Part shown: piece by piece, positions 1 to 54,166 of the stretch
Numbering within the stretch: the first letter of the stretch is position 1
Layout of the letters: each line of letters starts with the position of its first letter
NCBI GenBank assembly: GCA_018645845.1
Contig: JABGVY010000132.1
Span: 1 to 54,166, forward strand
Source: Gammaproteobacteria bacterium
Lineage (GTDB): Bacteria; Pseudomonadota; Gammaproteobacteria; Pseudomonadales; Azotimanducaceae
Reading direction: 5' to 3'
DNA length: 54,166 bases
Program-made: the position numbers and the translations under genes
The notes under the pieces: model-generated
What the model was told of the DNA's origin: nothing
Seen by the model: only the letters and a program-made list of their open reading frames with translations
Databases searched by the model: none

Positions 1-239
1 GCATAGATTGGCCGACCAGAGAATTCCTCAGAGGTCGAAAAAACTTTAACGGTGCCGCTTGCAAATCGAACGTGGGGGTAATTTAGCGTTTTGGCCAGTT
101 CAGGCAAATCCCGGTTATTAAACTCACGCATGAAGTCATCGAGAACGGATTGCGCAGCGTTTATAGATTGCTGATGCTCCTTTGCAGTCGCGACAGGCAG
201 TGACAATAAGATTAGGATAAAAAGTACTAATTTAGACAT
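1..239 (-). CDS. Partial CDS (N-terminal 79 codons; the rest lies outside the window): secreted hypothetical protein, possibly NTF2/SnoaL-like
   Basis: Absent from the ORF track because it runs off the window edge. Minus-strand ATG at 239, with a GGGAG SD 5 nt upstream. Translates MSKLVLFILILLSLPVATAKEHQQSINAAQSVLDDFMREFNNRDLPELAKTLNYPHVRFASG..., a clear signal peptide. The fold assignment is only a guess. Confidence 0.45.
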   Translation of the reverse strand, partial: MSKLVLFILILLSLPVATAKEHQQSINAAQSVLDDFMREFNNRDLPELAKTLNYPHVRFASGTVKVFSTSEEFSGRPIY

Positions 240-430
240 TGATGCTCCCTGAGAGGCTCGTATAACCCAAAGCCTAGCAGAGATACAGGAAGATCCCATA
301 AAGGATAGGATATTTAGCAGGGCCATTCATCAGGGGTGTTCAGACAACGGCCCGAATGCTGTATCAATGCAGCTTGTCCTCCGGTCTTCCTGGTTGATGT
401 GTCTTATTCTTGATTGCTGCTTGCTTAAGG

Positions 431-1420
431 TCAGTTGCCGGTGTGCTTTTGATCAGGATAAGTAGTCTCCCAATTCTGTAACCAGGGTGGCTCTGCCCAT
501 AAGGTCATTTCGTCGTTAACGGGATAGATCACAGGATATAGCCCCTGGGTATCCTGTTTGCCGTTCTTAATTTTCATCAAGCTGATCTGCAGATCCCTGA
601 GGTCGCTGGCGCCCAGAACCGGTGCGCCTGGAGGATAAAGTCGGTGCGCACCGTAGATCTTTGTCTCTGAATTGACGACATCACTAAGATGTTTCGCGCC
701 CTGGTCGTAGTCACCCAGGCTGCTGTTGGGCAAAACAGCTAACAATGGTCCCTGGTACATGAAGTCGCCGGCGAACAACAGGTTCGCCTCGGCGTCAAAG
801 AGCGAGATAGAGTCAGTGGTGTGGCCTGGCGTATAAATCACCTTCAGGACTCTGCCGCCCAGGTCCACATTCGTGCCGGGTGTCAGCCACTCGGCAATCG
901 AAAAGGTTGGCAGGTCAAAGCCTTCGGGTTCTCCAAGATGTTCCTGCCAGGTGAGGGTCAGTTGGTCGTTGTTGGCACGGGACCGGATGTGCGGTAAATC
1001 CACCACGGCGATGCGTTCGAACGGTAAGCCGTCACCAACGTGATCGTAGTGGAAATGCGAGGGCACGAAAGTAATCGGCAACGGGGTTAATTCCTCAGCC
1101 ACGGGGCGTATCTTGCGCGAGCCCGCGCCCGCATCAAACAGGATGGCTCGGTCTTCGCCCAGAATCAGGTAGCTAATATTTTGTTGGTAATACCGGGGTT
1201 CACCAATCGCGATAGTGCGGCTGTCGAGTTGTTCGATGGTGTAGTAATCATCATGCCACACTACTTGATCGCCTTCTTCTTCAGCGGGAAGTAAATCTGG
1301 TAGGCCACCAAACGAGAATGCCAGTGATATGCCCATTAGTGCCACCTGATGCCGGAACAGGAAAAGGCCGGTAGCCGCTAAAATTATCGCGATAAAGGCG
1401 AACGCAAGTTTTTTCGCCAT
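431..1420 (-). CDS. MBL-fold metallo-hydrolase with an N-terminal membrane anchor or signal
   Basis: 329-aa ORF. Carries the HxHxDH zinc motif (SHFHYDHVGD) and later His motifs (YTPGHTTDS, YGAH). N-terminus is hydrophobic (MAKKLAFAFIAIILAATGLFLF). Confidence 0.85.
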   Translation of the reverse strand: MAKKLAFAFIAIILAATGLFLFRHQVALMGISLAFSFGGLPDLLPAEEEGDQVVWHDDYYTIEQLDSRTIAIGEPRYYQQNISYLILGEDRAILFDAGAGSRKIRPVAEELTPLPITFVPSHFHYDHVGDGLPFERIAVVDLPHIRSRANNDQLTLTWQEHLGEPEGFDLPTFSIAEWLTPGTNVDLGGRVLKVIYTPGHTTDSISLFDAEANLLFAGDFMYQGPLLAVLPNSSLGDYDQGAKHLSDVVNSETKIYGAHRLYPPGAPVLGASDLRDLQISLMKIKNGKQDTQGLYPVIYPVNDEMTLWAEPPWLQNWETTYPDQKHTGN

Positions 1421-1456
1421 GTGATCCTCCTTTATGATGCGTTGCTAAAGTTTATC

Positions 1457-2215
1457 TTACCGCGGTAACTGGGACCCCGCGGCGGCAACGTAACCCCGAT
1501 TCCACGTTGGGCTTATCGTCATGTCATTGATACAAACATGTTCGGGCAAGGACGCCAGGAAGCGAATGACCTCACCACAATCTTCCGCCTGAACCATCTT
1601 GTCTCGGTCTTCCTGCGTCACGGGAATTGGGCGGTTATCGAGTATTGGAGTGGCAACTTCCCCCGGACAAATCGCGGTGGCGCGGACGCCATACGTGCAA
1701 GCCTCCATATTAATGCTCTCGTTCATCGCGTTCATGGCATGCTTGGCTGCCGTATAGGCGGGCCCTGTGACAACGCTGACATGCTTACCTGCCCAGGAAG
1801 AGATGTTGATAATAAGTCCATCACCCTGCGTTTTCATGATTGGCAACACGGCCTTGCAGCAGTAGAAAGCACCATCCAGATCAATACGAATCACTGAATC
1901 CCAGTCCTCAAGCGAGACGTTATGCCAGTTACGCTCTTTAACGTTGATACCGGCACTGGCCACCATGACGTCGATATGACCAAACCTTGCCAGAATGCGA
2001 TCAACGACGGTTTGTACGCCTTCCTTGCTGGACACGTCCAGCACTTCAATCGTCGCCAGGCCCTGGCACTGAGCCGCCACCGCTTCCAGTTTGTCCAGGC
2101 GCCGCCCGGAAATGACAACGTTCATGCCTGCCTGGGCCAGCGCGATGGCGCCGGCTGCTCCTATTCCTGTGCCTGCGCCGGTGATCCAGGCTACTTTATG
2201 GGTCAAATCTCTCAT
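1457..2215 (-). CDS. SDR-family (short-chain dehydrogenase/reductase) oxidoreductase
   Basis: 252 aa. Has the N-terminal Rossmann motif TGAGTGIG, NISS, and the catalytic YTAAK (YxxxK). Confidence 0.9.
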   Translation of the reverse strand: MRDLTHKVAWITGAGTGIGAAGAIALAQAGMNVVISGRRLDKLEAVAAQCQGLATIEVLDVSSKEGVQTVVDRILARFGHIDVMVASAGINVKERNWHNVSLEDWDSVIRIDLDGAFYCCKAVLPIMKTQGDGLIINISSWAGKHVSVVTGPAYTAAKHAMNAMNESINMEACTYGVRATAICPGEVATPILDNRPIPVTQEDRDKMVQAEDCGEVIRFLASLPEHVCINDMTISPTWNRGYVAAAGSQLPR

Positions 2216-2361
2216 TGGAATCCTCTTCTATTGTCATTAATCGTCGAGACTTTTATACAGCGTACCTTTTACCCTTCCATATTTCACGGCTGTGCAGGGC
2301 CAGTTTACCGGGGCGATTCTTGAGCCGGTAAATCAATCTTGGACGACATAGAAATTTCAGC

Positions 2362-2392
2362 AAAAAAAACCCGGCTAATGCCGGGTTTTTTT
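2362..2392 (-). terminator. Rho-independent terminator after the TonB-dependent receptor gene, symmetric enough to work in both directions
   Basis: AAAAAAAA-CCCGGC-TAAT-GCCGGG-TTTTTTT: a 6-bp GC stem (2370-2375 / 2380-2385), a 4-nt loop, and an A-run and T-run on the two sides. Confidence 0.75.
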
Positions 2393-2406
2393 ATATCTGC
2401 CTGAGT

Positions 2407-4806
2407 TTAGAACTCCATTGCGAATTCAAGACCCCAGCTTTTTGGAGGCTCGATAAAAGAGCGCTGGAACAAGGTAGCGATAGGCATATCGAACTCACCA
2501 CCCTCATCCGTCAGGTTGCGGCCGTAAGCCGAGACTCGATAGCGATCCCACACGTAGGTGACTGAGGCGTTGACGAAATCCCTTGCGTCCAGTTCACTGC
2601 CTGGTGAATTACTCAATGAAGTCGCCTGTGTATCAGTCTTGTTGTAGCGAGCGTGAATATCCAGTTCACCCGGACCGATGGGAATGGTGTAAGTACCACC
2701 GAAGCCAAAGGTATATTCTGGTGCGTATTTCACATCCTTGCCAGTTTCGTCATTGGGTGCGAGCCATAGCTGCTGGCCGCTGGTATTGATCCCGGCAGCT
2801 TCTACCACGCCACAATCGGAAGTCGGATTAACGTCTGGTTGGGCACCATCGAGATCAACACAGAACTCATCGTACTCTGCATCCAGTAAGCCCAGGGACA
2901 TAAACAGATTAAAGTTTTCGTTAACTACCCAGCGGGCTTCAATTTCAAGCCCCATGTACTCAACGTTACCCACATTGTCGATAACTGTGACGACAGTGTC
3001 GGTCGATGAGTCCAGTTTAACCGTGGACTCCTGCTTACCCTCGAAATCATTGTAGAAGGCTGCGATGTTCAATTGCACGGTATTATCGAACCACTGAGAC
3101 TTCATACCGAATTCCCACGATTCCGCGTACTCGGGCTCATAGGTGTTGGCGAAGTCCTGCGCATTCTGGTTCCGACCGAAGTAACCACCGGAGTGGAAGC
3201 CTTCCGAGTAGGAGCCATAGAACATCACGTCTTCATTCATTTTGTAGTCCACGCCGACCTTCGGTGAAGTCTCGCTCCAGTCTTGCTTGCCTCTGAAGAC
3301 GTCAAGTTCGCCAGCGGCGTTGATTGCCCACTGTTCAACAGGAATACGAGCGAACTCAAGCGGTACCAGGTATGACTGGGCGGCGAAAAATTCTTTCTCT
3401 TCCCGCGTATGTCTAATGCCTAGAGTGACGGTCCACTGGTCGTTGATGTGATAGTTACCCTGGAAGAAGATAGCCTCGGAATTAACTTCCTGATTCTGGT
3501 GCAGGTTCTGGGTGAAGTTCTCCCCGAGCCCCGCTGATCCAAAGCCAACACCCTGGTAGCACCGCAAGGCGCCGACAAGTTCCAATAGACATAGATCAGT
3601 TAAGCCTAGGCCTGGCGCAACAGGTGCGTTGGTTGAGAGTCCTGGCACGACGCTATCCCAGAAAGATCCAAAGGTAACCCAGTTTTGTTCGTACTCGTTT
3701 TCCCAGAGGTAGATGCCAGCGACAAAGTCGAATTTCTCGTAAGTACCCTCAAGACGTAGCTCAGTACTTAATTGCTCGTGAGTATTATCATTGTCGATCC
3801 AGATATACGGTAGCGAGGATCCATCCAGCTCTGAAATATAATCTTCAGTTTCGTCGCGCCATCCTGTCGTGGATACCAGCTCCAGGTTTTCGTTGATATC
3901 GAAACGCATGGTCAGCGTGACCGCATCGGTGTCGTACTGGGCCTCGTTATCCTGGTCGGTTGAGTAATCGTACTCACCTGTTCCGTCTACTCGACATGAT
4001 CCATAAACGTCGCAGAGTAAAAACCCTGGGTCGTTGGCATTTTTAGCTTCGCCGATATCACTGCCGTCGTCGTATGTCTCAACGGTTAACAGGGCTTCGA
4101 AGCGATTAGTTTCATACAGGAATGCTGCACCAAAGTTCACATAGTCTTTCTCCGGTCCTTCTGTCCCCAAGAAAGTATTGGTCATATAGCCATCGTTCTC
4201 GATAGAGGTGTAGAAGAACTTCGTGGATAATGAATCAGCTATCTGCGGGAGGTTAAGGACACCCCTGATTTCAATTGCGTCCCACTCACCGGCGGTCACT
4301 TGAATCTTGCCACCGCCTTCACCAGTGGGTCTGGAACGAAAAGCCTGGATGACACCACCGACAGTGTTTTTGCCGAATAACGTACCTTGCGGCCCGCGTA
4401 GTACTTCAACTCGGTCGACGTCGAAGTTCTCGATAATCTGTCCTGAGCTGGTGCCGATAAAAATACCGTCAAGCGCTACAGCTACAGCTGGGTCAAATGA
4501 CTTATCTGATTCCGTGTAAGCCAGGCCACGAATATTGATCGATGAACTGCGGCTTCTTGCGCCGCTGTCTTCGATAATCACATTAGGTAGGTAGGCGTTC
4601 AGGTCAGTAATATCGCGAACGCTAGAATCCTGCATCTCCATATTTAGTGCTGTCATGGCGATTGGCACATCCTGAACTGATTCCTCAGTCTTTCGTGCCG
4701 TTACAATGACTTCTTCAAGAACTGCTCGACTTTCTTCGGCATACGCCGTTGAAAAACCGAGTGTCCCCAGAAGAAATGCAAGGATAGTTAAAGATCGTAC
4801 TTTCAT
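2407..4806 (-). CDS. TonB-dependent outer-membrane receptor
   Basis: The ORF is open to 4914. I place the start at the ATG at 4806, which gives MKVRSLTILAFLLGTLGFSTAYA (signal peptide) preceded by a G-rich SD. Plug-domain motifs are present (EEVIVTARK, RVEVLRGPQGTLFGKNTVGGVI), followed by a long beta-barrel region and a C-terminal aromatic residue (...EFAMEF). Confidence 0.9.
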   Translation of the reverse strand: MKVRSLTILAFLLGTLGFSTAYAEESRAVLEEVIVTARKTEESVQDVPIAMTALNMEMQDSSVRDITDLNAYLPNVIIEDSGARSRSSSINIRGLAYTESDKSFDPAVAVALDGIFIGTSSGQIIENFDVDRVEVLRGPQGTLFGKNTVGGVIQAFRSRPTGEGGGKIQVTAGEWDAIEIRGVLNLPQIADSLSTKFFYTSIENDGYMTNTFLGTEGPEKDYVNFGAAFLYETNRFEALLTVETYDDGSDIGEAKNANDPGFLLCDVYGSCRVDGTGEYDYSTDQDNEAQYDTDAVTLTMRFDINENLELVSTTGWRDETEDYISELDGSSLPYIWIDNDNTHEQLSTELRLEGTYEKFDFVAGIYLWENEYEQNWVTFGSFWDSVVPGLSTNAPVAPGLGLTDLCLLELVGALRCYQGVGFGSAGLGENFTQNLHQNQEVNSEAIFFQGNYHINDQWTVTLGIRHTREEKEFFAAQSYLVPLEFARIPVEQWAINAAGELDVFRGKQDWSETSPKVGVDYKMNEDVMFYGSYSEGFHSGGYFGRNQNAQDFANTYEPEYAESWEFGMKSQWFDNTVQLNIAAFYNDFEGKQESTVKLDSSTDTVVTVIDNVGNVEYMGLEIEARWVVNENFNLFMSLGLLDAEYDEFCVDLDGAQPDVNPTSDCGVVEAAGINTSGQQLWLAPNDETGKDVKYAPEYTFGFGGTYTIPIGPGELDIHARYNKTDTQATSLSNSPGSELDARDFVNASVTYVWDRYRVSAYGRNLTDEGGEFDMPIATLFQRSFIEPPKSWGLEFAMEF

Positions 4807-5214
4807 GGTTCCCCCCCCCACCATTTGGTGGATTTTATTTTTATTAATTATTTTAGGAACGTACTTTTTTTTCATCCTTCTACTACAACTGCCAAATCTG
4901 ACGTTTGTATTCATAACCGTCAGAGCTGACTGTTTTGTTGGAGATTACACCATAGGAGAATAGTCTGTTCCGGTCAATGGTATAAGAAAGCAATAATATT
5001 AGCGGGTTGCAGACTCACTGGAGCCGTTACTCAAAGGTGCTGCTTTGAACGCTGTTGCGATCCCGCCGCAACCATAGGTAATTAGCGGGCCACCGACGAT
5101 TTTATTCTGGGATGTTGCAGCCGGAATAGCATTTGATGGCAGGTAGCCTTCGCCGATTAGCAAAAAGAATGGGTGGTTTTACAGAGACCGTAATGTGCCC
5201 TGAGCAGATTCAGT

Positions 5215-5946
5215 TTAGAGTTCGACCTTAATGGCGAGCGGCGGCATGGCGGGCGGAGGTTTCGTCGAATAAGACTTCGTTCTGCCCTCTGGAGATAATA
5301 AAGGGTGAACGTCCTCAGGGGTCAGCACCTGCCACCTTCCTGGTTGTAACAAGGTTTTGACCATCATTCGGTTGATGTTCGTCGAACCTTTTGTTCGATA
5401 TTGCACATCAAGTGACACCCAAATTTCACTGTCTAAAGGAGAAACAATGACCTTCACGAACTCTGCTCTGGCCCCTGAATTTGTAGCCAGTATTGGGAAA
5501 ATGCTAAATACTTGCGGCTGTGTTAATTGTAAAATAATGGGTTCGTTTGCTAAACCCGTTGCCGTCAGTTCCGCTCGATTGATTCCGCTCTGATAATAAC
5601 GGGAATGTTCGTCTTGCTTCCCCGCGTGTTGGTTGACGACATGGTCGAAATCGAAAAAAACATTCACTGTTACTGGTCTGAGGTCTAATTGGCGAAGAAG
5701 TTTTTTAGCCGATGCGACGCTGTGGGTTGAACCCGTGCAGATTAGTTTGTTTGCATAAGCGGCTGTCTGCAATTCACTATCGGACAGTTGATCGAAAACG
5801 ACTTTGAGGTCTTGTGCGGGCAAAAATTTAGGAACATAAACCCATTCAACGGTAGTGTCAGCCTGCTCTTTCGCCGTAAGGTGGCTTGTCAAAAATATAT
5901 ACAGAGCGACAACGAGAATCTTTTTTAGAAAGGTTTTGTTTTTCAT
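5215..5946 (-). CDS. Secreted hypothetical protein; the N-terminal part resembles a secretin-N (N1-type) domain
   Basis: 243 aa with signal peptide MKNKTFLKKILVVALYIFLTSHLTA. The segment VYVPKFLPAQDLKVVFDQLSD...NKLICTGSTHSVASAKKLLRQLDLRP follows the pattern of secretin N-domains, by eye only. No secretin C-domain is present. Confidence 0.5.
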   Translation of the reverse strand: MKNKTFLKKILVVALYIFLTSHLTAKEQADTTVEWVYVPKFLPAQDLKVVFDQLSDSELQTAAYANKLICTGSTHSVASAKKLLRQLDLRPVTVNVFFDFDHVVNQHAGKQDEHSRYYQSGINRAELTATGLANEPIILQLTQPQVFSIFPILATNSGARAEFVKVIVSPLDSEIWVSLDVQYRTKGSTNINRMMVKTLLQPGRWQVLTPEDVHPLLSPEGRTKSYSTKPPPAMPPLAIKVEL

Positions 5947-6381
5947 TTTCTAACCTGCGCTAGGAGCATCAAGTAAATAGGTAATTAAGGGTGGCGCTGT
6001 TCAAATTATTCGAGTTAAACAAATGGTTATTATAGGGCTTCTACGAACTATGGTGTACCAGGGTATTGTCCTTATAGAGTCCTAACGCGGATCATCCGAA
6101 CAGCCTGTCAATGACCGATATACCGGGGCGAAGCAGCTGCCGCGTCGAGCTCCCGGCACTTTTTGGGTTGGGGTTTTCATTTGCGGGGTGTGGTTGTTGA
6201 CACTCACGTGTCTGTGATCACGGAGACCGTGCCCTTGTCACCGGATACTAAAAATTCGCTATTGGGCGAACCAAAGCATTGAATCCAGCGCTTAAGAAAA
6301 AGGCGATGTGCACAGCAGGTAAAATAAATGAGTGGCACAGCCTAGGATCATAGCTGAAACCCTTTATATGCTATGCGGGAC

Positions 6382-6864
6382 TTATATGCGTGACAAAAGC
6401 CAGATAACACAAGCGGCAACCAGGCCCGCGCCAACAATTGAAGACAGATCAACAATATTAAGTAGATTCAACGGCTGACGCTGGGGGTTTGAGGCCAGCA
6501 TTCGGACGTTCTTCTCCTGATGTCCTATGATTTCGGTGAGTTTGTCTGCTCTCCGGCCTTCAAGACTCGCTTGCATGCACCAGAAGTCTCTGTCCTGGCG
6601 AACTTCATTGAGCAAGAGTCTCTCATTAGACAAGGTGTTTTCTATTTCCGTAAGCTTATATCTTAATAGTGCGCTTTCAGGACGCCGGGAGGTGCCAAAG
6701 GCAGTTTCGGCGTTCGATGCTTGAGGGCCAAATACGCGTATGAGTTCGCTGTTGTCTATCAGGCCGTTGTTCGCTGATAGCTGACCGTTTTTGAGATGAC
6801 GACGGATAGCGAAACGAGTAAGCCCCGTCGCTTTTGCCGCCTCAGATTCGCTGAGTAGTGTCAT
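6382..6864 (-). CDS. Hypothetical HTH protein with a coiled-coil segment and a C-terminal transmembrane anchor
   Basis: 160 aa. The N-terminus (SESEAAKATGLTRFAIRRHLKNGQL) looks like a MerR/excisionase-type HTH. A heptad-like middle follows, then the C-terminal hydrophobic stretch IVGAGLVAACVIWLL. A TATAAT box lies about 60 nt upstream on the minus strand. Confidence 0.55.
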   Translation of the reverse strand: MTLLSESEAAKATGLTRFAIRRHLKNGQLSANNGLIDNSELIRVFGPQASNAETAFGTSRRPESALLRYKLTEIENTLSNERLLLNEVRQDRDFWCMQASLEGRRADKLTEIIGHQEKNVRMLASNPQRQPLNLLNIVDLSSIVGAGLVAACVIWLLSRI

Positions 6865-7341
6865 TTCTTACCCCGAGCTCAGAAAGGAGAGAGTCTCATA
6901 TTTAAGTTTAGACTGCAATTATAGTGTTTTTTCATCTTTTGAGCGGTTAGTGGGCCTGATGGGCTTGCCTTTCCTAGGGGCATTTCATTGCTGTGATTCA
7001 ACGGAAATCACCATAGCGCCAACAGGACGGACCGTAGCCGATGCAGGTGTTTAAAGTCCCTGCAAAATAGAGGCCCGCTCGGGAAGTTCGAATACCTGGA
7101 TTTGGCCCTGGAAGCTATCGTTTGTGAGTAACCGACAATGTTCAATGTGTCCGATTATTGGGCTTAAACCCACATCTACATCACGGTTAACGGGCGGATG
7201 GCCGATTACTTTAGCGCGTTCTTTTTGTTAGTAAGCGGAAATAGTCGGAATATCGTATTCAGTGGGCTTGTGTCTGCGATCGGCCAGGCGGTGGTAACGC
7301 ATACAGCTGAAAGACTGGAACGGCCCTTTTGCTTCATATCA

Positions 7342-7587
7342 TTAAGCGCGACCGACTTGGTGTAACTGCTTCGTTAGCTGCTCTATTTCAGAAGATGCTC
7401 GTACGATTTCCTCAATCAGAGGAAGACCATCTTGTTCACAGTGTTCCTTGAGTTCGCTCAAATAGCCATTCATCCAGCAAAGTACATTACACAGGTCATG
7501 GGAAACACCGCGAGCTATATCAATATCGGGAGTAGGGGCGACCAGATGTGAGATTGGGTTTGTAGGCTGGCGTATCGCTAGGTCCAT
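7342..7587 (-). CDS. Stand-alone histidine-kinase DHp (HisKA-like, H-box) domain protein, 81 aa, with no ATPase domain
   Basis: Strong SD AAGGAGA (rc of 7595-7601) lies 7 nt from the ATG at 7587. The H-box-like segment IARGVSHDLCNVLCWMNGYL is followed by a second helix, LIEEIVRASSEIEQLTKQLHQ. A perfect sigma54 promoter lies about 55 nt upstream. Confidence 0.65.
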   Translation of the reverse strand: MDLAIRQPTNPISHLVAPTPDIDIARGVSHDLCNVLCWMNGYLSELKEHCEQDGLPLIEEIVRASSEIEQLTKQLHQVGRA

Positions 7588-7641
7588 GTGAATTTCTCCT
7601 TAAGTGTTAGTGGAAAAGTATCCTTTTGCTGTCATTAGAAT

Positions 7642-7657
7642 TGCAATCACCGTGCCA
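7642..7657 (-). promoter_or_regulatory. Sigma54 (-24/-12) promoter for the 81-aa DHp-only gene
   Basis: The minus strand reads TGGCACG-GTGA-TTGCA, an exact match to the consensus TGGCACG-N4-TTGCW. It lies inside a spurious 70-aa ORF. Confidence 0.7.
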
Positions 7658-8041
7658 GTTTTCTTTGGGTCCTTGGGTTTCCTTGCCTCGTTAGTGTTTT
7701 CGCAACCCCCGGGGTTGTCGTGACTGCATGAACGCGCTCGAATGCCGTTGATAAGATGCAATTTGCAACGATTCTTGAGCTTAATGCGAGAGGGTTTCGC
7801 AAAATACGACAAAATATGGATGGGTTGACGTTCATCCTTGCGGCGTCAGGACCGGTGGAGTCTTACAAAGGCGATGCCGAAGCCAGTCGATATGGCCTGG
7901 TGAGCAGGATGTTACTGGAGGCCGTGGTAGTTCATTGGAAGCAGAGCCTCGGGAATTTAGACAGTACAACGAAAAAAACCCACCCAGTTGTAACGCGGGG
8001 CAGGGAAGACGCCAGACCGGAAGGGCCCTTAAATATTGGCG

Positions 8042-8413
8042 TTAGGCGTTGCCATCGAACAGAACGCTAGTCTGGGTTAGAGTGAGCTTGCCTCTTATCT
8101 GTCTTGCTATCTCTACCATTTCCTCTGAAGGGATCTCTCTGATGATCTCTTCGGTTTCCGAATCCGTTACTGTGATGATTGACCGGTTGATGGATTCATC
8201 TCGCTTAAAAGATAAGTTGTTGTGTCCTAAACTATCGACCACTTGTCGTATTTCCTGGAGAGCAACCTCCACCTCTTCATTGCTTGGTGCCGCTGCTGGT
8301 GCCGCTGTGCTTTTAGTGGTGTCACTTTCAGGCGCTGGCTTCTGCACGGACTTTTGTTCATGAGTTTGGACCGGTGGTGAAGTTGTCCTAATTGAAATGT
8401 TCATGGTGTTCAT
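8042..8413 (-). CDS. flaG: Flagellar protein FlaG
   Basis: 123 aa, immediately downstream of flagellin. The C-terminal FlaG-family pattern is present (LSFKRDESINRSIITVTDSETEEIIREIPSEEMVEIARQI). Confidence 0.85.
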   Translation of the reverse strand: MNTMNISIRTTSPPVQTHEQKSVQKPAPESDTTKSTAAPAAAPSNEEVEVALQEIRQVVDSLGHNNLSFKRDESINRSIITVTDSETEEIIREIPSEEMVEIARQIRGKLTLTQTSVLFDGNA

Positions 8414-8430
8414 TCTCCGTAAACAAGTCA

Positions 8431-8449
8431 GCCGGGGACATGCCCCGGC
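8431..8449 (-). terminator. GC-rich stem-loop between fliC and flaG, a probable partial terminator or attenuator
   Basis: GCCGGGG-ACATG-CCCCGGC: a 7-bp stem located 27 nt after the fliC stop. The minus-strand 3' tail TGACTTGTTT is only moderately U-rich. Confidence 0.5.
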
Positions 8450-8475
8450 CTTCTTGCTTTAATCAAAGACCGGCT

Positions 8476-9654
8476 TTACTGAAGCAGTGCCAGCACATTC
8501 TGCGGTGCAGAATTCGCTTGGCTCAACATTGCGATACCAGACTGCTGCAGGATCTGTGCTTTCGTCATGGCGGCCGTTTCAGCAGCGAAGTCAGCATCCT
8601 GGATACGCCCTCGTGAGGCACTCAGGTTATCTGAAGTCGTTTGCTGGGTCGTGATGATCGAATCAAAGCGGCTTTGCATCGCACCAAGATCGGCGCGAGC
8701 AGAGTTAACCGCTGTTAATGCAGAGTCAACCTGGTCCAGCGCAAGCTGCGCACCGGAGTAACCAGCAACTGATAAGTTCGCTATGCCGACGTTATTGGCT
8801 GCAGTGAATGTCAGCGAGTTGCTGTTGCCTGCTACATCAAAACCGATAGCCGTAACCGCTCCAGTACCTGTAGCAGCAAAGGTAGAGGCGCTAATCAGTG
8901 AGATGTTTGTGCCGTCGGAGGTGGCAGTAACACCCGTTGTTGCAGAAATATTGTTGATTGCTTCGACCAAATCACCACCGCGTTCGGCGGCTGAGGAAGC
9001 AGCACCGAGAACACCGATATCGGTACCAGCAACAAGAAAGTTACCGGCAACTGTTGCAGTGCCATAACCTGTGAGCGCGCTGATAGCGATACTACCTAAT
9101 CCAGCGCCTTCAGTTGCAGTGGTTGTTGTCTGCGTTGCAGAGCCCAGCGCTGCGACGTTGGCATCAGTGATAGAGGACACTGTAACGACGTCACCATTGT
9201 TTGCACCGACCTGGAAATTTGCGCCAGTAAAAGAACCGTCCAGCAGTGAAACACCGTTAAAGCTGGTCTTGTTCGCTACTCGGTCGATTTCGTTTAACAG
9301 CTGTGACACCTCAGCTTGAAGTGCGTTACGGTCTGCCTGGGTGTTGGTGGCGTTTGAGGATTGAACGGCCAGTTCTCGAATTCGCTGAAGGTTATTAGTC
9401 ACTTCACCGAGTGCGCCTTCTGCGACCTGCGTCAAAGAGATACCGTCGTTAGCGTTTCTGACACCCTGGTTCAAACCATTGATCTGGGCGGTCATGCGCT
9501 CTGAAATGGCAAGGCCGGCTGAATCGTCTTTTGCAGAATTAATGCGCAAGCCAGTAGTCAGTCTTTCCATCGAAGTTTCTAGATTGCCTTGTGAGCCCGA
9601 GAGGTTTCGCTGGGCACTTAAGGACGCGAAATTAGTATTTACTGATAAAGTCAT
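8476..9654 (-). CDS. fliC: Flagellin
   Basis: 392 aa. The conserved N-terminus (MTLSVNTNFASLSAQRNLSGSQ...LSSGLRINSAKDDAAG-like) and C-terminus (...AQILQQSGIAMLSQANSAPQNVLALLQ) are present. The central domain is rich in Thr, Ser and Ala. Confidence 0.95.
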   Translation of the reverse strand: MTLSVNTNFASLSAQRNLSGSQGNLETSMERLTTGLRINSAKDDSAGLAISERMTAQINGLNQGVRNANDGISLTQVAEGALGEVTNNLQRIRELAVQSSNATNTQADRNALQAEVSQLLNEIDRVANKTSFNGVSLLDGSFTGANFQVGANNGDVVTVSSITDANVAALGSATQTTTTATEGAGLGSIAISALTGYGTATVAGNFLVAGTDIGVLGAASSAAERGGDLVEAINNISATTGVTATSDGTNISLISASTFAATGTGAVTAIGFDVAGNSNSLTFTAANNVGIANLSVAGYSGAQLALDQVDSALTAVNSARADLGAMQSRFDSIITTQQTTSDNLSASRGRIQDADFAAETAAMTKAQILQQSGIAMLSQANSAPQNVLALLQ

Positions 9655-9742
9655 TTTGTGTCACCCCTTTTGGTGTTCTTCAAGTTTGCCAGCGAAGACC
9701 ATGCTGTTGTTTTGCAAAGTAGACGTCGTCTGGATACTTTAG

Positions 9743-9769
9743 ATAACGGTTGCTGATCGAAAAGCTTTA
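9743..9769 (-). promoter_or_regulatory. Candidate sigma28 (FliA) promoter of fliC
   Basis: The minus strand reads TAAAGCTT-N11-ACCGTTAT, compared with the consensus TAAAGTTT-N11-GCCGATAA (7/8 and 5/8 matches, correct spacing). It ends about 89 nt upstream of the ATG. Confidence 0.5.
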
Positions 9770-10005
9770 ACAATTATTCTTGTTTTTTAAGCTGCGTTAG
9801 AAAACACACGGCCAGCGACGTCTTTTAAGGCGGATTGAATGTGACAAAGGGTGGCTGGCGGGAAAAACGGCTAAGGATACGGGGGTCTCGCGTCAAAACC
9901 CTGTTTTTCAAGGTTCAAATAGAGTTTTTATCTAGATAAAGGTTCGCGGTGTGCTGGACGGTACTTACAGCAGTAGACGTTGTTGAGTGTTAGGCCAGCG
10001 AAAAT

Positions 10006-10587
10006 CTAACCTGATTTGTTGTCAACGAAGGATGCTACCTGGCGGCGGTGGTGCCGAAAAATAATTTTGTCGAGCAGCGCCTTAGAGGCATTGCTTTGAC
10101 CAAAGAAGCGCGCCGATACCCAATCGTCTGCGTTGTCGTATTCCACTATCTCTGCCGAAAACATCAACGGTTTGGGGATATCTGGGGACAAGTACATGCC
10201 CAGTCTAACCATTTTGCCCACAGGAAAAAGTTTGTCGGTTGGGTCAACGCAGAAACGTATGCCCCGGGTGTTAAATTTAATATGTGTGGTTTCTGGTAAC
10301 GTGAGTTGCTGTTTCACCAGGTCGCTGAGGATCGTCATCAGCAAATTGACCTTATGGTTGAGCAGACGAACTTCATTCTGCAAGTCAGACATTTCGTTGT
10401 CAGGATCCACCAGATCGTTCTCCTCGTGGACAGACATAGAGCGCAATAGTTTCTCATTGGCTTTGGTGTCGTGAAGGATATCGACGTCGGCCATCGGGGC
10501 GTCGAGCAGTTCTACTGCCAGAGGTACTCGGTCTTCATAAATCAGACGATCAAAAAAGTCTTCGTCGGTGAAGGTATTGTCAGGCAA
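10006..10587 (-). CDS. PilZ-like protein (atypical PilZ type without an obvious RxxxR motif); possible c-di-GMP effector
   Basis: 193 aa with a TTG start, supported by the SD AAGAGGAG 5 nt upstream. A long helix (LQNEVRLLNHKVNLLMTILSDLV) is followed by a beta-rich core (IKFNTRGIRFCVDP...VRLGMYLSPDIPKPLMFSAEIVE) and a C-terminal IIFRHHRRQVA, as in atypical PilZ proteins. The family call is from memory. Confidence 0.55.
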   Translation of the reverse strand: MPDNTFTDEDFFDRLIYEDRVPLAVELLDAPMADVDILHDTKANEKLLRSMSVHEENDLVDPDNEMSDLQNEVRLLNHKVNLLMTILSDLVKQQLTLPETTHIKFNTRGIRFCVDPTDKLFPVGKMVRLGMYLSPDIPKPLMFSAEIVEYDNADDWVSARFFGQSNASKALLDKIIFRHHRRQVASFVDNKSG

Positions 10588-10663
10588 AGGAACTCCTCTT
10601 ACGTCTTGGGTGGGTTGGCTTAATGCTGACCCTTACCGCCTCGCAGTTTTCGCGCGATTTTGT

Positions 10664-11038
10664 CTATGCCAGGTACGTTTGGGCCGCATGATGCTGCTGT
10701 CCAACTGTATTAACCTGTTCTTTTAATTTAAGTTTTTCTGTTGACACTAACGCCATCAAGGCAGTGTTCTGTGCCTGGAGCTTCATGACTTCGGCGCTGA
10801 GTATCCCCTCCTCATCTGCCTCGCCAAAAGGTGCGCTAAGCGCGTCTTTCAGCATGCCGGCGCGTCGGGATTGCATTTCGCCGACTTTGTCCCAGGACCC
10901 TTCCTCTGCGTGACTAATCATCGCACGGGTTACCTCGTGCACTGCTTGCAGCTGGATTAGTCGTTGTTTACGGGCGCTTCCCTGGTCAGGGAATGCAACA
11001 ATAGCGGAGCTAGATTTAAACATTTTGGTCACTCCCAC
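10664..11038 (-). CDS. fliT: FliT-like flagellar export chaperone
   Basis: 124 aa, overlapping the end of fliS. The helical protein carries a FliT-like pattern (AMISHAEEGSWDKVGEMQSRRAGMLKDAL). The start could instead be the internal ATG at 11023. Confidence 0.65.
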   Translation of the reverse strand: MGVTKMFKSSSAIVAFPDQGSARKQRLIQLQAVHEVTRAMISHAEEGSWDKVGEMQSRRAGMLKDALSAPFGEADEEGILSAEVMKLQAQNTALMALVSTEKLKLKEQVNTVGQQHHAAQTYLA

Positions 11039-11414
11039 TGATAGCTTGCCAGCCAGTCTCTAATTCCATTAATAGCGATTTAATCTCGATCAACGGTGCG
11101 GCATCGTGGTGCAAGTTAGCATGCAATATTCTGTTTTTCATGTAGGCATACAAGTTTAGAAGATTTTCCGAGAGATCTTCCCCTCCCTGCTGTGGTTCTA
11201 CGCAGACGGAAAGGTAATTAAAGATATCAAGTGCCTTCGACAGGTGTTCGCTCTTTGCGGAGATATCGTTTTGTTCCACCGACTTCAGCGCCTGTGCAAG
11301 ACGTTGGTTTGCACTGCGCATCAGTAGCGTGACCAACTGGTGTGGTGTTGCCTGCTCAACTAACGCTACGTTATCGATAAAACTGTAGGCTTTAACTGCG
11401 GTCACTGCGTTCAT
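11016..11414 (-). CDS. fliS: Flagellin-specific export chaperone FliS
   Basis: 132 aa. KAYSFIDNVALVEQATPHQLVTLLMRSANQRLAQA is typical of FliS. The gene lies directly downstream of fliD. Confidence 0.9.
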   Translation of the reverse strand: MNAVTAVKAYSFIDNVALVEQATPHQLVTLLMRSANQRLAQALKSVEQNDISAKSEHLSKALDIFNYLSVCVEPQQGGEDLSENLLNLYAYMKNRILHANLHHDAAPLIEIKSLLMELETGWQAISGSDQNV

Positions 11415-11472
11415 TTCTGATTAACACCCTTTGTAATTTAATAAATCTTACTTAGTGTATCGACAGCGAAAA

Positions 11473-13140
11473 CTATTTCTTGAATGATAAAGGCTCAGGA
11501 AATTGTTGCATTGCTACTGACAAAAAATTAGAGGTGCTCTGCAGGCTACTTAACAATGTTTCCATCCCCAGGAACTGGGATCGATACCTGGCTTCAATTT
11601 TAAGCAGCCTTGCATCGAGATCGAGCCGTTGCTCTTTGATGTCGTCAATGCTGACCTCCAGCCCGTCCGAGCGGGCGTCCAGCAGACCATCGTCTGCGAG
11701 CAGGCCGTCGATTAAGCTGTCTAATCTTGAAGACAAGCCGTCAGCAAAGCTAATGGTGCCAATATTGCCGGTCGCACCTCCAACAACCTCCACCTTTAGG
11801 CCTTCCACACTGCTTCCAACCGGGCCCGTTAAGACATTTCCGTCGACGCTCGCAGCGATACCATTAATCGTGCCGCTGCTACCATCGAACACGACCGCAT
11901 AAGTACCCGCCTCGGTTGATGACGTGCTTGACACAAAGTTCAAGGTATTTGTGTTCGAGGAGCCCAGGCGAGAAAAGACCTGGCCGACGCCGATCTGATC
12001 CGACGTTAAAGCCGTATTGAGCTTGCTGGAATCGACCTCTAAGGTACCGTCCGCCACCTTGGTGGTAATCCCCAGCGCGGCGAGTGTTTGGTGCCCACCG
12101 GTGGCTTCGGTCACCACTTGGTTCAATATATTTCGGAGCCCGCTCTGCAGCGTTCTGGTGGTGGCATCACCCGTGAGCAAGCTACCCGATTGGCTGACAG
12201 CACTGTAGGCGGTCAGGTTGTTGATCATTCCTGTAAGATTGTTATAGCCCGCAACGAAATTATTGACAGCATTGCTCGCGGTGTTCAGGTCGTTGTCGAC
12301 GGTCAGTTTTACGCTGCTGCTGGTGACCGCGCCGAGGGTTAATGTGACGTCGCTCAACGCGGTCGTGACCGTGTTGCTGGCGCTTGAGACCGCAAGCCCA
12401 TTGATCGTGAATGCGGCGTTTTGTGCTGCGTTTAATTGAGTCGATTGACGGGTTGTGGCATTGAAGTTGAGTTCGGACAAGCCACTGCCGTCGGTAAGAT
12501 TGCCATCACTGTCGGTCACGTTGACCTGCAAACTATTTTCGGTGCCGGTGTCCTGTGCTGTCATGATCAGTCGATAGTAACTGCCATCATTAACAATAGA
12601 GGCGGAAACGCCAGCGTCAGCTGCGTTAATAGCATCTCTGACCCCAAGAAGCGTATTGTTAGAGCTGTCGATCGTGATGGACACCGGTGTACTGTCGGCC
12701 TTTTGGGAAAAGCTGTAGGTATCTCCGCTACTGTTATAAGTGGTGGTGCCAAGGGTGAAGTTGAGTGTCCCTGTGCCAACCACAGTAGATTCGCTAGCGT
12801 AGGCGCCGCCATAAAGGGAATGTTTCGTTGCCAGTTGACTGACATTAACATCGTATTCGCCGACCAGTGCGTCATTGCCCGCGGTCATCGTTAGCGAATC
12901 CGGAGCGCTGCTTGTCGCTGTTTTGCCCTGGAAACTTTCTGGGTCGCCAGCAGTAGCGATTGCGGTTTGGAAGGTAGAAAGTGCACCTTTTAATGTGCCG
13001 TAAGCCGACAGCTTTGCTTGGAACTTAGCTTCGCTCCTTGTTAGACGGTTAGACTCTACCGCACCCTCGGCAGAAACCAGTTGAGTGACTAAGCTTTCGA
13101 TATCTAAACCGGATGCTATACCTGTAGATGTTATTGACAT
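11473..13140 (-). CDS. fliD: Flagellar filament cap protein FliD
   Basis: 555 aa. N-terminus MSITSTGIASGLDIESLVTQLVSAEGAVESNRL and C-terminus ...IEARYRSQFLGMETLLSSLQSTSNFL match the FliD termini. Confidence 0.9.
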   Translation of the reverse strand: MSITSTGIASGLDIESLVTQLVSAEGAVESNRLTRSEAKFQAKLSAYGTLKGALSTFQTAIATAGDPESFQGKTATSSAPDSLTMTAGNDALVGEYDVNVSQLATKHSLYGGAYASESTVVGTGTLNFTLGTTTYNSSGDTYSFSQKADSTPVSITIDSSNNTLLGVRDAINAADAGVSASIVNDGSYYRLIMTAQDTGTENSLQVNVTDSDGNLTDGSGLSELNFNATTRQSTQLNAAQNAAFTINGLAVSSASNTVTTALSDVTLTLGAVTSSSVKLTVDNDLNTASNAVNNFVAGYNNLTGMINNLTAYSAVSQSGSLLTGDATTRTLQSGLRNILNQVVTEATGGHQTLAALGITTKVADGTLEVDSSKLNTALTSDQIGVGQVFSRLGSSNTNTLNFVSSTSSTEAGTYAVVFDGSSGTINGIAASVDGNVLTGPVGSSVEGLKVEVVGGATGNIGTISFADGLSSRLDSLIDGLLADDGLLDARSDGLEVSIDDIKEQRLDLDARLLKIEARYRSQFLGMETLLSSLQSTSNFLSVAMQQFPEPLSFKK

Positions 13141-13266
13141 GGGTCGTTTACCTATTTCTGTCTATTGTCGACTGTGCCGCCGTTAGCTAGTTGAACCTAA
13201 GCCTGAAGCCCAGACTGATCCTTAGCCGTATATGAAAACCGCGTCAGCATGAGCATTCTTCAAACC

Positions 13267-14469
13267 CTATAAGAAATTGAACAACGACAGGCCTTGCACT
13301 TTCACATAGCTTTGTTGCGCGGCTTGTAACGCTGTCATTTGCAGATTTAAGCGTGTGAGTGCCTCCGTTAAATCAAGGTCCTCTATTTTACTTGCGATAG
13401 TTTGCAAGCTGAGTTGAGCGTCTGCGTTAATGTCTAGTTGAGTTTCCAGGCGCGCTAGTCTGTGGCCCGCATCGGCGCGAAACTCGAAAAAATGATCCAT
13501 AGCCCGATCCAGCGAGTCGATTGACTGCCCCAGGGTGTTCTGGACATTCGCTTGACTCGCGCTATCGTTTGCTGGACTTGCGAGGGTGTTGGCAATCGTG
13601 TCCAGCATGCTGAAGATGTCGCTTCGCTGCATTGGGCTGATACTGTAACTGTCTGCGTTTGCTGGCGATGCGCTGACCGAGAGTGTTATACCGTTGAATG
13701 TAATGTCATTGCCGGGTTGGTATGCCCCTGAAGCAACAAGCCCGGAAACCGCGCCCGAGACCTCGAAGGTGACAGGATCGCTGTCAGATGCCTGAATAAA
13801 GTTAAGGGTGTAAGTGTCGGTCACCGCGCTGGCCTGGGTAGACATCGACACCAGGGTGTTACCGGTATTTCCGCCGGCGGCGGAAAGTTGAAAACGACCA
13901 TCACTCGTCGCGATGTTTTGAAAAACATCAAAGCCCGAGTCACTGATTTTGATCTGCTGGTCTGGGGCAATCGATACTAATCGAGCGCCCTGGTCCCCCC
14001 GAAATGATACGCCGGTGGCCGTTTCAGCGAACGCCCTGGTCGATGTGCTCAAGCCGGAGAAAATATACTCACCCTGACTATCCCGGGTGTTAGCCAGGTC
14101 GAGCATGACGTCCCGGATCTGGGCGATCTCTCGGCTTATCACTTGTCGAGACTCATTGGTTTGGGTCGCGTTGTTTGCTTGCAGTGTGAGTTCTCGCGCA
14201 CGTTGCAACACATTGCCCATTTCCCCGTAGAGGCTCTCGCTCTGCATTAATCGGTTTTCTGCGTTGCCCATGTTTCGTTCGTACTGGCTTTCGCTGCTTA
14301 ACGCCATCGAGAGGCTGATCAGTTTTGATGTGCCCGTCGGATCGTCGGCGGGCGTTAATATCTTTTTGCCCGACGATATCTGTTGGTGGGTGGTATCCAG
14401 CGCCTGTTGCTGCTTTAGCATGTTGTTAAGGCCGGTGTTGGCTTGTTGCCAGGTTGAGATTCTCATCAC
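13267..14469 (-). CDS. flgL: Flagellar hook-associated protein 3 FlgL
   Basis: 400 aa. MMRISTWQQANTGLNNMLKQQQALDTTHQQISSGKKILTPADDP is a flagellin-like N-terminus. The gene sits between flgK and fliD. Confidence 0.9.
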   Translation of the reverse strand: MMRISTWQQANTGLNNMLKQQQALDTTHQQISSGKKILTPADDPTGTSKLISLSMALSSESQYERNMGNAENRLMQSESLYGEMGNVLQRARELTLQANNATQTNESRQVISREIAQIRDVMLDLANTRDSQGEYIFSGLSTSTRAFAETATGVSFRGDQGARLVSIAPDQQIKISDSGFDVFQNIATSDGRFQLSAAGGNTGNTLVSMSTQASAVTDTYTLNFIQASDSDPVTFEVSGAVSGLVASGAYQPGNDITFNGITLSVSASPANADSYSISPMQRSDIFSMLDTIANTLASPANDSASQANVQNTLGQSIDSLDRAMDHFFEFRADAGHRLARLETQLDINADAQLSLQTIASKIEDLDLTEALTRLNLQMTALQAAQQSYVKVQGLSLFNFL

Positions 14470-16382
14470 TATCTCCTAAAAGCCCCGAGTAGAGTTTGGA
14501 ACATTTCATCAGACGCAGCGATAACTCTTGCGGCGGCTTGATAGGCTTGTTGGTATTGCAACAGCTTGGCGGCTTCTTCGTCCAGATTGACTCCAGCATG
14601 AGATTGCTGATTGTTCATGGCGTAATCGTGCAAGCTGGTTTGCGTTTCGCGACTCATCGCTGCCTGCCGGGTTTGAATACCGACTTCCGCTACAGCAGAG
14701 GCAAAGACATCGGAGAAACTCGCGGCACCTTCTAACAAGGTTTTACTCGTGCTTAATCCTGAGAGAGTCTGTAGATTCCGGTTGTCACCCACCCCTGCGA
14801 CGTTGTTGCTTAATACCAGGGTGTCTCCCGCTGATGGCACGCCGCTTATCGTAAAGGTCCCCCCCATAATGGCTGTTAAATCAATGGTTTTTCCGGCTCC
14901 GTCGACAGTGGGGTCAAAGGCTATCGGGCCGACTGTTGCGCCGGTGACAGTGAAGCCCGGCATCCCGGCGCCGAGGGCATTCTCATTGAATGTAAACGTA
15001 AGGTCTGCTGTCAGTGGCAGGCTGGCGCTGGTCGAAACGGTGACAGCACTAATCTCAGACGTGCCGCTATTGGTCGCAGACGTTGAGGATAGTAAAGGGT
15101 TTCGGGAGGCAATTTCCGATGTGTTGCTAATGTTCACTGACATTTGTGATGCCGCCGTAAAGGTTGGCCGTACTTCATAGCGATCGCCGGCAACAGCAGA
15201 TCCGCTGATGTTGACGCTGATCCCATCTAGCGTCAATGGGCCTGTTCCCGTCACGGATGCACCGCTCGAGCTGTTCGACAGTTGCCATTCGGTGCCGTCG
15301 AAAGCAAGGCTGAAATCCGTTGCTTTAAGATGACCAACATCGGTTATCGATGCCGTGACGGAAGCGGCGCCAGTATTGTTCAAACTGCCTAAAACGGGGA
15401 TTTGTGTGGGCGTAAAGAACGCTTTGCCAAAGTCTCCGTTCAGATCGAGACCGCGTTGATGCTGTGCGTTGACCGTTTCAGTCAAACCTGCGGCCATCAG
15501 TCCGATACGCTGTTGGGTATCGTGCAATAATCCATCACGGAAGTTGATCAATCCCTGTAACTTACCATTGCCGGTAGCAGAGCTGATGTCATTTACACCC
15601 GTCCCAGGATAGGTCAGGTTGAGTGTTGTTTCGGAAATATCAAATTCACCGCGTTCGGAGGATAGCAAGCCGGCAGAAATACCGGTGACGATGGGCAAGC
15701 CGTTTTTTAGAGCCAGATTGACCACGCCGTTATCCTGTGTCGAAACAAGCAAGCCGATTCGCTCCGAGACCTGGTTAACCAGGGTGTCTCGTTTGTCTAG
15801 CAAGTCACCTGAAACATTGCCACTCGTATCACTGACCGCGCTATTAATCGCGGCAATGGAGCTCAATTGATCATTAACCTCGCTAAGGACAACGTCTAAC
15901 TCCAGGTTCACCTGATCTTCAAGTTGATCCAATTGGCTGCCCAGCGTGCGAAATTGCGCTGATAAGAAATCAGCCTCACCCAATACAACCTGCCTGCCAG
16001 CCACGGAAGTTGGATTGTTGGTCAGATCTTCAACGGCGTTAAAGAAGCTCGAGGTCCGCGCCGCCAGGCCGCTCTCGCTGTCGCCCACTAACTGAATGAG
16101 ACGCGTTGACATCTGCTCCGCAATTTCAAATTGCGATTTTGAAGACCCTGTTGATCTGACAGCCTCGGTCAGATACTGATCGTAGGCGCGCGTGTTCGTG
16201 CCCGCTCTAACTCCGTTACCGATATTGTGATCGCCGACTCTTTGGCCGGGTGCGCTTTCGAAGATTACGTCCTGGCGACTGTAACCCTCTGTTGAAGCGT
16301 TAGCGATATTGTGGCCAGTAACGGCGATGCCCTTCTGAAATGCAAGAAGGGCAGAGGTCGATATTCCGAATAAGTCCGCCAT
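14469..16382 (-). CDS. flgK: Flagellar hook-associated protein 1 FlgK
   Basis: 637 aa. N-terminus MADLFGISTSALLAFQKGIAVTGHNIANASTEGYSRQ and C-terminus VNLDEEAAKLLQYQQAYQAAARVI match FlgK. Confidence 0.9.
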   Translation of the reverse strand: MADLFGISTSALLAFQKGIAVTGHNIANASTEGYSRQDVIFESAPGQRVGDHNIGNGVRAGTNTRAYDQYLTEAVRSTGSSKSQFEIAEQMSTRLIQLVGDSESGLAARTSSFFNAVEDLTNNPTSVAGRQVVLGEADFLSAQFRTLGSQLDQLEDQVNLELDVVLSEVNDQLSSIAAINSAVSDTSGNVSGDLLDKRDTLVNQVSERIGLLVSTQDNGVVNLALKNGLPIVTGISAGLLSSERGEFDISETTLNLTYPGTGVNDISSATGNGKLQGLINFRDGLLHDTQQRIGLMAAGLTETVNAQHQRGLDLNGDFGKAFFTPTQIPVLGSLNNTGAASVTASITDVGHLKATDFSLAFDGTEWQLSNSSSGASVTGTGPLTLDGISVNISGSAVAGDRYEVRPTFTAASQMSVNISNTSEIASRNPLLSSTSATNSGTSEISAVTVSTSASLPLTADLTFTFNENALGAGMPGFTVTGATVGPIAFDPTVDGAGKTIDLTAIMGGTFTISGVPSAGDTLVLSNNVAGVGDNRNLQTLSGLSTSKTLLEGAASFSDVFASAVAEVGIQTRQAAMSRETQTSLHDYAMNNQQSHAGVNLDEEAAKLLQYQQAYQAAARVIAASDEMFQTLLGAFRR

Positions 16383-16397
16383 GTCCGCTTCCTTGGG

Positions 16398-16808
16398 TTA
16401 TTGTTGCCCATCACTGTTTATCGGCAGAAAAACAGCTGGCTTTAATATTTTTTGTTCCGTGTAACTCGCTGCCGCGATGTCCGCTGACGGTGGTTTCACT
16501 GGCGGTGCGAGTTGCCTGGCTATCACGTCGGCGAGTCCAAGCCCTTTCTCATTAGCCATACTCACGCCTAGCTGCTGATCGAACATTTCCTGAAAGGTGT
16601 CCATTTGACTACTGTCGAACAGGCCCCCGTCGGGCAGGGCGGCGCGCATAGATTTCAGCATCATCTGAATAAAAATAGACTCAAACTGCTTCGCGACTTC
16701 TAGCGTCGCGGCTTTGGGGTCGTCCTTAGCGGCTTTGCGTAGTTCATTAAGACCGGAGAAATCATGATAGGAGGCGTTCGCCTGCAGGTTTACGTTGGGA
16801 TCAATCAT
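16398..16808 (-). CDS. flgJ: FlgJ, rod-binding domain only (no C-terminal peptidoglycan hydrolase domain)
   Basis: 136 aa. The rod-binding motif AKQFESIFIQMMLKSMRAA...FQEMFDQQLGVSMANEKGLGLADVIARQL is present. The ORF stops 15 nt before flgK starts, leaving no room for a muramidase domain. Confidence 0.85.
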   Translation of the reverse strand: MIDPNVNLQANASYHDFSGLNELRKAAKDDPKAATLEVAKQFESIFIQMMLKSMRAALPDGGLFDSSQMDTFQEMFDQQLGVSMANEKGLGLADVIARQLAPPVKPPSADIAAASYTEQKILKPAVFLPINSDGQQ

Positions 16809-17938
16809 TAGATAACTACCAATTCTGCTTGAAGTGCACCGGCCTCTTTCAGAGCTTCCAGTATTGCGACGAGATCGCCGGGCGCAGCACCCACCTGATT
16901 AACTGCTCGAACTAGTTCGTCCAGCGAAACACCAGGGTCGAACAAGAACATTGGATTGGCTTCTTCCTCGATTGTGATTTCAGACGAAGCCGAGGCAACG
17001 GTGTCGCCCCCTGAAAAAGCACCTGGCTGGCTAACCGAAACGGACTCGGATATTGATACAGCGAGGTTTCCGTGGGTTACGGCCGAAGGCAATATTCTTA
17101 CATCTTCGCCGATTACCACGGTGCCAGTTCTAGCGTTGATAATCACTTTGGCAGCGCTCTGGGATGGTTTAATTGTAAGGTCGTGTAGTACCGCGATCAG
17201 CGCAACTTTAGCCTGGGTATCGAGTGATGCTTGTATCCTTACTGAAGATCCATCTATCGCCGAGGCAGACCCAGGCCCCAATTTTTCATTGATGACTGAG
17301 ACTAACCTCTGAGCAGTACCAAAATCCGGGTCTTTTAGGTCAAATTGTAAAATTCCAGATTGAGAAAAAGACGTAGCCAAACTCCGCTCAACCTGCCCAC
17401 CACCAGGTATTCTTCCCGCACTCGGGACGTTGACAACAACGGAGGAGCCGTCGGATCCCTGCATACCGAAGCCTCCAACGATGAGATTCCCTTGAGCCAA
17501 AACATAGGTTTCGCTATCAACTCCTTTGAGCGGCGTCACCAATAAAACGCCACCCCGCAGGCTCTTGGCATTGCCTATGGAGGAAACCGTTACGTCTATT
17601 CTCTGACCGGGTTTAGCGAAAGGTGGCAACTCTGCGTGAACAGCAACAGCGGCCACGTTTTTCAATTGTGGGTTCATGTTCGGCGGCAAAGTGATCCCTA
17701 AATTGCCCAGCATGTTTTTAAGACTTTGGACTGTAAACGGGGCCTGCGTTGTCTGGTCTCCCGTGCCCGTTAATCCAACCACAAGCCCGTAACCGATGAG
17801 GTGGTTTGTTCTTACCCCGGCAACATTGGTGATGTCTTTAATCCGAAGCGCGTCAACGCTACCGCTAAAGAGGCTTGCCACAAGAAGAATTGTTGTGGCG
17901 GTTGCGTTACTAATTTTTGGAAGTTTCAAATAGCCCAT
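16808..17938 (-). CDS. flgI: Flagellar P-ring protein FlgI
   Basis: The ORF is open to 18295, but that extension overlaps flgH. The ATG at 17938 gives [61 protein letters not shown], a signal peptide followed by the canonical FlgI start. Confidence 0.9.
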
Positions 17939-17960
17939 TACGGCACCTTTTAATATCAGC

Positions 17961-18656
17961 CTAGAAAGGCCATATAGGTGAATTAAAGAATCGAGAAAGC
18001 CAGCCCATGCTGTTTGCGCGTGCCAATGGTCCGGTTCCACCGTATTCAATTTCTGCATTACCAACCTGAGTCGAAAGAATTGTGTTGCTCGTTGAAATGT
18101 CAACTTGCCTGACGACACCGCGGATACGAATATATTCGTTGTCCTGATTAATTTGGATCCATTTCTCGCCCATGATAACGAGGTTGCCGCGAGGTAGAAC
18201 CGCAGCGACAGTCGCCGTAATGGTTCCTTGGAGGCTGTTGGATTGATTACTACCACTCTGCCCACTGAAACTTTGTTCGCTCTCAATACCGACACTTAGG
18301 TCGTAGCCACCGCCGGCATCAACGGGCTTGCCGCCCAGGGATGGGTTGCCAATGCTTGTTTCGTTATTTTTTGAGACATTGGTATCACTGCTCTTTGATG
18401 CCATCGTCTCTTCTACCAGTAGGACGCTAATCAGATCACCCACCTGAGCAGCCCGATTGTCTTCGAAAAAACTGAGCGCCGTGGTTTTTCCATACAGTGA
18501 GTCTACGGCGACGTCCTGCGGGGGTGTGACCGGATAAGTCCTGATGGGCTTATTGACGGTCATTTGGCTCTGGTCGACTGTGGAGACGCAACCAGATATC
18601 ACCAGCAATGCGATTATGGTCAGCAGCTTTAGTGGGTCACGCTTTAGTAATTTCAT
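17961..18656 (-). CDS. flgH: Flagellar L-ring lipoprotein FlgH
   Basis: The ATG at 18656 gives [23 protein letters not shown], which contains a lipobox. This start avoids overlap with flgG, whose stop codon occupies 18667-18669. FlgH core motifs are present ([29 protein letters not shown]). Confidence 0.9.
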
Positions 18657-18666
18657 TTTACCAGGC

Positions 18667-19452
18667 CTAGGTGTTGTTAATGGCGAATTGGAGCATTTCA
18701 TCGCTTGTGCTAACGGCACGAGAGTTAATTTCGTATGCGCGTTGCGTTTCAATCATGTTGACGAGTTCCTCAACGACATTCACATTTGAGCCTTCTATAA
18801 AACCCTGCTGCAGCGTACCCAGGCCGTTCAAACCAGCAGTTCCAGGCTCTGGGCTGCCACTTGCCCCGGACTCCAAATAAAGGTTTTTACCGATGGGTTG
18901 CAAGCCGGTTGGATTGATAAAGTCGGCCAGTTGTAGCGCGCCAACTTCACTTGGTTGGGCTGTTCCTGGCAAACTCACAGAAACGGTACCATCGGCCCCG
19001 ATGCTGACTGACTGGGCGTTAGAAGGGACAGTGATTGCCGGTTGAATCGTATAACCGCTAGAAGTGACCATTTGGCCCTGGCTGTCAATTTGCAGCGAAC
19101 CGTCTCGCGTGTAGCCCTGGTTACCGTCAGGTAACAATACCTGGATAAATCCACGACCATTAATGGCGACGTCAAAAGCATTCCCCGTTTCAACAAGGTT
19201 GCCCTGGGTGAAAATCTTTTCAGTTGCGACGGTCCTTACGCCAAGGCCCAACATTAGACCGGAGGGCAATTGGGTGTCTTGTGAAGACTGAGCGCCCACC
19301 TGCCGGACATTCTGATAAAGCAGGTCTTCGAATACGGCCCGCGAGCGCTTAAACCCGGCAGTGCTGGTATTCGCCAAATTGTTCGATATCGTCGAGAGCT
19401 TGGTTTGCTGCGCATCCAGTCCCGTTTTAGCTATCCATAAAGATTGATTCAT
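18667..19452 (-). CDS. flgG: Flagellar distal rod protein FlgG
   Basis: 261 aa. N-terminus [35 protein letters not shown] and C-terminus [27 protein letters not shown] match FlgG. Confidence 0.95.
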
Positions 19453-19481
19453 AGTGTTTCAGGTCCTAATAATGAGATGGC

Positions 19482-20192
19482 TTATGAAAACTTAAGAATG
19501 CTGTCCAGGGCCTGTTGGTCCTGATCAGCGTGCTGCATGATTTTCACCTGGCTTTCGTATTTTCTTGCTAGATCCATCATCCTAACGAGCGCTTCAACGC
19601 TGCTGACGTTGCTCGCTTCAAGCGCGCCTGATTGAACGCGTACGGTTGGATCCTGATCGGCGACCTGGTTGTTGCGCAGACGGAGTAGACCGTCTGCACC
19701 CTTGGCCAAATCGGCGGCATTGAGGGTGACCAACTTAAGTTGGTCGATGGTCTGTTGTTCTGTCGCGTCTCCACCTCGGGGCGTAATCGAAATAAACCCC
19801 TGGTCAGAAATTTCAATATTGCTGAAGTCGTTGACCGCGATGGGTCCGCCATTACCCAAGACCGCATTACCGGCACCATCAGTAAGCTGCCCGAAGGCGT
19901 CAACGCGAAGATCACCGCGACGAGAGTAAGCCTCTGACCCGTCGGGCGCGGCAATCGCAAGCCAACCCTGATCACTAACCGCTATATCAAGGTTGCGTCC
20001 TGTCGTACTGACCACGCCAGAGGAGGCGTCAATTGTTGTTTTCTGCTCGGCCGACGCATTCGTGCCGCTAAAGGCCACAAGGTCCTTGCGAAAGCCAGGC
20101 GTACTGATATTCGCCAGATTATTAGTATTAACCGCTTGTGCAAACATCGTTTGCTTGGCGGCCATACTCGACAGTTCCAGTAATCTATCCAC
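19482..20192 (-). CDS. flgF: Flagellar proximal rod protein FlgF
   Basis: 236 aa. FAQAVNTNNLANISTPGFRKDL and ASNVSSVEALVRMMDLARKYESQVKIM are present. The gene lies between flgE and flgG. Confidence 0.9.
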   Translation of the reverse strand: MDRLLELSSMAAKQTMFAQAVNTNNLANISTPGFRKDLVAFSGTNASAEQKTTIDASSGVVSTTGRNLDIAVSDQGWLAIAAPDGSEAYSRRGDLRVDAFGQLTDGAGNAVLGNGGPIAVNDFSNIEISDQGFISITPRGGDATEQQTIDQLKLVTLNAADLAKGADGLLRLRNNQVADQDPTVRVQSGALEASNVSSVEALVRMMDLARKYESQVKIMQHADQDQQALDSILKFS

Positions 20193-20214
20193 GTTGTTGC
20201 CTCACCCTGTGACG

Positions 20215-21477
20215 TTATCTTAGGTTGATCACCGTTTGCGTAACGGCGTCTTCCGTCTGAATCATCTGCGCGTTAGCTTGAAAATTTCGCTGCGCGACAA
20301 TCATTCGAACGAGCTGTTCGGTTAACTCAACATTTGAACCCTCAAGGGCTCCCGATTGAATGACTCCCGTTCCGCCAGATCCTGCTGCCGCCTGGATAGG
20401 AGAACCCGAGGCATAGCTTTCAACAAAGTTTGTACTACCTGCGTTAGCCAAACCGTGGGGATTATTAAAGTTAGCCAATATCACCTGACCCAGGCTCTGA
20501 GACTGACCGTTGGTGTATCGCGCAAAGACAACACCGCTATCATCAACCTCAACGCCTCTCATCTGCCCGGCGGTATAGCCGTCCTGTACTATCGAGCTGG
20601 TGCCGAAAACCGCGCCATATTGTGTCGAGTCCGATAGATCCACGGTGAAGCTTTGAAGGGGTGCTCCGTTAGAAGCTCCGGTGGAATCCAGAGGCTGCCA
20701 GTCAGTGATGTTGATTTTGAGGGGCAGGTCGGCTGTCGCAAACTTACCATCGTTTCCAAATGGCATCGCGGTGGCGGCTCCAGTTTCAACACCATCGATC
20801 AGCGTACGTGCTTCCCATGCGTTGTTTGTACCTTTGATGAAACTGATGCTCATCACGTGGGGATTACCCAGGTCGTCAAAGACCGTCATTGAGGTTGAGC
20901 TGTTGTACATGCTCGCATCAGGCTGTGTAGCCGGCGTTGCAAAGGCATTAAAATTACCCGTCCACACGGTGGCTGGGGGTACTTCGCGAGAGTCCATGTT
21001 GGCAACTATTTCGGCTGTTTTAGTACCCTGTGGCGCCACTAATTGGGTGCTGAGTTTAATGTCTCCGAGGGCACCAGTAATCGCTCCTTCGCTGTCAAGG
21101 GGTAAGCCCTGAAGTCGATGACCAGCTTGGCTAACAATGAAGCCTGATTTGTCGACACTAAAAGCACCGGCTCTTGTGTAGAGAGCCTCTCCATTATCGC
21201 TTAGCTGGAAAAATCCGTTGCCGTTAATGGCAAGATCAAGTTCGTTGCTGGTGAAATCGATGCTGCCTTGACTAAAGTTGGTCCTGATAGATTGCAACGC
21301 AACGCCTTGTCCTCCTTCATTGGCGACGGAGCCAATGAGGCTTGACGCATAGAGGTCTCCAAACTCAGCTTTAGCTGATTTAAAGCCAGTGGTTGAACTG
21401 TTTGCAACGTTGTTGCCAACGACGCCGAGGTCCGTTGCTGCTGCTTTGATGCCCGATACTGAAGTTTCAAATGACAT
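20215..21477 (-). CDS. flgE: Flagellar hook protein FlgE
   Basis: 420 aa. N-terminus MSFETSVSGIKAAATDLGVVGNNVANSSTTGFK and C-terminus GSNVELTEQLVRMIVAQRNFQANAQMIQTEDAVTQTVINLR match FlgE. Confidence 0.9.
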   Translation of the reverse strand: MSFETSVSGIKAAATDLGVVGNNVANSSTTGFKSAKAEFGDLYASSLIGSVANEGGQGVALQSIRTNFSQGSIDFTSNELDLAINGNGFFQLSDNGEALYTRAGAFSVDKSGFIVSQAGHRLQGLPLDSEGAITGALGDIKLSTQLVAPQGTKTAEIVANMDSREVPPATVWTGNFNAFATPATQPDASMYNSSTSMTVFDDLGNPHVMSISFIKGTNNAWEARTLIDGVETGAATAMPFGNDGKFATADLPLKINITDWQPLDSTGASNGAPLQSFTVDLSDSTQYGAVFGTSSIVQDGYTAGQMRGVEVDDSGVVFARYTNGQSQSLGQVILANFNNPHGLANAGSTNFVESYASGSPIQAAAGSGGTGVIQSGALEGSNVELTEQLVRMIVAQRNFQANAQMIQTEDAVTQTVINLR

Positions 21478-21527
21478 ATTTTTTCCTTCGTTTAGTAATG
21501 TTGTTTAGTAATATTGTTTAAGAGGGT

Positions 21528-22190
21528 TTATCGGTACTCTTTTACATCAGAGAGAGCGACAGTATTTCCATTCGACAAGTTGAGCTTTATTTGTCTGGAT
21601 GTTGAGTCGATACTGACGCTGGTGATTGTGTTGCTCACCGCCAGGGGCAAGCCCTGTTGGTTCCCCGCGACGTTAGCCGTCGCAGTCATGTTGTAATTAC
21701 CTGCGGCCATCGATTTACCTTGCTGATCGCGACCGTCCCATTCGATAGTGGGCTGACCGCTCGGGCCAATTTGTGCTGCGAAAACCCTGACTACTGATCC
21801 GGAGTTATCTTTAACAGTAACTTTAATGTCACTGCTATTGGGGGGCGCTTCGATAGTTCCTGTTATAGGCTTCTTGCCATCAAAGGAGGCGAGACTGGTT
21901 TCTACAAGTGCCTGTCGGTCAAGAAGGCCCGCTGCTTGCAATCCTTGATCACCAAGAATTGAGCTGGACATGTTGGAAAAACCAGTGTTAAGGCTGTCAA
22001 TGCCGTTAACCATGCTGAATTGCGCCATCTGAGATAGGAATTGGTTATTGTCCATTGGTTCAGACGGGTCCTGGTTTTGCAGTTGAGCGACCATTAGTTC
22101 TAAGAAGTCAGCCTGGCCCAAAGATTGCTGTGGCGGCTCAGTTTTTGTCTGGGCGCCGATGCTTGCGTTGGTAGGGGTAATTTGGTTCAT
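21528..22190 (-). CDS. flgD: Flagellar hook cap/assembly protein FlgD
   Basis: 220 aa. Carries the FlgD signature DFLELMVAQLQNQDPSEPMDNNQFLSQMAQFS. Confidence 0.9.
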   Translation of the reverse strand: MNQITPTNASIGAQTKTEPPQQSLGQADFLELMVAQLQNQDPSEPMDNNQFLSQMAQFSMVNGIDSLNTGFSNMSSSILGDQGLQAAGLLDRQALVETSLASFDGKKPITGTIEAPPNSSDIKVTVKDNSGSVVRVFAAQIGPSGQPTIEWDGRDQQGKSMAAGNYNMTATANVAGNQQGLPLAVSNTITSVSIDSTSRQIKLNLSNGNTVALSDVKEYR

Positions 22191-22223
22191 AGTGCGTTTC
22201 CTATACTAAATTGAGGCCGTTCG

Positions 22224-22637
22224 TTACTGGCCTAGCGTTAGTGTTCTCATTAGTAAATTTTTGGCGCTGTTCATTAATTCGATGTTTGTTTGATAGGCCC
22301 TTGATGCTCCCATCATGTTGGCCATCTCCTGAACCGGGTTTACATTGGGCATATAAATGAAACCGTTTTCATCGGCCATTGCGTGGCCTGGGTTAAATTC
22401 GTTTCTTGGGGCGCGGTCATCTGTGGCGATGCCCTCTATTGTCACGCCCCTGGCCTGGTTGTCGGCGGCAGACGCATCCATCAATGTGCTGAAGACGGGA
22501 TATTTGGGTTTGTAAACTTCCTCTGGCGTGCTCGCTGCGACATCAGCGTTAGCCAGATTTTCAGCGATCAGGTTAATTCTGGTCGATTGCGCAACTAGGG
22601 CGGAATGGTTGATTCCGAAAACATTCATTAGGCTCAT
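22224..22637 (-). CDS. flgC: Flagellar proximal rod protein FlgC
   Basis: 137 aa. IAENLANADV..., PNVNPVQEMANMMGASRAYQTNIELMNSAKNLLMRTLTLGQ. Confidence 0.95.
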   Translation of the reverse strand: MSLMNVFGINHSALVAQSTRINLIAENLANADVAASTPEEVYKPKYPVFSTLMDASAADNQARGVTIEGIATDDRAPRNEFNPGHAMADENGFIYMPNVNPVQEMANMMGASRAYQTNIELMNSAKNLLMRTLTLGQ

Positions 22638-22639
22638 GT

Positions 22640-23029
22640 CTATTCTCCTTTTAGAGCTAATCTGAGGCCGTTAATTTTAGAAGACAAGAACTGCAGTCCT
22701 GCCTGGTAGTGAATGGCGTTTTCTGTGAACGCTGATAATTCTGTCTCTGGCTCAACGGTGTTGCCGTTTTCGCTTACTTTTTGTGGTATGCGATACATTA
22801 GGTCAAAGCTGCCTGCGCCACTGATTTCCATATGCCCTGGTTGGGTTTTCTGAATGTTGGGGCCTGACTGATTAAGGTAGCTGCTAAATTCACGACCGAT
22901 ATCTACATCGCGCGCCTGGTAACCGGGTGTTGCCGAATTTGCGATATTGCTCGAAATAGCCTCTGACCTAGCAGACCTGAGAGCAAGCAACCTCGCATGG
23001 GAATCTATCGAATTGTCTATCCAGTTCAT
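22640..23029 (-). CDS. flgB: Flagellar proximal rod protein FlgB
   Basis: 129 aa. LLALRSARSEAISSNIANSATPGYQARDVD; first gene of the flgB operon. Confidence 0.9.
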   Translation of the reverse strand: MNWIDNSIDSHARLLALRSARSEAISSNIANSATPGYQARDVDIGREFSSYLNQSGPNIQKTQPGHMEISGAGSFDLMYRIPQKVSENGNTVEPETELSAFTENAIHYQAGLQFLSSKINGLRLALKGE

Positions 23030-23130
23030 CGTCTGTTCTAAATGCCTTATTCATTTAGTAATAATTGTCGCTATTTTCGCCGGGCTAATGCTTTCGTGAT
23101 GCTCGGGCGGGTTAAGCTGCGGTAACAAGA

Positions 23131-23146
23131 AGCAATCTTCGTGCCA
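23131..23146 (-). promoter_or_regulatory. Sigma54 promoter of the flgB operon
   Basis: The minus strand reads TGGCACG-AAGA-TTGCT (exact consensus), about 100 nt upstream of the flgB ATG. Confidence 0.75.
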
Positions 23147-23158
23147 GAAATCAAATGT

Positions 23159-23198
23159 CCACTCAAACCGGTAGGCAGACATAAAAGTAGTTGAGTGG
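23159..23198. promoter_or_regulatory. Inverted repeat just upstream of the flgB sigma54 promoter; possible activator or IHF-type site
   Basis: CCACTCAA (23159-23166) and TTGAGTGG (23191-23198) form 8-bp arms around a 24-nt spacer. The function is speculative. Confidence 0.25.
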
Positions 23199-23388
23199 CC
23201 TGTGGCCGGCTAGGCAAAGATTGCCGCTTCAGTCGTTAAAAGTTGCCGGTAACGTTTGCGCTCAGTGGCTTAGCACTTAATGGGGAGTCAATTCAGGCCC
23301 CGGGCTTGATAAAGCGGGCGGTAGCAGCCTGCCGATGCCTTCTGGCGAAAGTGTTTGGGTTACAAGGTTGCTGCGCTCGAGGCGAGAT

Positions 23389-23404
23389 TGGCACAGGTAT
23401 TGCT
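23389..23404 (+). promoter_or_regulatory. Sigma54 promoter of flgA, divergent from flgB
   Basis: TGGCAC-AGGTA-TTGCT (GG and GC correctly spaced). It lies inside the 5' extension of the tracked ORF 23335..24261, which argues that the extension is not translated. Confidence 0.7.
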
Positions 23405-23550
23405 ATCTTGTTGAGACAGCGTCTACCCGTGAGATCAATGAGTTGCTTTCAACTATCATCAAAAAAGCTGCATACGTACTGATTAGTGCGACTTTGTATT
23501 TGTCGAAACGAAACTTTGGCACTGTCGGGATCTCGTCATTTGTCGAAAAT

Positions 23551-24261
23551 TTGACAGGTTTAGGTCGAGCACTGATCATTCTGGCAAGCGTTCTGATGGC
23601 ATCGTCTGCCGCCGCGAGTGAACGCTACCAAAGCCTGGAATCAATAGGCCAAATTGTTCGCAAAACCGTTAGTGCGATGCCGGTGGTTACTACACTGAGA
23701 AACCCTAGCATTGAGGTTCTTCGTCTGAATGATAGGTTGCGGGTGGTCGAATGCCCTGAACCGTTGACTGCCGTAGAACCAGCAACGGGTTTACGTGGTG
23801 GCAGAGTTTCCATACGCGTAAGCTGTAAAGGACCTCGGCCCTGGTCGGTTTACGTTATGGCCAGCCTGAAGAGCGAAGTGCAGGTAGTCATCACGAATCG
23901 AGCAATGACACGTGGTGAGGTGCTATCGCGGGAAGATATTATCGAGAAAACCGTTATACGGGCGCCGGCGATTCAACCTCTCGTGAGGCAGGCTGAGGAG
24001 GCTTTGGGTAATGCCCTTAAGCGTTCGATAGGCGAGGGAGTGGAACTATCGGCGGCGATGTTAAAAAAGCCTACTATTATTCGATCTGGTGAACACACGC
24101 TAATCATGGCGGAAGCCGGTGGTTTGCAGGTTCGCGTTACCGGGAAAGCCCTACAGCACGGGGTTGTGGGCGAAATTATTCGGGTCTTGAATTTGTCTTC
24201 AAAGAAGACTGTTCGGGGTAAAGTTGAGGCTGATGGCACTATTACAGTCAGTCGATGGTAA
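23551..24261 (+). CDS. flgA: Flagellar P-ring assembly chaperone FlgA
   Basis: C-terminal FlgA/SAF pattern is present (GEIIRVLNLSSKKTVRGKVEADGTITV). The start is uncertain. An in-frame TTG at 23551 would give a signal peptide (TGLGRALIILASVLMASSAAA); the only nearby ATG (23596) would remove it. Confidence 0.8.
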   Translation: MTGLGRALIILASVLMASSAAASERYQSLESIGQIVRKTVSAMPVVTTLRNPSIEVLRLNDRLRVVECPEPLTAVEPATGLRGGRVSIRVSCKGPRPWSVYVMASLKSEVQVVITNRAMTRGEVLSREDIIEKTVIRAPAIQPLVRQAEEALGNALKRSIGEGVELSAAMLKKPTIIRSGEHTLIMAEAGGLQVRVTGKALQHGVVGEIIRVLNLSSKKTVRGKVEADGTITVSRW

Positions 24262-24267
24262 AAAAAC

Positions 24268-24294
24268 TAAAGATTTTTCACAGAATGCCGATTA
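24268..24294 (+). promoter_or_regulatory. Sigma28 (FliA) promoter of flgM-flgN
   Basis: TAAAGATT-N11-GCCGATTA, compared with the consensus TAAAGTTT-N11-GCCGATAA (7/8 and 7/8 matches, exact spacing). It ends about 38 nt before the flgM ATG. Confidence 0.8.
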
Positions 24295-24331
24295 ATATCA
24301 GTAAGAGAAGTTTTTGGCTGGGTACTACCTT

Positions 24332-24628
24332 ATGACAATGGAAATAAAACCGGGCTTACCGGTCGTCAACCGAGACGTTTCGGGGACTTCTAAGAGCGTG
24401 ACATCTACAGATGGAGCGACTGTCAGAACAGACAGCAGTTCCGTGACGTTGACGAACGAAGCAGGAGACCTTCTGGTCGCCGAGGACAAACTGGCCTCGC
24501 ATTCTGCCATTGATCAGGTCAGGGTGGGTGACCTTCGACAGCGCCTGGAAGAAGGTAGTTTCGAATCAAACCCAGCAAAAATTGCTTCCAAGCTCATTGA
24601 GCAAGAGATAGACCTACTATCTAGATAG
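24332..24628 (+). CDS. flgM: Anti-sigma-28 factor FlgM
   Basis: About 98 aa. The tracked ORF starts at TTG 24314; the first ATGs are at 24332 and 24338. The C-terminal FlgM pattern is present (IDQVRVGDLRQRLEEGSFESNPAKIASKLIEQEIDLL). Confidence 0.85.
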   Translation: MTMEIKPGLPVVNRDVSGTSKSVTSTDGATVRTDSSSVTLTNEAGDLLVAEDKLASHSAIDQVRVGDLRQRLEEGSFESNPAKIASKLIEQEIDLLSR

Positions 24629-24662
24629 GGATCGGCTTTCCGTTATTGATGAGGAAAGCGTA

Positions 24663-25160
24663 ATGACTACAGCAACAACAAATCCCTTAATGGGTGAATT
24701 GGTTAAAGAGTACCAAGGGCTCTGTGGCCTGCTAGTGCAGCTACAGGAAGCGCTCACTGGCGAAAGAGAAGCATTGAGGGCGTTTAGTCCTGAGCGTACC
24801 TTCGAGGTAGCCGAGGAGAAATCAGCGGTCGCAAAAGCCATTGAGGACGCTGAAAAGCAGCGGCTGTCGCTGCTCAATCAAATCCCTGAATTGAACGCTC
24901 TACCAGGTTCAGGAGAGCTGGGCGCCATGTTCAAAGGCTTTGCACCTCTGGATGAGCTGCATCAGCGCTATCAGGACTTGCTCGAAGCATGCCGAATCGA
25001 GAATCGCCAAAATGGACTGCAAATTCGGTTTTACTCTCAGAAAACCGGTGCAGCTTTAGCGACGCTAACGGGTGATGATACTGAAGCAGGCCCAACGTCT
25101 TATACCGCTTCCGGTGATAGCAGTGAAGCCAGGTCCGGCCGATCCCTGGGCCGAGCCTAG
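24663..25160 (+). CDS. flgN: FlgN-family flagellar export chaperone
   Basis: 165 aa helical protein directly after flgM. LVKEYQGLCGLLVQLQEALTGEREALRAFSPE...KSAVAKAIEDAEKQRLSLL is FlgN-like. Confidence 0.75.
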   Translation: MTTATTNPLMGELVKEYQGLCGLLVQLQEALTGEREALRAFSPERTFEVAEEKSAVAKAIEDAEKQRLSLLNQIPELNALPGSGELGAMFKGFAPLDELHQRYQDLLEACRIENRQNGLQIRFYSQKTGAALATLTGDDTEAGPTSYTASGDSSEARSGRSLGRA

Positions 25161-25162
25161 GT

Positions 25163-25420
25163 ATGTGGCTTAGATTAGCGCTCGAAATACCCGAGTCTTC
25201 TATACGTCTCTGGTACGAAGGACGCGTGCAGCAAGTTATCGCAACCGATCATACCGGCAGGAAAGTGCAGTTCCCTATAGGCATACTCAGGCCTTTTATT
25301 ACCCATGACGGGGTTTCTGGCGTCTTTGAGCTCGAGGTTGAGCAAAGTGGGCGGCTAGCCTCGATAAAAAGATCGGTTACTCGCCACCGGGGCCCTCAGC
25401 AAGCGAACAGCTTGATCTAG
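25163..25420 (+). CDS. Small DUF2835-like protein
   Basis: 85 aa, starting 2 nt after the flgN stop. The pattern YEGRVQQVIATDHTGRKVQFPIGILRPFITHDGVSGVFELEVEQSGRLASIKR matches my memory of the DUF2835 family; this is unverified. Confidence 0.5.
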   Translation: MWLRLALEIPESSIRLWYEGRVQQVIATDHTGRKVQFPIGILRPFITHDGVSGVFELEVEQSGRLASIKRSVTRHRGPQQANSLI

Positions 25421-25584
25421 CTGTTCTGTACCAAAGACGAGACACCTTAAATGCCCCCGCAGGTCGTTAGCGAGTGAAATCGAAGCCGTCTCAATTCCTA
25501 AAGTTTCATGGTTTCGAATGCCTTAAAAACATATCGGTTATTTACGTATTATTTTACTTCCAATAAGAAACCTGTCTAAAACGC

Positions 25585-25598
25585 GGTAACCAATCGTC
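25585..25598. promoter_or_regulatory. Operator-like 14-mer GGTAACCAATCGTC; related copies lie at 25686-25699 and 25926-25939
   Basis: It matches GGTTACCAATGGTC, the head of each 240-bp unit, at 12 of 14 positions. The core GGTWACC is palindromic. The three copies are spaced 101 and 240 bp apart. Confidence 0.35.
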
Positions 25599-25684
25599 CG
25601 CTGCTGTAAATTTTGCATTTCATGTAACGCTTGCAGCCCAGTAAGAATGGTCGTTACAGCCTTCTAATGAATTCTCGTTAAGAA

Positions 25685-26164
25685 GGGTTACCAATGGTCA
25701 CAAACGGTTACTTGTTGTTCCTCCTGCACTTACCTGGGTTTTTTATAGTACCTACATGATTTATCAAACCACATATGTTTTCTCTTCCGATTTGGCCTTG
25801 GGGCCTCAATCGAGGCGACCAACAGAGTTAAGGGGCCAGTCATCGGTCTCTCTAAAAAAGGCAGTGAGCGGCAGTGTCGATATAAGTTTTGGGCCTAAAG
25901 CCGAGTGCTTTTCCTTGTTGGCAGGGGTTACTAATGGTCACAAACGGTTACTTAATGTTCTTAGTGCGCTTACTTCGGCCTTCTATAGTACCTACATGAT
26001 TTATCAAACCACATATGTTTTCTCTTCTGATTTAGCCGCGCGAATTCGCTCCAGGCGATCAAGTGAGTTAAGGGGCCGGTTATCCGTTTCTCTAAAAAAA
26101 GCAGTGAGCCGCTGTGTTGGCACAAATTTTGGATGTAATGCAGAGAGCTTCTCCCTTTTGTTGG
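25685..26164. repeat. Tandem direct repeat, 2 x 240 bp, immediately upstream of the fleQ-like gene
   Basis: The offset is exactly 240 bp. A 44-nt block is identical in both copies (25744-25787 = 25984-26027: TATAGTACCTACATGATTTATCAAACCACATATGTTTTCTCTTC). A 29-nt block has 1 mismatch (25685-25713 vs 25925-25953). The remaining stretches are diverged. Confidence 0.95.
26118..26133 (+). promoter_or_regulatory. Weak sigma54-like element in the second repeat unit, upstream of the fleQ-like gene
   Basis: TGGCAC-AAATT-TTGG: the -24 element is perfect, but the -12 element reads GG instead of GC. It is absent from the first repeat unit. Confidence 0.25.
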
Positions 26165-26203
26165 TTTTGGTTGTTTTTTTGACAGCTGAGACCTTTAGGA
26201 CGA

Positions 26204-27199
26204 TTGACGTTTAAGATGCTGGATAATACGACACGCCTTTTAGGCCAGAGCAAGTTGATGAGCGAAGTACGTAACCTCGTTGAAAAGGTTGCTGCGAGTG
26301 AAGCCAATGTTCTGATTCTAGGAGAAACCGGTACAGGAAAAGAGCTTGTTGCCCGCAGTATTCATGAAAACTCAGATCGAAAAAATGGCCCCTTTGTACC
26401 CATTAACTGTGGTGCCATACCGGCAGAACTGCTTGAGTCGGAATTATTTGGTCATGAGAAGGGTGCATTTACCGGCGCGGTCTCTGCCAGAAAAGGGCGT
26501 TTTGAACTCGCAGAAGGTGGCACGTTATTCCTCGATGAAATAGGTGACATGCCGCTCGATATGCAGGTCAAGATTCTGCGGGTTTTACAGGAAAAAGTAT
26601 TCGAGCGGGTAGGTGGAAGCAAACAGATCGCTACCGATGTCAGAATCATTGCCGCTACTCACCAAAACCTGGAGTCACAGGTTGACCGGAATGAATTCCG
26701 GAGGGATCTTTACTATCGTCTGAACGTATTTCCGATTGAAACGCCACCACTTAGAGATCGCCAGGATGATCTGCCCATCTTAATCGATTCGATGGTAGCG
26801 CAGTTTGGCAGCGGCGGTGACCACATCTCGTTTGACGAAAAATCTACTCAAGCGCTGCAGCAGTGCGAATGGGAAGGGAATGTTCGTGAGTTACTGAACG
26901 TCATCGAACGTTTATCGGTTCTCTACCCGGCAGAGATAATTGATGTCGAGCGACTGCCTGCCAAGTATCGGCCTTCAGAGCCTTGTATAGATGTCGCGAC
27001 AGAGACATCTTCAGCATTGAACGATATGGCTGAAGAGGTCGTTGATCTAAAAATGACAGTTCAGAATTTTGAAGCCAGTTTCATTCGTAAGGCATTGGAA
27101 CTTACTGCAGGCAACGTTTCTCAAGCAGCCGCTAAGTTGAGCCTTCGACGAACAACACTCGTTGAGAAGATACGGAAATATGACATCAACTTTGCGTGA
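26204..27199 (+). CDS. fleQ: FleQ/FlrA-like sigma54-dependent transcriptional activator lacking the N-terminal (FleQ/REC-like) domain
   Basis: 331 aa from TTG 26204, or 327 aa from ATG 26216. The AAA+ domain begins about 12 residues in ([40 protein letters not shown]...[15 protein letters not shown]). A C-terminal Fis-type HTH is present ([23 protein letters not shown]). Upstream sequence has stops in all frames. Confidence 0.85.
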
Positions 27200-27268
27200 T
27201 GTGATGGATTCTTGACACTCTAGACTTTCCTCCTCCCTAAACTGCTGATTCTATTGCTCATTTAAAGT

Positions 27269-27284
27269 AGGCACGAGAATTGCA
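27269..27284 (+). promoter_or_regulatory. Sigma54 promoter of fleS-fleR
   Basis: AGGCACG-AGAA-TTGCA, 35 nt upstream of the fleS ATG. Confidence 0.75.
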
Positions 27285-27318
27285 TTTAAACTGACACAAT
27301 CCAACGAAAAGCCACTCA

Positions 27319-28467
27319 ATGGAATCGATCAGACACCCTACACCCGAGACGAGCTATCCAGCCTGCCTTTCTGAGTCACTGGAAAAACTGCGCCAATCAT
27401 ATGATTTTGCTTCAAGAGAAATAAACGATCTGATCACGGAGCGATCCCCTCAGCAGGTCTCGACCTGCAAGCCCCAACCTCTAGCTGATAGTTTGACCGC
27501 TCTGGTGAATGATATGCCGGCGGGCGTCGTCGTGCTGGACAGGCATAACAAGGTCTTACTCGCAAACCCGATGGCAATTATGCTCTTCGAAGTACCGCTT
27601 TTGGAGAGTGACTTTTTAGAGGTGATCCAGCAGACGGCTATGAGCATTGATGCTAGCGGTCAGCAGCTCAAGCTTTGGACCGGTCGAAGCCTGTCTATTG
27701 TTAGTCATGTTCGACCAACAATGGGTGACCAAATTGTCATTCTTAATGATGTTTCGGCGATGGCAGACTGGTTAGGTCTCGAAGGCGTAGGTCAATCTAC
27801 TGCGCTCATGGCCCATCAATTACGTACCCCCCTCAGCGCTGCCATTTTGTATCTTGGTCAGTTATCAACTGAATCAAAACAGGCTGAAGTGGCGGTTGAT
27901 ACTGTAGGGAAATTAGGCGTGTGCCTGAAACAGCTTGAATTTTTCATCAACAAGCACCTGGAAAACACTCGCTGGATAAACTGTCCGCTCAAAGATCAGG
28001 ACGTGTCGTTAAAGGGCGTGCTTCAAGTGTTGGAAAAGACTTTGGCGCCCATTGTTGAAAAAAGTGGCGGCCAGTTCAGCTTGGATTTACCTGATGAAGA
28101 CTTGGTTATCTGTAGTGATGAAGATGCCCTGTTAGCCGCTTTAACCGCGATCGCCGAAAATGCGCTGGCGATTGAGGACGGCGTTAGCTGCATGGTTTCA
28201 GCTACAGTGTCTGGTCGAGCGCTTGAAATTGCCGTCTCGGATAACGGCCCAGGTATCCCTAAGGAAAACCTGTCTAAAATATTCAATCCATTTTATACCA
28301 CTCGCCAGGGTGGCAGTGGCCTGGGGCTTACAATGGCTTATCAAATCGCTCAGCGCTTTGACGGTGATTTGACCGCCAGCAATAGGCCGTCAGGCGGAGC
28401 TAGTTTTCTTTTTAGGCTACCGTTGACGAGAGTCAGGTCTTGTCAGCAATCGCCGGCAGGGAAATAG
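27319..28467 (+). CDS. fleS: Cytoplasmic PAS-type sensor histidine kinase FleS/FlrB
   Basis: 382 aa with no TM segment. H-box MAHQLRTPLSAAILYL and ATPase boxes (DNGPGIP, TTRQGGSGLGLTMA) are present. It lies upstream of fleR. Confidence 0.85.
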   Translation: MESIRHPTPETSYPACLSESLEKLRQSYDFASREINDLITERSPQQVSTCKPQPLADSLTALVNDMPAGVVVLDRHNKVLLANPMAIMLFEVPLLESDFLEVIQQTAMSIDASGQQLKLWTGRSLSIVSHVRPTMGDQIVILNDVSAMADWLGLEGVGQSTALMAHQLRTPLSAAILYLGQLSTESKQAEVAVDTVGKLGVCLKQLEFFINKHLENTRWINCPLKDQDVSLKGVLQVLEKTLAPIVEKSGGQFSLDLPDEDLVICSDEDALLAALTAIAENALAIEDGVSCMVSATVSGRALEIAVSDNGPGIPKENLSKIFNPFYTTRQGGSGLGLTMAYQIAQRFDGDLTASNRPSGGASFLFRLPLTRVRSCQQSPAGK

Positions 28468-28497
28468 AAAGATAATGATTTTTCAGGGGCTGAAATA

Positions 28498-29829
28498 ATG
28501 AAGCAGCAACATAACGGCCAGATTCTTGTCGTCGAAGATGATACTACATTGCGTGCGGCGCTCTGCGACACCTTGAAAGCAGCTCATTTTAGTGTCCTGG
28601 AGGCGAGCAATGGGCAGTCAGCGTTGACAGTTTTGTCTAATGAGCAGGTTGATGTAGTGATTAGCGATGTGCAAATGCCGTCGATGGACGGGAATGCCTT
28701 GCTTGATAACGTCGTATCCCTATGGCCCAGCACGCCGCTTGTGCTTATGACCGCTTATGCAGAAATTTCTGCGGCGGTCAGCGCGATACATCGAGGCGCT
28801 GTTGATTATCTGGTTAAACCTTTTGAAGCAAAAACGCTTATCGATCTCATAAGCCGATTGGTTTCTGTGACGAAGCAAAAAGCGGTTATTGCCGAAGACC
28901 CAAAAACCCAGGCGTTAATGGATTTTGTCAGCCGGGTAGCAGCATCTGAAGCTAATGTGATGATCACTGGCGAGTCCGGTTCCGGCAAGGAAGTTTTCGC
29001 CCGCATGATTCATGATCAATCGAATCGCTGCAATGCGCCGTTTGTCGCTATTAATTGCGCGGCTATACCGGAATCAATGCTCGAAGCAGTGTTGTTTGGG
29101 CATGAAAAAGGAGCCTTCACCGGCGCAACTCAAAGCCAGCAGGGAAAATTTGAATTAGCCAACAAGGGCACATTACTGCTCGACGAGATTTCTGAAATGG
29201 ACTTGTCGCTGCAATCAAAGCTCCTGCGGGTTCTGCAGGAAAAAGAAGTCGAAAGGCTAGGCAGTCACACTGTGATTAACCTTGACCTTCGGGTACTCGC
29301 AACCTCTAACCGAAATCTGGTGGAGGAGGTCGCAGCCGGACGGTTTAGAGAAGATCTTTATTACCGCCTGAACGTGATTCCACTGGCAGTACCTCCGTTG
29401 AGAGAGCGGCCGGAGGATATTCTTCCGCTGGCAAAGTTCTTTCTTGAGAAATACGCCACGGGTCGCTCCTGCAATTTTGCTGAATCAGCAAAAATGGCGA
29501 TTCATCGGCATACATGGCCGGGGAACATTCGTGAGTTGGAAAACGTTGTTCAAAGAGCCCTGGTGATGCAGGTAGGTGAGAGTATCACGGCGGAGGATCT
29601 GCACTTTTCACAGATACCGGGTGGTCAGCAGGATCAATCGGTTTCTGAAACTGGCGCCGGGAATAAATCTGAAACAGGCTTAAAGGGTAATGAGCAAAAC
29701 CTGATTTTAGAAGTATTGCGTGAGGAAAGAGGCAGCCGCAAAGATACAGCAGAAAGATTGGGCATTAGCCCTAGAACCCTTAGGTACAAACTGGCGAAGT
29801 TCAAGGAATTGGGTGTAGAGGTTCCTTAG
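28498..29829 (+). CDS. fleR: Sigma54-dependent response regulator FleR/FlrC
   Basis: 443 aa. It has a REC domain (VVISDVQMPSMDG), an AAA+ domain ([20 protein letters not shown]) and a C-terminal HTH (DTAERLGISPRTLRYKL). Confidence 0.9.
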   Translation: MKQQHNGQILVVEDDTTLRAALCDTLKAAHFSVLEASNGQSALTVLSNEQVDVVISDVQMPSMDGNALLDNVVSLWPSTPLVLMTAYAEISAAVSAIHRGAVDYLVKPFEAKTLIDLISRLVSVTKQKAVIAEDPKTQALMDFVSRVAASEANVMITGESGSGKEVFARMIHDQSNRCNAPFVAINCAAIPESMLEAVLFGHEKGAFTGATQSQQGKFELANKGTLLLDEISEMDLSLQSKLLRVLQEKEVERLGSHTVINLDLRVLATSNRNLVEEVAAGRFREDLYYRLNVIPLAVPPLRERPEDILPLAKFFLEKYATGRSCNFAESAKMAIHRHTWPGNIRELENVVQRALVMQVGESITAEDLHFSQIPGGQQDQSVSETGAGNKSETGLKGNEQNLILEVLREERGSRKDTAERLGISPRTLRYKLAKFKELGVEVP

Positions 29830-29856
29830 TCGCTGCGTTTTTGACATATGGAGTAG

Positions 29857-30183
29857 ATGAAAATGAGTTCTGTGGAAATAAATAGCGTTCTCGCACAGAT
29901 GCGAGCCCTGGAGTCATCCATTGATATGGGTGTCGGGCAAGAGTCCCAATCCATTGGCAGGGCGGATTTCAGTCAAGTGCTTCACAATTCGTTGACAGCG
30001 GTCAGCGAAACGCAAAAAAATTCGGCGGATCTATCGTTAGCTTTTGCGGCAGGCGATCCTAATGTGGAACTTTCTGAAGTTATGGTAGCGATGCAGAAGG
30101 CCAGTTTGTCTTTTGAAGCCACAACTCAAGTGCGAAACAAACTCTTAAGCGCTTATAAAGAAGTCATGAATATGACTGTTTAG
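29857..30183 (+). CDS. fliE: Flagellar hook-basal body complex protein FliE
   Basis: 108 aa. DFSQVLHNSL...VMVAMQKASLSFEATTQVRNKLLSAYKEVMNM is the FliE signature. Confidence 0.9.
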   Translation: MKMSSVEINSVLAQMRALESSIDMGVGQESQSIGRADFSQVLHNSLTAVSETQKNSADLSLAFAAGDPNVELSEVMVAMQKASLSFEATTQVRNKLLSAYKEVMNMTV

Positions 30184-30222
30184 GCACTAAAACAATAACG
30201 TTCTAATAAAGATTGAAGGCAT

Positions 30223-31836
30223 ATGGCAGAAAATACACCAAGTACAGCGTTACAACAGTTCGAACAAATCAGCCAAATTTCAGCAGTTAGGCAAGTAGGC
30301 CTATTGCTGGGCCTTGCGGCGAGTATCGCCATAGGTGTGGGTGTTGTGTTTTGGGCGCAAGGCCCAGACTACAGTCCTTTATATGCCGACTTAACGGCTA
30401 ACGATGCATCGCAGATAATAACGCAGCTCGAGCAAAGTAACGTCGATTACGTCTATGAACCTAACAGCGGCATGATTTCTGTTGCTGCGGGTGAAATTCA
30501 TCAGGTCAGAATGAGACTAGCGAGTGCGGGATTGCCGCGCAGCAGCAGTCGCGGGTTTGATATTTTGCAGGACGATCAATCGATAGGTACTAGCTCTTTT
30601 ATGGAGACAGCTCGATTTGACCGAGCCTTGGAAGAGGAGCTTGCTCTATCTATACAGGAACTTGACAGCGTTCAGAGCGCAAGAGTACATCTGGCAATAC
30701 CTAAGCAAACAGCCTTTATGCGCAGCCGATCAAAGCCGAATGCTTCGATCGTCGTTGGTTTGTACCCTGGTCGTGTGATGGGGGAAGGGCAAGTGGCAGC
30801 GATTGTTTATCTTGTAGCGTCAAGCGTAAGTGATTTGGAGCCAGAAGGTGTAACGCTCATTGACCAAAGAGGAAGCCTTTTGTCATCGCGAAGTAGCTCT
30901 CCTGACCTAATGCTGAGTAATGAACAATTTAGATTCAGGCGACAAATAGAAGACAGCTACATGCAGCGTATCAATGACATGTTGATACCAATAGTGGGTA
31001 ACGACAAGGTTCGAGTTCAAGTCACTGCAGAAGTTGACTTCACTTCCGAAGAACGAACTGAAGAGCAGTATTCTGATAAACCCGCGTCTGTTAGAAGCGA
31101 ACAGACCCTGGAAGAGCAATCGGCACAAGCAACAGCTTCAGGTATACCGGGTACGCTATCTGCAACCGCGCCAGGAGCAGCGGCTGAAGAAGGAAACGAA
31201 AGCGCACAGGGAACATCTTCACCGACGCGAAAGTCAGTGCGCACCTCCAGGAATTATGAACTTGACCGAATTGTCCGGCACGTAAAACAGGGTGCTGGGC
31301 GAGTAGAAAGACTGGCGGTCGCGGTGGTTCTTGATAACAAAATGGCGCCCGGGGCTGAGGGTGAGGCCATGGTTGCCACTGCACTCAGCCAAGAGGAGCT
31401 CCAGGAGATAGAAAACCTCGTTAAAGAAGCCGTTGGCTTCAGTGCTGCACGAGGAGATACGGTGACTGTGTCGAATATGCGTTTCGCGACACCTGAACCC
31501 TTCGACGTGATTGAGGAATCTATTATGGATTCGCCTCAGCTCTGGTCCGGGTTGAAGATACTGGCCGGCTTTATAGCGTTGATTGTATTGATACTCTCGG
31601 TGCTACGACCTGCCTTAAGAAACCTATCAGAATCAAGTGGGCGCGCCTTGGAAGCCAGCCAGACCTTACAGCACCAACAGCAAAACAATTTGGCGCTCCA
31701 GGGGCTTGATGGCCAGACGATGGCTCCAGCGCAACAAACCTACGACCTGAAACTGAGTCGGGCGCGAACGATGGTAAACGATGAGCCTACGCGAGCATCA
31801 AATGTAATTAAGTCATGGGTGGGTGAAGATGCCTGA
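30223..31836 (+). CDS. fliF: Flagellar MS-ring protein FliF
   Basis: 537 aa. An N-terminal TM segment is followed by LYADLTANDASQIITQLEQSNVDYVYE and ARVHLAIPKQTAFMR. A second TM segment lies near the C-terminus. Confidence 0.9.
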   Translation: MAENTPSTALQQFEQISQISAVRQVGLLLGLAASIAIGVGVVFWAQGPDYSPLYADLTANDASQIITQLEQSNVDYVYEPNSGMISVAAGEIHQVRMRLASAGLPRSSSRGFDILQDDQSIGTSSFMETARFDRALEEELALSIQELDSVQSARVHLAIPKQTAFMRSRSKPNASIVVGLYPGRVMGEGQVAAIVYLVASSVSDLEPEGVTLIDQRGSLLSSRSSSPDLMLSNEQFRFRRQIEDSYMQRINDMLIPIVGNDKVRVQVTAEVDFTSEERTEEQYSDKPASVRSEQTLEEQSAQATASGIPGTLSATAPGAAAEEGNESAQGTSSPTRKSVRTSRNYELDRIVRHVKQGAGRVERLAVAVVLDNKMAPGAEGEAMVATALSQEELQEIENLVKEAVGFSAARGDTVTVSNMRFATPEPFDVIEESIMDSPQLWSGLKILAGFIALIVLILSVLRPALRNLSESSGRALEASQTLQHQQQNNLALQGLDGQTMAPAQQTYDLKLSRARTMVNDEPTRASNVIKSWVGEDA

Positions 31837-32842
31837 AGCTGATTCAAATTTAACAGGCTCTCAACGGGCTGCAGTTTTCTTACTAAGCCTGGGCGAAGAG
31901 TCTGCGGCGAAAGTTTTAAAATACCTGGAACCCAGAGAAGTTCAAGCTGTCGGTAAAGCGATGACAGAGATCACCTCGGTGGATAAAGACAAACTTAATG
32001 GTGTAGTTGATAGCTTTCTGAATGTGGCAATGGAAGGAACATCCATGGGGATGAGCCCGACTAACTACGTGAAGCGAACCCTGACGGAAGCGTTAGGTGA
32101 AAGCAGGGGCAGCCGAATGATCAATCGTATTTTGAAAGGTTCGGATAACTCAGCGGGTCTTGATTCACTGAAGTGGATGGATACTGAATCGGTCGCTGCC
32201 TTGCTTCGTAATGAGCATCCTCAAATTTGTGCGATTATGCTTTCTTCCCTCGATGGTGACCATGCTGCAGAAGTTTTGAAGCTGCTCCCTGAAGACGTAG
32301 TCCCTGATGTAATGATGAGAGTCGCCAACCTTGACCAGATTCAGCCTCAAGCATTGGCGGAGCTAGATGAAATTGTTCAGACCCAACTCGAAGAGCAGGC
32401 TCTGACGCCGGCCTCTAAAGTCGAGGGTGTCAGCGTCGCAGCAAATATTATGGGCTTTCTTGATTCGGAGATGGAAGCAAAAATTTTCGAAGAAATTCAA
32501 CATTCAAATGCCGAGCGAGCGCTAGAGGTCAGGGACAAGATGTTTATCTTTGAAGATCTCTTGCTTGTTAGCGATATGGATATGCAGCGATTGTGTCGCG
32601 ATATTGACGACGATAAAAAAGTGGTTGCTCTCAAGGGAGCTACAGATGAGATGTTGCAGAAGTTTCTAAAAGGCATGTCAAAACAACAGGGCGAAATTTT
32701 AATAGAAGAATTGGAAATAAAAGGCCCCGTAAAGCTAAAAGAAGTCGAAGAAGTGCAAAAAGAAATACTTACGATTTCTCAGAAGCTAGCTGAAGAGGGA
32801 GAGATCGTCATCATGGGTAGAGGAAAAGAAGAGTATGTCTAG
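31823..32842 (+). CDS. fliG: Flagellar motor switch protein FliG
   Basis: 339 aa. LTGSQRAAVFLLSLGEESAAKVLKYLEPREVQAVGKAM, and C-terminal ...ILTISQKLAEEGEIVI. Confidence 0.95.
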   Translation: MKMPEADSNLTGSQRAAVFLLSLGEESAAKVLKYLEPREVQAVGKAMTEITSVDKDKLNGVVDSFLNVAMEGTSMGMSPTNYVKRTLTEALGESRGSRMINRILKGSDNSAGLDSLKWMDTESVAALLRNEHPQICAIMLSSLDGDHAAEVLKLLPEDVVPDVMMRVANLDQIQPQALAELDEIVQTQLEEQALTPASKVEGVSVAANIMGFLDSEMEAKIFEEIQHSNAERALEVRDKMFIFEDLLLVSDMDMQRLCRDIDDDKKVVALKGATDEMLQKFLKGMSKQQGEILIEELEIKGPVKLKEVEEVQKEILTISQKLAEEGEIVIMGRGKEEYV

Positions 32843-33437
32843 CGTGGATTCTGAAGCCGTTAGATGGCAGGGCCCTGAGTTAAAAATTAGCGATCAAGCC
32901 TCGTTGGGTGAGCTGGACCCGGAGGCGATTCGCGAGGCTGCGTACACCGAGGGCCTGGCTCTGGGCGTAAAAGAAGGAGAAAAGCAGGGGGAGGCGAAGT
33001 TTGCTGCATCTATCGCGACCCTGGGTGCGTTGCTCGAAGGCATTCAGGAGCCTCTTCGAAAAATGGATGACGATTTGGCCAAGGCATTGTCGCTGCTGGT
33101 TGCAAAAATTGCGGTGCAATTAGTTCGTGGCCAATTGAGTGTTGACGAATCTATGCTGATGGAGCGTTTTCGTATTGTCGCTAACTCACTGCCCCAGTCA
33201 GACGCGATACCTACTTTGTTCTTATCCCCCTCAGATCATCAAATTGTCTCCAACCACTTTGAATCCACGAAAGGCGTCGACCAGGAAGAAGCCTGGGTAC
33301 TCGAAATGAGCCCGGACCTCGAGCCGGGTGATTGTCGTATAGTTTCCGGTGATTCAGCGATCGAAGCCTTGCTGTTAAAAGAAGCGGAAGAGATTGTTTT
33401 AGCGGCGAATAAAAAAAGAGTTGCTTCGGATGAGTGA
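32835..33437 (+). CDS. fliH: Flagellar export apparatus protein FliH
   Basis: 200 aa, located between fliG and fliI. The middle is acidic and helical, with a FliH-like C-terminus (GDCRIVSGDSAIEALL). Confidence 0.8.
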   Translation: MSSVDSEAVRWQGPELKISDQASLGELDPEAIREAAYTEGLALGVKEGEKQGEAKFAASIATLGALLEGIQEPLRKMDDDLAKALSLLVAKIAVQLVRGQLSVDESMLMERFRIVANSLPQSDAIPTLFLSPSDHQIVSNHFESTKGVDQEEAWVLEMSPDLEPGDCRIVSGDSAIEALLLKEAEEIVLAANKKRVASDE

Positions 33438-34833
33438 TAAACAAGAGTCAGACTTCTTGCAGAGTCGTACCCAGAGAATAACTAGTCAGATAAGCCGATT
33501 GGGACAAAATATAGCTCCTCATCGGTATCAGGTCGAAGGTCGCCTTAGTAAGGTCGTTGGTCTTCGTCTCGAAGCAAGAGGGTGCCAGGCGCCTGTGGGC
33601 GGGCGGTGCCAGATCATTCCGCCGGTGGGTGCAGAAATCGATGCCGAGGTCGTGGGTTTCGCAGAAGATAAGATTTTTCTGATGCCTACCGATAGTGGGC
33701 TGGGGCTTACGCCGGAAGCGCGAGTTCTTCCTATTCCGCATAGCCAGAAGGCCGAGGTCGGTTTTCCGTTGCTTGGCCGAGTTATCGATGGAGCCGGTAA
33801 CCCATTAGACAGTGCCGGCCCGATTATACTGGATCATGCCGTACCGCTTGCCGGTACGCCTATTAATCCACTATCCAAAGCTTCCATTGAGGAGCCTCTT
33901 GACGTGGGTATTCGCTCGATCAATGCGCTCCTAACGATAGGTCGGGGTCAACGACTGGGACTTTTTGCAGGCAGTGGTGTCGGTAAAAGTACGTTACTAG
34001 GACAAATGACCCGACATACCGAGGCTGAAATAGTTGTTGTTGGTCTAATCGGCGAACGAAGCCGTGAGGTACGTGATTTTATTCAACAGACGCTCGGGGC
34101 TGAAGGCATGAAGCGTGCCGTTGTGGTTGCGACGCCCGCTGATTCAGCACCCTTAGCGAGACTTCATGGTGCTATGAGAGCAACCGCGATCGCCGAATAT
34201 TTTCGAGAACAGGGTAAAAACGTCCTGTTACTCATGGATTCGTTGACCCGTTTTGCGCAGGCCCAGCGCGAGATAGCGCTGAGCATTGGCGAGATGCCGG
34301 TTGCGAGAGGCTACCCGCCGTCAGTCTTCGCTAAATTACCGCAACTGGTCGAAAGAGCAGGTAACGGTGATGACCGCGGTGGTTCAATAACCGCTATTTA
34401 TACCGTTTTGGCAGAGGGTGATGATCAGGACGACCCTATCGTTGATGCTGCACGAGCAATTCTAGATGGCCACATTGTTTTATCTCGAGGGCTAGCGGAA
34501 TCAGGCCTTTATCCGGCTATCGACATTGAGTCTTCAGTGAGCAGATTGATGACACAAATTACTGATCCGGCACAGCAAAAGTCTGCGCAGAGGTTCCTGC
34601 AGCTCATGTCGACGTACACCCAAAACCAGGACTTGATCAATGTGGGGGCCTACAACCCGGGCACTGATGCAGAAATTGATATTGCTGTCTCAATGAGACG
34701 TCAGTTGCTGGATTTTTTACGACAAGGGGTTGACGACAGAATCGACATGGGTGCGAGCTGTGATGCGCTGGCTGCCTTGTATCATCAAAGTATTGGTCAA
34801 TTAAACGAGGGCGTACATCATGACGCAGAGTAA
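33430..34833 (+). CDS. fliI: Flagellum-specific ATPase FliI
   Basis: The tracked ORF starts at TTG 33421; the ATG at 33430 overlaps the fliH stop. Walker A is GSGVGKST. T3SS-ATPase motifs are present (LLMDSLTRFAQAQREIALSIGE, PPSVF). Confidence 0.95.
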   Translation: MSDKQESDFLQSRTQRITSQISRLGQNIAPHRYQVEGRLSKVVGLRLEARGCQAPVGGRCQIIPPVGAEIDAEVVGFAEDKIFLMPTDSGLGLTPEARVLPIPHSQKAEVGFPLLGRVIDGAGNPLDSAGPIILDHAVPLAGTPINPLSKASIEEPLDVGIRSINALLTIGRGQRLGLFAGSGVGKSTLLGQMTRHTEAEIVVVGLIGERSREVRDFIQQTLGAEGMKRAVVVATPADSAPLARLHGAMRATAIAEYFREQGKNVLLLMDSLTRFAQAQREIALSIGEMPVARGYPPSVFAKLPQLVERAGNGDDRGGSITAIYTVLAEGDDQDDPIVDAARAILDGHIVLSRGLAESGLYPAIDIESSVSRLMTQITDPAQQKSAQRFLQLMSTYTQNQDLINVGAYNPGTDAEIDIAVSMRRQLLDFLRQGVDDRIDMGASCDALAALYHQSIGQLNEGVHHDAE

Positions 34834-35266
34834 TCGATTAATGCAGTTGCTCGAAATCGAGCAAAGGCATGAGGAGCAAGCAGGTGAAATTCTGCAGAAT
34901 TGTAAGCATTCCTATCAATTAGCGAGTGACATGCTCGAACAACTGGTTGAGCACAAAGAGCGCTATATGAGCAAATTGACCCGAAGTAGGTCCGTGGGAG
35001 CGACGCCGGAGGAGATGCGAAACTTTGCGAAATTCTTGTCGTCTATCGAAGAGGCGCTGCAGCAGCAGCAACGGCAAATCGATGCTGCATCAAGAGATTT
35101 AGAAAAGAGCCGTATGAACTGGCAAGCGAAGCATCAACGTTGTAGTTCGTTGAGCAAGTTGATCTCCCGTCATCAGAAAAAAGAAGCTGATGACCGCCGG
35201 AAGACCGCAGAGAGAAGACTTGATGAATCGTTCAGCACCAGGTTGCATCAAAGCGACGCTACTTAA
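34820..35266 (+). CDS. fliJ: Flagellar export protein FliJ
   Basis: 148-aa coiled-coil protein overlapping the fliI end, in the conserved fliI-fliJ-fliK position. Confidence 0.8.
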   Translation: MTQSNRLMQLLEIEQRHEEQAGEILQNCKHSYQLASDMLEQLVEHKERYMSKLTRSRSVGATPEEMRNFAKFLSSIEEALQQQQRQIDAASRDLEKSRMNWQAKHQRCSSLSKLISRHQKKEADDRRKTAERRLDESFSTRLHQSDAT

Positions 35267-35283
35267 TTGGCCAACCTTGCTGT

Positions 35284-35299
35284 TGGCACGAATTCTGCT
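35284..35299 (+). promoter_or_regulatory. Sigma54 promoter of fliK
   Basis: TGGCACG-AATT-CTGCT in the fliJ-fliK spacer. The predicted TSS near 35310 favours ATG 35332 over TTG 35314 as the fliK start. Confidence 0.65.
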
Positions 35300-35331
35300 A
35301 TTAACAAGTATACTTGTCGAGAACGATCATT

Positions 35332-36987
35332 ATGCCTGAACTATTTATTGCGGGGTCAGCTTCAGTTACGTCGAATGAAGAGCCATTACAGCCGCAAAAA
35401 AAATCTGCCGAAGGGAACGATAGTTTCTCAAAACTGCTTGAGTCAGGTGTAGAAGAAACTAAAAAAAGTGTTGAATTACAAGAAGATAGCGTAATTTCCG
35501 CAGTGTCTGGCGATAACCGCGAAGTCACCGAAGCCGCTGTTGATGCTTCAGATGTAGTGAGTTTAGTGCCTGGCGATGTAGATGATGTAAACCTTATCAA
35601 GCCGTATATTGGTAGTCCCGATGAAAATAGCGGGAGGCAAAAATTGCCACCAGCCGGCGATTTCTTACCGCAAACCGGAAGGGTTGCACATGCAGCGCCC
35701 TTGGCCAGACCATTGCTCGAAGCAGAAGCAACACCCGCTGAGCTGACGATCAAGGACATAGACCCTGCTGTAGGATCATCATTGAATGCGGAAAGAACAA
35801 TCCCCGAGTTGACGCTTAACGGGTCTTCACCGGAAGGGGCTGCTAACGCCGTTGGTACCGCTAGATTGGACACAAGTTCTATGTCGAAGCCGGTACCATC
35901 GATCGAGGCGACGCTGCGGGAAACTCTTCCTGTAGAGGGAAGAATGGCGACGAGTAGCCTGCAACCCAAGAGTCGCGTTGATGAACCGGTACTTAACTCC
36001 GCCAATTTTGCCGTTCCAACAGAGCGATCAGCGAGTGTGCAGCCAATTCCTGGCTTGATGGGTCAGATGGCAGGAAAGACCTTGGGAGCCGACAAATATG
36101 AGCCCGGAGCCCGAGAGTTGGCGCTATCTAGCCGATTTCTCTCTGCCGGACCGCCGATGCAACCCAGTGAGCCTAAGTCTGTGATTAAGGCTATAAGAGA
36201 AACAAGCCTGAACGACCTGCCCGTTGTGGGGACCCGGGGTTGGCTGAGTTCAGGTGATCAAGGCAGGATCCAGGTTGAGCGAGCAATTGGTTCTATAGAA
36301 CAGAGCTTGCCTGTGCCACCAGCGATCGGTCGGAGTCAGCTAAATATGGCAGCGCCAGTCTTGGCTGACGCGGCAATGCTTGAGTCACCAACAGTATTAC
36401 CCCAGCAGGCGGCCCCAGCTTTATCTCATGCGGCGATGTTTGAATCACCAACAGCTTTAACCCAGCAAATAGCGTCAGCCTCGCCTCATGCGGCGATGTT
36501 TGAATCACCAACAGCTTTAGCCCAGCAAACAGCGCCAGCCTTGGTTACTGCATTAAAGTCTCCTTTTACCGTACCCAACACTCAGGTATGGGTCGGTGAA
36601 ATGCGTGAAAAGATAGATATGGTCCTGGCCAGTCAGCGAAATGAAATTGAACTGAAACTTTCACCGGCGAATCTGGGCAAGATCGAAGTGCTGATTCGGC
36701 GGGACGATGACCAAACCGCGCTGACCTTCTTTGTTAAAAACCCAGAGGTTCGCGAAACGCTGGAGCAAGGACTTGCGAGATTGCATCGAAATCTCTCAGA
36801 GCAAGGTTTAACCATGGGCGATACGACCGTATCTGACCAGACTTTGGACGAGCACCGAGACTCGGAGTCTGTCAGGGCCCTCCCTGATGAAAGCAGCGAA
36901 GAAGTGGCTAACTCACTTCATTCTGATTTGCCGGGCTCTACTGCTGTCACCAGCACACCGATAGGGCTAGTCAACACCTGGGCCTGA
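35332..36987 (+). CDS. fliK: Flagellar hook-length control protein FliK
   Basis: About 551 aa. The N-terminal part is Pro/Ser/Ala-rich and probably disordered. The conserved C-terminal FliK domain is present (EIELKLSPANLGKIEVLIRRDDDQTALTFFVKNPEVRETLEQGLARLHRNLSEQG). Confidence 0.85.
   Translation: MPELFIAGSASVTSNEEPLQPQKKSAEGNDSFSKLLESGVEETKKSVELQEDSVISAVSGDNREVTEAAVDASDVVSLVPGDVDDVNLIKPYIGSPDENSGRQKLPPAGDFLPQTGRVAHAAPLARPLLEAEATPAELTIKDIDPAVGSSLNAERTIPELTLNGSSPEGAANAVGTARLDTSSMSKPVPSIEATLRETLPVEGRMATSSLQPKSRVDEPVLNSANFAVPTERSASVQPIPGLMGQMAGKTLGADKYEPGARELALSSRFLSAGPPMQPSEPKSVIKAIRETSLNDLPVVGTRGWLSSGDQGRIQVERAIGSIEQSLPVPPAIGRSQLNMAAPVLADAAMLESPTVLPQQAAPALSHAAMFESPTALTQQIASASPHAAMFESPTALAQQTAPALVTALKSPFTVPNTQVWVGEMREKIDMVLASQRNEIELKLSPANLGKIEVLIRRDDDQTALTFFVKNPEVRETLEQGLARLHRNLSEQGLTMGDTTVSDQTLDEHRDSESVRALPDESSEEVANSLHSDLPGSTAVTSTPIGLVNTWA
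36367..36546 (+). repeat. 3 x 60-bp in-frame tandem repeat inside fliK (20-aa units)
   Basis: The units are 36367-36426 (diverged), 36427-36486 and 36487-36546 (near-identical). They encode DAAMLESPTVLPQQAAPALS / HAAMFESPTALTQQIASASP / HAAMFESPTALAQQTAPALV. Confidence 0.9.
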
Positions 36988-37032
36988 CGAGAACCCGTCT
37001 GGTCAACACCTGGGCCTGACGAGAATCCGTCT
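36969..37032 (+). repeat. 2 x 32-bp tandem duplication spanning the fliK stop codon
   Basis: (A/G)GTCAACACCTGGGCCTGACGAGAA(C/T)CCGTCT occurs twice, at 36969-37000 and 37001-37032. The first copy contains the fliK TGA (36985-36987). Confidence 0.85.
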
Positions 37033-37115
37033 AGGCTGCCCCTGCCAGGTGTCGAATAATCGGCACCTGCCCCTCTGAAAATAGCTAACCTGCTGTTTTT
37101 AAACGAATATAATAG

Positions 37116-37131
37116 TGGCACGACAATTGCA
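37116..37131 (+). promoter_or_regulatory. Sigma54 promoter of the fliL operon
   Basis: TGGCACG-ACAA-TTGCA (exact consensus), 68 nt upstream of the fliL ATG. Confidence 0.75.
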
Positions 37132-37198
37132 TTTAGTCTGATATGTATATTGTTCAAGTTGCTAGTAAAAAAATGCCAGTCGAATTATTCAAGGAGGA

Positions 37199-37678
37199 AT
37201 GCCTGTGCGTTGGTTAATCATTATTGCGTTGTTGCTCGTCACTATCATCGTTGGTTTGGCAACTTTCGCTTACTTAGATCACGAGTTCCTGGGAGAAAAC
37301 AACCCGTTCGCTGGAAAAGAGCTAACGGAAGAGGAGCTAAATGAGGCAAAACTAGATAAACGACCAATTATCTATATTGAAATCCCGCCAATAGTGATCA
37401 ACTTTTTGTCAGCAAAAGGTTTGCGATATGTACAGATCACTATAACCGTGACGACTCGCGACCCCGAATCAAAAAAAGTACTTGAAGACAATAGGCCGCT
37501 GATCCAGAGCGTTGCGTTATCGACGATGTCTGGTTTCACCTTTAAAGAAATACTCGAGCAAGACAAAAAAAAGGAGCTTCTTGTGTTGGCCAGAGAAGCT
37601 TCTCTGCAACGTTTTCTAGCAAACAACATGGAGCCAGAGCTTGGGGAATTTCTCCTGACCGGTTTTGTGGTGCAGTGA
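37199..37678 (+). CDS. fliL: Flagellar basal body-associated protein FliL
   Basis: 159 aa with an AGGAGG SD (37192-37197). A single N-terminal TM segment (WLIIIALLLVTIIVGLATFAYL) is followed by a FliL-like periplasmic domain. Confidence 0.85.
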   Translation: MPVRWLIIIALLLVTIIVGLATFAYLDHEFLGENNPFAGKELTEEELNEAKLDKRPIIYIEIPPIVINFLSAKGLRYVQITITVTTRDPESKKVLEDNRPLIQSVALSTMSGFTFKEILEQDKKKELLVLAREASLQRFLANNMEPELGEFLLTGFVVQ

Positions 37679-37679
37679 T

Positions 37680-38648
37680 ATGAGCAACGAAAGCATTTTA
37701 AGCCCGGAAGAGAAGGACTCGCTGCTAGAGGAGATCGACAAACGACCGATCGATTCAACGGGCACTTATGTTGGTACCGATGGTACGCCCTATAACTTCG
37801 CATCTCCCTCTCATAATCTGTTGTCTTCAGTGCCTAGAATTGAGCAGGCAGTCGAACTGTTCTGCGAAAAGTTTGGCGCGAACGTTAGTAGGCTAATCCG
37901 GCACCATGCCGAGATCGATCAGGAAGAACTTAAGACCCCGTCGCTAAACGATTTTATGAGTAGTCTTCCTCCGGTGGCATATATTAGTTTTTGTAAAATC
38001 CCGCCCTTAAATGGCTATGCGCTTTTTGTTGTTGAATCTTTGCTGCTACACATTTGTGTGGACCGCTATTTTGGCGGTGAGGGCGACGCTAAGAACTTTT
38101 CGGAGTCAAAGAAATATTCACCGCCAGCGGCGAAGCTTGTTGCTCAAATGAACGAAGGCTTCTTGGTAGAGCTGAAAGAAAGCCTCGCTGACATCATTGC
38201 TATCGAACCGTTTCAGGAATATTCCAATTCGAGCCCCGAACTAGCTTCATTGCCGATAGAAAATGAAGACGTCGCTCAGTTTACGTTCAATATTGGCTTC
38301 GCCGGAACCAGCGGCGCCTGCCACTTACTCATCCCTTTTTCGCTTGTTAAGGAGATCAAAGCTCATATCGAGAGTGAAGGTGATTCAGCTTCTCAGGTGG
38401 TGGACACTAACTGGCGAAATGCTATCGAAGCGACGTTACAGCAGACACAGGTAGAGCTAAAGGCCATCGCTCTCGAAAAAAAGATCCCCTTAGGAGACCT
38501 CGTGGGGATAAAGGTGGGTGATCTATTCCCTATTGGCCCACTAGGTGATGTCACATTAAAAGTCGGGAAGGTGGATTTGGCTGTTGGTGTGGCGGGAACT
38601 GCCGAAGGCCAAAACGCAGTGCAAATAACGCAAACCAGGCTCGCTTAA
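37680..38648 (+). CDS. fliM: Flagellar motor switch protein FliM
   Basis: The ATG at 37680 lies 1 nt after the fliL stop. The N-terminus MSNESILSPEEKDSLL resembles the CheY-P binding LSQxEIDALL motif, and a FliM middle domain follows. Confidence 0.9.
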   Translation: MSNESILSPEEKDSLLEEIDKRPIDSTGTYVGTDGTPYNFASPSHNLLSSVPRIEQAVELFCEKFGANVSRLIRHHAEIDQEELKTPSLNDFMSSLPPVAYISFCKIPPLNGYALFVVESLLLHICVDRYFGGEGDAKNFSESKKYSPPAAKLVAQMNEGFLVELKESLADIIAIEPFQEYSNSSPELASLPIENEDVAQFTFNIGFAGTSGACHLLIPFSLVKEIKAHIESEGDSASQVVDTNWRNAIEATLQQTQVELKAIALEKKIPLGDLVGIKVGDLFPIGPLGDVTLKVGKVDLAVGVAGTAEGQNAVQITQTRLA

Positions 38649-38672
38649 CAAACCTCAGTCAAAGGATTTCTA

Positions 38673-39017
38673 ATGGACAACGAACAGAGTAATGAGAACA
38701 CAGGCAAAGCAGATACAGCTTCAGCGGTGGACCCACATCAAGGGGGGGCGAATAACCACACGGGGCTGGATCCGATACTAGACATACAAGTAAAGATGAC
38801 CTTGGAAATCGGCAGTACCTCATTGCCTATCCGAGACCTCCTGAATTTGAGCCAAGGTTCATTGGTCACTCTGGACAGCCTGGTGGGGCAACCACATGAC
38901 GTGCTTGTCAATGGCACGTTGATCGCAAAAGGTGAGGTAGTGGTCACAGATGAAAAATTTGCTATTCGGTTCACTGAGATCGTTAGCCCCAGTGAAAGAA
39001 TCAAGAGTCTGACATAG
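38673..39017 (+). CDS. fliN: Flagellar motor switch protein FliN
   Basis: 114 aa. The SpoA domain is present (LDIQVKMTLEIGSTSLPIRDLLNLSQGSLVTLDSLVGQPHDVLVNGTLIAKGEVVV). Confidence 0.95.
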   Translation: MDNEQSNENTGKADTASAVDPHQGGANNHTGLDPILDIQVKMTLEIGSTSLPIRDLLNLSQGSLVTLDSLVGQPHDVLVNGTLIAKGEVVVTDEKFAIRFTEIVSPSERIKSLT

Positions 39018-39025
39018 GACTGACG

Positions 39026-39484
39026 ATGTTGACCTTAGTTTCTAAACTGTATGCCAAGAAACCCAAATCGAAAATATTTTTGGGCGCGTTGTTGAGTTTT
39101 TTGAGTACACCTCTGGTGGCGGCTCAAAATGAAGTTTTATCGCCGGTTAATCCGGCAAACATTATCCAAATGCTATTCGCTCTTTGCTTGGTCCTGGGGC
39201 TAATTGCCGCATTGGCTTGGCTCGTCAAGAGATTTGGACTCATTCAGGCGCCTAGTTCTTTGAGTATGCGCGTTCTCTCCAGCTTATCGCTGAGCGGAAA
39301 AGAACGTGTAGTGCTCGTAGAAGTTGGTGAGCAACAATTTCTTATTGGTGTTTCTCCTGGCCAAGTTAGCCGTCTTCATACCTTTGACGAGGCCGTTGTG
39401 AGCAGTAGCGAAAGACCACCAGCATTAACCGGGGTCTTACAAAATTTGTTTTCCAATGCATCCAGCGTGGAGTCATCAAAGTGA
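39026..39484 (+). CDS. fliO: Flagellar export protein FliO
   Basis: 152 aa with one central TM segment (LFALCLVLGLIAALAWLV) and LSGKERVVLVEVGEQQFLIGVSPGQV. It sits in the fliN-fliP position. Confidence 0.8.
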   Translation: MLTLVSKLYAKKPKSKIFLGALLSFLSTPLVAAQNEVLSPVNPANIIQMLFALCLVLGLIAALAWLVKRFGLIQAPSSLSMRVLSSLSLSGKERVVLVEVGEQQFLIGVSPGQVSRLHTFDEAVVSSSERPPALTGVLQNLFSNASSVESSK

Positions 39485-40227
39485 GCTACTTGTTGAAAAT
39501 AAGTGTTTTGTTGTTGGGCGTGACGTTCATACCCAGTAGTTTCGCTGCAGATGCATTGGAATTGTTGACCATGAGCCCGGCAGATGACGGGACTCAAAGT
39601 TATTCGACGTCAGTGCAAGTGCTGCTTGTCATGACGATGCTGACAATTTTGCCGGCTCTCTTGATGACCATGACCTCTTTTACCCGAATTATTGTCGTGT
39701 TGGCGATACTCCGCCAGGCTCTGGGGACTGTTCAGACGCCATCTAACCAGATCCTGCTTGGCTTAGCGCTATTTACTTCCCTTTTCATCATGAAGCCTGT
39801 TTTTGAGCAAGCCTATGACAGCGGTATTTCTCCTTATCTTTCGTCAGAAATAACATTAGAGGTTGCGCTGGAAAGAGGGTTTGTGCCACTGCGTGAGTTC
39901 ATGTTTGCCCAAACGAGAGAGACAGACTTGATGATGTTTTCGGAGTTGGCCGGAGAGGCACCTTTTGTTTCTCGCGAAGTGGTTCCTTTAACGGTACTGC
40001 TGCCGTCTTTCTTAACGAGCGAGCTAAAAACAGCTTTTCAAATCGGGTTTCTCATTTTCATACCATTTCTTGTTATCGACCTGGTGGTGGCGAGTGTATT
40101 GATGTCTATGGGGATGATGATGTTATCGCCAATGATTATTTCGTTGCCCTTCAAAATCATGCTGTTTGTACTTATTGACGGCTGGTCACTGGTTTTAGGT
40201 ACGCTTGTAGCGAGTTTTTCTGGATGA
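39481..40227 (+). CDS. fliP: Flagellar export gate protein FliP
   Basis: 248 aa with a GTG start overlapping the fliO stop. FliP signatures are present (MTSFTRIIVVLAILRQALGTVQTPSNQILLGLALF, SELKTAFQIGFLIFIPFLVIDLVVASVLMSMGMMMLSP). Confidence 0.95.
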   Translation: MSYLLKISVLLLGVTFIPSSFAADALELLTMSPADDGTQSYSTSVQVLLVMTMLTILPALLMTMTSFTRIIVVLAILRQALGTVQTPSNQILLGLALFTSLFIMKPVFEQAYDSGISPYLSSEITLEVALERGFVPLREFMFAQTRETDLMMFSELAGEAPFVSREVVPLTVLLPSFLTSELKTAFQIGFLIFIPFLVIDLVVASVLMSMGMMMLSPMIISLPFKIMLFVLIDGWSLVLGTLVASFSG

Positions 40228-40266
40228 ATATTAATCGTCACAAAAGCATAAAAACGGAGCTGGTAC

Positions 40267-40536
40267 ATGAATCCTGAAATCGTGATGGATATCGGTAGGC
40301 ACGCACTTTGGGTTACGGTCATGCTGGCTGCGCCCTTATTGCTTTCAGCCCTGACTGTAGGCTTGATCATTGGCCTGTTCCAGGCCGCGACACAAATTCA
40401 GGAACAGACGCTAAGCTTTATTCCTAAATTGATCTCTTTAGTCGTGGCGTTATTGGTCGGTGGCAATTGGATGATCAATACCCTGGTAGATTTCACCAAG
40501 CGCCTTTTCTTAGACATCCCGGGTTTAATAGGTTGA
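40267..40536 (+). CDS. fliQ: Flagellar export gate protein FliQ
   Basis: 89 aa. LLLSALTVGLIIGLFQAATQIQEQTLSFIPKL. Confidence 0.95.
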   Translation: MNPEIVMDIGRHALWVTVMLAAPLLLSALTVGLIIGLFQAATQIQEQTLSFIPKLISLVVALLVGGNWMINTLVDFTKRLFLDIPGLIG

Positions 40537-40537
40537 T

Positions 40538-41308
40538 ATGCACCTTTCCGCCGATGAAATGTTAGCGCTGGTCAATTCTCTCTATTGGCCGTTCGTTAGA
40601 TTCAGCGCCCTGTTTGTTGTCGCACCGATTTTTGGCGCGCGGAATTTTCCTGTCCAGGCTCGCGTACTTTTAGCCCTGGCATTAGCATTCATGGTGAGGC
40701 CTTTTGTTGAAATTCCTGCGGGGATTAACGCTTTCAGTGTTCCCGGTATGCTGGTAACGGTGACGCAGGTTTTCATAGGTTTAACCATGGGTATCATTTT
40801 GCAGATGGTGTTTGCCGCTGTAGTCATCGCAGGGCAAACTATTGCGACCAGTATGGGGTTAGGTTTTGCCGCAACCGTCGACCCACAAAACGGCGTGCAG
40901 GTTCCTGTCGTCAGTCAGTATTTACTTATTCTTGCGACCCTTATATTCCTGTCCCTCAACGGGCACCTGATTTTAATAGAAACGTTGGTTAAGAGTTTTG
41001 AGCTTTTTCCTGTCAGTTTGCAGCCCTGGCCAGAAAACCTGCCTGGCCACGTAATGAATTGGATTAGTCACATTTTCTCTGGGGCATTGCTTCTCGCGTT
41101 GCCCAGTGTCGCAACAATTTTGCTAGTGAACATCGCGTTTGGCGTGATGACACGAACGGCGCCTCAAATTAATGTTTTTGCCGTCGGCTTTCCGATCACA
41201 ATTGTCGTTGGTTTCATCATGATTCTGATCAGTTTGCCGACGATTACCCCGCTTCTCGAGGGTTTGCTTGAAGACTCTTTCGCCCTATCGTTGACGGTGC
41301 TGGGATAA
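40538..41308 (+). CDS. fliR: Flagellar export gate protein FliR
   Basis: 256 aa polytopic membrane protein, located between fliQ and flhB. Confidence 0.9.
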   Translation: MHLSADEMLALVNSLYWPFVRFSALFVVAPIFGARNFPVQARVLLALALAFMVRPFVEIPAGINAFSVPGMLVTVTQVFIGLTMGIILQMVFAAVVIAGQTIATSMGLGFAATVDPQNGVQVPVVSQYLLILATLIFLSLNGHLILIETLVKSFELFPVSLQPWPENLPGHVMNWISHIFSGALLLALPSVATILLVNIAFGVMTRTAPQINVFAVGFPITIVVGFIMILISLPTITPLLEGLLEDSFALSLTVLG

Positions 41309-41311
41309 CAC

Positions 41312-42448
41312 ATGGCTGAAAACGAAAATTCGCAGGAAAAAACCGAAGAACCCACGCAAAAACGTTTAGACGACTCGAAGAAAAAGGGTCAGGTTGCAAG
41401 GTCCAAGGAGTTTAACGTTCTGCTGTGTCTGCTGGTCTCTGCCGTTCTAATGCTGATGACCGGAAACGCATTGATGAGCAACTTGATCGATTCAATGACC
41501 CAAGGCTTGTCGCTGAGCCCTGAGGTCACGAAAAACCCCGGACATCTTGCGGAGACGGTGATCTCAATCGCCAAGCCTGCTTTTCTGGGAGTTATCCCTC
41601 TTCTTACACTATCTATAGTCGCGATCTTTGCAGGCCCCTTGATAATAGGCGGATGGGCGATGAGTGCTGACAATATTACGCCAAAGTTCGAACGCTTCGA
41701 TCCGATAAAAGGTTTGGGCCGGCTTTTTTCGATGAAGAGTCTGGTCGAATTGGGAAAGTCGATGTTGAAAGTTGTTTTGATCGCCAGTGTCGCCCTGGTA
41801 GTCGTTTATTCCATGTTGCCTGATTTTGTCAATCTGGTGAGTGGAACGCCGAGATCCTCGTTGGGCACGCTCGGAGAGTTGCTGTTGAAGGCCTTTTTCG
41901 CATTGAGCGCAGTTCTGGTTTTGATCGCCGCTATTGATGTTCCCTATCAACTTTGGCATCACAAAGATCAACTGATGATGACCCTGCAGGAAGTCAAGGA
42001 CGAAATGAAAGAGAGCGAGGGTCGCCCCGAAGTAAGGAGTAAGCGGCGTCAAATGCAAATGGAATTGTCTGATAAACGCATGATGGAAGCGGTACCGACC
42101 GCCGATGTCATTATTACGAACCCGACGCACTATGCAGTCGCGCTTCGATATCAGGATGGTTTATCCAATGCGCCCATTGTGGTCGCTAAAGGACAGGATT
42201 GGATTGCATTAAAAATCCGCGAAGTTGCCAAAGCAAACGACGTGCCGATATTTGAAGCGCCACCATTGGCGCGTGCTCTCCATGGCATGGCGAAACTTAA
42301 TCAGGAAATACCCGCAGACCTTTATGAGGCAGTGGCGCAGGTATTGGCTTACATCTACCAGTTGAAAACAATCACGAAATCTAAAGATAAACTGAAAAAG
42401 CCAACCACGTTTAATGTACCCGACACATATATGGAAAATGAAAAATGA
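41312..42448 (+). CDS. flhB: Flagellar export switch protein FlhB
   Basis: 378 aa. N-terminus EKTEEPTQKRLDDSKKKGQVARSKE and the NPTH autocleavage site (ITNPTHYAVAL) are present. Confidence 0.95.
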   Translation: MAENENSQEKTEEPTQKRLDDSKKKGQVARSKEFNVLLCLLVSAVLMLMTGNALMSNLIDSMTQGLSLSPEVTKNPGHLAETVISIAKPAFLGVIPLLTLSIVAIFAGPLIIGGWAMSADNITPKFERFDPIKGLGRLFSMKSLVELGKSMLKVVLIASVALVVVYSMLPDFVNLVSGTPRSSLGTLGELLLKAFFALSAVLVLIAAIDVPYQLWHHKDQLMMTLQEVKDEMKESEGRPEVRSKRRQMQMELSDKRMMEAVPTADVIITNPTHYAVALRYQDGLSNAPIVVAKGQDWIALKIREVAKANDVPIFEAPPLARALHGMAKLNQEIPADLYEAVAQVLAYIYQLKTITKSKDKLKKPTTFNVPDTYMENEK

Positions 42449-44526
42449 TTGCTAACCAGCTAACAGCTCCTACCGTTTCTTCCACTATGTTATACGGTTT
42501 GGGCACGCCTCTGTTGATCGTGATGCTTTTAGCCATGATGGTGTTGCCACTCCCTGCTTTTGTGTTGGATATTCTTTTTACTTTTAATATTGCACTTGCG
42601 CTGATTGTGCTGCTTGCCGCGATTTATGCGTTAAGGCCGCTAGATTTTGGTGCGTTCCCGACAGTTTTGCTGATTGCAACATTGCTCAGGCTGGGCTTGA
42701 ACCTTGCCTCTACTCGAGTGGTTCTCATGTATGGGCACGAGGGCCCAGGAGCTGCAGGACAGGTGATTGAGGCTTTCGGTAGCTTTGTGGTTGGGGGCAA
42801 TTATGCCGTCGGTCTGGTGGTATTCGCTATTTTGGTGATTATTAATTTTATTGTTGTCACCAAGGGAACGGGTCGAGTATCCGAAGTTACAGCCAGGTTC
42901 ACTCTTGATGCCATGCCGGGTAAACAAATGTCGATCGATGCGGACCTTAACGCAGGCGCCATTTCTCAAGAAGAGGCGCGTATAAGAAGGGCGGATATTT
43001 CGAAAGAAGCAGATTTTTACGGAGCGATGGACGGTGCTAGTAAGTTTGTGCGTGGCGACGCTATTGCCGGAATTTTGATTTTGTTCATCAATATTGCAGG
43101 TGGCTTGATTATCGGGATGGTACAACATGACCTGTCTCTAGATGTTGCTGCAGAAAACTACATCCTGCTAACGATCGGAGATGGTCTGGTTGCTCAAGTA
43201 CCCTCGCTGCTGTTATCAACAGCCACGGCGATCGCCGTCACACGGATCTCGGATCCTGCTGAAATGGGTTCTCAAATACTGAGTCAGCTGCTGAACACTC
43301 CAAAGCCTTTATTCGTCGCCGCGATAATTCTCGGGACGCTTGGTCTGGTTCCTGGGATGCCGAATGTGCCTTTCCTCGGATTAGCCATGGCTCTTGCCGG
43401 TATTGGCTATGTGGTTTCGAAAAAAGACGTTGCAAGCCCCGAAATGGCCGACGACCTGATTGCAGAAAAGCCCGTCGAAGATGAAACCTTGGAGTTGGGT
43501 TGGCAGGACGTACCGACCTTGGACGTGATTGGTCTGGAGGTCGGTTACCGTCTGATTCCACTCGTCGATAAAGGACAGGGTGGTGAGTTACTGACACGTA
43601 TTCGTGGTATTCGCAAAAAACTTAGCGAGGATCTGGGCTTTCTTATTCAACCCGTTCACATAAAAGACAATCTGGAGCTGGACCCCCAAAGCTATAAGAT
43701 TGCGTTGATGGGTGTTCCTTACGCAAGCGGTACGGTCTACCCGGGTAAAGAAATGGCCTTAAATGCTGGTCAAGTTTTCGGTGAAATCAAGGGCATCGCT
43801 GCCAAAGACCCTACATTCGGCCTTGATACTGTTTGGATAGACCCAGGGCAAAGAGAGGAGGCTCAGTCGCTGGGCTATACAGTGGTGGATGCGAGTACCG
43901 TGGTTGCCACGCATTTAAGCCAGGTTCTTAAGTCGAATGCTGCGAAATTTTTAGGTCACGATGAAGTCCAGCAACTTCTTGATGGTTTGGCAGGTGTCTC
44001 TCCGAAATTGGTCGAAAGCCTTGTGCCTGATCTCGTTAGCCTTGGTGGTGTTTTAAAAGTTATGCAGAATTTGCTCGAGGAAGGCGTTCCTATTAAGGAT
44101 GTTCGATCGATTGCCGAAGCATTGGCAGAAGGAGCGTCAAAGAGTCAAGATCCCGACACCCTAACAGGAACCGCAAGAATTGCTCTATCTCGCTCTATCT
44201 ATAATGAAATCAATGGGTTAGAGAGCGGTTTGGATGTCATGTGCCTGGCTCCGGAGTTGGAACAGATATTGCATGAATCAGTGGGTGGGGTTCAGTCCGC
44301 CGGAGGCCTTGAACCTAACTTAGCAGAAAGGATGTTGGCGCAGATCAATGAGAATACAGCAACAATGGAAGCACAAGGCAAGACGCCAGTATTACTGGTC
44401 GCGTCGACGTTTCGATTGTGGCTATCTCGCTTACTTCGTAGCAACAATCCAGGCCTATATGTTTTGGCCTATGAGGAAATCCCGGCAGACAAGCAGATTA
44501 AAGTCGTGGTGACAGTTGGAAACTAA
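42445..44526 (+). CDS. flhA: Flagellar export gate protein FlhA
   Basis: 693 aa. It has an N-terminal polytopic domain, the FHIPEP motif region (RFTLDAMPGKQMSIDADLNAG), and a C-terminal cytoplasmic domain. Confidence 0.95.
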   Translation: MIANQLTAPTVSSTMLYGLGTPLLIVMLLAMMVLPLPAFVLDILFTFNIALALIVLLAAIYALRPLDFGAFPTVLLIATLLRLGLNLASTRVVLMYGHEGPGAAGQVIEAFGSFVVGGNYAVGLVVFAILVIINFIVVTKGTGRVSEVTARFTLDAMPGKQMSIDADLNAGAISQEEARIRRADISKEADFYGAMDGASKFVRGDAIAGILILFINIAGGLIIGMVQHDLSLDVAAENYILLTIGDGLVAQVPSLLLSTATAIAVTRISDPAEMGSQILSQLLNTPKPLFVAAIILGTLGLVPGMPNVPFLGLAMALAGIGYVVSKKDVASPEMADDLIAEKPVEDETLELGWQDVPTLDVIGLEVGYRLIPLVDKGQGGELLTRIRGIRKKLSEDLGFLIQPVHIKDNLELDPQSYKIALMGVPYASGTVYPGKEMALNAGQVFGEIKGIAAKDPTFGLDTVWIDPGQREEAQSLGYTVVDASTVVATHLSQVLKSNAAKFLGHDEVQQLLDGLAGVSPKLVESLVPDLVSLGGVLKVMQNLLEEGVPIKDVRSIAEALAEGASKSQDPDTLTGTARIALSRSIYNEINGLESGLDVMCLAPELEQILHESVGGVQSAGGLEPNLAERMLAQINENTATMEAQGKTPVLLVASTFRLWLSRLLRSNNPGLYVLAYEEIPADKQIKVVVTVGN

Positions 44527-44571
44527 ACTCGATAGATAACACCACCTAGCAGAATGAAAACGGAGTGATGA

Positions 44572-45711
44572 ATGGAAATTAGGCGTTTCAAAGGTAACGA
44601 CATGAGAGAGGGGATGCAACAAGTCCGAAGCTGTCTCGGGGACGAGGCTATTATTCTGTCTACGCGCTCGGTCGGTGACCAAGTCGAAATACTGGCCTCC
44701 ACCGAGAGTGCCGTGCTCGCTATCGCCAAGGAGGAGCACTTTCCTAAGCCCGTCGTCGAATCCGAAGAAACACAAAGCACAGAAAGTGACAGGTCGTCTC
44801 AATTTCTGGGAGAGGAGAAGCTGGCGCATCTGGAAACAGAGATAGTTGAACTTAAGAATATGCTTTGTCAGGAGTTAGGGCGACTTCAGAGGTTTCCGGA
44901 ACCGGTTTCAGGACATCCGGATTCGCTGGTAACACGTCTCGTGAATACCGGCATGTCCCACTCGTATGCGCAAGAGCTAACCGCGACCTGGCGGCCAAAA
45001 CCAACGACCATGGGCCAACTGGGTGCACGCTTGTCCGCATTGATTTCGTCATGCGATGAAGAGTGCGTCAGTGAATCGGGTATACATGCGTTTATCGGTG
45101 CCTCAGGCGCCGGTAAAACAACCACAGTCGCTAAGCTAGCGGCTCGATATGCATTGAAATATGACCGAAAGGATATCGTCTTGATCAGCACTGACCGGTT
45201 TAAGATTGGTGGTCAAGATAAGCTAGAGGGCTATGGGCAGCTATTGCAGATCGATGTGATGGCAGCTAACAGCGTCCAGGAACTGTCAAAGTTGCTACGC
45301 AAATACAATAACCGGCGAATGATATTAATCGACACGGGGGGCATGACGCGCCATAAACGCGACGAGCTGCTTTTCAAGTATCTCGGTGGAGCTACTGTAA
45401 ATGGCAGGAAAATACAAAATACCCTTGTGGCTTCCTCATCCAGTCAACAGAATCAGCAGGATCTCATTATCGAATCATTTGGTCGGGAAAACCTGTCATC
45501 TGTGGTGTTAACCAAGACAGACGAAGCGATAACTCTGGGGGCTGCGCTATCAACGCTTACCAGGCACCGGCTACCTTTGGCTTATCAGGGAAATGGCCAG
45601 GGGCTATCGGATTTGGTGCTTCCTGATGTAAGAGAGCTGGTCCAGTCTTTTTTGCAGGGTTTTCAATCTAAAGCCAAAATAGAAATGCAGCATGTAGAGA
45701 GCATATCGTAA
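44572..45711 (+). CDS. flhF: Flagellar placement SRP-type GTPase FlhF
   Basis: 379 aa. N-terminus MEIRRFKGNDMREGMQQVRSCLGDEAIILS; G1 GASGAGKTTTVAKLA; DTGG; TKTDE. Confidence 0.9.
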   Translation: MEIRRFKGNDMREGMQQVRSCLGDEAIILSTRSVGDQVEILASTESAVLAIAKEEHFPKPVVESEETQSTESDRSSQFLGEEKLAHLETEIVELKNMLCQELGRLQRFPEPVSGHPDSLVTRLVNTGMSHSYAQELTATWRPKPTTMGQLGARLSALISSCDEECVSESGIHAFIGASGAGKTTTVAKLAARYALKYDRKDIVLISTDRFKIGGQDKLEGYGQLLQIDVMAANSVQELSKLLRKYNNRRMILIDTGGMTRHKRDELLFKYLGGATVNGRKIQNTLVASSSSQQNQQDLIIESFGRENLSSVVLTKTDEAITLGAALSTLTRHRLPLAYQGNGQGLSDLVLPDVRELVQSFLQGFQSKAKIEMQHVESIS

Positions 45712-46544
45712 TGGATCCAGCTCACTTACCCTCACAAACATCTTTGCCGCGTGTTATCTGTGTCACGAGCGGCAAGGGCGGCGTTGGTAAAACCAATGTC
45801 GCGGTCAACCTTGGAGTTTCTTTGAGTAAGCAGGGTAAAAAGGTTTTGCTTCTGGATGCTGATCTGGGACTTGCGAATATCGATGTCTTGCTAGGTTTGA
45901 AGCCTCAATATACGTTGCACGATGTCTTGTCGGGTGAGCGGTCTATTCAAGATATCATCATAGACGGGCCTGATAACCTCCGCATCATTCCAGCTAGTTC
46001 TGGCATTGAGTTAATGAGCAACTTGTCTCATGCCCAGCAAGCCAGGCTCATTCAGGCGGTCTCTGATCTTGATATCCAAATTGATTATTTGATTGTTGAT
46101 ACCGCAGCAGGGATTGCCAAGGATGTGATGGCATTTGCTTCAGCTAGTCAGGATGTGTTGGTCGTGATGGCAGATGAACCCGCGTCGCTTGCCGATGCCT
46201 ACGCCTTGATCAAAGTGATGAGCAAAAGTCATGCGGTAAAGCGATTTAATATCCTATGCAATATGGTTTCCAATGAATTAGCAGGCAGAGCACTGTTCGA
46301 TCGGCTGGTGAGCACTACCGATAAGTTTCTCCAGGTTAGTTTGACACACCTGGGCTCGATACCTGCGGATGACTATTTACGCAAGGCTGTCAGGACCCGT
46401 AGCGCAGTGGTCAGCGCTTACCCAAACTGCTCGGCTAGCAAATGTTTCAGACGCCATGCTGAATCGATAGACAATTGGCAACATCAGGATCTGTCAGGCG
46501 GCATTCAGTTCTTTTTTGAACGCTTTTTGCAGGTAGAGAACTGA
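45711..46544 (+). CDS. flhG: MinD-type ATPase FlhG/FleN (flagellar number regulator)
   Basis: 277 aa with a deviant Walker A (SGKGGVGKTNVAVNL). It lies between flhF and fliA. Confidence 0.9.
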   Translation: MDPAHLPSQTSLPRVICVTSGKGGVGKTNVAVNLGVSLSKQGKKVLLLDADLGLANIDVLLGLKPQYTLHDVLSGERSIQDIIIDGPDNLRIIPASSGIELMSNLSHAQQARLIQAVSDLDIQIDYLIVDTAAGIAKDVMAFASASQDVLVVMADEPASLADAYALIKVMSKSHAVKRFNILCNMVSNELAGRALFDRLVSTTDKFLQVSLTHLGSIPADDYLRKAVRTRSAVVSAYPNCSASKCFRRHAESIDNWQHQDLSGGIQFFFERFLQVEN

Positions 46545-46546
46545 TC

Positions 46547-47269
46547 ATGGATCCGACCGCCGTTTATACCGAGGCAGTAAAGCAGCTCGATCATGAGAAG
46601 ATTGAGAAGAGCATACCTCTGGTTAAAAGAATCGCTTTACATATGAAGGCTCGGTTGCCCGATCATATTGAGCTTGATGATCTGGAACAATCCGGAATGG
46701 TTGGATTGATTGACGCGGCTCGAAACTACGTTTCCGGAAAGGGTGCCAGCTTTGAAACCTACGCTGGTACTCGCATAAAGGGTGCGATGATCGACGAACT
46801 CAGGCGCCTGTCATGGGCCCCTCGATCAGTGTATAGCAAAGTGAGAGAAATTAATGAGGCTATCCAGGCTGTCGAGAGCAGAGAAAATCGAGCCGGCACC
46901 GACAGGGAAATAGCCGAATTCCTGAATGTGCCAATCGAGGAGTATCAAGCGGCTCTCGCAGCAACAGCGGGTTGTCAATTGCTTTTCATGGAAGATAGAC
47001 CGGAAGAAGTCGAGGAACAAACGGCGTCGGAGCATCTCAATCCTGTCGATATTCTTCAGGACGACAGTTTCAAGGACTTATTGGCGCTTGAGATTGACTC
47101 GTTACCGGAAAAAGAAAACCTGGTGATGGCACTTTACTATCAGGAAGAAATGAACCTGAAAGAGATAGGTAAAATCCTGGAAGTCAGCGAATCCAGGATT
47201 AGTCAAATTCATAGCCAGGCACTGGCACGATTGCGATCGAAAATGAGCGACTGGGTGAAAGAGAGCTAA
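46547..47269 (+). CDS. fliA: Flagellar sigma factor FliA (sigma28)
   Basis: 240 aa. Sigma70-family regions 2-4 are present (DDLEQSGMVGLIDAARNY..., LNLKEIGKILEVSESRISQIHSQALARLR). Confidence 0.9.
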   Translation: MDPTAVYTEAVKQLDHEKIEKSIPLVKRIALHMKARLPDHIELDDLEQSGMVGLIDAARNYVSGKGASFETYAGTRIKGAMIDELRRLSWAPRSVYSKVREINEAIQAVESRENRAGTDREIAEFLNVPIEEYQAALAATAGCQLLFMEDRPEEVEEQTASEHLNPVDILQDDSFKDLLALEIDSLPEKENLVMALYYQEEMNLKEIGKILEVSESRISQIHSQALARLRSKMSDWVKES

Positions 47270-47270
47270 C

Positions 47271-48017
47271 ATGGATTTTTTAACGATTATAGGCATCGCA
47301 GTGGCTATGACGGGCATTTTTTATGGCCATCAATTGGAAGGTGGTGACGCTATAGGTGTTCTTTCTCATCCGATGTCATACGTGATCATTCTTGGCGGTA
47401 CGATTGGCGCTACCTTGACGCAAACACCACTGCCTCACCTTATCCGAACGATCAAGTTAACACCCTGGCTGATTAAGCCCCCGGCTAATGATTACCCGGC
47501 GATGATAGGCGAGATTGTTGAATGGTCGCAAACCGCCAGAAAGGAAGGTTTGCTCGCGCTGGAAGACAAACTTGAGACGGTTACAGACCCCTTTACCAGG
47601 AAAGGCCTGCAGATGCTCGCCTCTGCTCGTGAACCGCAGGCGATAAGGGCTACTCTAGAAGCGGAACTCGATGCAATCGAAGAACTGAATATGTCGGCGA
47701 GTAAGTTTTATGAAGCGGCTGGCGCCTTTGCACCGACGATCGGCATTATTGGCGCTGTAATGGGACTCATCATGATTATGTCTGACCTCACAGATCCCAG
47801 TAAGCTGGGCGTTGGTATCGCCGCGGCATTTGTTGCGACAATCTACGGGTTGATGTTTGCCAATGTGTTTTTTTTGCCGATGGGGGTCAAGCTGAAAGTT
47901 TATATCCTGGCACAGTCTAAATACCGTGAGCTCATCATTGAAGGGCTACTACTCATTGCCGGGGGAGAAAACCCGAGATTTATCGAAGAGCAATTAAGTA
48001 GTTATGTTGCTGAATAA
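47271..48017 (+). CDS. motA: Flagellar stator channel protein, MotA/PomA family (stator set 1)
   Basis: 248 aa, starting 1 nt after the fliA stop codon. It has 4 TM segments and the conserved FAPTIGIIGAVMGLI...AAFVATIYGLMFANVFFLP. Confidence 0.85.
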   Translation: MDFLTIIGIAVAMTGIFYGHQLEGGDAIGVLSHPMSYVIILGGTIGATLTQTPLPHLIRTIKLTPWLIKPPANDYPAMIGEIVEWSQTARKEGLLALEDKLETVTDPFTRKGLQMLASAREPQAIRATLEAELDAIEELNMSASKFYEAAGAFAPTIGIIGAVMGLIMIMSDLTDPSKLGVGIAAAFVATIYGLMFANVFFLPMGVKLKVYILAQSKYRELIIEGLLLIAGGENPRFIEEQLSSYVAE

Positions 48018-48082
48018 TTATGATCTCTTGTGGTGAGAAAGTTGGGCGAAAGCGCTGATGACTATTGCAATGGAAAGTAGAG

Positions 48083-49102
48083 ATGGCCAGGAAAAAACGA
48101 CCTGAAGAACATGTTAATCACGAAAGGTGGCTGATCTCCTACGCAGACTTCATCACGTTGCTGTTCGCTTTTTTTACTGTGATGTACGCAATTTCTGTGG
48201 TCAACGAGGGTAAGTTCAAAGTGTTGTCCGATTCGCTGCAAGCTGCATTTAACGACCCTACACGATCCCTGGCTCCGATACAGATCGGCGAATTAGTGCG
48301 GGCTCCAATAGATATGAAGGACAGTATTCGTGCGGAAAGCAAGCCGGTTGTCGCTGATATATCAGCGGATAGATATCTTGTTTATCATCTTCCTGAACCT
48401 GAGGACATTGACGAAATCACGGAGGAGCTCCGGGTATTGGCGGCAGAAATTGAAGAGGTGCTGGCTGAATATATAGAGCGCGGAGAAGTAAATGTCCTTT
48501 TGGAAAATCTCTGGATAGAGATCGAAATGACAGAACAAATGCTTTTCGATAGTGGCAGCGACAAGCTTTATGAATCCGCATTTCCCGTTTTGGATGGTTT
48601 GTCCGAGACGCTCCGGGAAAAAACGAACAAGATCCACGTTGAAGGGTTTACCGACAACATGCCCATCAATACCACGCGCTTTCCTTCTAACTGGGAATTG
48701 TCCGGTGCCAGAGCAACGACTGTTGTCAGGCGCCTGGAATCTAAAGATGTCAATCCCACGCGGCTCGCAGCGATTGGTTATGGCGAACATCAGCCAATTG
48801 CAGACAATACAACGATTGAGGGACGTGCAAAGAATAGACGCGTAGTCGTGGTGGTATTGGCGGAGTTTGATCGGGATCAGGAAACGCTCAATAAATTCGA
48901 AAAAGTAAAAGGCAACGTCTCAAGTACCGATATTGCAAATTACTTGTCAAACCCGAAGGACGAATCTGGAGAGGCAGTGGCAAGTGAAACCTTGCCAAAA
49001 AATCAGCCTGTCGAAATAGATCCTTCTACCAGTGAAGCCTTGCCAGCGAGCTCAGCATCTCAGAGCAACGCACCCTACCCTGCATCAGGATACTCTCAAT
49101 GA
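48083..49102 (+). CDS. motB: Flagellar stator protein, MotB/PomB family (stator set 1), with a long low-complexity C-terminal tail
   Basis: The ATG at 48083 gives MARKKRPEEHVNHERWLISYADFITLLFAFF, which contains the conserved channel Asp. An OmpA-like domain is present (VEGFTDNMPINTTRFPSNWELSGARATTVVR...AKNRRVVVVV), followed by about 80 aa of Ser/Pro/Ala/Glu-rich tail. Confidence 0.85.
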   Translation: MARKKRPEEHVNHERWLISYADFITLLFAFFTVMYAISVVNEGKFKVLSDSLQAAFNDPTRSLAPIQIGELVRAPIDMKDSIRAESKPVVADISADRYLVYHLPEPEDIDEITEELRVLAAEIEEVLAEYIERGEVNVLLENLWIEIEMTEQMLFDSGSDKLYESAFPVLDGLSETLREKTNKIHVEGFTDNMPINTTRFPSNWELSGARATTVVRRLESKDVNPTRLAAIGYGEHQPIADNTTIEGRAKNRRVVVVVLAEFDRDQETLNKFEKVKGNVSSTDIANYLSNPKDESGEAVASETLPKNQPVEIDPSTSEALPASSASQSNAPYPASGYSQ

Positions 49103-49785
49103 TCAGGAAGCTTTCTGGTATCTTGTTTTCTTATTTAGCGATGACGCTAGCGTTGGCGGAAAACCCGCCAGAACCAGAGTCCTCCTCGGACACCGTCGTA
49201 CCCATCGAGACTGTCGAAATCCGAGATGCTTCGGGGGAGCTTTTGCTGCCTGGGGGTGGCGTCTATCGCGGTGAGATCTTCGAACACATGCCTCAGGGTA
49301 AAGGAACCATTAGCTATTCCAATGGCGAACAATACGAGGGCCATTTTCTGGACGGCAAAAAAACAGGGGAAGGGACGCTGAGGCTCGTGACTGGGGATCA
49401 ACTGTCTGCTTTTTGGGTTGATGATCGTCGTATGGGGGATGTTAGCTATCGTTTCGCAGATGGCCGAGTTTATCAGGGCGAATTGAAAGCAAAAAAAGCA
49501 CATGGTTACGGCGTGATGAATTATCCATCAGGAGAAACCTATACGGGTTACTGGGCAGAGGGAGTGCGCCAGGGTATGGGATTGCTGGAGGAAAACGGTC
49601 GAAGCTTTATCGGCGCCTTTGCCAATAATCAGCGATATGGTAAGGGGTATGAGGCAGTGGCCAATGGTTCTGGAAAAGCAGTGTGGTGCGAGAATGGAGA
49701 GTGTTCGTCTTCTCTATATATCAGATTTGCCTATTTTTTATCTCGACTCAGGCTGGATAAAGATGAGGTGCCATTTAAACCCTAA
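49099..49785 (+). CDS. Secreted MORN-repeat protein, translationally coupled to motB
   Basis: 228 aa. The ATG overlaps the motB TGA (ATGA at 49099-49102). The signal peptide is MIRKLSGILFSYLAMTLALA. About 6 MORN units (Y-G-x-x-x-x-G-x-x-x-G-x-G) are present, e.g. YRGEIFEHMPQGKGTISYSNGEQ, YEGHFLDGKKTGEGT, YQGELKAKKAHGYGVMNYPSGET, YTGYWAEGVRQGMG. Confidence 0.8.
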   Translation: MIRKLSGILFSYLAMTLALAENPPEPESSSDTVVPIETVEIRDASGELLLPGGGVYRGEIFEHMPQGKGTISYSNGEQYEGHFLDGKKTGEGTLRLVTGDQLSAFWVDDRRMGDVSYRFADGRVYQGELKAKKAHGYGVMNYPSGETYTGYWAEGVRQGMGLLEENGRSFIGAFANNQRYGKGYEAVANGSGKAVWCENGECSSSLYIRFAYFLSRLRLDKDEVPFKP

Positions 49786-50492
49786 ATCAGTGAAAACTCT
49801 AGAATGATGTGCACTCTTCTGTTCTTGGCTCGACCCATGGCTGTGGCATTAGACGCTATCGGTACAGTGTCTGCGTGACCTACGACCTGTAGTCGAGAAG
49901 AAGAGATGCCTTCCTGGACCATTAAACGAGCGACGCTCGCGCTCCGCGCTGAGGATAGCTCCCAGTTAGACGGGAATATGTGATTTGAGATGGGTTGGTC
50001 ATCTGTATGACCTTCAATAGAGATAACGTAATCACCCACAAGTATCGGCGCGATTGCGCGTAACACTTCCGCGCCGTTGCCATTTAGCGCTGCCTGACCA
50101 TTAGCAAAAAGAGTGCTCCCCTCGATAATGAGTTCAATTTTTTTCGCCTGGAGGTCAAGGGTGATGTCGCTTTCGAGTCCCGCAACCTCAAGTTGCTGTG
50201 TCAGCGTTGCCATTTGTGATTGTGCCAACTGGTCTGAGGCAGTTGAGGGGTCTGTTTTCTTGCTGGGGCCGGACATTGACTCCGCGATTATTGTTTTAGC
50301 TTCGCTAAATTTTTCCGGTGTAAAAGTAGCGAAACTGGTCAAAATCACAAAAAATGCCAGGAGCAACGTGATGGTGTCGGCATAAGTTGTCATCCAGTCA
50401 TCCTCATCTCGCTCGATGGGCCTGCTATGCGAACGTATTCTGGTTGGTTTTTTCATGTTTTGGCGAGCCTTTGTATGTTGGTTCTCTGACAT
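49782..50492 (-). CDS. motB: MotB/PomB-family stator protein (stator set 2)
   Basis: The ATG at 50492 lies 2 nt after the stop of the upstream motA-like gene. WMTTYADTITLLLAFFVIL provides the TM segment and conserved Asp. The OmpA-like domain reads IEGHTDDQPISNHIFPSNWELSSARSASVARL...AKNRRVHII. Confidence 0.8.
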   Translation of the reverse strand: MSENQHTKARQNMKKPTRIRSHSRPIERDEDDWMTTYADTITLLLAFFVILTSFATFTPEKFSEAKTIIAESMSGPSKKTDPSTASDQLAQSQMATLTQQLEVAGLESDITLDLQAKKIELIIEGSTLFANGQAALNGNGAEVLRAIAPILVGDYVISIEGHTDDQPISNHIFPSNWELSSARSASVARLMVQEGISSSRLQVVGHADTVPIASNATAMGRAKNRRVHIILEFSLI

Positions 50493-50494
50493 TT

Positions 50495-51412
50495 TTATCG
50501 ATGGCTGACTAGCTGGTCTGATGTGCACAAAGACCTGAGCATTTCTTTTATGTAGGTCGGGTTGCGATTCTCACTGATCAATTCAATTGCTTTCAATTCT
50601 AATCCAAATAATTCGGTCGCTGATTCAACTCGATTTTCAAGGATGAGTGCATAAGGCTTGAAAATCAGATTAGCCAGTACGACACCGTAAAAAGTTGTGA
50701 TTAGAGCAACAGCCATGTTGAAGCCCAGTTGAGAGAAATCGCTTCCGTCCATGCTGGCCAGCATGTTAACCAGCCCAAGTAGTGTGCCCACCATGCCGAA
50801 GGCGGGCGCTGCACTCGCCATTTGTCGCAGTATGGCTGCTTCCTGATGTTTGTGGTCTTGCGATTGTTGAATCCTCCACTCCAGAGTAGTGATCAAGCCT
50901 TCGGAGTCTGTTCCATCGACGAGCAGTTGCATCCCTTCTTTCAAAAAAGGGCTGTTAACTTTTAGTAAGTGTTGTTCTAGCTGTCTTAGATCGCCTAAAC
51001 GATATAGTTTGCTCAAGTTAGCTATCTCTTTTAGGTCTAGCCCGTTCTCTTCTCGGCCAAAAAAAGCATCGGTGAGAGACTTCTTAAGACGCATTAAGCG
51101 TTGGAAGGGATTGCTCACCAACACTGCTGACAGCGTCCCGCCGATGACGACCAGTAAACCGGGAAAGTTTAAGTAAATCATGGCGTCCTTAGCCGTCATG
51201 GTGACGGCTAGACCGACGATGGCGCATCCGCTGATAAACCCTAGGAGTGGCAACGCTTTGCGGGAGCCTGACTGGTTCTCCGAGGTAAACACAGCCTTGC
51301 TATTTTCGGTCGAGCGATTGTCGCGAGGCCGCTTGGTGAATTGTTCTGCGGGAATATCCGGGACACTGGCTAAACGGTTCATGTTATTTTGCATAGAGGT
51401 CATCCAGGTCAT
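50495..51412 (-). CDS. motA: MotA/PomA-family stator channel protein (stator set 2) with a ~50-aa N-terminal extension
   Basis: 305 aa. The conserved C-terminal half is present (AAPAFGMVGTLLGLVNML...AVALITTFYGVVLANLIFKP). It is too short to be a ZorA-type protein. The true start may be an internal Met. Confidence 0.8.
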   Translation of the reverse strand: MTWMTSMQNNMNRLASVPDIPAEQFTKRPRDNRSTENSKAVFTSENQSGSRKALPLLGFISGCAIVGLAVTMTAKDAMIYLNFPGLLVVIGGTLSAVLVSNPFQRLMRLKKSLTDAFFGREENGLDLKEIANLSKLYRLGDLRQLEQHLLKVNSPFLKEGMQLLVDGTDSEGLITTLEWRIQQSQDHKHQEAAILRQMASAAPAFGMVGTLLGLVNMLASMDGSDFSQLGFNMAVALITTFYGVVLANLIFKPYALILENRVESATELFGLELKAIELISENRNPTYIKEMLRSLCTSDQLVSHR

Positions 51413-51864
51413 GTGGGTTTTGATAAGGCATACACGAACAATAAAAGTCCAAGGTAAGCGCTGATAGGATGCTAAGTAACGGTATGTAACTATTAGTAAT
51501 CGTTTGTTATGAATGATGCCTGAATCGTTCTAGCAAACGACCTTCGCCTGTATAGGTTTAGCGCGGGCGAAGTGCAGCTGAACGAGCGAGTTTGCTGGCT
51601 GGTGCGTAATTTGGCCGCAGTCCCTACAGGCGCCTGCTGCGGGTAAATCAGCTGGGGGTTCTGTGGCGCGGGGAAATTTTTGTGGGTTGTCTGGATCGGG
51701 TTGCGAAAATTAAAGCGACTTACTTATAGTGATACGCGGTCTCTTTCGGGAAAGGCCCGCCATGGGTTTGTTACACATTCCATCTAGCGGCCATGCCAGA
51801 CTCCCGGTTCGTCGATCTGACAAGTCTGGTTCTGTTAGCTAGTGAAGCTGGTAGCTGCAGGTAG

Positions 51865-52125
51865 CTAGGGAACCAGTGACACTAACAGGGCAATGAGTAA
51901 AAACGCATTCAGCCAAATAGAAATCGCGATCCAATTGGTTTTTTTTGACTTTTTTTGTGCCAAAAATTTGTCGTTTTTTGCCCGCAGAGCAGCCTGTCTA
52001 ATGTGACGTTGTTTGTTCAACTCTGCAAGCGTTTCCTTGGTTACCCATTCTTTTTTGCCCGAAGACCTGCGAATTTCGACAAGTTTTCGAGTCGAATCGT
52101 CTAAAAGTAAAGTTTGAGAACTCAT
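51865..52125 (-). CDS. Small Lys-rich tail-anchored membrane protein (86 aa), sigma54-dependent
   Basis: A sigma54 promoter ends about 39 nt upstream, and the SD AGGAAA lies about 8 nt from the ATG. A basic helical region (KQRHIRQAALRAKNDKFLAQKKSKK) is followed by a C-terminal TM segment (WIAISIWLNAFLLIALLVSLV). I recognise no family. Confidence 0.55.
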   Translation of the reverse strand: MSSQTLLLDDSTRKLVEIRRSSGKKEWVTKETLAELNKQRHIRQAALRAKNDKFLAQKKSKKTNWIAISIWLNAFLLIALLVSLVP

Positions 52126-52151
52126 TTTTCTTGTTTCCTGGTTAAATGGTC

Positions 52152-52167
52152 TGGCACAGGTAATGCA
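52152..52167 (+). promoter_or_regulatory. Sigma54-like element on the plus strand, face-to-face with the minus-strand promoter
   Basis: TGGCAC-AGGTA-ATGCA, with correct GG-N10-GC spacing. The next plus-strand gene is about 600 nt away (52762). Confidence 0.35.
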
Positions 52168-52179
52168 AAAAACGTGCCG
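52164..52179 (-). promoter_or_regulatory. Sigma54 promoter of the 86-aa gene
   Basis: The minus strand reads CGGCACG-TTTT-TTGCA, which matches the consensus except for the first base. Confidence 0.65.
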
Positions 52180-52761
52180 TTTTCTATGCCTACCAACTGC
52201 ACTAGTGCTTGCTAGACTTTTAGTTGTTCTGACTAGTTATCGTCCAGGCTCAGGTTTTCTTTAGCTTTTTTCGTATTTTATTTTGATCCTGGGGCTTCCT
52301 GCCCCATATTGCCCCTGGTGATTGATATAGGATTTGGAGTCACCTCGGGACAAGCGGAGCGTTATAACCCGATCTCACTTCGGGCAAACCGAATAACAGG
52401 CGGTCGATTAGCGATTGCAGAAGGCATCGTTGCACTAAGTCCGGCCTCATCGTTAGCGTCATGCCCGCGTATTTCAAACAGACCGCACCTTTCCTCGTGA
52501 CCGCAGAGGGAATATTCGGCATGGTTTGAACTCACAAAGTAGGGTTTCAGCGCATTTATCATGGTTTCAGAGCACCTGGTTAGCCCCGGTTGAAAGCTGA
52601 GCAGGGGGCACAAGCTATTTCGGAACAAATCGTCTCGTAATTTCTGGAATAAAAGCGAACAAAAAGCTAAAGAAAGGCGCAGGCGGGCCGTTAACCACTT
52701 CGGAACCTACAAAAACCGCTGCGAAAAGCCTTCGCGGCCGATAGGTGAAGAGAAGAGGGAA

Positions 52762-52803
52762 ATGAAAATGAAAATGAAAATGAAAATGAAAATGAAAATG
52801 AAA
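52762..52803 (+). repeat. (ATGAAA)x7 perfect hexanucleotide repeat at the start codon
   Basis: Seven uninterrupted ATGAAA units are read directly from the sequence. Each unit carries an in-frame ATG. Confidence 0.98.
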
Positions 52804-53406
52804 CTCAAGCAAGCGGCCTTGGCGATTGCGATATATACGATGACGGTAAACGTCTTCGCAGCTTCGGATGGAACGCTTTCAGCGACCAATAGCACTGCGA
52901 CCCTCGCAGTATCAATGGAGGTCAAGGACATGATCCAGATTACGTCTGATGACGCTTCAGATACGGCTTTCTCGTTTGCTGACGCTACAATTAGTGATGT
53001 AGCGGCAGATGGTTCGGAAACAGCCGTCGTTAGGTCTGGTGCAGAAGAGTTTTGTGTTTTTGTAAACGGCGGTGGTGGATACCAGCTGACCATTAGTGAT
53101 AGCAATACTGCGGTTACGAGTGGAGTCTTCAATCTTGCTTCCACGACGACTGGCGTCACTGACAACATTCCTTTTCAAGTAACCTACACCGCTGCTGGTA
53201 AGGATGCGACACAAGCGAAACTCACTGCCCGAGGCACGAATGCCGTTGACGGCACTTTGGTGACGGGGTTTTCTGGCTATAGTGCGCGATTTTGTGAGGG
53301 AGCCAATAACCTTGCAATTTGGGTGGATCTTCTTGAGAGCGATATGCTGAACGCGGATACCGCCGAATACTCCACGACGCTGTCTTTCCTGGTTGCCGTA
53401 GAATAG
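52762..53406 (+). CDS. Secreted hypothetical protein (beta-rich, two Cys; possibly pilin/fimbrial-like) with an N-terminal (Met-Lys)x7 repeat
   Basis: 214 aa with the SD AGAGGGA just upstream. MKMKMKMKMKMKMKLKQAALAIAIYTMTVNVFA|ASDG is a signal peptide with a repeat-encoded n-region. The mature part is rich in Thr, Ser, Ala and Gly. The fold suggestion is weak. Confidence 0.7.
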   Translation: MKMKMKMKMKMKMKLKQAALAIAIYTMTVNVFAASDGTLSATNSTATLAVSMEVKDMIQITSDDASDTAFSFADATISDVAADGSETAVVRSGAEEFCVFVNGGGGYQLTISDSNTAVTSGVFNLASTTTGVTDNIPFQVTYTAAGKDATQAKLTARGTNAVDGTLVTGFSGYSARFCEGANNLAIWVDLLESDMLNADTAEYSTTLSFLVAVE

Positions 53407-53584
53407 CGCCAGCCTGGGATAAGACCGCTAATTCGTGGTCGTCAGAAGAGCCCGACAGTGGATGGCTGGTTCGGCAAATGGACTGAAGATCCTCACCCGC
53501 AATGGGGAGCCAATGAGCCGGCAAAGGAAAGCTGCTGTAGGCTTTTAGGATACCGCAGAGATTAGGCAGCGTTGATCGTAGCTG

Positions 53585-53638
53585 TGTAGATAGTAGCTAG
53601 TGTAGGTAGTAGCTAGTGTAGGTAGTAGGTAGTGTAGA
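53585..53638. repeat. TAG-rich 16-bp tandem repeat (3.4 copies) bracketed by an 8-bp inverted repeat
   Basis: TGTAGATAGTAGCTAG / TGTAGGTAGTAGCTAG / TGTAGGTAGTAGGTAG / TGTAGA. The flanking inverted repeat is GGCAGCGT (53565-53572) and ACGCTGCC (53642-53649). Confidence 0.9.
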
Positions 53639-53755
53639 TTTACGCTGCCAAAGAACGATGAAGGGGGGAAACCCCAGGCCCGCTGTCCTGAAGTGTTGCC
53701 GCTTATCGGGATGTACATGTGAAAAAAGTAACGATCTAGTCGTTTGTCAACGCAA

Positions 53756-54103
53756 CTAAAATCTGGTGAGTACCACCTGGCGCCGATATTGCTTTGATCT
53801 CGCCTTGAAGCCATCGAAGAGATGAGGGACGATGTACTGGCACATCAAGTCTTTGTACATTCGCATTTGACATTTGATTTCACAACGCCGGTAGATTATG
53901 AAGCCAGCCCTACCAAAAGGTCCTAAACTGGTCGGCCACTCCGGGGGTGAGCAAGCCGTCGTTCCCACCGATCGTCCGAAAAATTTACCGGTGTTTTGTT
54001 CACGACAATGCATATGGGCAGTGGCAGCGTGCATGTCAGTCATGAGTTCCATGGCGCTGGCCTCTGGTTTTACTTTGGATATACCCAACGTTACCTTCAG
54101 CAA
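53756..54103 (-). CDS. Hypothetical Cys/His-rich ORF (weak)
   Basis: The tracked ORF starts at TTG. The first ATG is at 54052 (MELMTDMHAATAHMHCREQ...). I recognise no motif, and only the ORF length and plausible codon usage support it. Confidence 0.3.
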   Translation of the reverse strand: MLKVTLGISKVKPEASAMELMTDMHAATAHMHCREQNTGKFFGRSVGTTACSPPEWPTSLGPFGRAGFIIYRRCEIKCQMRMYKDLMCQYIVPHLFDGFKARSKQYRRQVVLTRF

Positions 54104-54138
54104 TTGGTCGGACGATGGCGCAGTGCAGGAGGTGGTAG

Positions 54139-54166
54139 ATGACTGCGCCTACTCCTGGAGCGGTAA
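54139..54166 (+). CDS. Start of an unidentified CDS running off the window
   Basis: ATG at 54139, preceded by a perfect AGGAGG SD (54127-54132) with a 6-nt spacer. Only 9 codons (MTAPTPGAV) are visible. Confidence 0.4.

What the first reader, a model, noticed from the sequence alone, without database searches (positions are those of the whole stretch)
7342..7657. Sigma54-driven 81-aa protein consisting only of a histidine-kinase DHp/H-box
The ORF 7342-7587 (-) has a strong SD (AAGGAGA, 7-nt spacer). About 55 nt upstream is an exact-consensus sigma54 promoter (TGGCACGGTGATTGCA). The gene lies just downstream of fliC-flaG, so it looks like a member of the flagellar sigma54 regulon.

The product is essentially two helices. 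The first carries an H-box-like motif (IARGVSHDLCNVL, compare AHDFNNLL of HisKA kinases). There is no sensor domain and no HATPase domain.

A free DHp could dimerise with, or titrate, a full kinase such as FleS. It could also act as a phosphatase or phosphotransfer module for FleR or CheY-like receivers, or act as an anti-kinase. I am not aware of a described flagellar component of this type.
Basis: partly seen in the sequence, partly recalled or inferred. Interest (0 to 1): 0.66.

Follow-up and report, generated by a model that had tools for sequence, protein, structure and literature searches.

The report
Kinase stump kept as small protein
The 81-residue gene is the front half of a small bacterial signalling kinase whose ATP-using half was cut off by a stop codon and has since decayed, yet selection has kept the stump intact, so it probably still works as a small signalling regulator.

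Summary
ORF 7342-7587(-) has a strong ribosome-binding site (SD) and an exact sigma54 promoter at 7642-7657(-), and it encodes only a histidine-kinase DHp hairpin (H30-D-x-x-N34).

Relatives in other uncultured marine gammaproteobacteria are intact 233-245-aa sensor-less kinases (DHp + HATPase_c). The window clade shares a CAG->TAG/TAA nonsense codon at the DHp/CA junction. Downstream, the catalytic-domain DNA is frameshifted (L001, L012) or deleted (window, L008).

The stump is not a dead pseudogene. Across five sequenced lineages that all carry the stop, codons 23-81 give dN/dS 0.06-0.15 at dS 0.34-0.74 for the informative pairs. That matches flaG, fliC and the next gene.

The sigma54 promoter and an upstream palindrome (TGCAAATTGCA, 7757-7767) are conserved in every family member, including non-flagellar loci. 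The palindrome occurs nowhere else in the window, so flagellar-regulon membership is not supported.

The catalytic domain is also broken independently in at least two other lineages.

The most likely function is inferred, not shown: a DHp dimer that still docks the ancestral response regulator and dephosphorylates it or drains its phosphate. It is a new variant of a known kind, of moderate interest.

The parts
7342..7587 (-). 81-aa ORF. It has a variable, disordered N-terminal tail (residues 1-22) followed by a complete DHp helical hairpin (23-80) with H30-D31-L-C-N34.
   Evidence: Codons 23-81 give dN/dS 0.06-0.15 in the informative pairs within the truncated clade.
7342..7344 (-). TAA stop. 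It corresponds to Gln84 (CAG) of the full-length relatives and lies at the DHp/CA junction. It is TAG in L001 and L012, and all clade members also share the preceding Pro-to-Ala change.
7595..7601 (-). Shine-Dalgarno AAGGAGA, 7 nt before the ATG.
   Evidence: The GGAG core is conserved in all clade members.
7642..7657 (-). Sigma54 (-24/-12) promoter TGGCACGGTGATTGCA.
   Evidence: The TGGCAC-N5-TTGC element lies 67-84 nt before the ATG in every family member whose upstream DNA is available, truncated or full-length.
7757..7767 (.). Palindrome TGCAAATTGCA about 110 nt upstream of the promoter. It is a candidate enhancer-binding-protein site.
   Evidence: It is present at up to 1 mismatch, on either strand, 110-165 nt upstream of the promoter in all 15 loci checked. 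It is unique in the window.
6865..7341 (-). Untranslated stretch where the catalytic (CA) domain used to be. A ~270-nt deletion relative to L001/L012 starts about 20 nt after the stop (junction near 7323-7326). The rest is partly conserved non-coding DNA that includes an invariant 18-mer at about 7183-7200.
   Evidence: In L012 and L001 the equivalent DNA still reads, out of frame, as the linker and N-box (e.g. LKRVIQNLLANACDA).
8042..8413 (-). flaG, the upstream neighbour. It is a separate transcription unit, followed by a T-run.
6382..6864 (-). 160-aa conserved neighbour with an N-terminal DNA-binding-like region. It always follows the 81-aa gene in this clade.

Best explanation
**Shown.** The ORF is the surviving DHp half of a small, sensor-less histidine kinase that is transcribed from a sigma54 promoter.
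- In the ancestor of this clade a C-to-T change turned the Gln codon just after helix 2 into a stop.
- The catalytic ATP-binding domain behind it has since been frameshifted and deleted.
- The 81-aa product, its ribosome-binding site, its sigma54 promoter and an upstream palindromic site have been kept.
- Amino-acid change in the DHp is suppressed as strongly as in neighbouring flagellar genes.

**Inferred.**
- The protein forms the usual homodimeric four-helix bundle.
- Its H-box (H-D-x-x-N) and helix-1/helix-2 docking surface are almost unchanged from the full-length relatives, so it still binds the response regulator that the ancestral kinase served.
- It cannot autophosphorylate. It would therefore act without ATP as a negative module, dephosphorylating the regulator through Asn34 and/or accepting phosphate back on His30.
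- The transmitter is closest to AtoS/ZraS-type kinases, whose partners are NtrC-family sigma54 activators. The partner may therefore be the activator that binds the conserved palindrome, which would make a negative feedback loop.

**My estimates.** About 0.85 that it is a selected, functional truncation product. About 0.4-0.45 that the activity is phosphatase or phospho-sink on a response regulator.
For: **Homology and truncation**
- Full-length relatives L005 (241 aa), L007 (245 aa) and P0010 (233 aa) are 50-81% identical over the 81 aa and carry HATPase_c at E 1e-22 to 1e-24.
- The stop aligns with CAG of L005.
- tblastn and frame translations show out-of-frame linker and N-box remnants in L012 (56% identity) and L001 (41%), and their deletion in the window and L008.

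**Selection**
- Window, L001, L008/9, L010/11 and L012 carry the same stop codon. P0006 is also 81 aa ending in RA, but no DNA was available for it.
- Codons 23-81 give dN/dS 0.06-0.15 at dS 0.34-0.74 for all pairs except two with few differences (window-L008 0.35 at dS 0.11; L001-L012 0.23 at dS 0.23).
- Binomial P against neutrality is 5e-4 to 6e-8 for those pairs, 0.009 for L001-L012 and not significant for window-L008.
- flaG gives 0.05-0.14, orf160 0.05-0.08 and fliC 0.10.
- The DHp of the full-length clade gives 0.13-0.36.
- The P0005 variant lies on at least 24 contigs from many samples, so the stop is not an assembly error.

**Conserved signals and motifs**
- The promoter is conserved, and so is the upstream palindrome.
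- H30, D31 and N34 are invariant.
- Willett & Kirby 2012 (PMC3510030): in H-E/D-x-x-T/N, the T/N is needed exclusively for phosphatase activity.

**Precedent for DHp-only activity**
- EnvZ DHp alone has phosphatase activity (Zhu et al. 2000, PMC16626, as cited in PMC8971529).
- HK853 without its CA domain has phosphatase activity (as described in PMC7005713).
- The full-length transmitter is closest to AtoS (8e-38) and ZraS.

**Independent CA loss elsewhere in the family**
- A 1-nt deletion is identical in L022, L023 and L024. L014 has two in-frame stops.
- P0022 has lost the N-box and shifted frame.
Against: - No expression, protein or phenotype data exist.
- No partner response regulator is encoded next to any family member, so the target is unknown.
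- Repeated catalytic-domain loss could equally mean the whole gene is becoming dispensable in these lineages.
- EnvZ DHp alone showed no phosphatase activity in mammalian cells (PMC8971529). RedE phosphatase activity needed ADP, and therefore a CA domain (PMC2755868).
- The invariant Asp31 is a residue needed for autokinase rather than phosphatase activity (PMC3510030). This hints that His30 may still be phosphorylated by some kinase in trans.
- The selection test uses non-independent pairs from only five or six lineages.
Confidence: 0.55

Rival explanations
1. Anti-kinase by heterodimerisation. The free DHp pairs with the DHp of a full-length kinase (an unseen full-length paralogue, or another kinase such as the FleS-like protein). 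The mixed dimers signal poorly or differently.
For: - The dimerisation helices are intact.
- Full-length and truncated types co-occur in the same samples. The chimeric contig L013 joins the two types at a shared 21-mer.
- Heterodimer-based control is known for RetS-GacS (own knowledge).
Against: - There is no significant similarity to the DHp of the FleS-like kinase of the window.
- Heterodimerisation between different kinases is described as rare (PMC8971529).
- The three genomes that carry the full-length gene show no second, truncated copy in the species-representative scan.
- Strict conservation of H30/D31/N34 is not needed for mere dimerisation.
Confidence: 0.15
2. Histidine phosphotransfer shuttle. 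His30 is phosphorylated in trans (by another kinase's catalytic domain or by back-transfer from a receiver) and passes phosphate to a second regulator, as Spo0B and ChpT do.
For: - His30 and the autokinase-linked Asp31 are invariant (PMC3510030).
- RedE is a 242-aa sensor-less transmitter like the ancestor. It does not autophosphorylate but receives phosphate on its His from a receiver (PMC2755868).
Against: - Known DHp-type shuttles keep a degenerate CA-like domain. None remains here.
- No two receiver partners are evident in any locus.
Confidence: 0.15
3. Non-functional pseudogene fragment that merely still has an open frame and an old promoter.
For: - It arose by a nonsense mutation and the rest of the gene is decaying.
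- Other lineages of the family also carry broken copies.
Against: - dN/dS is 0.06-0.15 over dS up to 0.74, equal to bona fide neighbours. There is no stop or indel in 243 nt in five sequenced lineages, while the adjacent remnant collected frameshifts and deletions of 12 to about 270 nt.
- The SD, promoter and upstream site are retained.
Confidence: 0.07

Closest known systems
Isolated DHp domains of HisKA kinases studied in vitro (EnvZ domain A; HK853 lacking its CA domain)
   Same: The content is the same: a two-helix DHp with H-E/D-x-x-T/N and no catalytic domain. Both were reported to keep response-regulator phosphatase activity (PMC16626 as cited in PMC8971529; PMC7005713).
   Different: Those are laboratory truncations. 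This one is a natural allele, fixed and kept by selection, with its own sigma54 promoter. No activity has been measured here.
RedE of Myxococcus xanthus (242-aa sensor-less transmitter)
   Same: The full-length relatives have the same architecture and size, with the His near the N-terminus (His24 against His30-32). RedE works as a regulator phosphatase and His phospho-acceptor rather than as an autokinase (PMC2755868).
   Different: RedE keeps its HATPase_c domain and needs ADP for phosphatase activity. No sequence relationship beyond the general kinase fold was tested or seen.
AtoS / ZraS-type transmitters (partners are NtrC-family sigma54 activators)
   Same: These are the best profile matches of the full-length family: NCBIfam AtoS E 8e-38 and ZraS 6e-29; PDB ZraS 9jfj E 5e-27, covering both the H-box and the CA domain.
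   Different: Scores are far below the equivalog cut-offs. The family has no sensor, HAMP or PAS domain, and the window protein has no CA domain.
Spo0B / ChpT histidine phosphotransferases
   Same: They are kinase-derived DHp dimers that no longer autophosphorylate.
   Different: They retain a C-terminal pseudo-CA domain and sit in defined phosphorelays. Nothing of that remains here, and no sequence match was found.
RocA pseudokinase of group A Streptococcus
   Same: It is a kinase homologue without kinase activity that modulates a two-component system. A form lacking the CA domain can still complement when over-expressed (PMC7028121).
   Different: RocA is a membrane protein acting on the kinase CovS, and its His is dispensable. 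Here the protein is soluble and its His is invariant.

Membership tests
HisKA-type DHp domain (Pfam PF00512) | Profile match at or above the Pfam gathering score | tested here: not met
   The ORF scores 16.7 bits against a cut-off of 26.9, E 0.0075, over residues 25-80 and profile positions 6-62. The full-length relatives are also sub-threshold: P0010 19.1 bits and P0009 23.9 bits.
HisKA-type DHp domain (Pfam PF00512) | Homology to the DHp of proteins that are demonstrably DHp + HATPase_c transmitters | tested here: met
   The ORF is 71-81% identical to L005 and L007 and 50% to P0010, all with HATPase_c at E 1e-22 or better. The family profile aligns from before the H-box to the end of the CA domain with ZraS, KinB and CckA structures.
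HisKA-type DHp domain (Pfam PF00512) | H-box motif H-E/D-x-x-T/N on helix 1 of a two-helix hairpin | tested here: met
   H30-D31-L-C-N34 is invariant in 9 sequences. AlphaFold gives helices 20-53 and 58-80 with core pLDDT above 90. Foldseek gives only non-significant helical-hairpin matches; the kinase-regulator complex 6lgq_C is rank 2 at E 1.4.
HisKA-type DHp domain (Pfam PF00512) | Homodimeric four-helix bundle | not testable with these tools
   No multimer prediction or experiment was available.
Functional histidine kinase (DHp + CA) | HATPase_c domain with N, G1, F and G2 boxes | tested here: not met
   The ORF stops at the DHp/CA junction. Downstream DNA holds at most out-of-frame remnants in relatives and a ~270-nt deletion in the window.
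Spo0B/ChpT-type or Hpt-type phosphotransferases | Pseudo-CA domain after the DHp (Spo0B/ChpT) or a monomeric four-helix Hpt fold | tested here: not met
   There are no Pfam hits other than HisKA, only two helices are predicted, and no PDB sequence match was found.
Flagellar sigma54 regulon | Sigma54 promoter | tested here: met
   Exact TGGCAC-N5-TTGCA at 7642-7657.
Flagellar sigma54 regulon | Activator site shared with other flagellar sigma54 promoters, or linkage to flagellar genes throughout the family | tested here: not met
   The conserved palindrome occurs once in the 54-kb flagellar cluster. Full-length members with the same promoter and palindrome lie between FAD-oxidoreductase genes or next to an HDOD gene.
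Flagellar sigma54 regulon | Dependence on FleQ/FleR-type activators | not testable with these tools
   This needs expression data in mutants.
Pseudogene | Disrupted relative to intact homologues | tested here: met
   A nonsense codon stands in place of CAG, and the 3' two-thirds of the gene are lost.
Pseudogene | Neutral evolution of what remains (dN/dS near 1, with indels and stops) | tested here: not met
   dN/dS is 0.06-0.15 in the informative pairs, with no indel or stop in five sequenced lineages.

The most novel reading that the evidence does not exclude
A family of sensor-less, sigma54-controlled histidine kinases repeatedly sheds its ATP-binding domain. In at least one widespread marine lineage the leftover free-standing DHp has been fixed as a new kind of small regulator. 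It would be a natural 'phosphatase-only' or phospho-sink module, possibly closing a negative feedback loop on the sigma54 activator that drives its own promoter.
Probability: 0.35. Interest if true: 0.65.

Novelty: new variant of a known kind. Interest (0 to 1): 0.5.

Why it matters
If the stump is active, it shows a simple evolutionary route from a bifunctional kinase to a dedicated negative regulator. One nonsense mutation at a domain boundary would be enough, after which selection keeps only the half that touches the response regulator.

It would also be a natural test of a long-debated question: whether a DHp alone is a competent phosphatase in cells.

It is a caution for annotation as well. 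The gene would normally be called 'hypothetical protein' or discarded as a pseudogene fragment.

Tried and rejected
- **PDB sequence search with the 81 aa:** only chance hits, E 0.35 or worse.
- **Foldseek of the model:** generic helical hairpins, nothing significant.
- **NCBIfam:** no hit for the 81 aa.
- **Rfam:** nothing in 6300-8100 at E up to 1, and nothing in the whole window at gathering score.
- **Similarity to the FleS-like kinase of the window (27319-28467):** none in the DHp. Only the CA domains of FleS and the full-length relative align, at 25% identity.
- **Intrinsic terminator after the ORF:** none found on the minus strand.
- **Opposite-strand 55-aa ORF 7198-7365(+):** considered as an explanation for the downstream conservation. 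Rejected as a gene because dN/dS is 0.5-0.8 and it is frameshifted in L001.
- **P0007/L013 as an evolutionary intermediate** (N-terminus like the full-length clade, C-terminus like the window): rejected. The 728-bp, 0.84x contig switches parent exactly at a shared 21-mer, so it is most likely an assembly chimera.
- **Compositional island signature around the gene:** none.
- **Search for the palindrome near other sigma54 sites of the window:** none.
- **Species-representative genome scan:** no genome carries the truncated type, so I could not test whether the window organism also has a full-length paralogue.

Full report
**1. The observation**

ORF 7342-7587(-) starts with ATG and encodes 81 aa. 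AAGGAGA lies at 7595-7601, 7 nt before the start. TGGCACGGTGATTGCA at 7642-7657(-) matches TGGCAC-N5-TTGCW exactly. The window holds 15 such sites at up to 1 mismatch, against 2.3 +/- 1.4 in shuffles, as expected for a sigma54-dependent flagellar cluster.

The upstream genes on the same strand are fliD, fliS, fliT, a tPilZ protein, fliC and flaG. The window also encodes:
- FlgA/M/N
- an AAA+/HTH-only activator
- a FleS-like kinase and a FleR-like regulator
- FlhF, FleN and FliA
- two MotAB pairs

FlhA is 73% identical to proteins of uncultured 'Pseudomonadales' MAGs and 66% to Porticoccus, so the organism is an uncultured marine gammaproteobacterium.

**2. The product is a DHp**

The ORF alone gives only a sub-threshold HisKA hit (E 0.0075, 16.7 bits against 26.9). 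It has no PDB sequence match. AlphaFold predicts a disordered tail and two helices, 20-53 and 58-80, with core pLDDT above 90. Foldseek finds only generic hairpins.

The decisive evidence is homology. A scan of species-representative genomes found three loci (L005, L006, L007) whose products are 71-81% identical over the 81 aa. Those products continue for another 160 aa into a HATPase_c domain (E 1e-22 to 1e-24). An exhaustive profile search added P0010, which is 233 aa, 50% identical and has the same architecture.

A profile of the full-length proteins aligns from before the H-box to the end of the CA domain with ZraS, KinB and CckA structures. The best NCBIfam matches are AtoS and ZraS. H30-D31-x-x-N34 fits the HisKA motif H-E/D-x-x-T/N (PMC3510030).

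**3. How the 81-aa gene arose**

The locus was aligned with L005. The stop (TAA here, TAG in L001 and L012) replaces CAG, the Gln codon two residues after the end of helix 2. The preceding Pro-to-Ala change is shared by all truncated sequences.

Just after the stop, L012, L001 and L010 still read in frame as ...ISMG..., against ...INMGELL... in the full-length proteins. After frameshifts, L012 reads AEFVGNLFHDISTTLNVDSGSTVIGHEYTLKRVIQNLLANACDA, and L001 reads ...LKKAIQNPLANACDAMHQTGTIA. These are the linker and N-box of the lost CA domain. The remnants carry 1-, 2-, 12- and roughly 28-nt indels. The window and L008 have lost about 270 nt of this stretch. The G1 and G2 boxes are not recognisable anywhere.

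**4. The stump is under selection**

Six variants are all exactly 81 aa ending in RA: window/P0001, P0002, P0003, P0004, P0005 and P0006. They lie in the same place, flaG - 81-aa gene - orf160 - orf243. P0005 alone is on at least 24 contigs from many samples.

Among the five with DNA:

| Region | dN/dS | Notes |
|---|---|---|
| 81-aa ORF, codons 23-81 | 0.06-0.15 | dS 0.34-0.74; binomial P against neutrality 5e-4 to 6e-8 |
| Same, window-L008 | 0.35 | dS 0.11, too few differences to test |
| Same, L001-L012 | 0.23 | dS 0.23, P 0.009 |
| 81-aa ORF, codons 1-22 (variable tail) | about 0.1-1.5 | |
| flaG | 0.05-0.14 | |
| orf160 | 0.05-0.08 | |
| fliC | 0.10 | |
| DHp of the intact clade | 0.13-0.36 | |

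The remnant DNA diverges at about the synonymous rate and accumulates indels. The stop is shared, so this divergence post-dates the truncation. A dead fragment would not look like this.

**5. Regulation**

TGGCAC-N5-TTGC lies 67-84 nt before the ATG in every member whose upstream DNA is available, truncated or intact, including the 50%-identical P0010 clade.

The palindrome TGCAAATTGCA lies 110-165 nt further upstream. It is present at up to 1 mismatch, on either strand, in all 15 loci checked; L015 and L017 have three copies at up to 2 mismatches. My estimate of the chance expectation is about 0.01 per locus.

In the window the palindrome occurs only at 7757-7767. Intact members sit between FAD-dependent oxidoreductase genes (L005, L019-L023) or next to an HDOD gene (L015-17), not in flagellar clusters. 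The sigma54 control is therefore a family trait with its own activator site. Membership of the flagellar regulon is not supported, although it is not excluded.

**6. Catalytic-domain loss recurs**

- L022, L023 and L024 come from three assemblies and are identical. All carry a 1-nt deletion between the N-box and the G1 box. L018 carries the same deletion plus another.
- P0022 has lost the N-box and shifted frame.
- L014 has TAA at codon 87, three codons after the window clade's stop and again in the DHp/CA linker. It also has TGG-to-TGA in the CA domain.

These events look recent and cannot be tested for selection.

**7. Mechanism (inferred)**

The DHp is almost unchanged from the intact relatives: DIARGVSHDLCNVLCWMNGYL is identical. 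It should therefore still dimerise and dock the same response regulator, but it cannot autophosphorylate.

DHp-only EnvZ and HK853 were reported to dephosphorylate their regulators (PMC16626 via PMC8971529; PMC7005713). The T/N of the motif is the phosphatase residue (PMC3510030). RedE, a 242-aa sensor-less transmitter like the ancestor, works as a phosphatase and His phospho-acceptor rather than as an autokinase (PMC2755868).

I therefore favour a phosphatase or phospho-sink role on the ancestral partner. That partner is possibly an NtrC-type activator, given the AtoS/ZraS affinity, which would give negative feedback.

Points against this reading:
- No partner is encoded nearby.
- EnvZ DHp alone was inactive in mammalian cells (PMC8971529).
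- RedE needs ADP.
- The invariant Asp31 hints at phosphorylation in trans.

The rivals are heterodimeric anti-kinase, phosphotransfer shuttle and plain pseudogene.

**8. Novelty**

The parts are known: DHp, sigma54 promoter, pseudokinases and laboratory DHp truncations. I found no described natural, free-standing, selected DHp of this kind in the literature searches. The family has no names in any source. I rate it a new variant of a known kind, of moderate interest. The main limits are the lack of a partner and the uncultured host.

Noticed in passing
window 25674-26153: A tandem direct repeat of 2 x 240 nt (79% identical) lies just upstream of a sigma54 activator gene that has only AAA+ and HTH domains (likely start near 26234, 'MLDNTTRL'). 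The 152-aa ORF 25756-26214 is probably a spurious reading of the repeat. There is no Rfam match.
   Followed up: partly
window 6382-6864 (-): This 160-aa protein always follows the 81-aa gene in this clade. It has a weak, sub-threshold match to a plasmid-replication DNA-binding protein family (NF038291, E 3e-11) and no Pfam hit. Its function and any link to the DHp gene are unknown.
   Followed up: partly
window 7342-8413 versus L008: Between the window and L008, flaG has dS 0.71, but the 81-aa gene has dS 0.09 and orf160 has dS 0.05. This suggests a recombination breakpoint between flaG and the 81-aa gene.
   Followed up: no
window 7165-7325, e.g. CATCCGCCCGTTAACCGT at about 7183-7200 (-): Blocks of the decayed region downstream of the stop are much better conserved across four lineages than the DNA around them. 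The opposite-strand 55-aa ORF 7198-7365(+) does not explain this, because its dN/dS is 0.5-0.8 and it is frameshifted in L001.
   Followed up: partly
L022-L024 and L018 (P0023/P0009 lineage): The 1-nt deletion that breaks the CA domain lies 8 nt before an A8 run (A7 in L018). Whether slippage there could restore the frame was not examined.
   Followed up: no
L013 (P0007): This 728-bp, 0.84x-coverage contig is identical to the full-length clade on its 5' side and to the window clade on its 3' side, switching at a shared 21-mer. It is probably an assembly chimera. It shows that both gene types occur in one sample.
   Followed up: yes
window 47271-51412: Two MotA/MotB pairs on opposite strands flank a MORN-repeat protein (49099-49785).
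   Followed up: no
window 6915-6935 (-): CTATAATTGCAGTCTAA is conserved about 50-110 nt upstream of orf160 in all four lineages. It looks like a -10 element, so orf160 may have its own sigma70 promoter rather than being co-transcribed with the 81-aa gene.
   Followed up: no

What the first reader, a model, noticed from the sequence alone, without database searches (positions are those of the whole stretch)
25585..26164. 2 x 240-bp tandem module with mosaic conservation directly upstream of the flagellar master regulator
Two head-to-tail copies of a 240-bp unit (25685-25924 and 25925-26164) fill most of the 780-bp gap between the flgMN operon and the fleQ-like gene.

Conservation is patchy rather than uniform:
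- A 29-nt head, GGGTTAC(C/T)AATGGTCACAAACGGTTACTT, has 1 mismatch between copies.
- A 44-nt block is 100% identical: TATAGTACCTACATGATTTATCAAACCACATATGTTTTCTCTTC.
- A third block reads GAGTTAAGGGGCC...TCTCTAAAAAA.GCAGTGAGC.
- Between these blocks the sequence is strongly diverged, and each copy carries a different local palindrome at the same place (GGCCTTGGGGCC vs GCGAATTCGC).

A third copy of the head 14-mer (GGTAACCAATCGTC, 12/14 matches) sits 101 bp upstream of unit 1.

This mosaic pattern suggests selection on discrete elements. Candidates are an operator array plus a -10-like TATAGT followed by a conserved transcript 5' end with a CU-rich stretch (UUUUCUCUUC, anti-SD-like). That would mean two paralogous small RNAs, or two regulated promoters, rather than a neutral recent duplication.

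An alternative is coding. An ATG lies 6 nt after each TATAGT (leaderless geometry), and one frame stays open through both units (152 aa; 240 bp = 80 codons). The peptide is poorly conserved outside MIYQTTYVFSSDL.

Only the second unit has a sigma54-like TGGCAC-N5-TTGG. I know of no described element of this kind in front of fleQ/flrA.
Basis: partly seen in the sequence, partly recalled or inferred. Interest (0 to 1): 0.72.

Follow-up and report, generated by a model that had tools for sequence, protein, structure and literature searches.

The report
Duplicated control cassette before fleQ-like gene
A 240-bp control region in front of a flagellar regulator gene was duplicated long ago in an uncultured marine bacterium; selection has kept a few short DNA elements in both copies, plus an open reading frame whose protein sequence is free to drift, so it looks like a doubled promoter with a translated leader rather than a pair of small RNAs.

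Summary
Two head-to-tail 240-bp units (25685-25924, 25925-26164; 79-82% identical, no indels) lie between a DUF2835 gene and a fleQ/flrA-type sigma-54 activator gene that lacks its N-terminal domain.

The same two-unit array is in at least five sister lineages of one uncultured gammaproteobacterial genus. The duplication therefore predates their split.

Measured against 4-fold-degenerate sites (35.5% three-way variable), only these elements are constrained:
- in both units, a 29-nt head (three GGTYAC repeats, 10-bp phase) and a 32-nt core that starts at an ATG 6 nt after a -10-like TATAGT;
- mainly in the gene-proximal unit, an A-tract block and a TGGCAC-N5-TTGG sigma-54 promoter, which has decayed in unit 1.

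Everything else drifts neutrally.

The 152-codon frame is open in every lineage. None of 183 inferred substitutions made a stop, against 7 and 8 in the other two frames (P about 0.003-0.03). There is no amino-acid constraint. The frame ends 1 nt before the fleQ ATG.

I found no Rfam hit, no plus-strand terminator and no significant covariation.

Best reading (confidence about 0.4): a duplicated activator-dependent promoter plus translated leader, upstream of a sigma-54 promoter. Two small RNAs is unlikely, and a neutral duplication is rejected.

The parts
25685..25924 (+). Unit 1, the distal copy of the 240-bp module
   Evidence: TRF and the repeat finder. Orthologous copies in lineages B, C, D and F.
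25925..26164 (+). Unit 2, the copy next to the fleQ-like gene
   Evidence: Unit 2 copies cluster with unit 2 copies across lineages at 85-88% identity.
25686..25711 (+). Head 1: GGTTACcaatGGTCACaaacGGTTAC, three GGTYAC repeats in 10-bp phase. Inferred binding array for a regulator.
   Evidence: 1 of 29 sites variable among lineages A, B and C, against a neutral 35.5% (p = 5e-5). The motif's mismatch-free matches in the window are all in the two heads.
25926..25951 (+). Head 2: the same array, with T instead of C at position 8 in every lineage
   Evidence: 1 of 29 sites variable. Alignments.
25744..25749 (+). -10-like hexamer TATAGT of unit 1. The second copy is at 25984-25989.
   Evidence: Only hexamer positions 3 and 4 ever vary (TAAAGT, TATGGT). 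T1, A2 and T6 are invariant in all unit versions. No usable -35. Promoter function is inferred.
25756..25787 (+). Core 1: ATGATTTATCAAACCACATATGTTTTCTCTTC, the invariant segment beginning at the ORF's ATG
   Evidence: 2 of 32 sites variable (p = 1.4e-4).
25996..26027 (+). Core 2: identical sequence, beginning at the in-frame ATG of codon 81
   Evidence: 2 of 32 sites variable. Identical to core 1 in the window.
25853..25869 (+). A-tract block of unit 1 (TAAAAAAGGCAGTGAGC): weakly constrained and decaying in lineages D and F
   Evidence: 2 of 17 sites variable (p = 0.03). Eroded in D and F.
26093..26109 (+). A-tract block of unit 2 (TAAAAAAAGCAGTGAGC), directly upstream of the sigma-54 promoter
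   Evidence: 0 of 17 sites variable (p = 6e-4).
25878..25893 (+). Decayed counterpart of the sigma-54 promoter in unit 1 (TCGATATAAGTTTTGG)
   Evidence: 6 of 16 sites variable, which is neutral. Lineage B still reads TGGCATAAATTTTGG.
26118..26132 (+). Sigma-54-type promoter TGGCAC-N5-TTGG of the fleQ-like gene
   Evidence: 0 of 16 sites variable (p = 9e-4); -24 and -12 elements invariant in five lineages. The same motif class is enriched in the window (15 sites against 4.4 expected) in front of flgB, flgA, flrB, fliK and fliL.
25756..26214 (+). 152-codon frame kept open in all lineages. Inferred translated leader; its stop TAA lies 1 nt before the fleQ ATG.
   Evidence: open in every lineage. 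0 new stops among 183 substitutions, against 7 and 8 in the other two frames. Simulations give P = 0.0025-0.035. No amino-acid constraint. No Pfam or NCBIfam family. Mean pLDDT 39.
26165..26215 (+). T-rich leader and junction (GGTTTTGGTTGTTTTTTTGACAGCT ... TTTAAGATG)
   Evidence: 10 of 51 sites variable (p = 0.01). TTTAAGATG is invariant.
26216..27199 (+). fleQ/flrA-type sigma-54 activator, 327 aa, with AAA+ and HTH_8 domains only and no FleQ/REC N-terminal domain
   Evidence: Pfam, NCBIfam. Homologues of 470-500 aa carry PF06490; this protein does not.

Best explanation
**What it is.** The array is an old, selectively maintained tandem duplication of the upstream control region of a fleQ/flrA-type sigma-54 activator gene that lacks its N-terminal domain.

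**Proposed original unit.** It carried four parts:
- (a) an array of three GGTYAC sites on one face of the helix, for a DNA-binding regulator;
- (b) about 33 bp downstream, a -10-like TATAGT with no -35, i.e. an activator-dependent sigma-70-type promoter;
- (c) an ATG exactly 7 nt after the hexamer, followed by an invariant 32-nt segment;
- (d) further down, an A-tract block and a sigma-54 promoter.

**After duplication.** Both copies kept (a) to (c). Only the copy next to the gene kept (d).

**How it works (inferred).**
- Transcripts that start at or upstream of the ATGs are translated in one frame: 152 codons from copy 1, or 72 codons from copy 2.
- That frame runs to a TAA 1 nt before the fleQ ATG.
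- The peptide sequence is irrelevant. What is selected is uninterrupted translation of the long leader. This would protect it from premature (Rho-type) termination and deliver ribosomes to the fleQ start.
- The gene would thus have up to three promoters: two distal regulator-dependent ones and one proximal sigma-54 promoter, the latter possibly for feedback by FleQ-like or FlrC.

**Shown:** the duplication and its age, the constraint map, loss of the sigma-54 element in unit 1, and maintenance of the open frame without amino-acid constraint.

**Inferred:** that the head binds a regulator, that TATAGT is a -10, where transcripts start, and the coupling or anti-polarity role of translation.
For: **Age and retention**
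- The two-unit array sits at the same place in lineages A, B, C, D and F.
- Unit 1 copies group with unit 1 copies (82-85%) and unit 2 with unit 2 (85-88%). Paralogues are 74-88% identical.

**Constraint map against neutral sites**
- Baseline: 538 four-fold-degenerate sites, 35.5% three-way variable.
- Head: 1/29 variable in each unit.
- Core: 2/32 variable in each unit.
- A-tract block: 2/17 in unit 1, 0/17 in unit 2.
- Sigma-54 element: 6/16 in unit 1, 0/16 in unit 2.
- All other segments, and the 169 bp upstream of unit 1, vary at the neutral rate.
- So the only constrained DNA upstream of the first ATG is the head, CTTAC and the -10-like hexamer.

**-10 pattern.** Only hexamer positions 3 and 4 vary. 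The 6-nt spacer to the ATG changes in sequence but not in length.

**Open frame**
- It is intact in every lineage.
- 183 inferred substitutions created 0 stops in this frame, against 7 and 8 in the other two plus-strand frames.
- Relocation simulations give P(no stop) = 0.0025 for five lineages, 0.010 for A-D, and 0.010-0.035 without the gene-converted lineage B.
- Codons 1-80 alone give P = 0.025.
- A stop was fixed 3 codons upstream of the ATG in lineage C; the same TATAGT-to-TAAAGT change is present in F. Stops are thus tolerated just outside the frame.

**No protein-level selection**
- Synonymous fraction is 31.7%, against 28.6 +/- 3.4% expected.
- Substitutions fall 58/61/64 over the three codon positions.
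- dN/dS is 0.6-0.7, the same as out-of-frame controls; fleQ gives 0.08-0.16.

**Junction and promoter**
- TTTAAGATG is invariant.
- The sigma-54 promoter is credible: the motif is enriched in front of flagellar operons in the window, and the 71% paralogue has its own TGGCACGGTTATTGT.
Against: - No transcript data exist, so no start site is shown.
- There is no recognisable -35, and the promoter scan does not call a sigma-70 promoter in the units.
- Leaderless or Shine-Dalgarno-free initiation is uncommon in Gammaproteobacteria (my own knowledge). However, Shine-Dalgarno sequences are weak throughout this locus. That also removes 'fleQ lacks an SD' as an argument for coupling.
- The invariance of 32 nt after the ATG at all codon positions is not explained by translation alone. 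It needs an extra DNA- or RNA-level function.
- The open-frame statistic is moderate (P 0.0025-0.035). Lineage F, and in practice D, were found through a protein search that can only return intact ORFs. Gene conversion in lineage B reduces the number of independent events.
- Codon usage of the ORF is weak: log-likelihood ratio 0.059, against 0.15-0.25 for real genes.
- The strongest conservation in unit 2 is a sigma-54 promoter inside the ORF. Transcripts from it skip the ORF's start.
Confidence: 0.4

Rival explanations
1. Pure DNA enhancer or operator array. The head and core are binding sites (an upstream activating sequence, plus an IHF-like or second site) that act on the single sigma-54 promoter in unit 2. 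The distal copy is a second enhancer 240 bp (about 23 helical turns) further upstream. No transcript starts inside the units, and the open frame is a coincidence.
For: - All the strongest constraint is at the DNA level and independent of codon position.
- Head 1 lies outside the ATG-initiated ORF yet is as invariant as head 2.
- The sigma-54 promoter and A-tract block are kept only in the proximal unit, as expected for a core promoter.
- The core lies about 110 bp and the head about 180 bp upstream of the -24 element. These are distances typical of enhancer-binding-protein sites (established knowledge of sigma-54 promoters).
- The core contains ATCAA, half of the IHF consensus.
Against: - It does not explain why 183 substitutions produced no stop in one frame while producing 7 and 8 in the others.
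- It does not explain the -10-plus-ATG geometry kept in every unit.
- No head-like or core-like site occurs near the other sigma-54 promoters of the window.
- The core is not a clear dyad.
Confidence: 0.25
2. ORF152 encodes a real, fast-evolving and probably disordered protein of two 80-residue repeats. It could be a trans-acting partner or anti-activator of the FleQ-like protein, which lacks its own regulatory domain. It would be translationally coupled to fleQ and may have been born from duplicated regulatory DNA.
For: - The frame is kept open in all lineages.
- Gene callers predict it in lineages A and C, and the protein clusters P0122-P0126 from the other lineages are all called as 152 aa.
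- Stop and start are adjacent (TAAGATG).
- Sigma-54 activators without a regulatory domain (PspF, HrpS) are controlled by separate partner proteins such as PspA and HrpV (established knowledge).
Against: - There is no amino-acid-level constraint.
- GC by codon position and codon usage are unlike real genes.
- No Pfam or NCBIfam family.
- No homologue outside this genus among 5.8 billion proteins.
- AlphaFold mean pLDDT is 39.
Confidence: 0.15
3. Two paralogous small regulatory RNAs. Each would be transcribed from TATAGT, with the conserved 32-nt 5' end as seed, in an OmrA/OmrB-like arrangement.
For: - Conserved 5' segment and diverged middle.
- Activator-type repeats upstream.
- A G-U-rich hairpin (unit positions 146-155 with 159-168) is 90% paired in all unit versions, with a few consistent changes.
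Against: - No Rfam match, even at E = 10.
- No plus-strand intrinsic terminator in or after unit 1, so a transcript would read into unit 2 and fleQ.
- Pairing and covariation are not above shuffle controls (36-49 of 500, then 154-296 of 500), and the RNAalifold covariation term is only -1.5 kcal/mol.
- The region holding the hairpin varies at the neutral rate.
- No outstanding target complementarity in the window (60 of 200 shuffles do as well).
- An sRNA does not explain the open frame.
Confidence: 0.08
4. Neutral, recent duplication with no function. A variant of this view is a minus-strand element, for example the 14-codon ORF MWFDKSC... behind an AAGAG motif.
For: - The variable segments evolve neutrally.
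- Gene conversion occurs in lineage B.
- The minus-strand 14-codon ORF is present in most units (read).
Against: - The duplication predates the split of at least five lineages. Both copies keep near-invariant blocks, while neutral sites have diverged 21-27%.
- The minus-strand ORF loses its ATG in two unit versions (L087 unit 2, lineage F unit 2).
- All minus-strand frames carry 8-12 stops.
Confidence: 0.04

Closest known systems
Multi-promoter, long-leader control regions of flagellar master regulators (E. coli flhDC; Pseudomonas fleQ; Vibrio flrA) - from my own knowledge; the literature tool failed
   Same: A top-level flagellar regulator gene preceded by an unusually long, densely regulated upstream region. 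Discrete operator sites are conserved while the spacers drift.
   Different: - In the model organisms fleQ and flrA are sigma-70 class I genes. Here the proximal promoter is sigma-54-type.
- The activator lacks its N-terminal domain.
- The control region is a 2 x 240-bp tandem duplication spanned by a stop-free frame. I know of no described case of that kind.
OmrA/OmrB tandem sRNAs of enterobacteria (OmpR-activated; repress flhDC)
   Same: Head-to-tail paralogues with an identical 5' segment and a diverged middle. Direct-repeat activator sites lie upstream of a -35-less promoter. There is a link to flagellar master regulation.
   Different: - No intrinsic terminator or poly-U tail.
- No Rfam hit.
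- No supported structure.
- Units are 240 bp, not about 85 nt.
- The element lies directly upstream of, and co-oriented with, the regulator gene.
- An open frame is maintained through both copies.
Translated leaders and upstream ORFs that control downstream genes through coupling or Rho polarity (e.g. tnaC-tnaA, the mgtA and corA leaders)
   Same: Translation of an upstream frame, rather than its product, is what appears to be selected. The stop lies next to the downstream start.
   Different: Known leader ORFs are short (under about 30 codons) and usually act through specific stalling peptides. This frame is 152 codons, built from a duplication, with no conserved peptide beyond what the DNA blocks impose. 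The mechanism is inferred here, not shown.
Sigma-54 activators without a regulatory domain (PspF, HrpR/HrpS, Rhodobacter FleQ/FleT)
   Same: The downstream protein has only AAA+ and HTH domains and full-length similarity to PspF-type architecture. Such proteins are controlled at the level of expression or by partner proteins.
   Different: It is most similar to FleQ/FlrA-type proteins (54-57% identical to Vibrio, Salinivibrio and Alteromonas proteins) and sits in an flrA-flrB-flrC-fliE arrangement. No partner protein has been identified.

Membership tests
Any Rfam RNA family (including OmrA/B, Qrr, CsrB/Rsm, riboswitches) | Covariance-model match at or near the family's gathering score | tested here: not met
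   No match at gathering thresholds in the whole window. At E up to 10 in 25300-26400 there are only two chance-level hits (ssnA at 16.7 bits against 37.3 needed; GHRLOS), neither in the conserved blocks.
Hfq-type trans-acting sRNA gene | Rho-independent terminator (GC-rich hairpin plus U-run) ending a 50-300-nt transcript | tested here: not met
   The terminator scan finds none on the plus strand in 25000-26600. Only a 4-bp GAGA/TCTC hairpin precedes the T-rich tract after unit 2 (read).
Structured RNA (any) | Base pairs supported by covariation above background | tested here: inconclusive
   The best helix (unit 146-155 with 159-168) is 90% paired, but 49/500 and later 154/500 shuffles reach that value, and only one pair changes on both sides. 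The RNAalifold covariation term is -1.5 kcal/mol. Only 14 closely related sequences were available.
Sigma-54 (RpoN) promoter | TGGCAC-N5-TTGC with GG at -24 and GC at -12, at exact spacing, upstream of the gene | tested here: met
   TGGCACAAATTTTGG at 26118-26132 matches 14 of 15, with G in place of the -12 C. It lies 84 bp before the ATG, is invariant in five lineages, and belongs to a motif class enriched in the window (15 against 4.4 expected).
Sigma-54 (RpoN) promoter | RpoN- and enhancer-binding-protein-dependent transcription start about 12 nt downstream | not testable with these tools
   No transcript data are available.
Sigma-70 promoter giving a leaderless mRNA | -10 hexamer with conserved A at position 2 and T at position 6, placed so that the A of the ATG is the 7th nt after the hexamer | tested here: met
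   TATAGT, 6 nt, then ATG in both units and all lineages. Only hexamer positions 3 and 4 vary.
Sigma-70 promoter giving a leaderless mRNA | Recognisable -35 or extended -10, and a mapped 5' end at the AUG | tested here: not met
   No -35 at 16-18 bp spacing and no TG extension. The scan calls no promoter in the units. The 5' end could not be tested.
Protein-coding gene under purifying selection | Open frame conserved across relatives | tested here: met
   152 codons with no stop or indel in every lineage. P(no stop) = 0.0025-0.035.
Protein-coding gene under purifying selection | Excess of synonymous or third-position change; dN/dS well below that of out-of-frame controls | tested here: not met
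   58 synonymous against 125 non-synonymous changes (31.7%, against 28.6 +/- 3.4% expected). Codon positions 58/61/64. dN/dS 0.61-0.72, against 0.48-0.91 in the other frames and 0.08-0.16 for fleQ.
FleQ N-terminal (REC-like) domain remnant | Similarity of the upstream ORF to PF06490 | tested here: not met
   Pfam scan of ORF152 at E up to 1 returns only a chance hit to AMT4_dom_C. The other two plus frames carry 8-13 stops each.
Response-regulator-type operator (OmpR/PhoB-like direct repeats) | Direct hexamer repeats with a 10-11-bp period upstream of a -35-less promoter | tested here: met
   GGTTAC-N4-GGTCAC-N4-GGTTAC, ending 33 bp before the -10-like hexamer in both units. This is only a resemblance. 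The binding protein is unknown and untestable here.

The most novel reading that the evidence does not exclude
A tandem duplication of promoter DNA created a 152-codon reading frame that selection now keeps open, although its amino-acid sequence drifts freely. Two readings follow. It may be a very long 'sequence-agnostic' translated leader that couples ribosomes to, and shields the mRNA of, a flagellar master regulator lacking its N-terminal domain. Or it may be a de novo gene caught early, born from regulatory DNA and still carrying live operator sites and an internal sigma-54 promoter.
Probability: 0.3. Interest if true: 0.75.

Novelty: new variant of a known kind. Interest (0 to 1): 0.5.

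Why it matters
- **Natural dissection of a control region.** The two copies have been diverging since before at least five lineages split. Comparing them shows which parts are needed twice (the regulator array and the ATG-initiated core) and which only once (the A-tract block and the sigma-54 promoter).
- **An unusual regulatory layout.** The flagellar 'master' activator here has lost its regulatory domain and sits behind a sigma-54 promoter. This implies feedback or an upstream tier that differs from the Vibrio and Pseudomonas paradigm.
- **Translation selected for its own sake.** If the stop-free but otherwise unconstrained 152-codon frame is truly translated, it would be a clear bacterial case of translation being selected over a long leader, or of gene birth from promoter DNA. 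Both are directly testable with stop-codon insertions in a reporter.
- **Limits.** The organism is uncultured, the element is confined to one genus, and every functional step is still inferred.

Tried and rejected
- **Rfam.** Gathering thresholds on the whole window and permissive thresholds on the region gave nothing.
- **Genome-contig scan with the FleQ-like protein.** It was flooded by generic sigma-54 activators and returned no relative above 57% identity, so this was a wasted scan.
- **Metagenome-contig scan with the invariant head 18-mer.** Only two true module contigs came back (lineages A and C), plus 11 single hits whose flanks show no similarity to the module. No second genomic location was found.
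- **Protein search with ORF152.** Only six clusters were found, all 152 aa and all from this genus.
- **More distant FleQ-like loci.** The 71% relative in a patatin / HemolysinCabind context and the 60% relative behind fliS-fliT-PilZ have no module and no coupled upstream ORF.
- **A partial 'unit 0' or third head upstream of unit 1.** Local alignments are no better than shuffles, and the region is neutral.
- **Three candidate hairpins.** None beat the controls.
- **Minus-strand 14-codon ORF with an AAGAG motif.** The start codon is lost in two unit versions, so it was dropped.
- **Remnant of the missing FleQ N-terminal domain.** No Pfam similarity.
- **Programmed +1 frameshift fusing ORF152 to FleQ-like (GTT TAA G).** No prfB-type context, and an unconstrained N-terminus is implausible. 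It was considered only and rated at about 3% or less.
- **Lack of a Shine-Dalgarno at fleQ as an argument for coupling.** Dropped, because SDs are weak at many genes here.
- **Shared motif between the module and other sigma-54 promoter regions in the window.** None seen.
- **sRNA seed-target scan.** No outlier.
- **Literature searches.** All five attempts (and one repeat) failed with time-outs. Comparisons with published systems therefore rest on my own knowledge.
Full report
**1. The observation**

- Tandem Repeats Finder reports 25685-26117, period 240, 1.8 copies, 82% matches and no indels.
- The repeat finder gives two 240-nt copies at 79% identity.
- The 44-nt block occurs exactly twice, with none expected by chance.
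- The head differs at one base between units, and the third block is present in both.
- A 152-codon ORF (25756-26214) spans both units.
- TGGCACAAATTTTGG occurs only in unit 2 (26118-26132).

Some details need correcting.
- The array lies in a 795-bp gap between a DUF2835 gene (25163-25420) and the ATG at 26216.
- The 'third head copy' at 25585 is no better than chance: 144 of 500 shuffles score as well.
- The head is three direct GGTYAC hexamers with a 10-bp period. The pattern's four mismatch-free matches in the window all lie in the two heads; one 1-mismatch match lies elsewhere, and 0.38 are expected by chance.

**2. Context and relatives**

The window is a flagellar gene cluster of an uncultured marine gammaproteobacterium. 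NCBI names its proteins only as 'Gammaproteobacteria bacterium'.

The gene order is flgA-flgM-flgN-DUF2835, then the array, then a fleQ/flrA-type sigma-54 activator, then flrB-like, flrC-like, fliE and onward.

The activator is 327 aa. It starts directly at its AAA+ domain and has no FleQ/REC N-terminal domain.

I recovered the same locus from metagenome contigs through the FleQ-like protein, FlgN and the ORF:
- lineage A, the window's own species (L081-L085, L116);
- lineage B (L086-L088, L098, L100; FleQ-like 93% identical);
- lineage C (L094-L097, L114; 95%);
- lineage D (L118);
- lineage F (L117);
- a sixth lineage, E, known from protein and gene order only.

Every lineage has exactly two units with no indel. 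Nothing more distant carries the module:
- a 71% relative in a non-flagellar context and a 60% relative behind fliS-fliT-PilZ do not;
- the ORF152 protein has no homologue outside the genus;
- an exact scan for the invariant head 18-mer found no other true location.

**3. Age and mode of evolution**

Unit 1 copies cluster across lineages (82-85% identity), as do unit 2 copies (85-88%). Paralogues within a lineage are 79% (A), 88% (B) and 74% (C) identical. The duplication is therefore older than the lineages.

In lineage B the two units share derived states, which indicates gene conversion.

Four-fold-degenerate sites in flanking genes are 73-79% identical between lineages. Of 538 such sites, 35.5% vary among lineages A, B and C.

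**4. Constraint map**

Against that neutral baseline:

| Element (unit positions) | Unit 1 variable sites | Unit 2 variable sites |
|---|---|---|
| Head (1-29) | 1/29 (p = 5e-5) | 1/29 (p = 5e-5) |
| Core (72-103) | 2/32 (p = 1.4e-4) | 2/32 (p = 1.4e-4) |
| A-tract / GCAGTGAGC block (169-185) | 2/17 (p = 0.03) | 0/17 (p = 6e-4) |
| Sigma-54 element (194-209) | 6/16 (neutral) | 0/16 (p = 9e-4) |

- The leader to the ATG (26165-26215) has 10/51 variable sites (p = 0.01).
- All other segments, and the 169 bp upstream of unit 1 (62/169), vary at the neutral rate.
- Lineages D and F confirm the pattern. The A-tract block and the sigma-54 counterpart of unit 1 erode further, while those of unit 2 stay intact.
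- In the -10-like TATAGT, only hexamer positions 3 and 4 ever change. The 6-nt spacer to the ATG changes in sequence but never in length.

The mosaic pattern is therefore purifying selection on a few elements. After duplication both copies kept the head and core, and only the gene-proximal copy kept the core promoter region. A neutral duplication is excluded.

**5. The sigma-54 promoter**

TGGCAC-N5-TTGC-type sites are enriched in the window (15 against 4.4 expected). They lie in front of flgB, flgA, flrB, fliK and fliL. The site in unit 2 matches 14 of 15 positions, lies 84 bp before the ATG, and is invariant. The 71% relative has its own TGGCACGGTTATTGT. A sigma-54 promoter for this fleQ-like gene is well supported at the sequence level. 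Its activity and its activator are untested.

**6. RNA hypotheses**

- Rfam gives nothing.
- No intrinsic terminator lies on the plus strand.
- I tested three candidate helices. The best is a G-U-rich 10-bp stem at unit positions 146-155 with 159-168. It is 90% paired, but no more than shuffles allow.
- The other two helices are no better than the controls.
- The RNAalifold covariation term is -1.5 kcal/mol.
- The conserved 32-mer has no outstanding complementarity to start regions in the window.

Two discrete small RNAs is therefore unlikely, although 14 closely related sequences give little power.

**7. The reading frame**

This was the unexpected result.
- The 152-codon frame is open in every lineage. 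The other five frames carry 8-13 stops each.
- On a five-lineage tree, 183 inferred substitutions created no stop in this frame. They created 7 and 8 new stops in the other two plus-strand frames.
- I relocated the same substitutions at random. P(no stop) is 0.0025 for five lineages and 0.010 for A-D. Without the gene-converted lineage B it is 0.010 (A, C, D, F) and 0.035 (A, C, D).
- Codons 1-80 alone give P = 0.025.
- In lineage C a stop was fixed three codons upstream of the ATG. The same TATAGT-to-TAAAGT change is present in F. Stops are thus tolerated just outside the frame.

Yet there is no protein-level selection.
- 31.7% of changes are synonymous, against 28.6 +/- 3.4% expected.
- Substitutions fall 58/61/64 over the three codon positions.
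- dN/dS is 0.6-0.7, the same as in out-of-frame controls; fleQ gives 0.08-0.16.
- Codon usage is weak.
- No family matches, and AlphaFold gives a mean pLDDT of 39.
- The frame ends at a TAA 1 nt before the fleQ ATG, within an invariant TTTAAGATG.

Caveats:
- Lineage F, and in practice D, were found through a search that can only return intact ORFs.
- Gene conversion reduces the number of independent events.
- A single 240-nt unit is open in some frame by chance 8.5% of the time.

**8. Synthesis**

The model that accounts for most facts has the following parts.
- Each unit is a regulator-dependent promoter cassette: a GGTYAC array, a -35-less -10, and a start at or near the ATG.
- Its transcript is translated in a frame that must stay open as far as the fleQ start.
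- A sigma-54 promoter is kept only in the proximal copy.
- Translation of the long leader, not its product, would be selected, for example to prevent Rho-type polarity and to hand ribosomes to fleQ.

I put this at about 0.4. The main rival is a pure DNA enhancer array for the sigma-54 promoter (0.25). It explains the DNA-level constraint as well but not the open frame. A real, fast-evolving protein partner of the FleQ-like activator is possible (0.15). Two sRNAs (0.08) and neutral or antisense readings (0.04) are unlikely.

The 32-nt invariance after the ATG at all codon positions remains unexplained under every model. It points to an additional operator or RNA-level site.

**9. Comparison with known systems**

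The literature tool failed, so this rests on my own knowledge.
- The arrangement resembles the long, multi-input control regions of flhDC, fleQ and flrA.
- Superficially it resembles the OmpR-driven tandem OmrA/OmrB genes.
- In its inferred logic it resembles translated leaders that act through coupling or polarity.
- It is not a member of any Rfam or Pfam family.
- It differs from the Vibrio and Pseudomonas paradigm in three ways. The regulator gene has a sigma-54 promoter, the regulator lacks its N-terminal domain, and the control region is a frame-preserving tandem duplication.

I classify it as a new variant of a known kind, with interest 0.5.

Noticed in passing
window 36970-37032: A 32-nt unit, GTCAACACCTGGGCCTGACGAGAACCCGTCTG, is repeated twice in tandem (96% identical). 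It lies about 85-150 bp upstream of the sigma-54 promoter TGGCACGACAATTGC at 37116 in front of the fliL-like gene. It looks like a second duplicated enhancer site in the same cluster.
   Followed up: no
window 26216-27199; L089-L092: The FleQ/FlrA-type activator has no N-terminal FleQ/REC domain (327 aa, against about 480-490 aa in Vibrio and Alteromonas homologues). A 71%-identical protein that also lacks the domain sits in a non-flagellar context (patatin and HemolysinCabind genes) behind its own TGGCACGGTTATTGT.
   Followed up: partly
window 7643, 23132, 23389, 27269, 35284, 37116 and others: TGGCAC-N5-TTGC sites are strongly enriched (15 against 4.4 expected). They mark the flgB, flgA, flrB, fliK and fliL operon fronts, so flrB has its own sigma-54 promoter in the 120-bp gap after the fleQ-like gene.
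   Followed up: partly
window 36370-36541: A 60-nt repeat of 2.9 copies (83% matches) lies inside the fliK-like ORF 35314-36987. It is a coding repeat in the hook-length-control protein.
   Followed up: no
window 25468-25478: The 11-nt TTAGCGAGTGA is invariant across lineages, inside the otherwise indel-rich stretch just after the DUF2835 stop. A GAGAC...GTCTC long-range complement surrounds it. Its function is unknown.
   Followed up: no
L096, L099-L103 (contig ends): Many metagenome contigs of this genus end inside the 2 x 240-bp array. Assemblers break at the repeat, so the element is under-represented in public assemblies.
   Followed up: partly
window 52760-52803 and 53574-53639: Short simple tandem repeats, (AAATGA) x 7.3 and a 16-nt unit x 4.2, lie near the right end of the window, outside the flagellar genes.
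   Followed up: no

Follow-up and report, generated by a model that had tools for sequence, protein, structure and literature searches.

A FleQ/FlrA-like flagellar regulator reduced to AAA+, lid and helix-turn-helix domains in a marine gammaproteobacterial lineage

In the flagellar gene cluster of this uncultured marine gammaproteobacterium, the gene in the fleQ slot encodes a sigma-54 activator with just three parts: the AAA+ domain, the lid of that domain and a helix-turn-helix (HTH) domain of Fis type. This short FleQ is conserved and transcribed, and it lacks most of the residues with which P. aeruginosa FleQ contacts c-di-GMP. Based on the analysis of the window, i.e. the whole stretch of 54,166 nucleotides (features listed in Table 1), we consider it likely that this protein is a true FleQ/FlrA orthologue that is expressed and maintained by selection, and that its control has moved elsewhere.

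Table 1. Features at and around the short fleQ gene, in the order of their positions in the window
Feature	Positions	Strand	Basis
Atypical PilZ (tPilZ) gene among late flagellar genes	10006..10587	-	PF16823, E 8e-11
Two tandem 240-bp modules, ~80% identical	25685..26164	+	TRF, copy alignment
TATAGT, -10-like box of module 1	25744..25749	+	RNA contigs begin just downstream
152-codon leader ORF across both modules	25756..26214	+	Open and indel-free in relatives
TATAGT twin, module 2	25984-25989	+	Second occurrence of the box
Sigma-54-like -24/-12 element TGGCACaaattTTGG (putative promoter)	26118..26132	+	One mismatch to TGGCAC-N5-TTGC
Short fleQ/flrA gene	26216..27199	+	ORF, Pfam and PDB matches; 327 aa from conserved ATG
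Sigma-54 interaction AAA+ core	26237..26740	+	Sigma54_activat (PF00158), residues 12-179, E 1e-76, 258.6 bits
AAA+ lid subdomain	26753..26983	+	AAA_lid_14 (PF25601), residues 184-260; contains DSMVAQ
Fis-type HTH, DNA-binding	27062..27181	+	HTH_8 (PF02954), residues 287-326, E 1.4e-10
Candidate sigma-54 promoter of fleS (AGGCACgagaaTTGC)	27269..27283	+	Motif scan
fleS-like PAS histidine kinase	27319..28467	+	Pfam PAS_8, HisKA, HATPase_c
fleR/flrC-like REC-AAA+-HTH response regulator	28498..29829	+	Pfam Response_reg, Sigma54_activat, HTH_8
flhG/fleN MinD-type ATPase, candidate anti-activator	45711..46544	+	FleN match, NCBIfam MinD-type

As originally predicted, the open reading frame runs on the + strand from 26204 (TTG) or 26216 (ATG) to 27199. 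Pfam searches with its product agreed with the predicted AAA+ plus HTH plan and gave no match to the FleQ N-domain (PF06490) or to Response_reg; the AAA+ domain begins ~8 residues past the ATG. The AAA+ motifs that had been quoted in the prediction were found in the protein: we located Walker A (GETGTGKE), the GAFTGA loop, Walker B (LFLDEIG) and GNVREL; the first three of these are intact, as is the sensor II motif. NCBIfam gave sub-threshold matches only, to many bEBP equivalogs; TIGR02974 (PspF) scored 266.8 bits with a cut-off of 443.6, and NF008622 was also below its cut-off.

The identity as FleQ/FlrA was borne out by the ranking of PDB matches, by the position in a tree and by the slot ahead of fleS-fleR-fliE. 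The two top PDB matches were the AAA+ domain of V. cholerae FlrA (363 bits; E 8e-108) and P. aeruginosa FleQ (352 bits; E 2e-104), and ZraR scored 253 bits. Identity to P. aeruginosa FleQ and V. cholerae FlrA is 54-59% in the AAA+ and HTH regions, and residues 11-328 aligned with residues 147-482 of the 492-residue chain. Because the alignment starts at FleQ residue ~145, the onset of the short FleQ corresponds to the end of the linker between the REC and AAA+ domains of FleQ. In the tree, the short FleQ lies inside the FleQ group and apart from FleR and NtrC. The gene order at the locus is flgA-flgM-flgN-DUF2835-spacer-fleQ-fleS-fleR-fliE, followed by fliF, and Pfam matches of the neighbours confirmed the canonical fleQ position directly before fleS-fleR; flhF, flhG and fliA are in the same cluster at 44.6-47.3 kb. 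The window contains more sigma-54 promoter candidates than expected (15 observed, 4.4 expected), with enrichment before flagellar operons, and a partial rpoN is present at a contig end of the assembly. The Pseudomonas FleQ box GTCaNTAAATTGAC showed no convincing enrichment (23 occurrences with 14.4 expected, a number equalled in 4 of 100 shuffles).

The truncation is genuine. The reading frame of fleQ opens just 7 codons ahead of the TTG (open frame of 338 aa), and the three forward frames of the 783 bases at 25421-26203 contain 18, 15 and 3 stops. In tblastn searches with the N-terminal domains of 36 full-length FleQs, this region gave noise only (best E 0.013, on the wrong strand), and nothing was found at E<=0.01 across the whole window. 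The predicted occurrence of stops in every upstream frame and the lack of a remnant therefore held, with the qualification that one frame contains a 152-codon ORF (see below). Moreover, independent assemblies (117 index blocks) contain exactly this protein of 327 aa, with its genes in the same order, and relatives with ~93% identity have the same layout around fleQ. In comparison with these relatives, fleQ has 15, 13 and 47 differences by codon position and a dN/dS of 0.16. Finally, eight marine metatranscriptomes contain fleQ, with no indels. These data also settled the start codon, which had been left open between the TTG and the ATG: a C at position 26205 (TTG to TCG) is found in sister assemblies and in all but one of the eight RNA runs, while ATG 26216 is invariant in both. 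Because TTG 26204, which would add four residues, is not conserved, ATG 26216 is the start and the product has 327 aa.

It could be argued that a frameshift or misassembly at 25.4-26.2 kb removed the N-domain, or that the gene is decaying, since the assembly is fragmented (591 contigs) and a tandem repeat lies just upstream of fleQ. We regard this as barely credible. Against it stand the recovery of the same sequence across many independent assemblies, the indel-free RNA contigs, the dN/dS value, the lack of an N-domain remnant upstream and the conservation of short forms at 93-99%, 71% and 60% identity. Thus, an artefact or a pseudogene is effectively refuted, and the N-domain is absent and not merely frameshifted, as had been proposed.

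The assembly is a metagenome-assembled genome (MAG) of 76% completeness. When PF06490 was searched against all of it, the one match above the cut-off was a PilG/PilH-like receiver protein encoded beside pilI/pilJ-like genes; of two matches below the cut-off, the one inspected is NtrC (weak), and the other is weaker still. Of six strong Sigma54_activat matches, the four that we inspected are the short FleQ, FleR, NtrC and PspF, and the matches on contigs C253 and C531 are outside these four. The other short bEBP, on contig C540, was rejected as a fleQ because it is a pspF adjoining pspA. Hence, the search for a second or split fleQ that had been suggested found none in this 76%-complete MAG with the PF06490 profile, going by the two matches inspected.

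A full-length fleQ might nevertheless lie in the unassembled 24%, in which case the short copy would not be the master regulator and would be auxiliary or serve non-flagellar genes. The incompleteness of the MAG is compatible with this, as is the location of a 71%-identical relative between patatin and HemolysinCabind genes rather than flagellar ones; moreover, hetero-oligomeric pairs of bEBPs are known (PMC9542535), e.g. FleT with FleQ in R. sphaeroides. However, the short gene fills the canonical fleQ slot before fleSR, and it retains an HTH domain while FleT reportedly lacks one (PMC11999139). In addition, nearly every genome in a class-wide sample has exactly one FleQ-like match, and therefore short forms are not found together with long ones. 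We consider an auxiliary role improbable, and favour that the short FleQ is the flagellar regulator of this organism.

The residues of P. aeruginosa FleQ that contact c-di-GMP are R144 in the LFRS linker, the pair R185/N186 that follows Walker A, and the lid residues E330 and R334; two of them, R185 and R334, have a second role in ATP binding and are needed for ATPase activity (PMC10723142). In our alignment, R144/R185/N186/E330/R334 correspond to T/R/S/S/Q in the short FleQ. Thus, only R185 of these site residues is kept, the LFRS linker is gone, and the absence of the ExxxR motif (DSMVAQ), previously noted by eye, was verified as E330 to S and R334 to Q. All three arginines of the triad R144/R185/R334 are present in 27 of 36 full-length FleQs, in three of four forms of intermediate length and in none of 17 short forms, which include near-duplicates and represent roughly 12 independent lineages. 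Among 150 cluster representatives the contrast is weaker (one of 18 short forms and 27 of 103 others), because bEBPs other than FleQ are mixed into this set, which may also contain fragments. FleR and NtrC are active ATPases and likewise lack the c-di-GMP site residues; therefore, loss of these residues need not impair catalysis. Judged from the alignment, the short FleQ probably cannot sense c-di-GMP in the way P. aeruginosa FleQ does. The organism encodes at least eight GGDEF proteins, and a PilZ gene is present in the flagellar cluster; therefore, c-di-GMP could reach motility by another route.

That the short FleQ has kept c-di-GMP sensing by means of other residues, leaving the regulatory logic unchanged, appears unlikely to us. 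Retention of R185, an arginine one position off R144 (NTTR-LLG) and the GGDEF proteins speak for it. Against it stand the replacement of E330, R334 and N186, the loss of the LFRS linker and the fact that none of the 17 aligned short forms kept the triad. A FleQ that is blind to c-di-GMP thus remains the preferred interpretation.

The flagellar cluster encodes a FlhG that matches P. aeruginosa FleN over its full length and has the C-terminal tail (E 3.6e-80; residues 14-274). The FleQ residues named as FleN contacts in the co-crystal from P. aeruginosa are N202, A205, S213, E214, R233, L236, E370, R371 and K389 (PMC8528422). Nine of ten named contact positions are identical in the short FleQ by sequence comparison, and the tenth is a main-chain contact, while the paralogue FleR differs at five of the ten. 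What speaks against control by FlhG is that, in P. aeruginosa cells, a stable FleQ-FleN complex needed the N-domain (REC) (PMC10723142). Because the FleN contacts and the C-terminal tail of FlhG are kept, we favour the idea, already put forward in the original prediction, that FlhG may control the short FleQ in trans, which is plausible from these residues.

Compared with P. aeruginosa FleQ and V. cholerae FlrA, the short FleQ is alike in its slot before fleS/flrB-fleR/flrC, in the GAFTGA loop, in the FleN contacts and in the accompanying flhF-flhG-fliA unit. It differs from both in lacking the ~140-residue REC-like domain, the LFRS linker and N186/E330/R334, and its gene is preceded by a duplicated module and a long leader. 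For P. aeruginosa FleQ, the REC domain has been described as essential for activity (PMC10723142). Because P. aeruginosa FleQ needs REC, R185 and R334, a REC-less protein with the R334Q replacement may function in another way or have little activity.

Among the described cases, the FleQ of the Fla1 system of Rhodobacter (Cereibacter) sphaeroides, a flagellar master sigma-54 activator, comes closest to the short FleQ by its description. This protein reportedly lacks the N-terminal regulatory domain (PMC9542535), carries a DNA-binding domain (PMC11999139) and works with the AAA+-only protein FleT and not with a FleS/FleR pair (PMC7277832). By contrast, the genes downstream of the short fleQ encode a kinase and a REC-AAA+-HTH regulator, which is not FleT-like. 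PspF has the same plan of AAA+ and HTH without an N-domain; it is constitutively active and is restrained by a partner protein (PMC10084136). The short FleQ may likewise be constitutively active; however, it is not a PspF orthologue, as it scored below the PspF cut-offs and the genome has its own pspF-pspA pair. HrpR and HrpS of Pseudomonas syringae are also bEBPs without an N-domain and are controlled in trans by HrpV (PMC4145663). They are paralogues that form a hetero-hexamer and control a type III secretion regulon, whereas the gene in the window has no paired paralogue and lies in a flagellar context. Because the short architecture recurs and has a precedent in R. sphaeroides, we regard the short FleQ as a comparative case and not as a new kind of regulator. 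What this case adds is that loss of the N-domain accompanies loss of the c-di-GMP arginine triad, and that the promoter and leader arrangement is unusual.

Surveys of orthologue lengths demonstrated that the short form recurs in several gammaproteobacterial lineages. In the protein database, short relatives comprise proteins of 93-99% identity, a 71% cluster labelled as MAGs of Pseudohongiellaceae, Pseudomonadales or Gammaproteobacteria, and a 60% cluster of 333-aa proteins. The 60% form sits in a fliC-flaG-fliD-fliS-fliT-tPilZ-fleQ-fleS-fleR-fliE-fliF-fliG string, and the 71% relative, which is the nearest distinct one, is outside any flagellar cluster. In a class-wide sample of 401 evenly drawn genomes, 210 had a FleQ-like match, and among the 150 matches listed, five open frames are <=360 aa (~3%) and three are of 415-431 aa. 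One of the five short ones (G435) has the order fliD-fliS-fleQ-fleS-fleR-fliE, and a short fleQ orthologue at a canonical place among flagellar genes is likewise present in G001 and G010. Short forms also occur in one MAG each of Thiomicrospira cyclica (330 aa) and Legionellales (361 aa), and genomes labelled as the same genus as the source have short forms of two further types. In the order to which the source belongs, a FleQ-like gene was found in 152 of 401 genomes, and the listed matches are full-length except for the short FleQ and three short open frames, of which two run up to the end of a contig. Genomes sampled from the other genera of the family gave no FleQ-like match at the same threshold. 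Finally, clusters at 50% identity were surveyed through their 150 best representatives: in addition to the short FleQ, 17 of these start with a Met no more than 30 residues from the AAA+ domain and have a complete C-terminus, although fragments may be among them.

In the tree, the short FleQ groups with the 93% and 71% relatives and G435 (SH-aLRT 94), and this clade does not fall among the 15 full-length FleQs of the order, which form a well-supported clade of their own. The short forms are long branches in this tree. The likelihood was better with all 17 short forms constrained to one clade than in the quick search without constraint (p-AU 0.75), and joining the clade of the short FleQ to the full-length clade of the order was not rejected either (p-AU 0.44). 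As both constraints stand, counting independent domain losses from the tree fails; the short forms may go back to one REC-less lineage that was spread by transfer, or the domain may have been lost several times independently.

The spacer before fleQ is 795 bp long and contains the two tandem modules, which are the only two copies in the genome and are conserved in the ~93% relatives. Blocks common to both modules, in the window as well as in these relatives, are GGGTTACyAATGGTCACAAACGGTTAC and TATAGT...ACATGATTTATCAAACCACATATGTTTTCTCTTC (also TATAGT...ACATGATTTATCAAACC...). The conserved GGTCACAAACGGTTAC block was not found before other flagellar operons and is confined to the two modules. In the eight metatranscriptomes, leader contigs start at 25758-25797, after the first TATAGT; depth is zero at ~25290-25757 in six of the eight, and two RNA contigs span both modules into fleQ. 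The contigs thus indicate a transcript start just past the first TATAGT, bearing in mind that they are unstranded and that ends at the repeat may be assembly-graph artefacts. The earlier idea that the tandem module could carry transcriptional control is supported by RNA contigs starting inside the module. In addition, the putative sigma-54 promoter TGGCACaaattTTGG is located 98 nt before the fleQ ATG and is invariant in the relatives, and the 71% relative has a counterpart, TGGCACggttaTTGA, at a similar distance before its gene. No homology to the upstream regions of other short-fleQ loci was found.

The TAA stop of the leader ORF lies 1 nt ahead of the fleQ ATG (TAAGATG). The candidate starts of fleQ have no well-spaced Shine-Dalgarno sequence, an AGGA ending 15 nt before the ATG. 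The probability that the leader ORF would contain no stop is ~0.04 for each of two comparisons; its differences by codon position are flat (22/24/25), omega is 0.66, and it matched no Pfam family. RNA folding of the leader gave a z-score of +0.9, i.e. no better than shuffled sequence, and Rfam gave a chance-level match only. Going by this layout, the leader may be translated and coupled to the start of fleQ. One could envision that the leader product, or a small protein encoded elsewhere, supplies the role of the N-domain in trans, given that the ORF is kept open up to 1 nt before the fleQ ATG. This is very improbable, as the leader ORF has no Pfam family and flat substitutions across codon positions, and the sole PF06490 match above the cut-off is the PilG/PilH-like protein.

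We therefore return to the short FleQ as a plain activator that is controlled from outside. Its HTH domain would bind enhancer DNA, and ATP hydrolysis together with the GAFTGA loop would open sigma-54 promoters of early flagellar genes, including those of fleS-fleR. With no built-in regulatory domain, control has probably moved elsewhere. It might act via the synthesis of FleQ, with the duplicated promoter module, the ~460-nt leader, possibly coupled by translation, and possibly the proximal sigma-54 promoter as its elements. FlhG/FleN would act on the conserved AAA+ surface, and the PilZ-type c-di-GMP receptor in the flagellar cluster could provide an alternative input.

A more far-reaching scenario is that REC-less FleQs are one distinct c-di-GMP-blind subfamily that moves with flagellar clusters from one gammaproteobacterial lineage to another and from which the Fla1 regulator of R. 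sphaeroides may have come, and that in this organism the duplicated promoter cassette and an obligatorily translated leader, kept open yet unconstrained in its sequence, replace the lost control. Translation of the leader would be required for FleQ synthesis because of the stop 1 nt before the ATG and the lack of a well-spaced Shine-Dalgarno sequence. The p-AU of 0.75, the lack of FleQ-like genes in the family's other sampled genera and the open leader are compatible with this scenario, which we offer tentatively and hold to be doubtful.

The arginines of the linker and the lid make P. aeruginosa FleQ a c-di-GMP receptor that switches between motility and biofilm formation. The joint loss of the domain, the linker motif and the triad suggests that these parts make up one regulatory module, which can be lost whole and would then leave a plain activator, and short FleQs are natural deletion variants for structural and regulatory work. 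The annotation "FleQ" alone is a poor ground for inferring that flagellar genes are under c-di-GMP control. In this marine lineage, the question of how motility is controlled shifts to the promoter and leader of fleQ and to FlhG.

The nearest distinct relative of the window FleQ, with 71% identity, is encoded in MAGs labelled Pseudohongiellaceae and is not located within any flagellar cluster. The gene is flanked on one side by a patatin/POTRA gene and on the other by small HemolysinCabind-type genes, is preceded by a spacer of ~750 bp, and has an TGGCACggttaTTGA element ~100 nt 5' of its start. In the 60% relative, the short fleQ is directly preceded by a gene for an atypical PilZ protein (tPilZ), a type of gene that the window also contains.

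Both 240-bp tandem modules 5' of the window fleQ showed mosaic conservation and are covered by a single 152-codon ORF, which ends 1 nt 5' of the fleQ ATG and in which the frame stays open while the sequence drifts (omega 0.66). RNA contigs begin immediately downstream of the first TATAGT box of the modules. Candidate sigma-54 -24/-12 elements were over-represented in the window (15 found versus 4.4 expected), and several precede flagellar operons, e.g. flgB and fleS. In the MAG that includes the window, the assembled stretch of rpoN covers no more than a portion of the core-binding domain, and the MAG lacks the part encoding the DNA-binding domain.

Features discussed in the text
Feature	Location	Strand	Remark
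71% relative, short FleQ-like gene	L135-L137 (NCBI MAG contigs), 5001-5981		326 aa
Two 240-bp tandem modules and 152-codon ORF	window 25685-26214		5' of fleQ
tPilZ (PF16823) gene	window 10006-10587	-	among late flagellar genes
tPilZ (PF16823) gene of 60% relative	L145 5205-5777
Sigma-54 candidates	window 7643, 23132, 23389, 27269, 35284, 37116, 38912 and others
rpoN, partial	G000 contig C12:4-345		truncated by contig end
Third short FleQ-like type	L108 (G022), L109 (G004), L110 (G014)		337-351 aa
Intermediate FleQs	L116 (G425), L117 (G113), L118 (G188), L028		404-426 aa

A third short FleQ-like type clusters in the tree with a protein of a Legionellales MAG. At its three loci, the gene is directly followed by an orphan bEBP gene (472-482 aa; the N-terminal region of the L108 copy had no match in a Pfam scan) and then by fliE-fliF, and a histidine kinase is absent. 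In the four intermediate FleQs, which may represent partial deletions of the N-domain, only 63-83 residues precede the AAA+ domain; the LFRS linker is retained in three of the four, along with the Arg triad. Among the cluster representatives, the best-scoring proteins (P0141, P0143 and P0144) are 900-1000 aa long with two or three bEBP-like stretches each; either FleQ-FleR-type genes may have been joined in gene calling, or the fusions may be genuine.

Within the order-wide genome sample, no FleQ-like gene was found in the 11 genomes from other genera of the window's family (E<=1e-105). Members labelled as the same genus as the window have three different short-FleQ types. These observations hint at acquisition of the flagellar clusters instead of inheritance.
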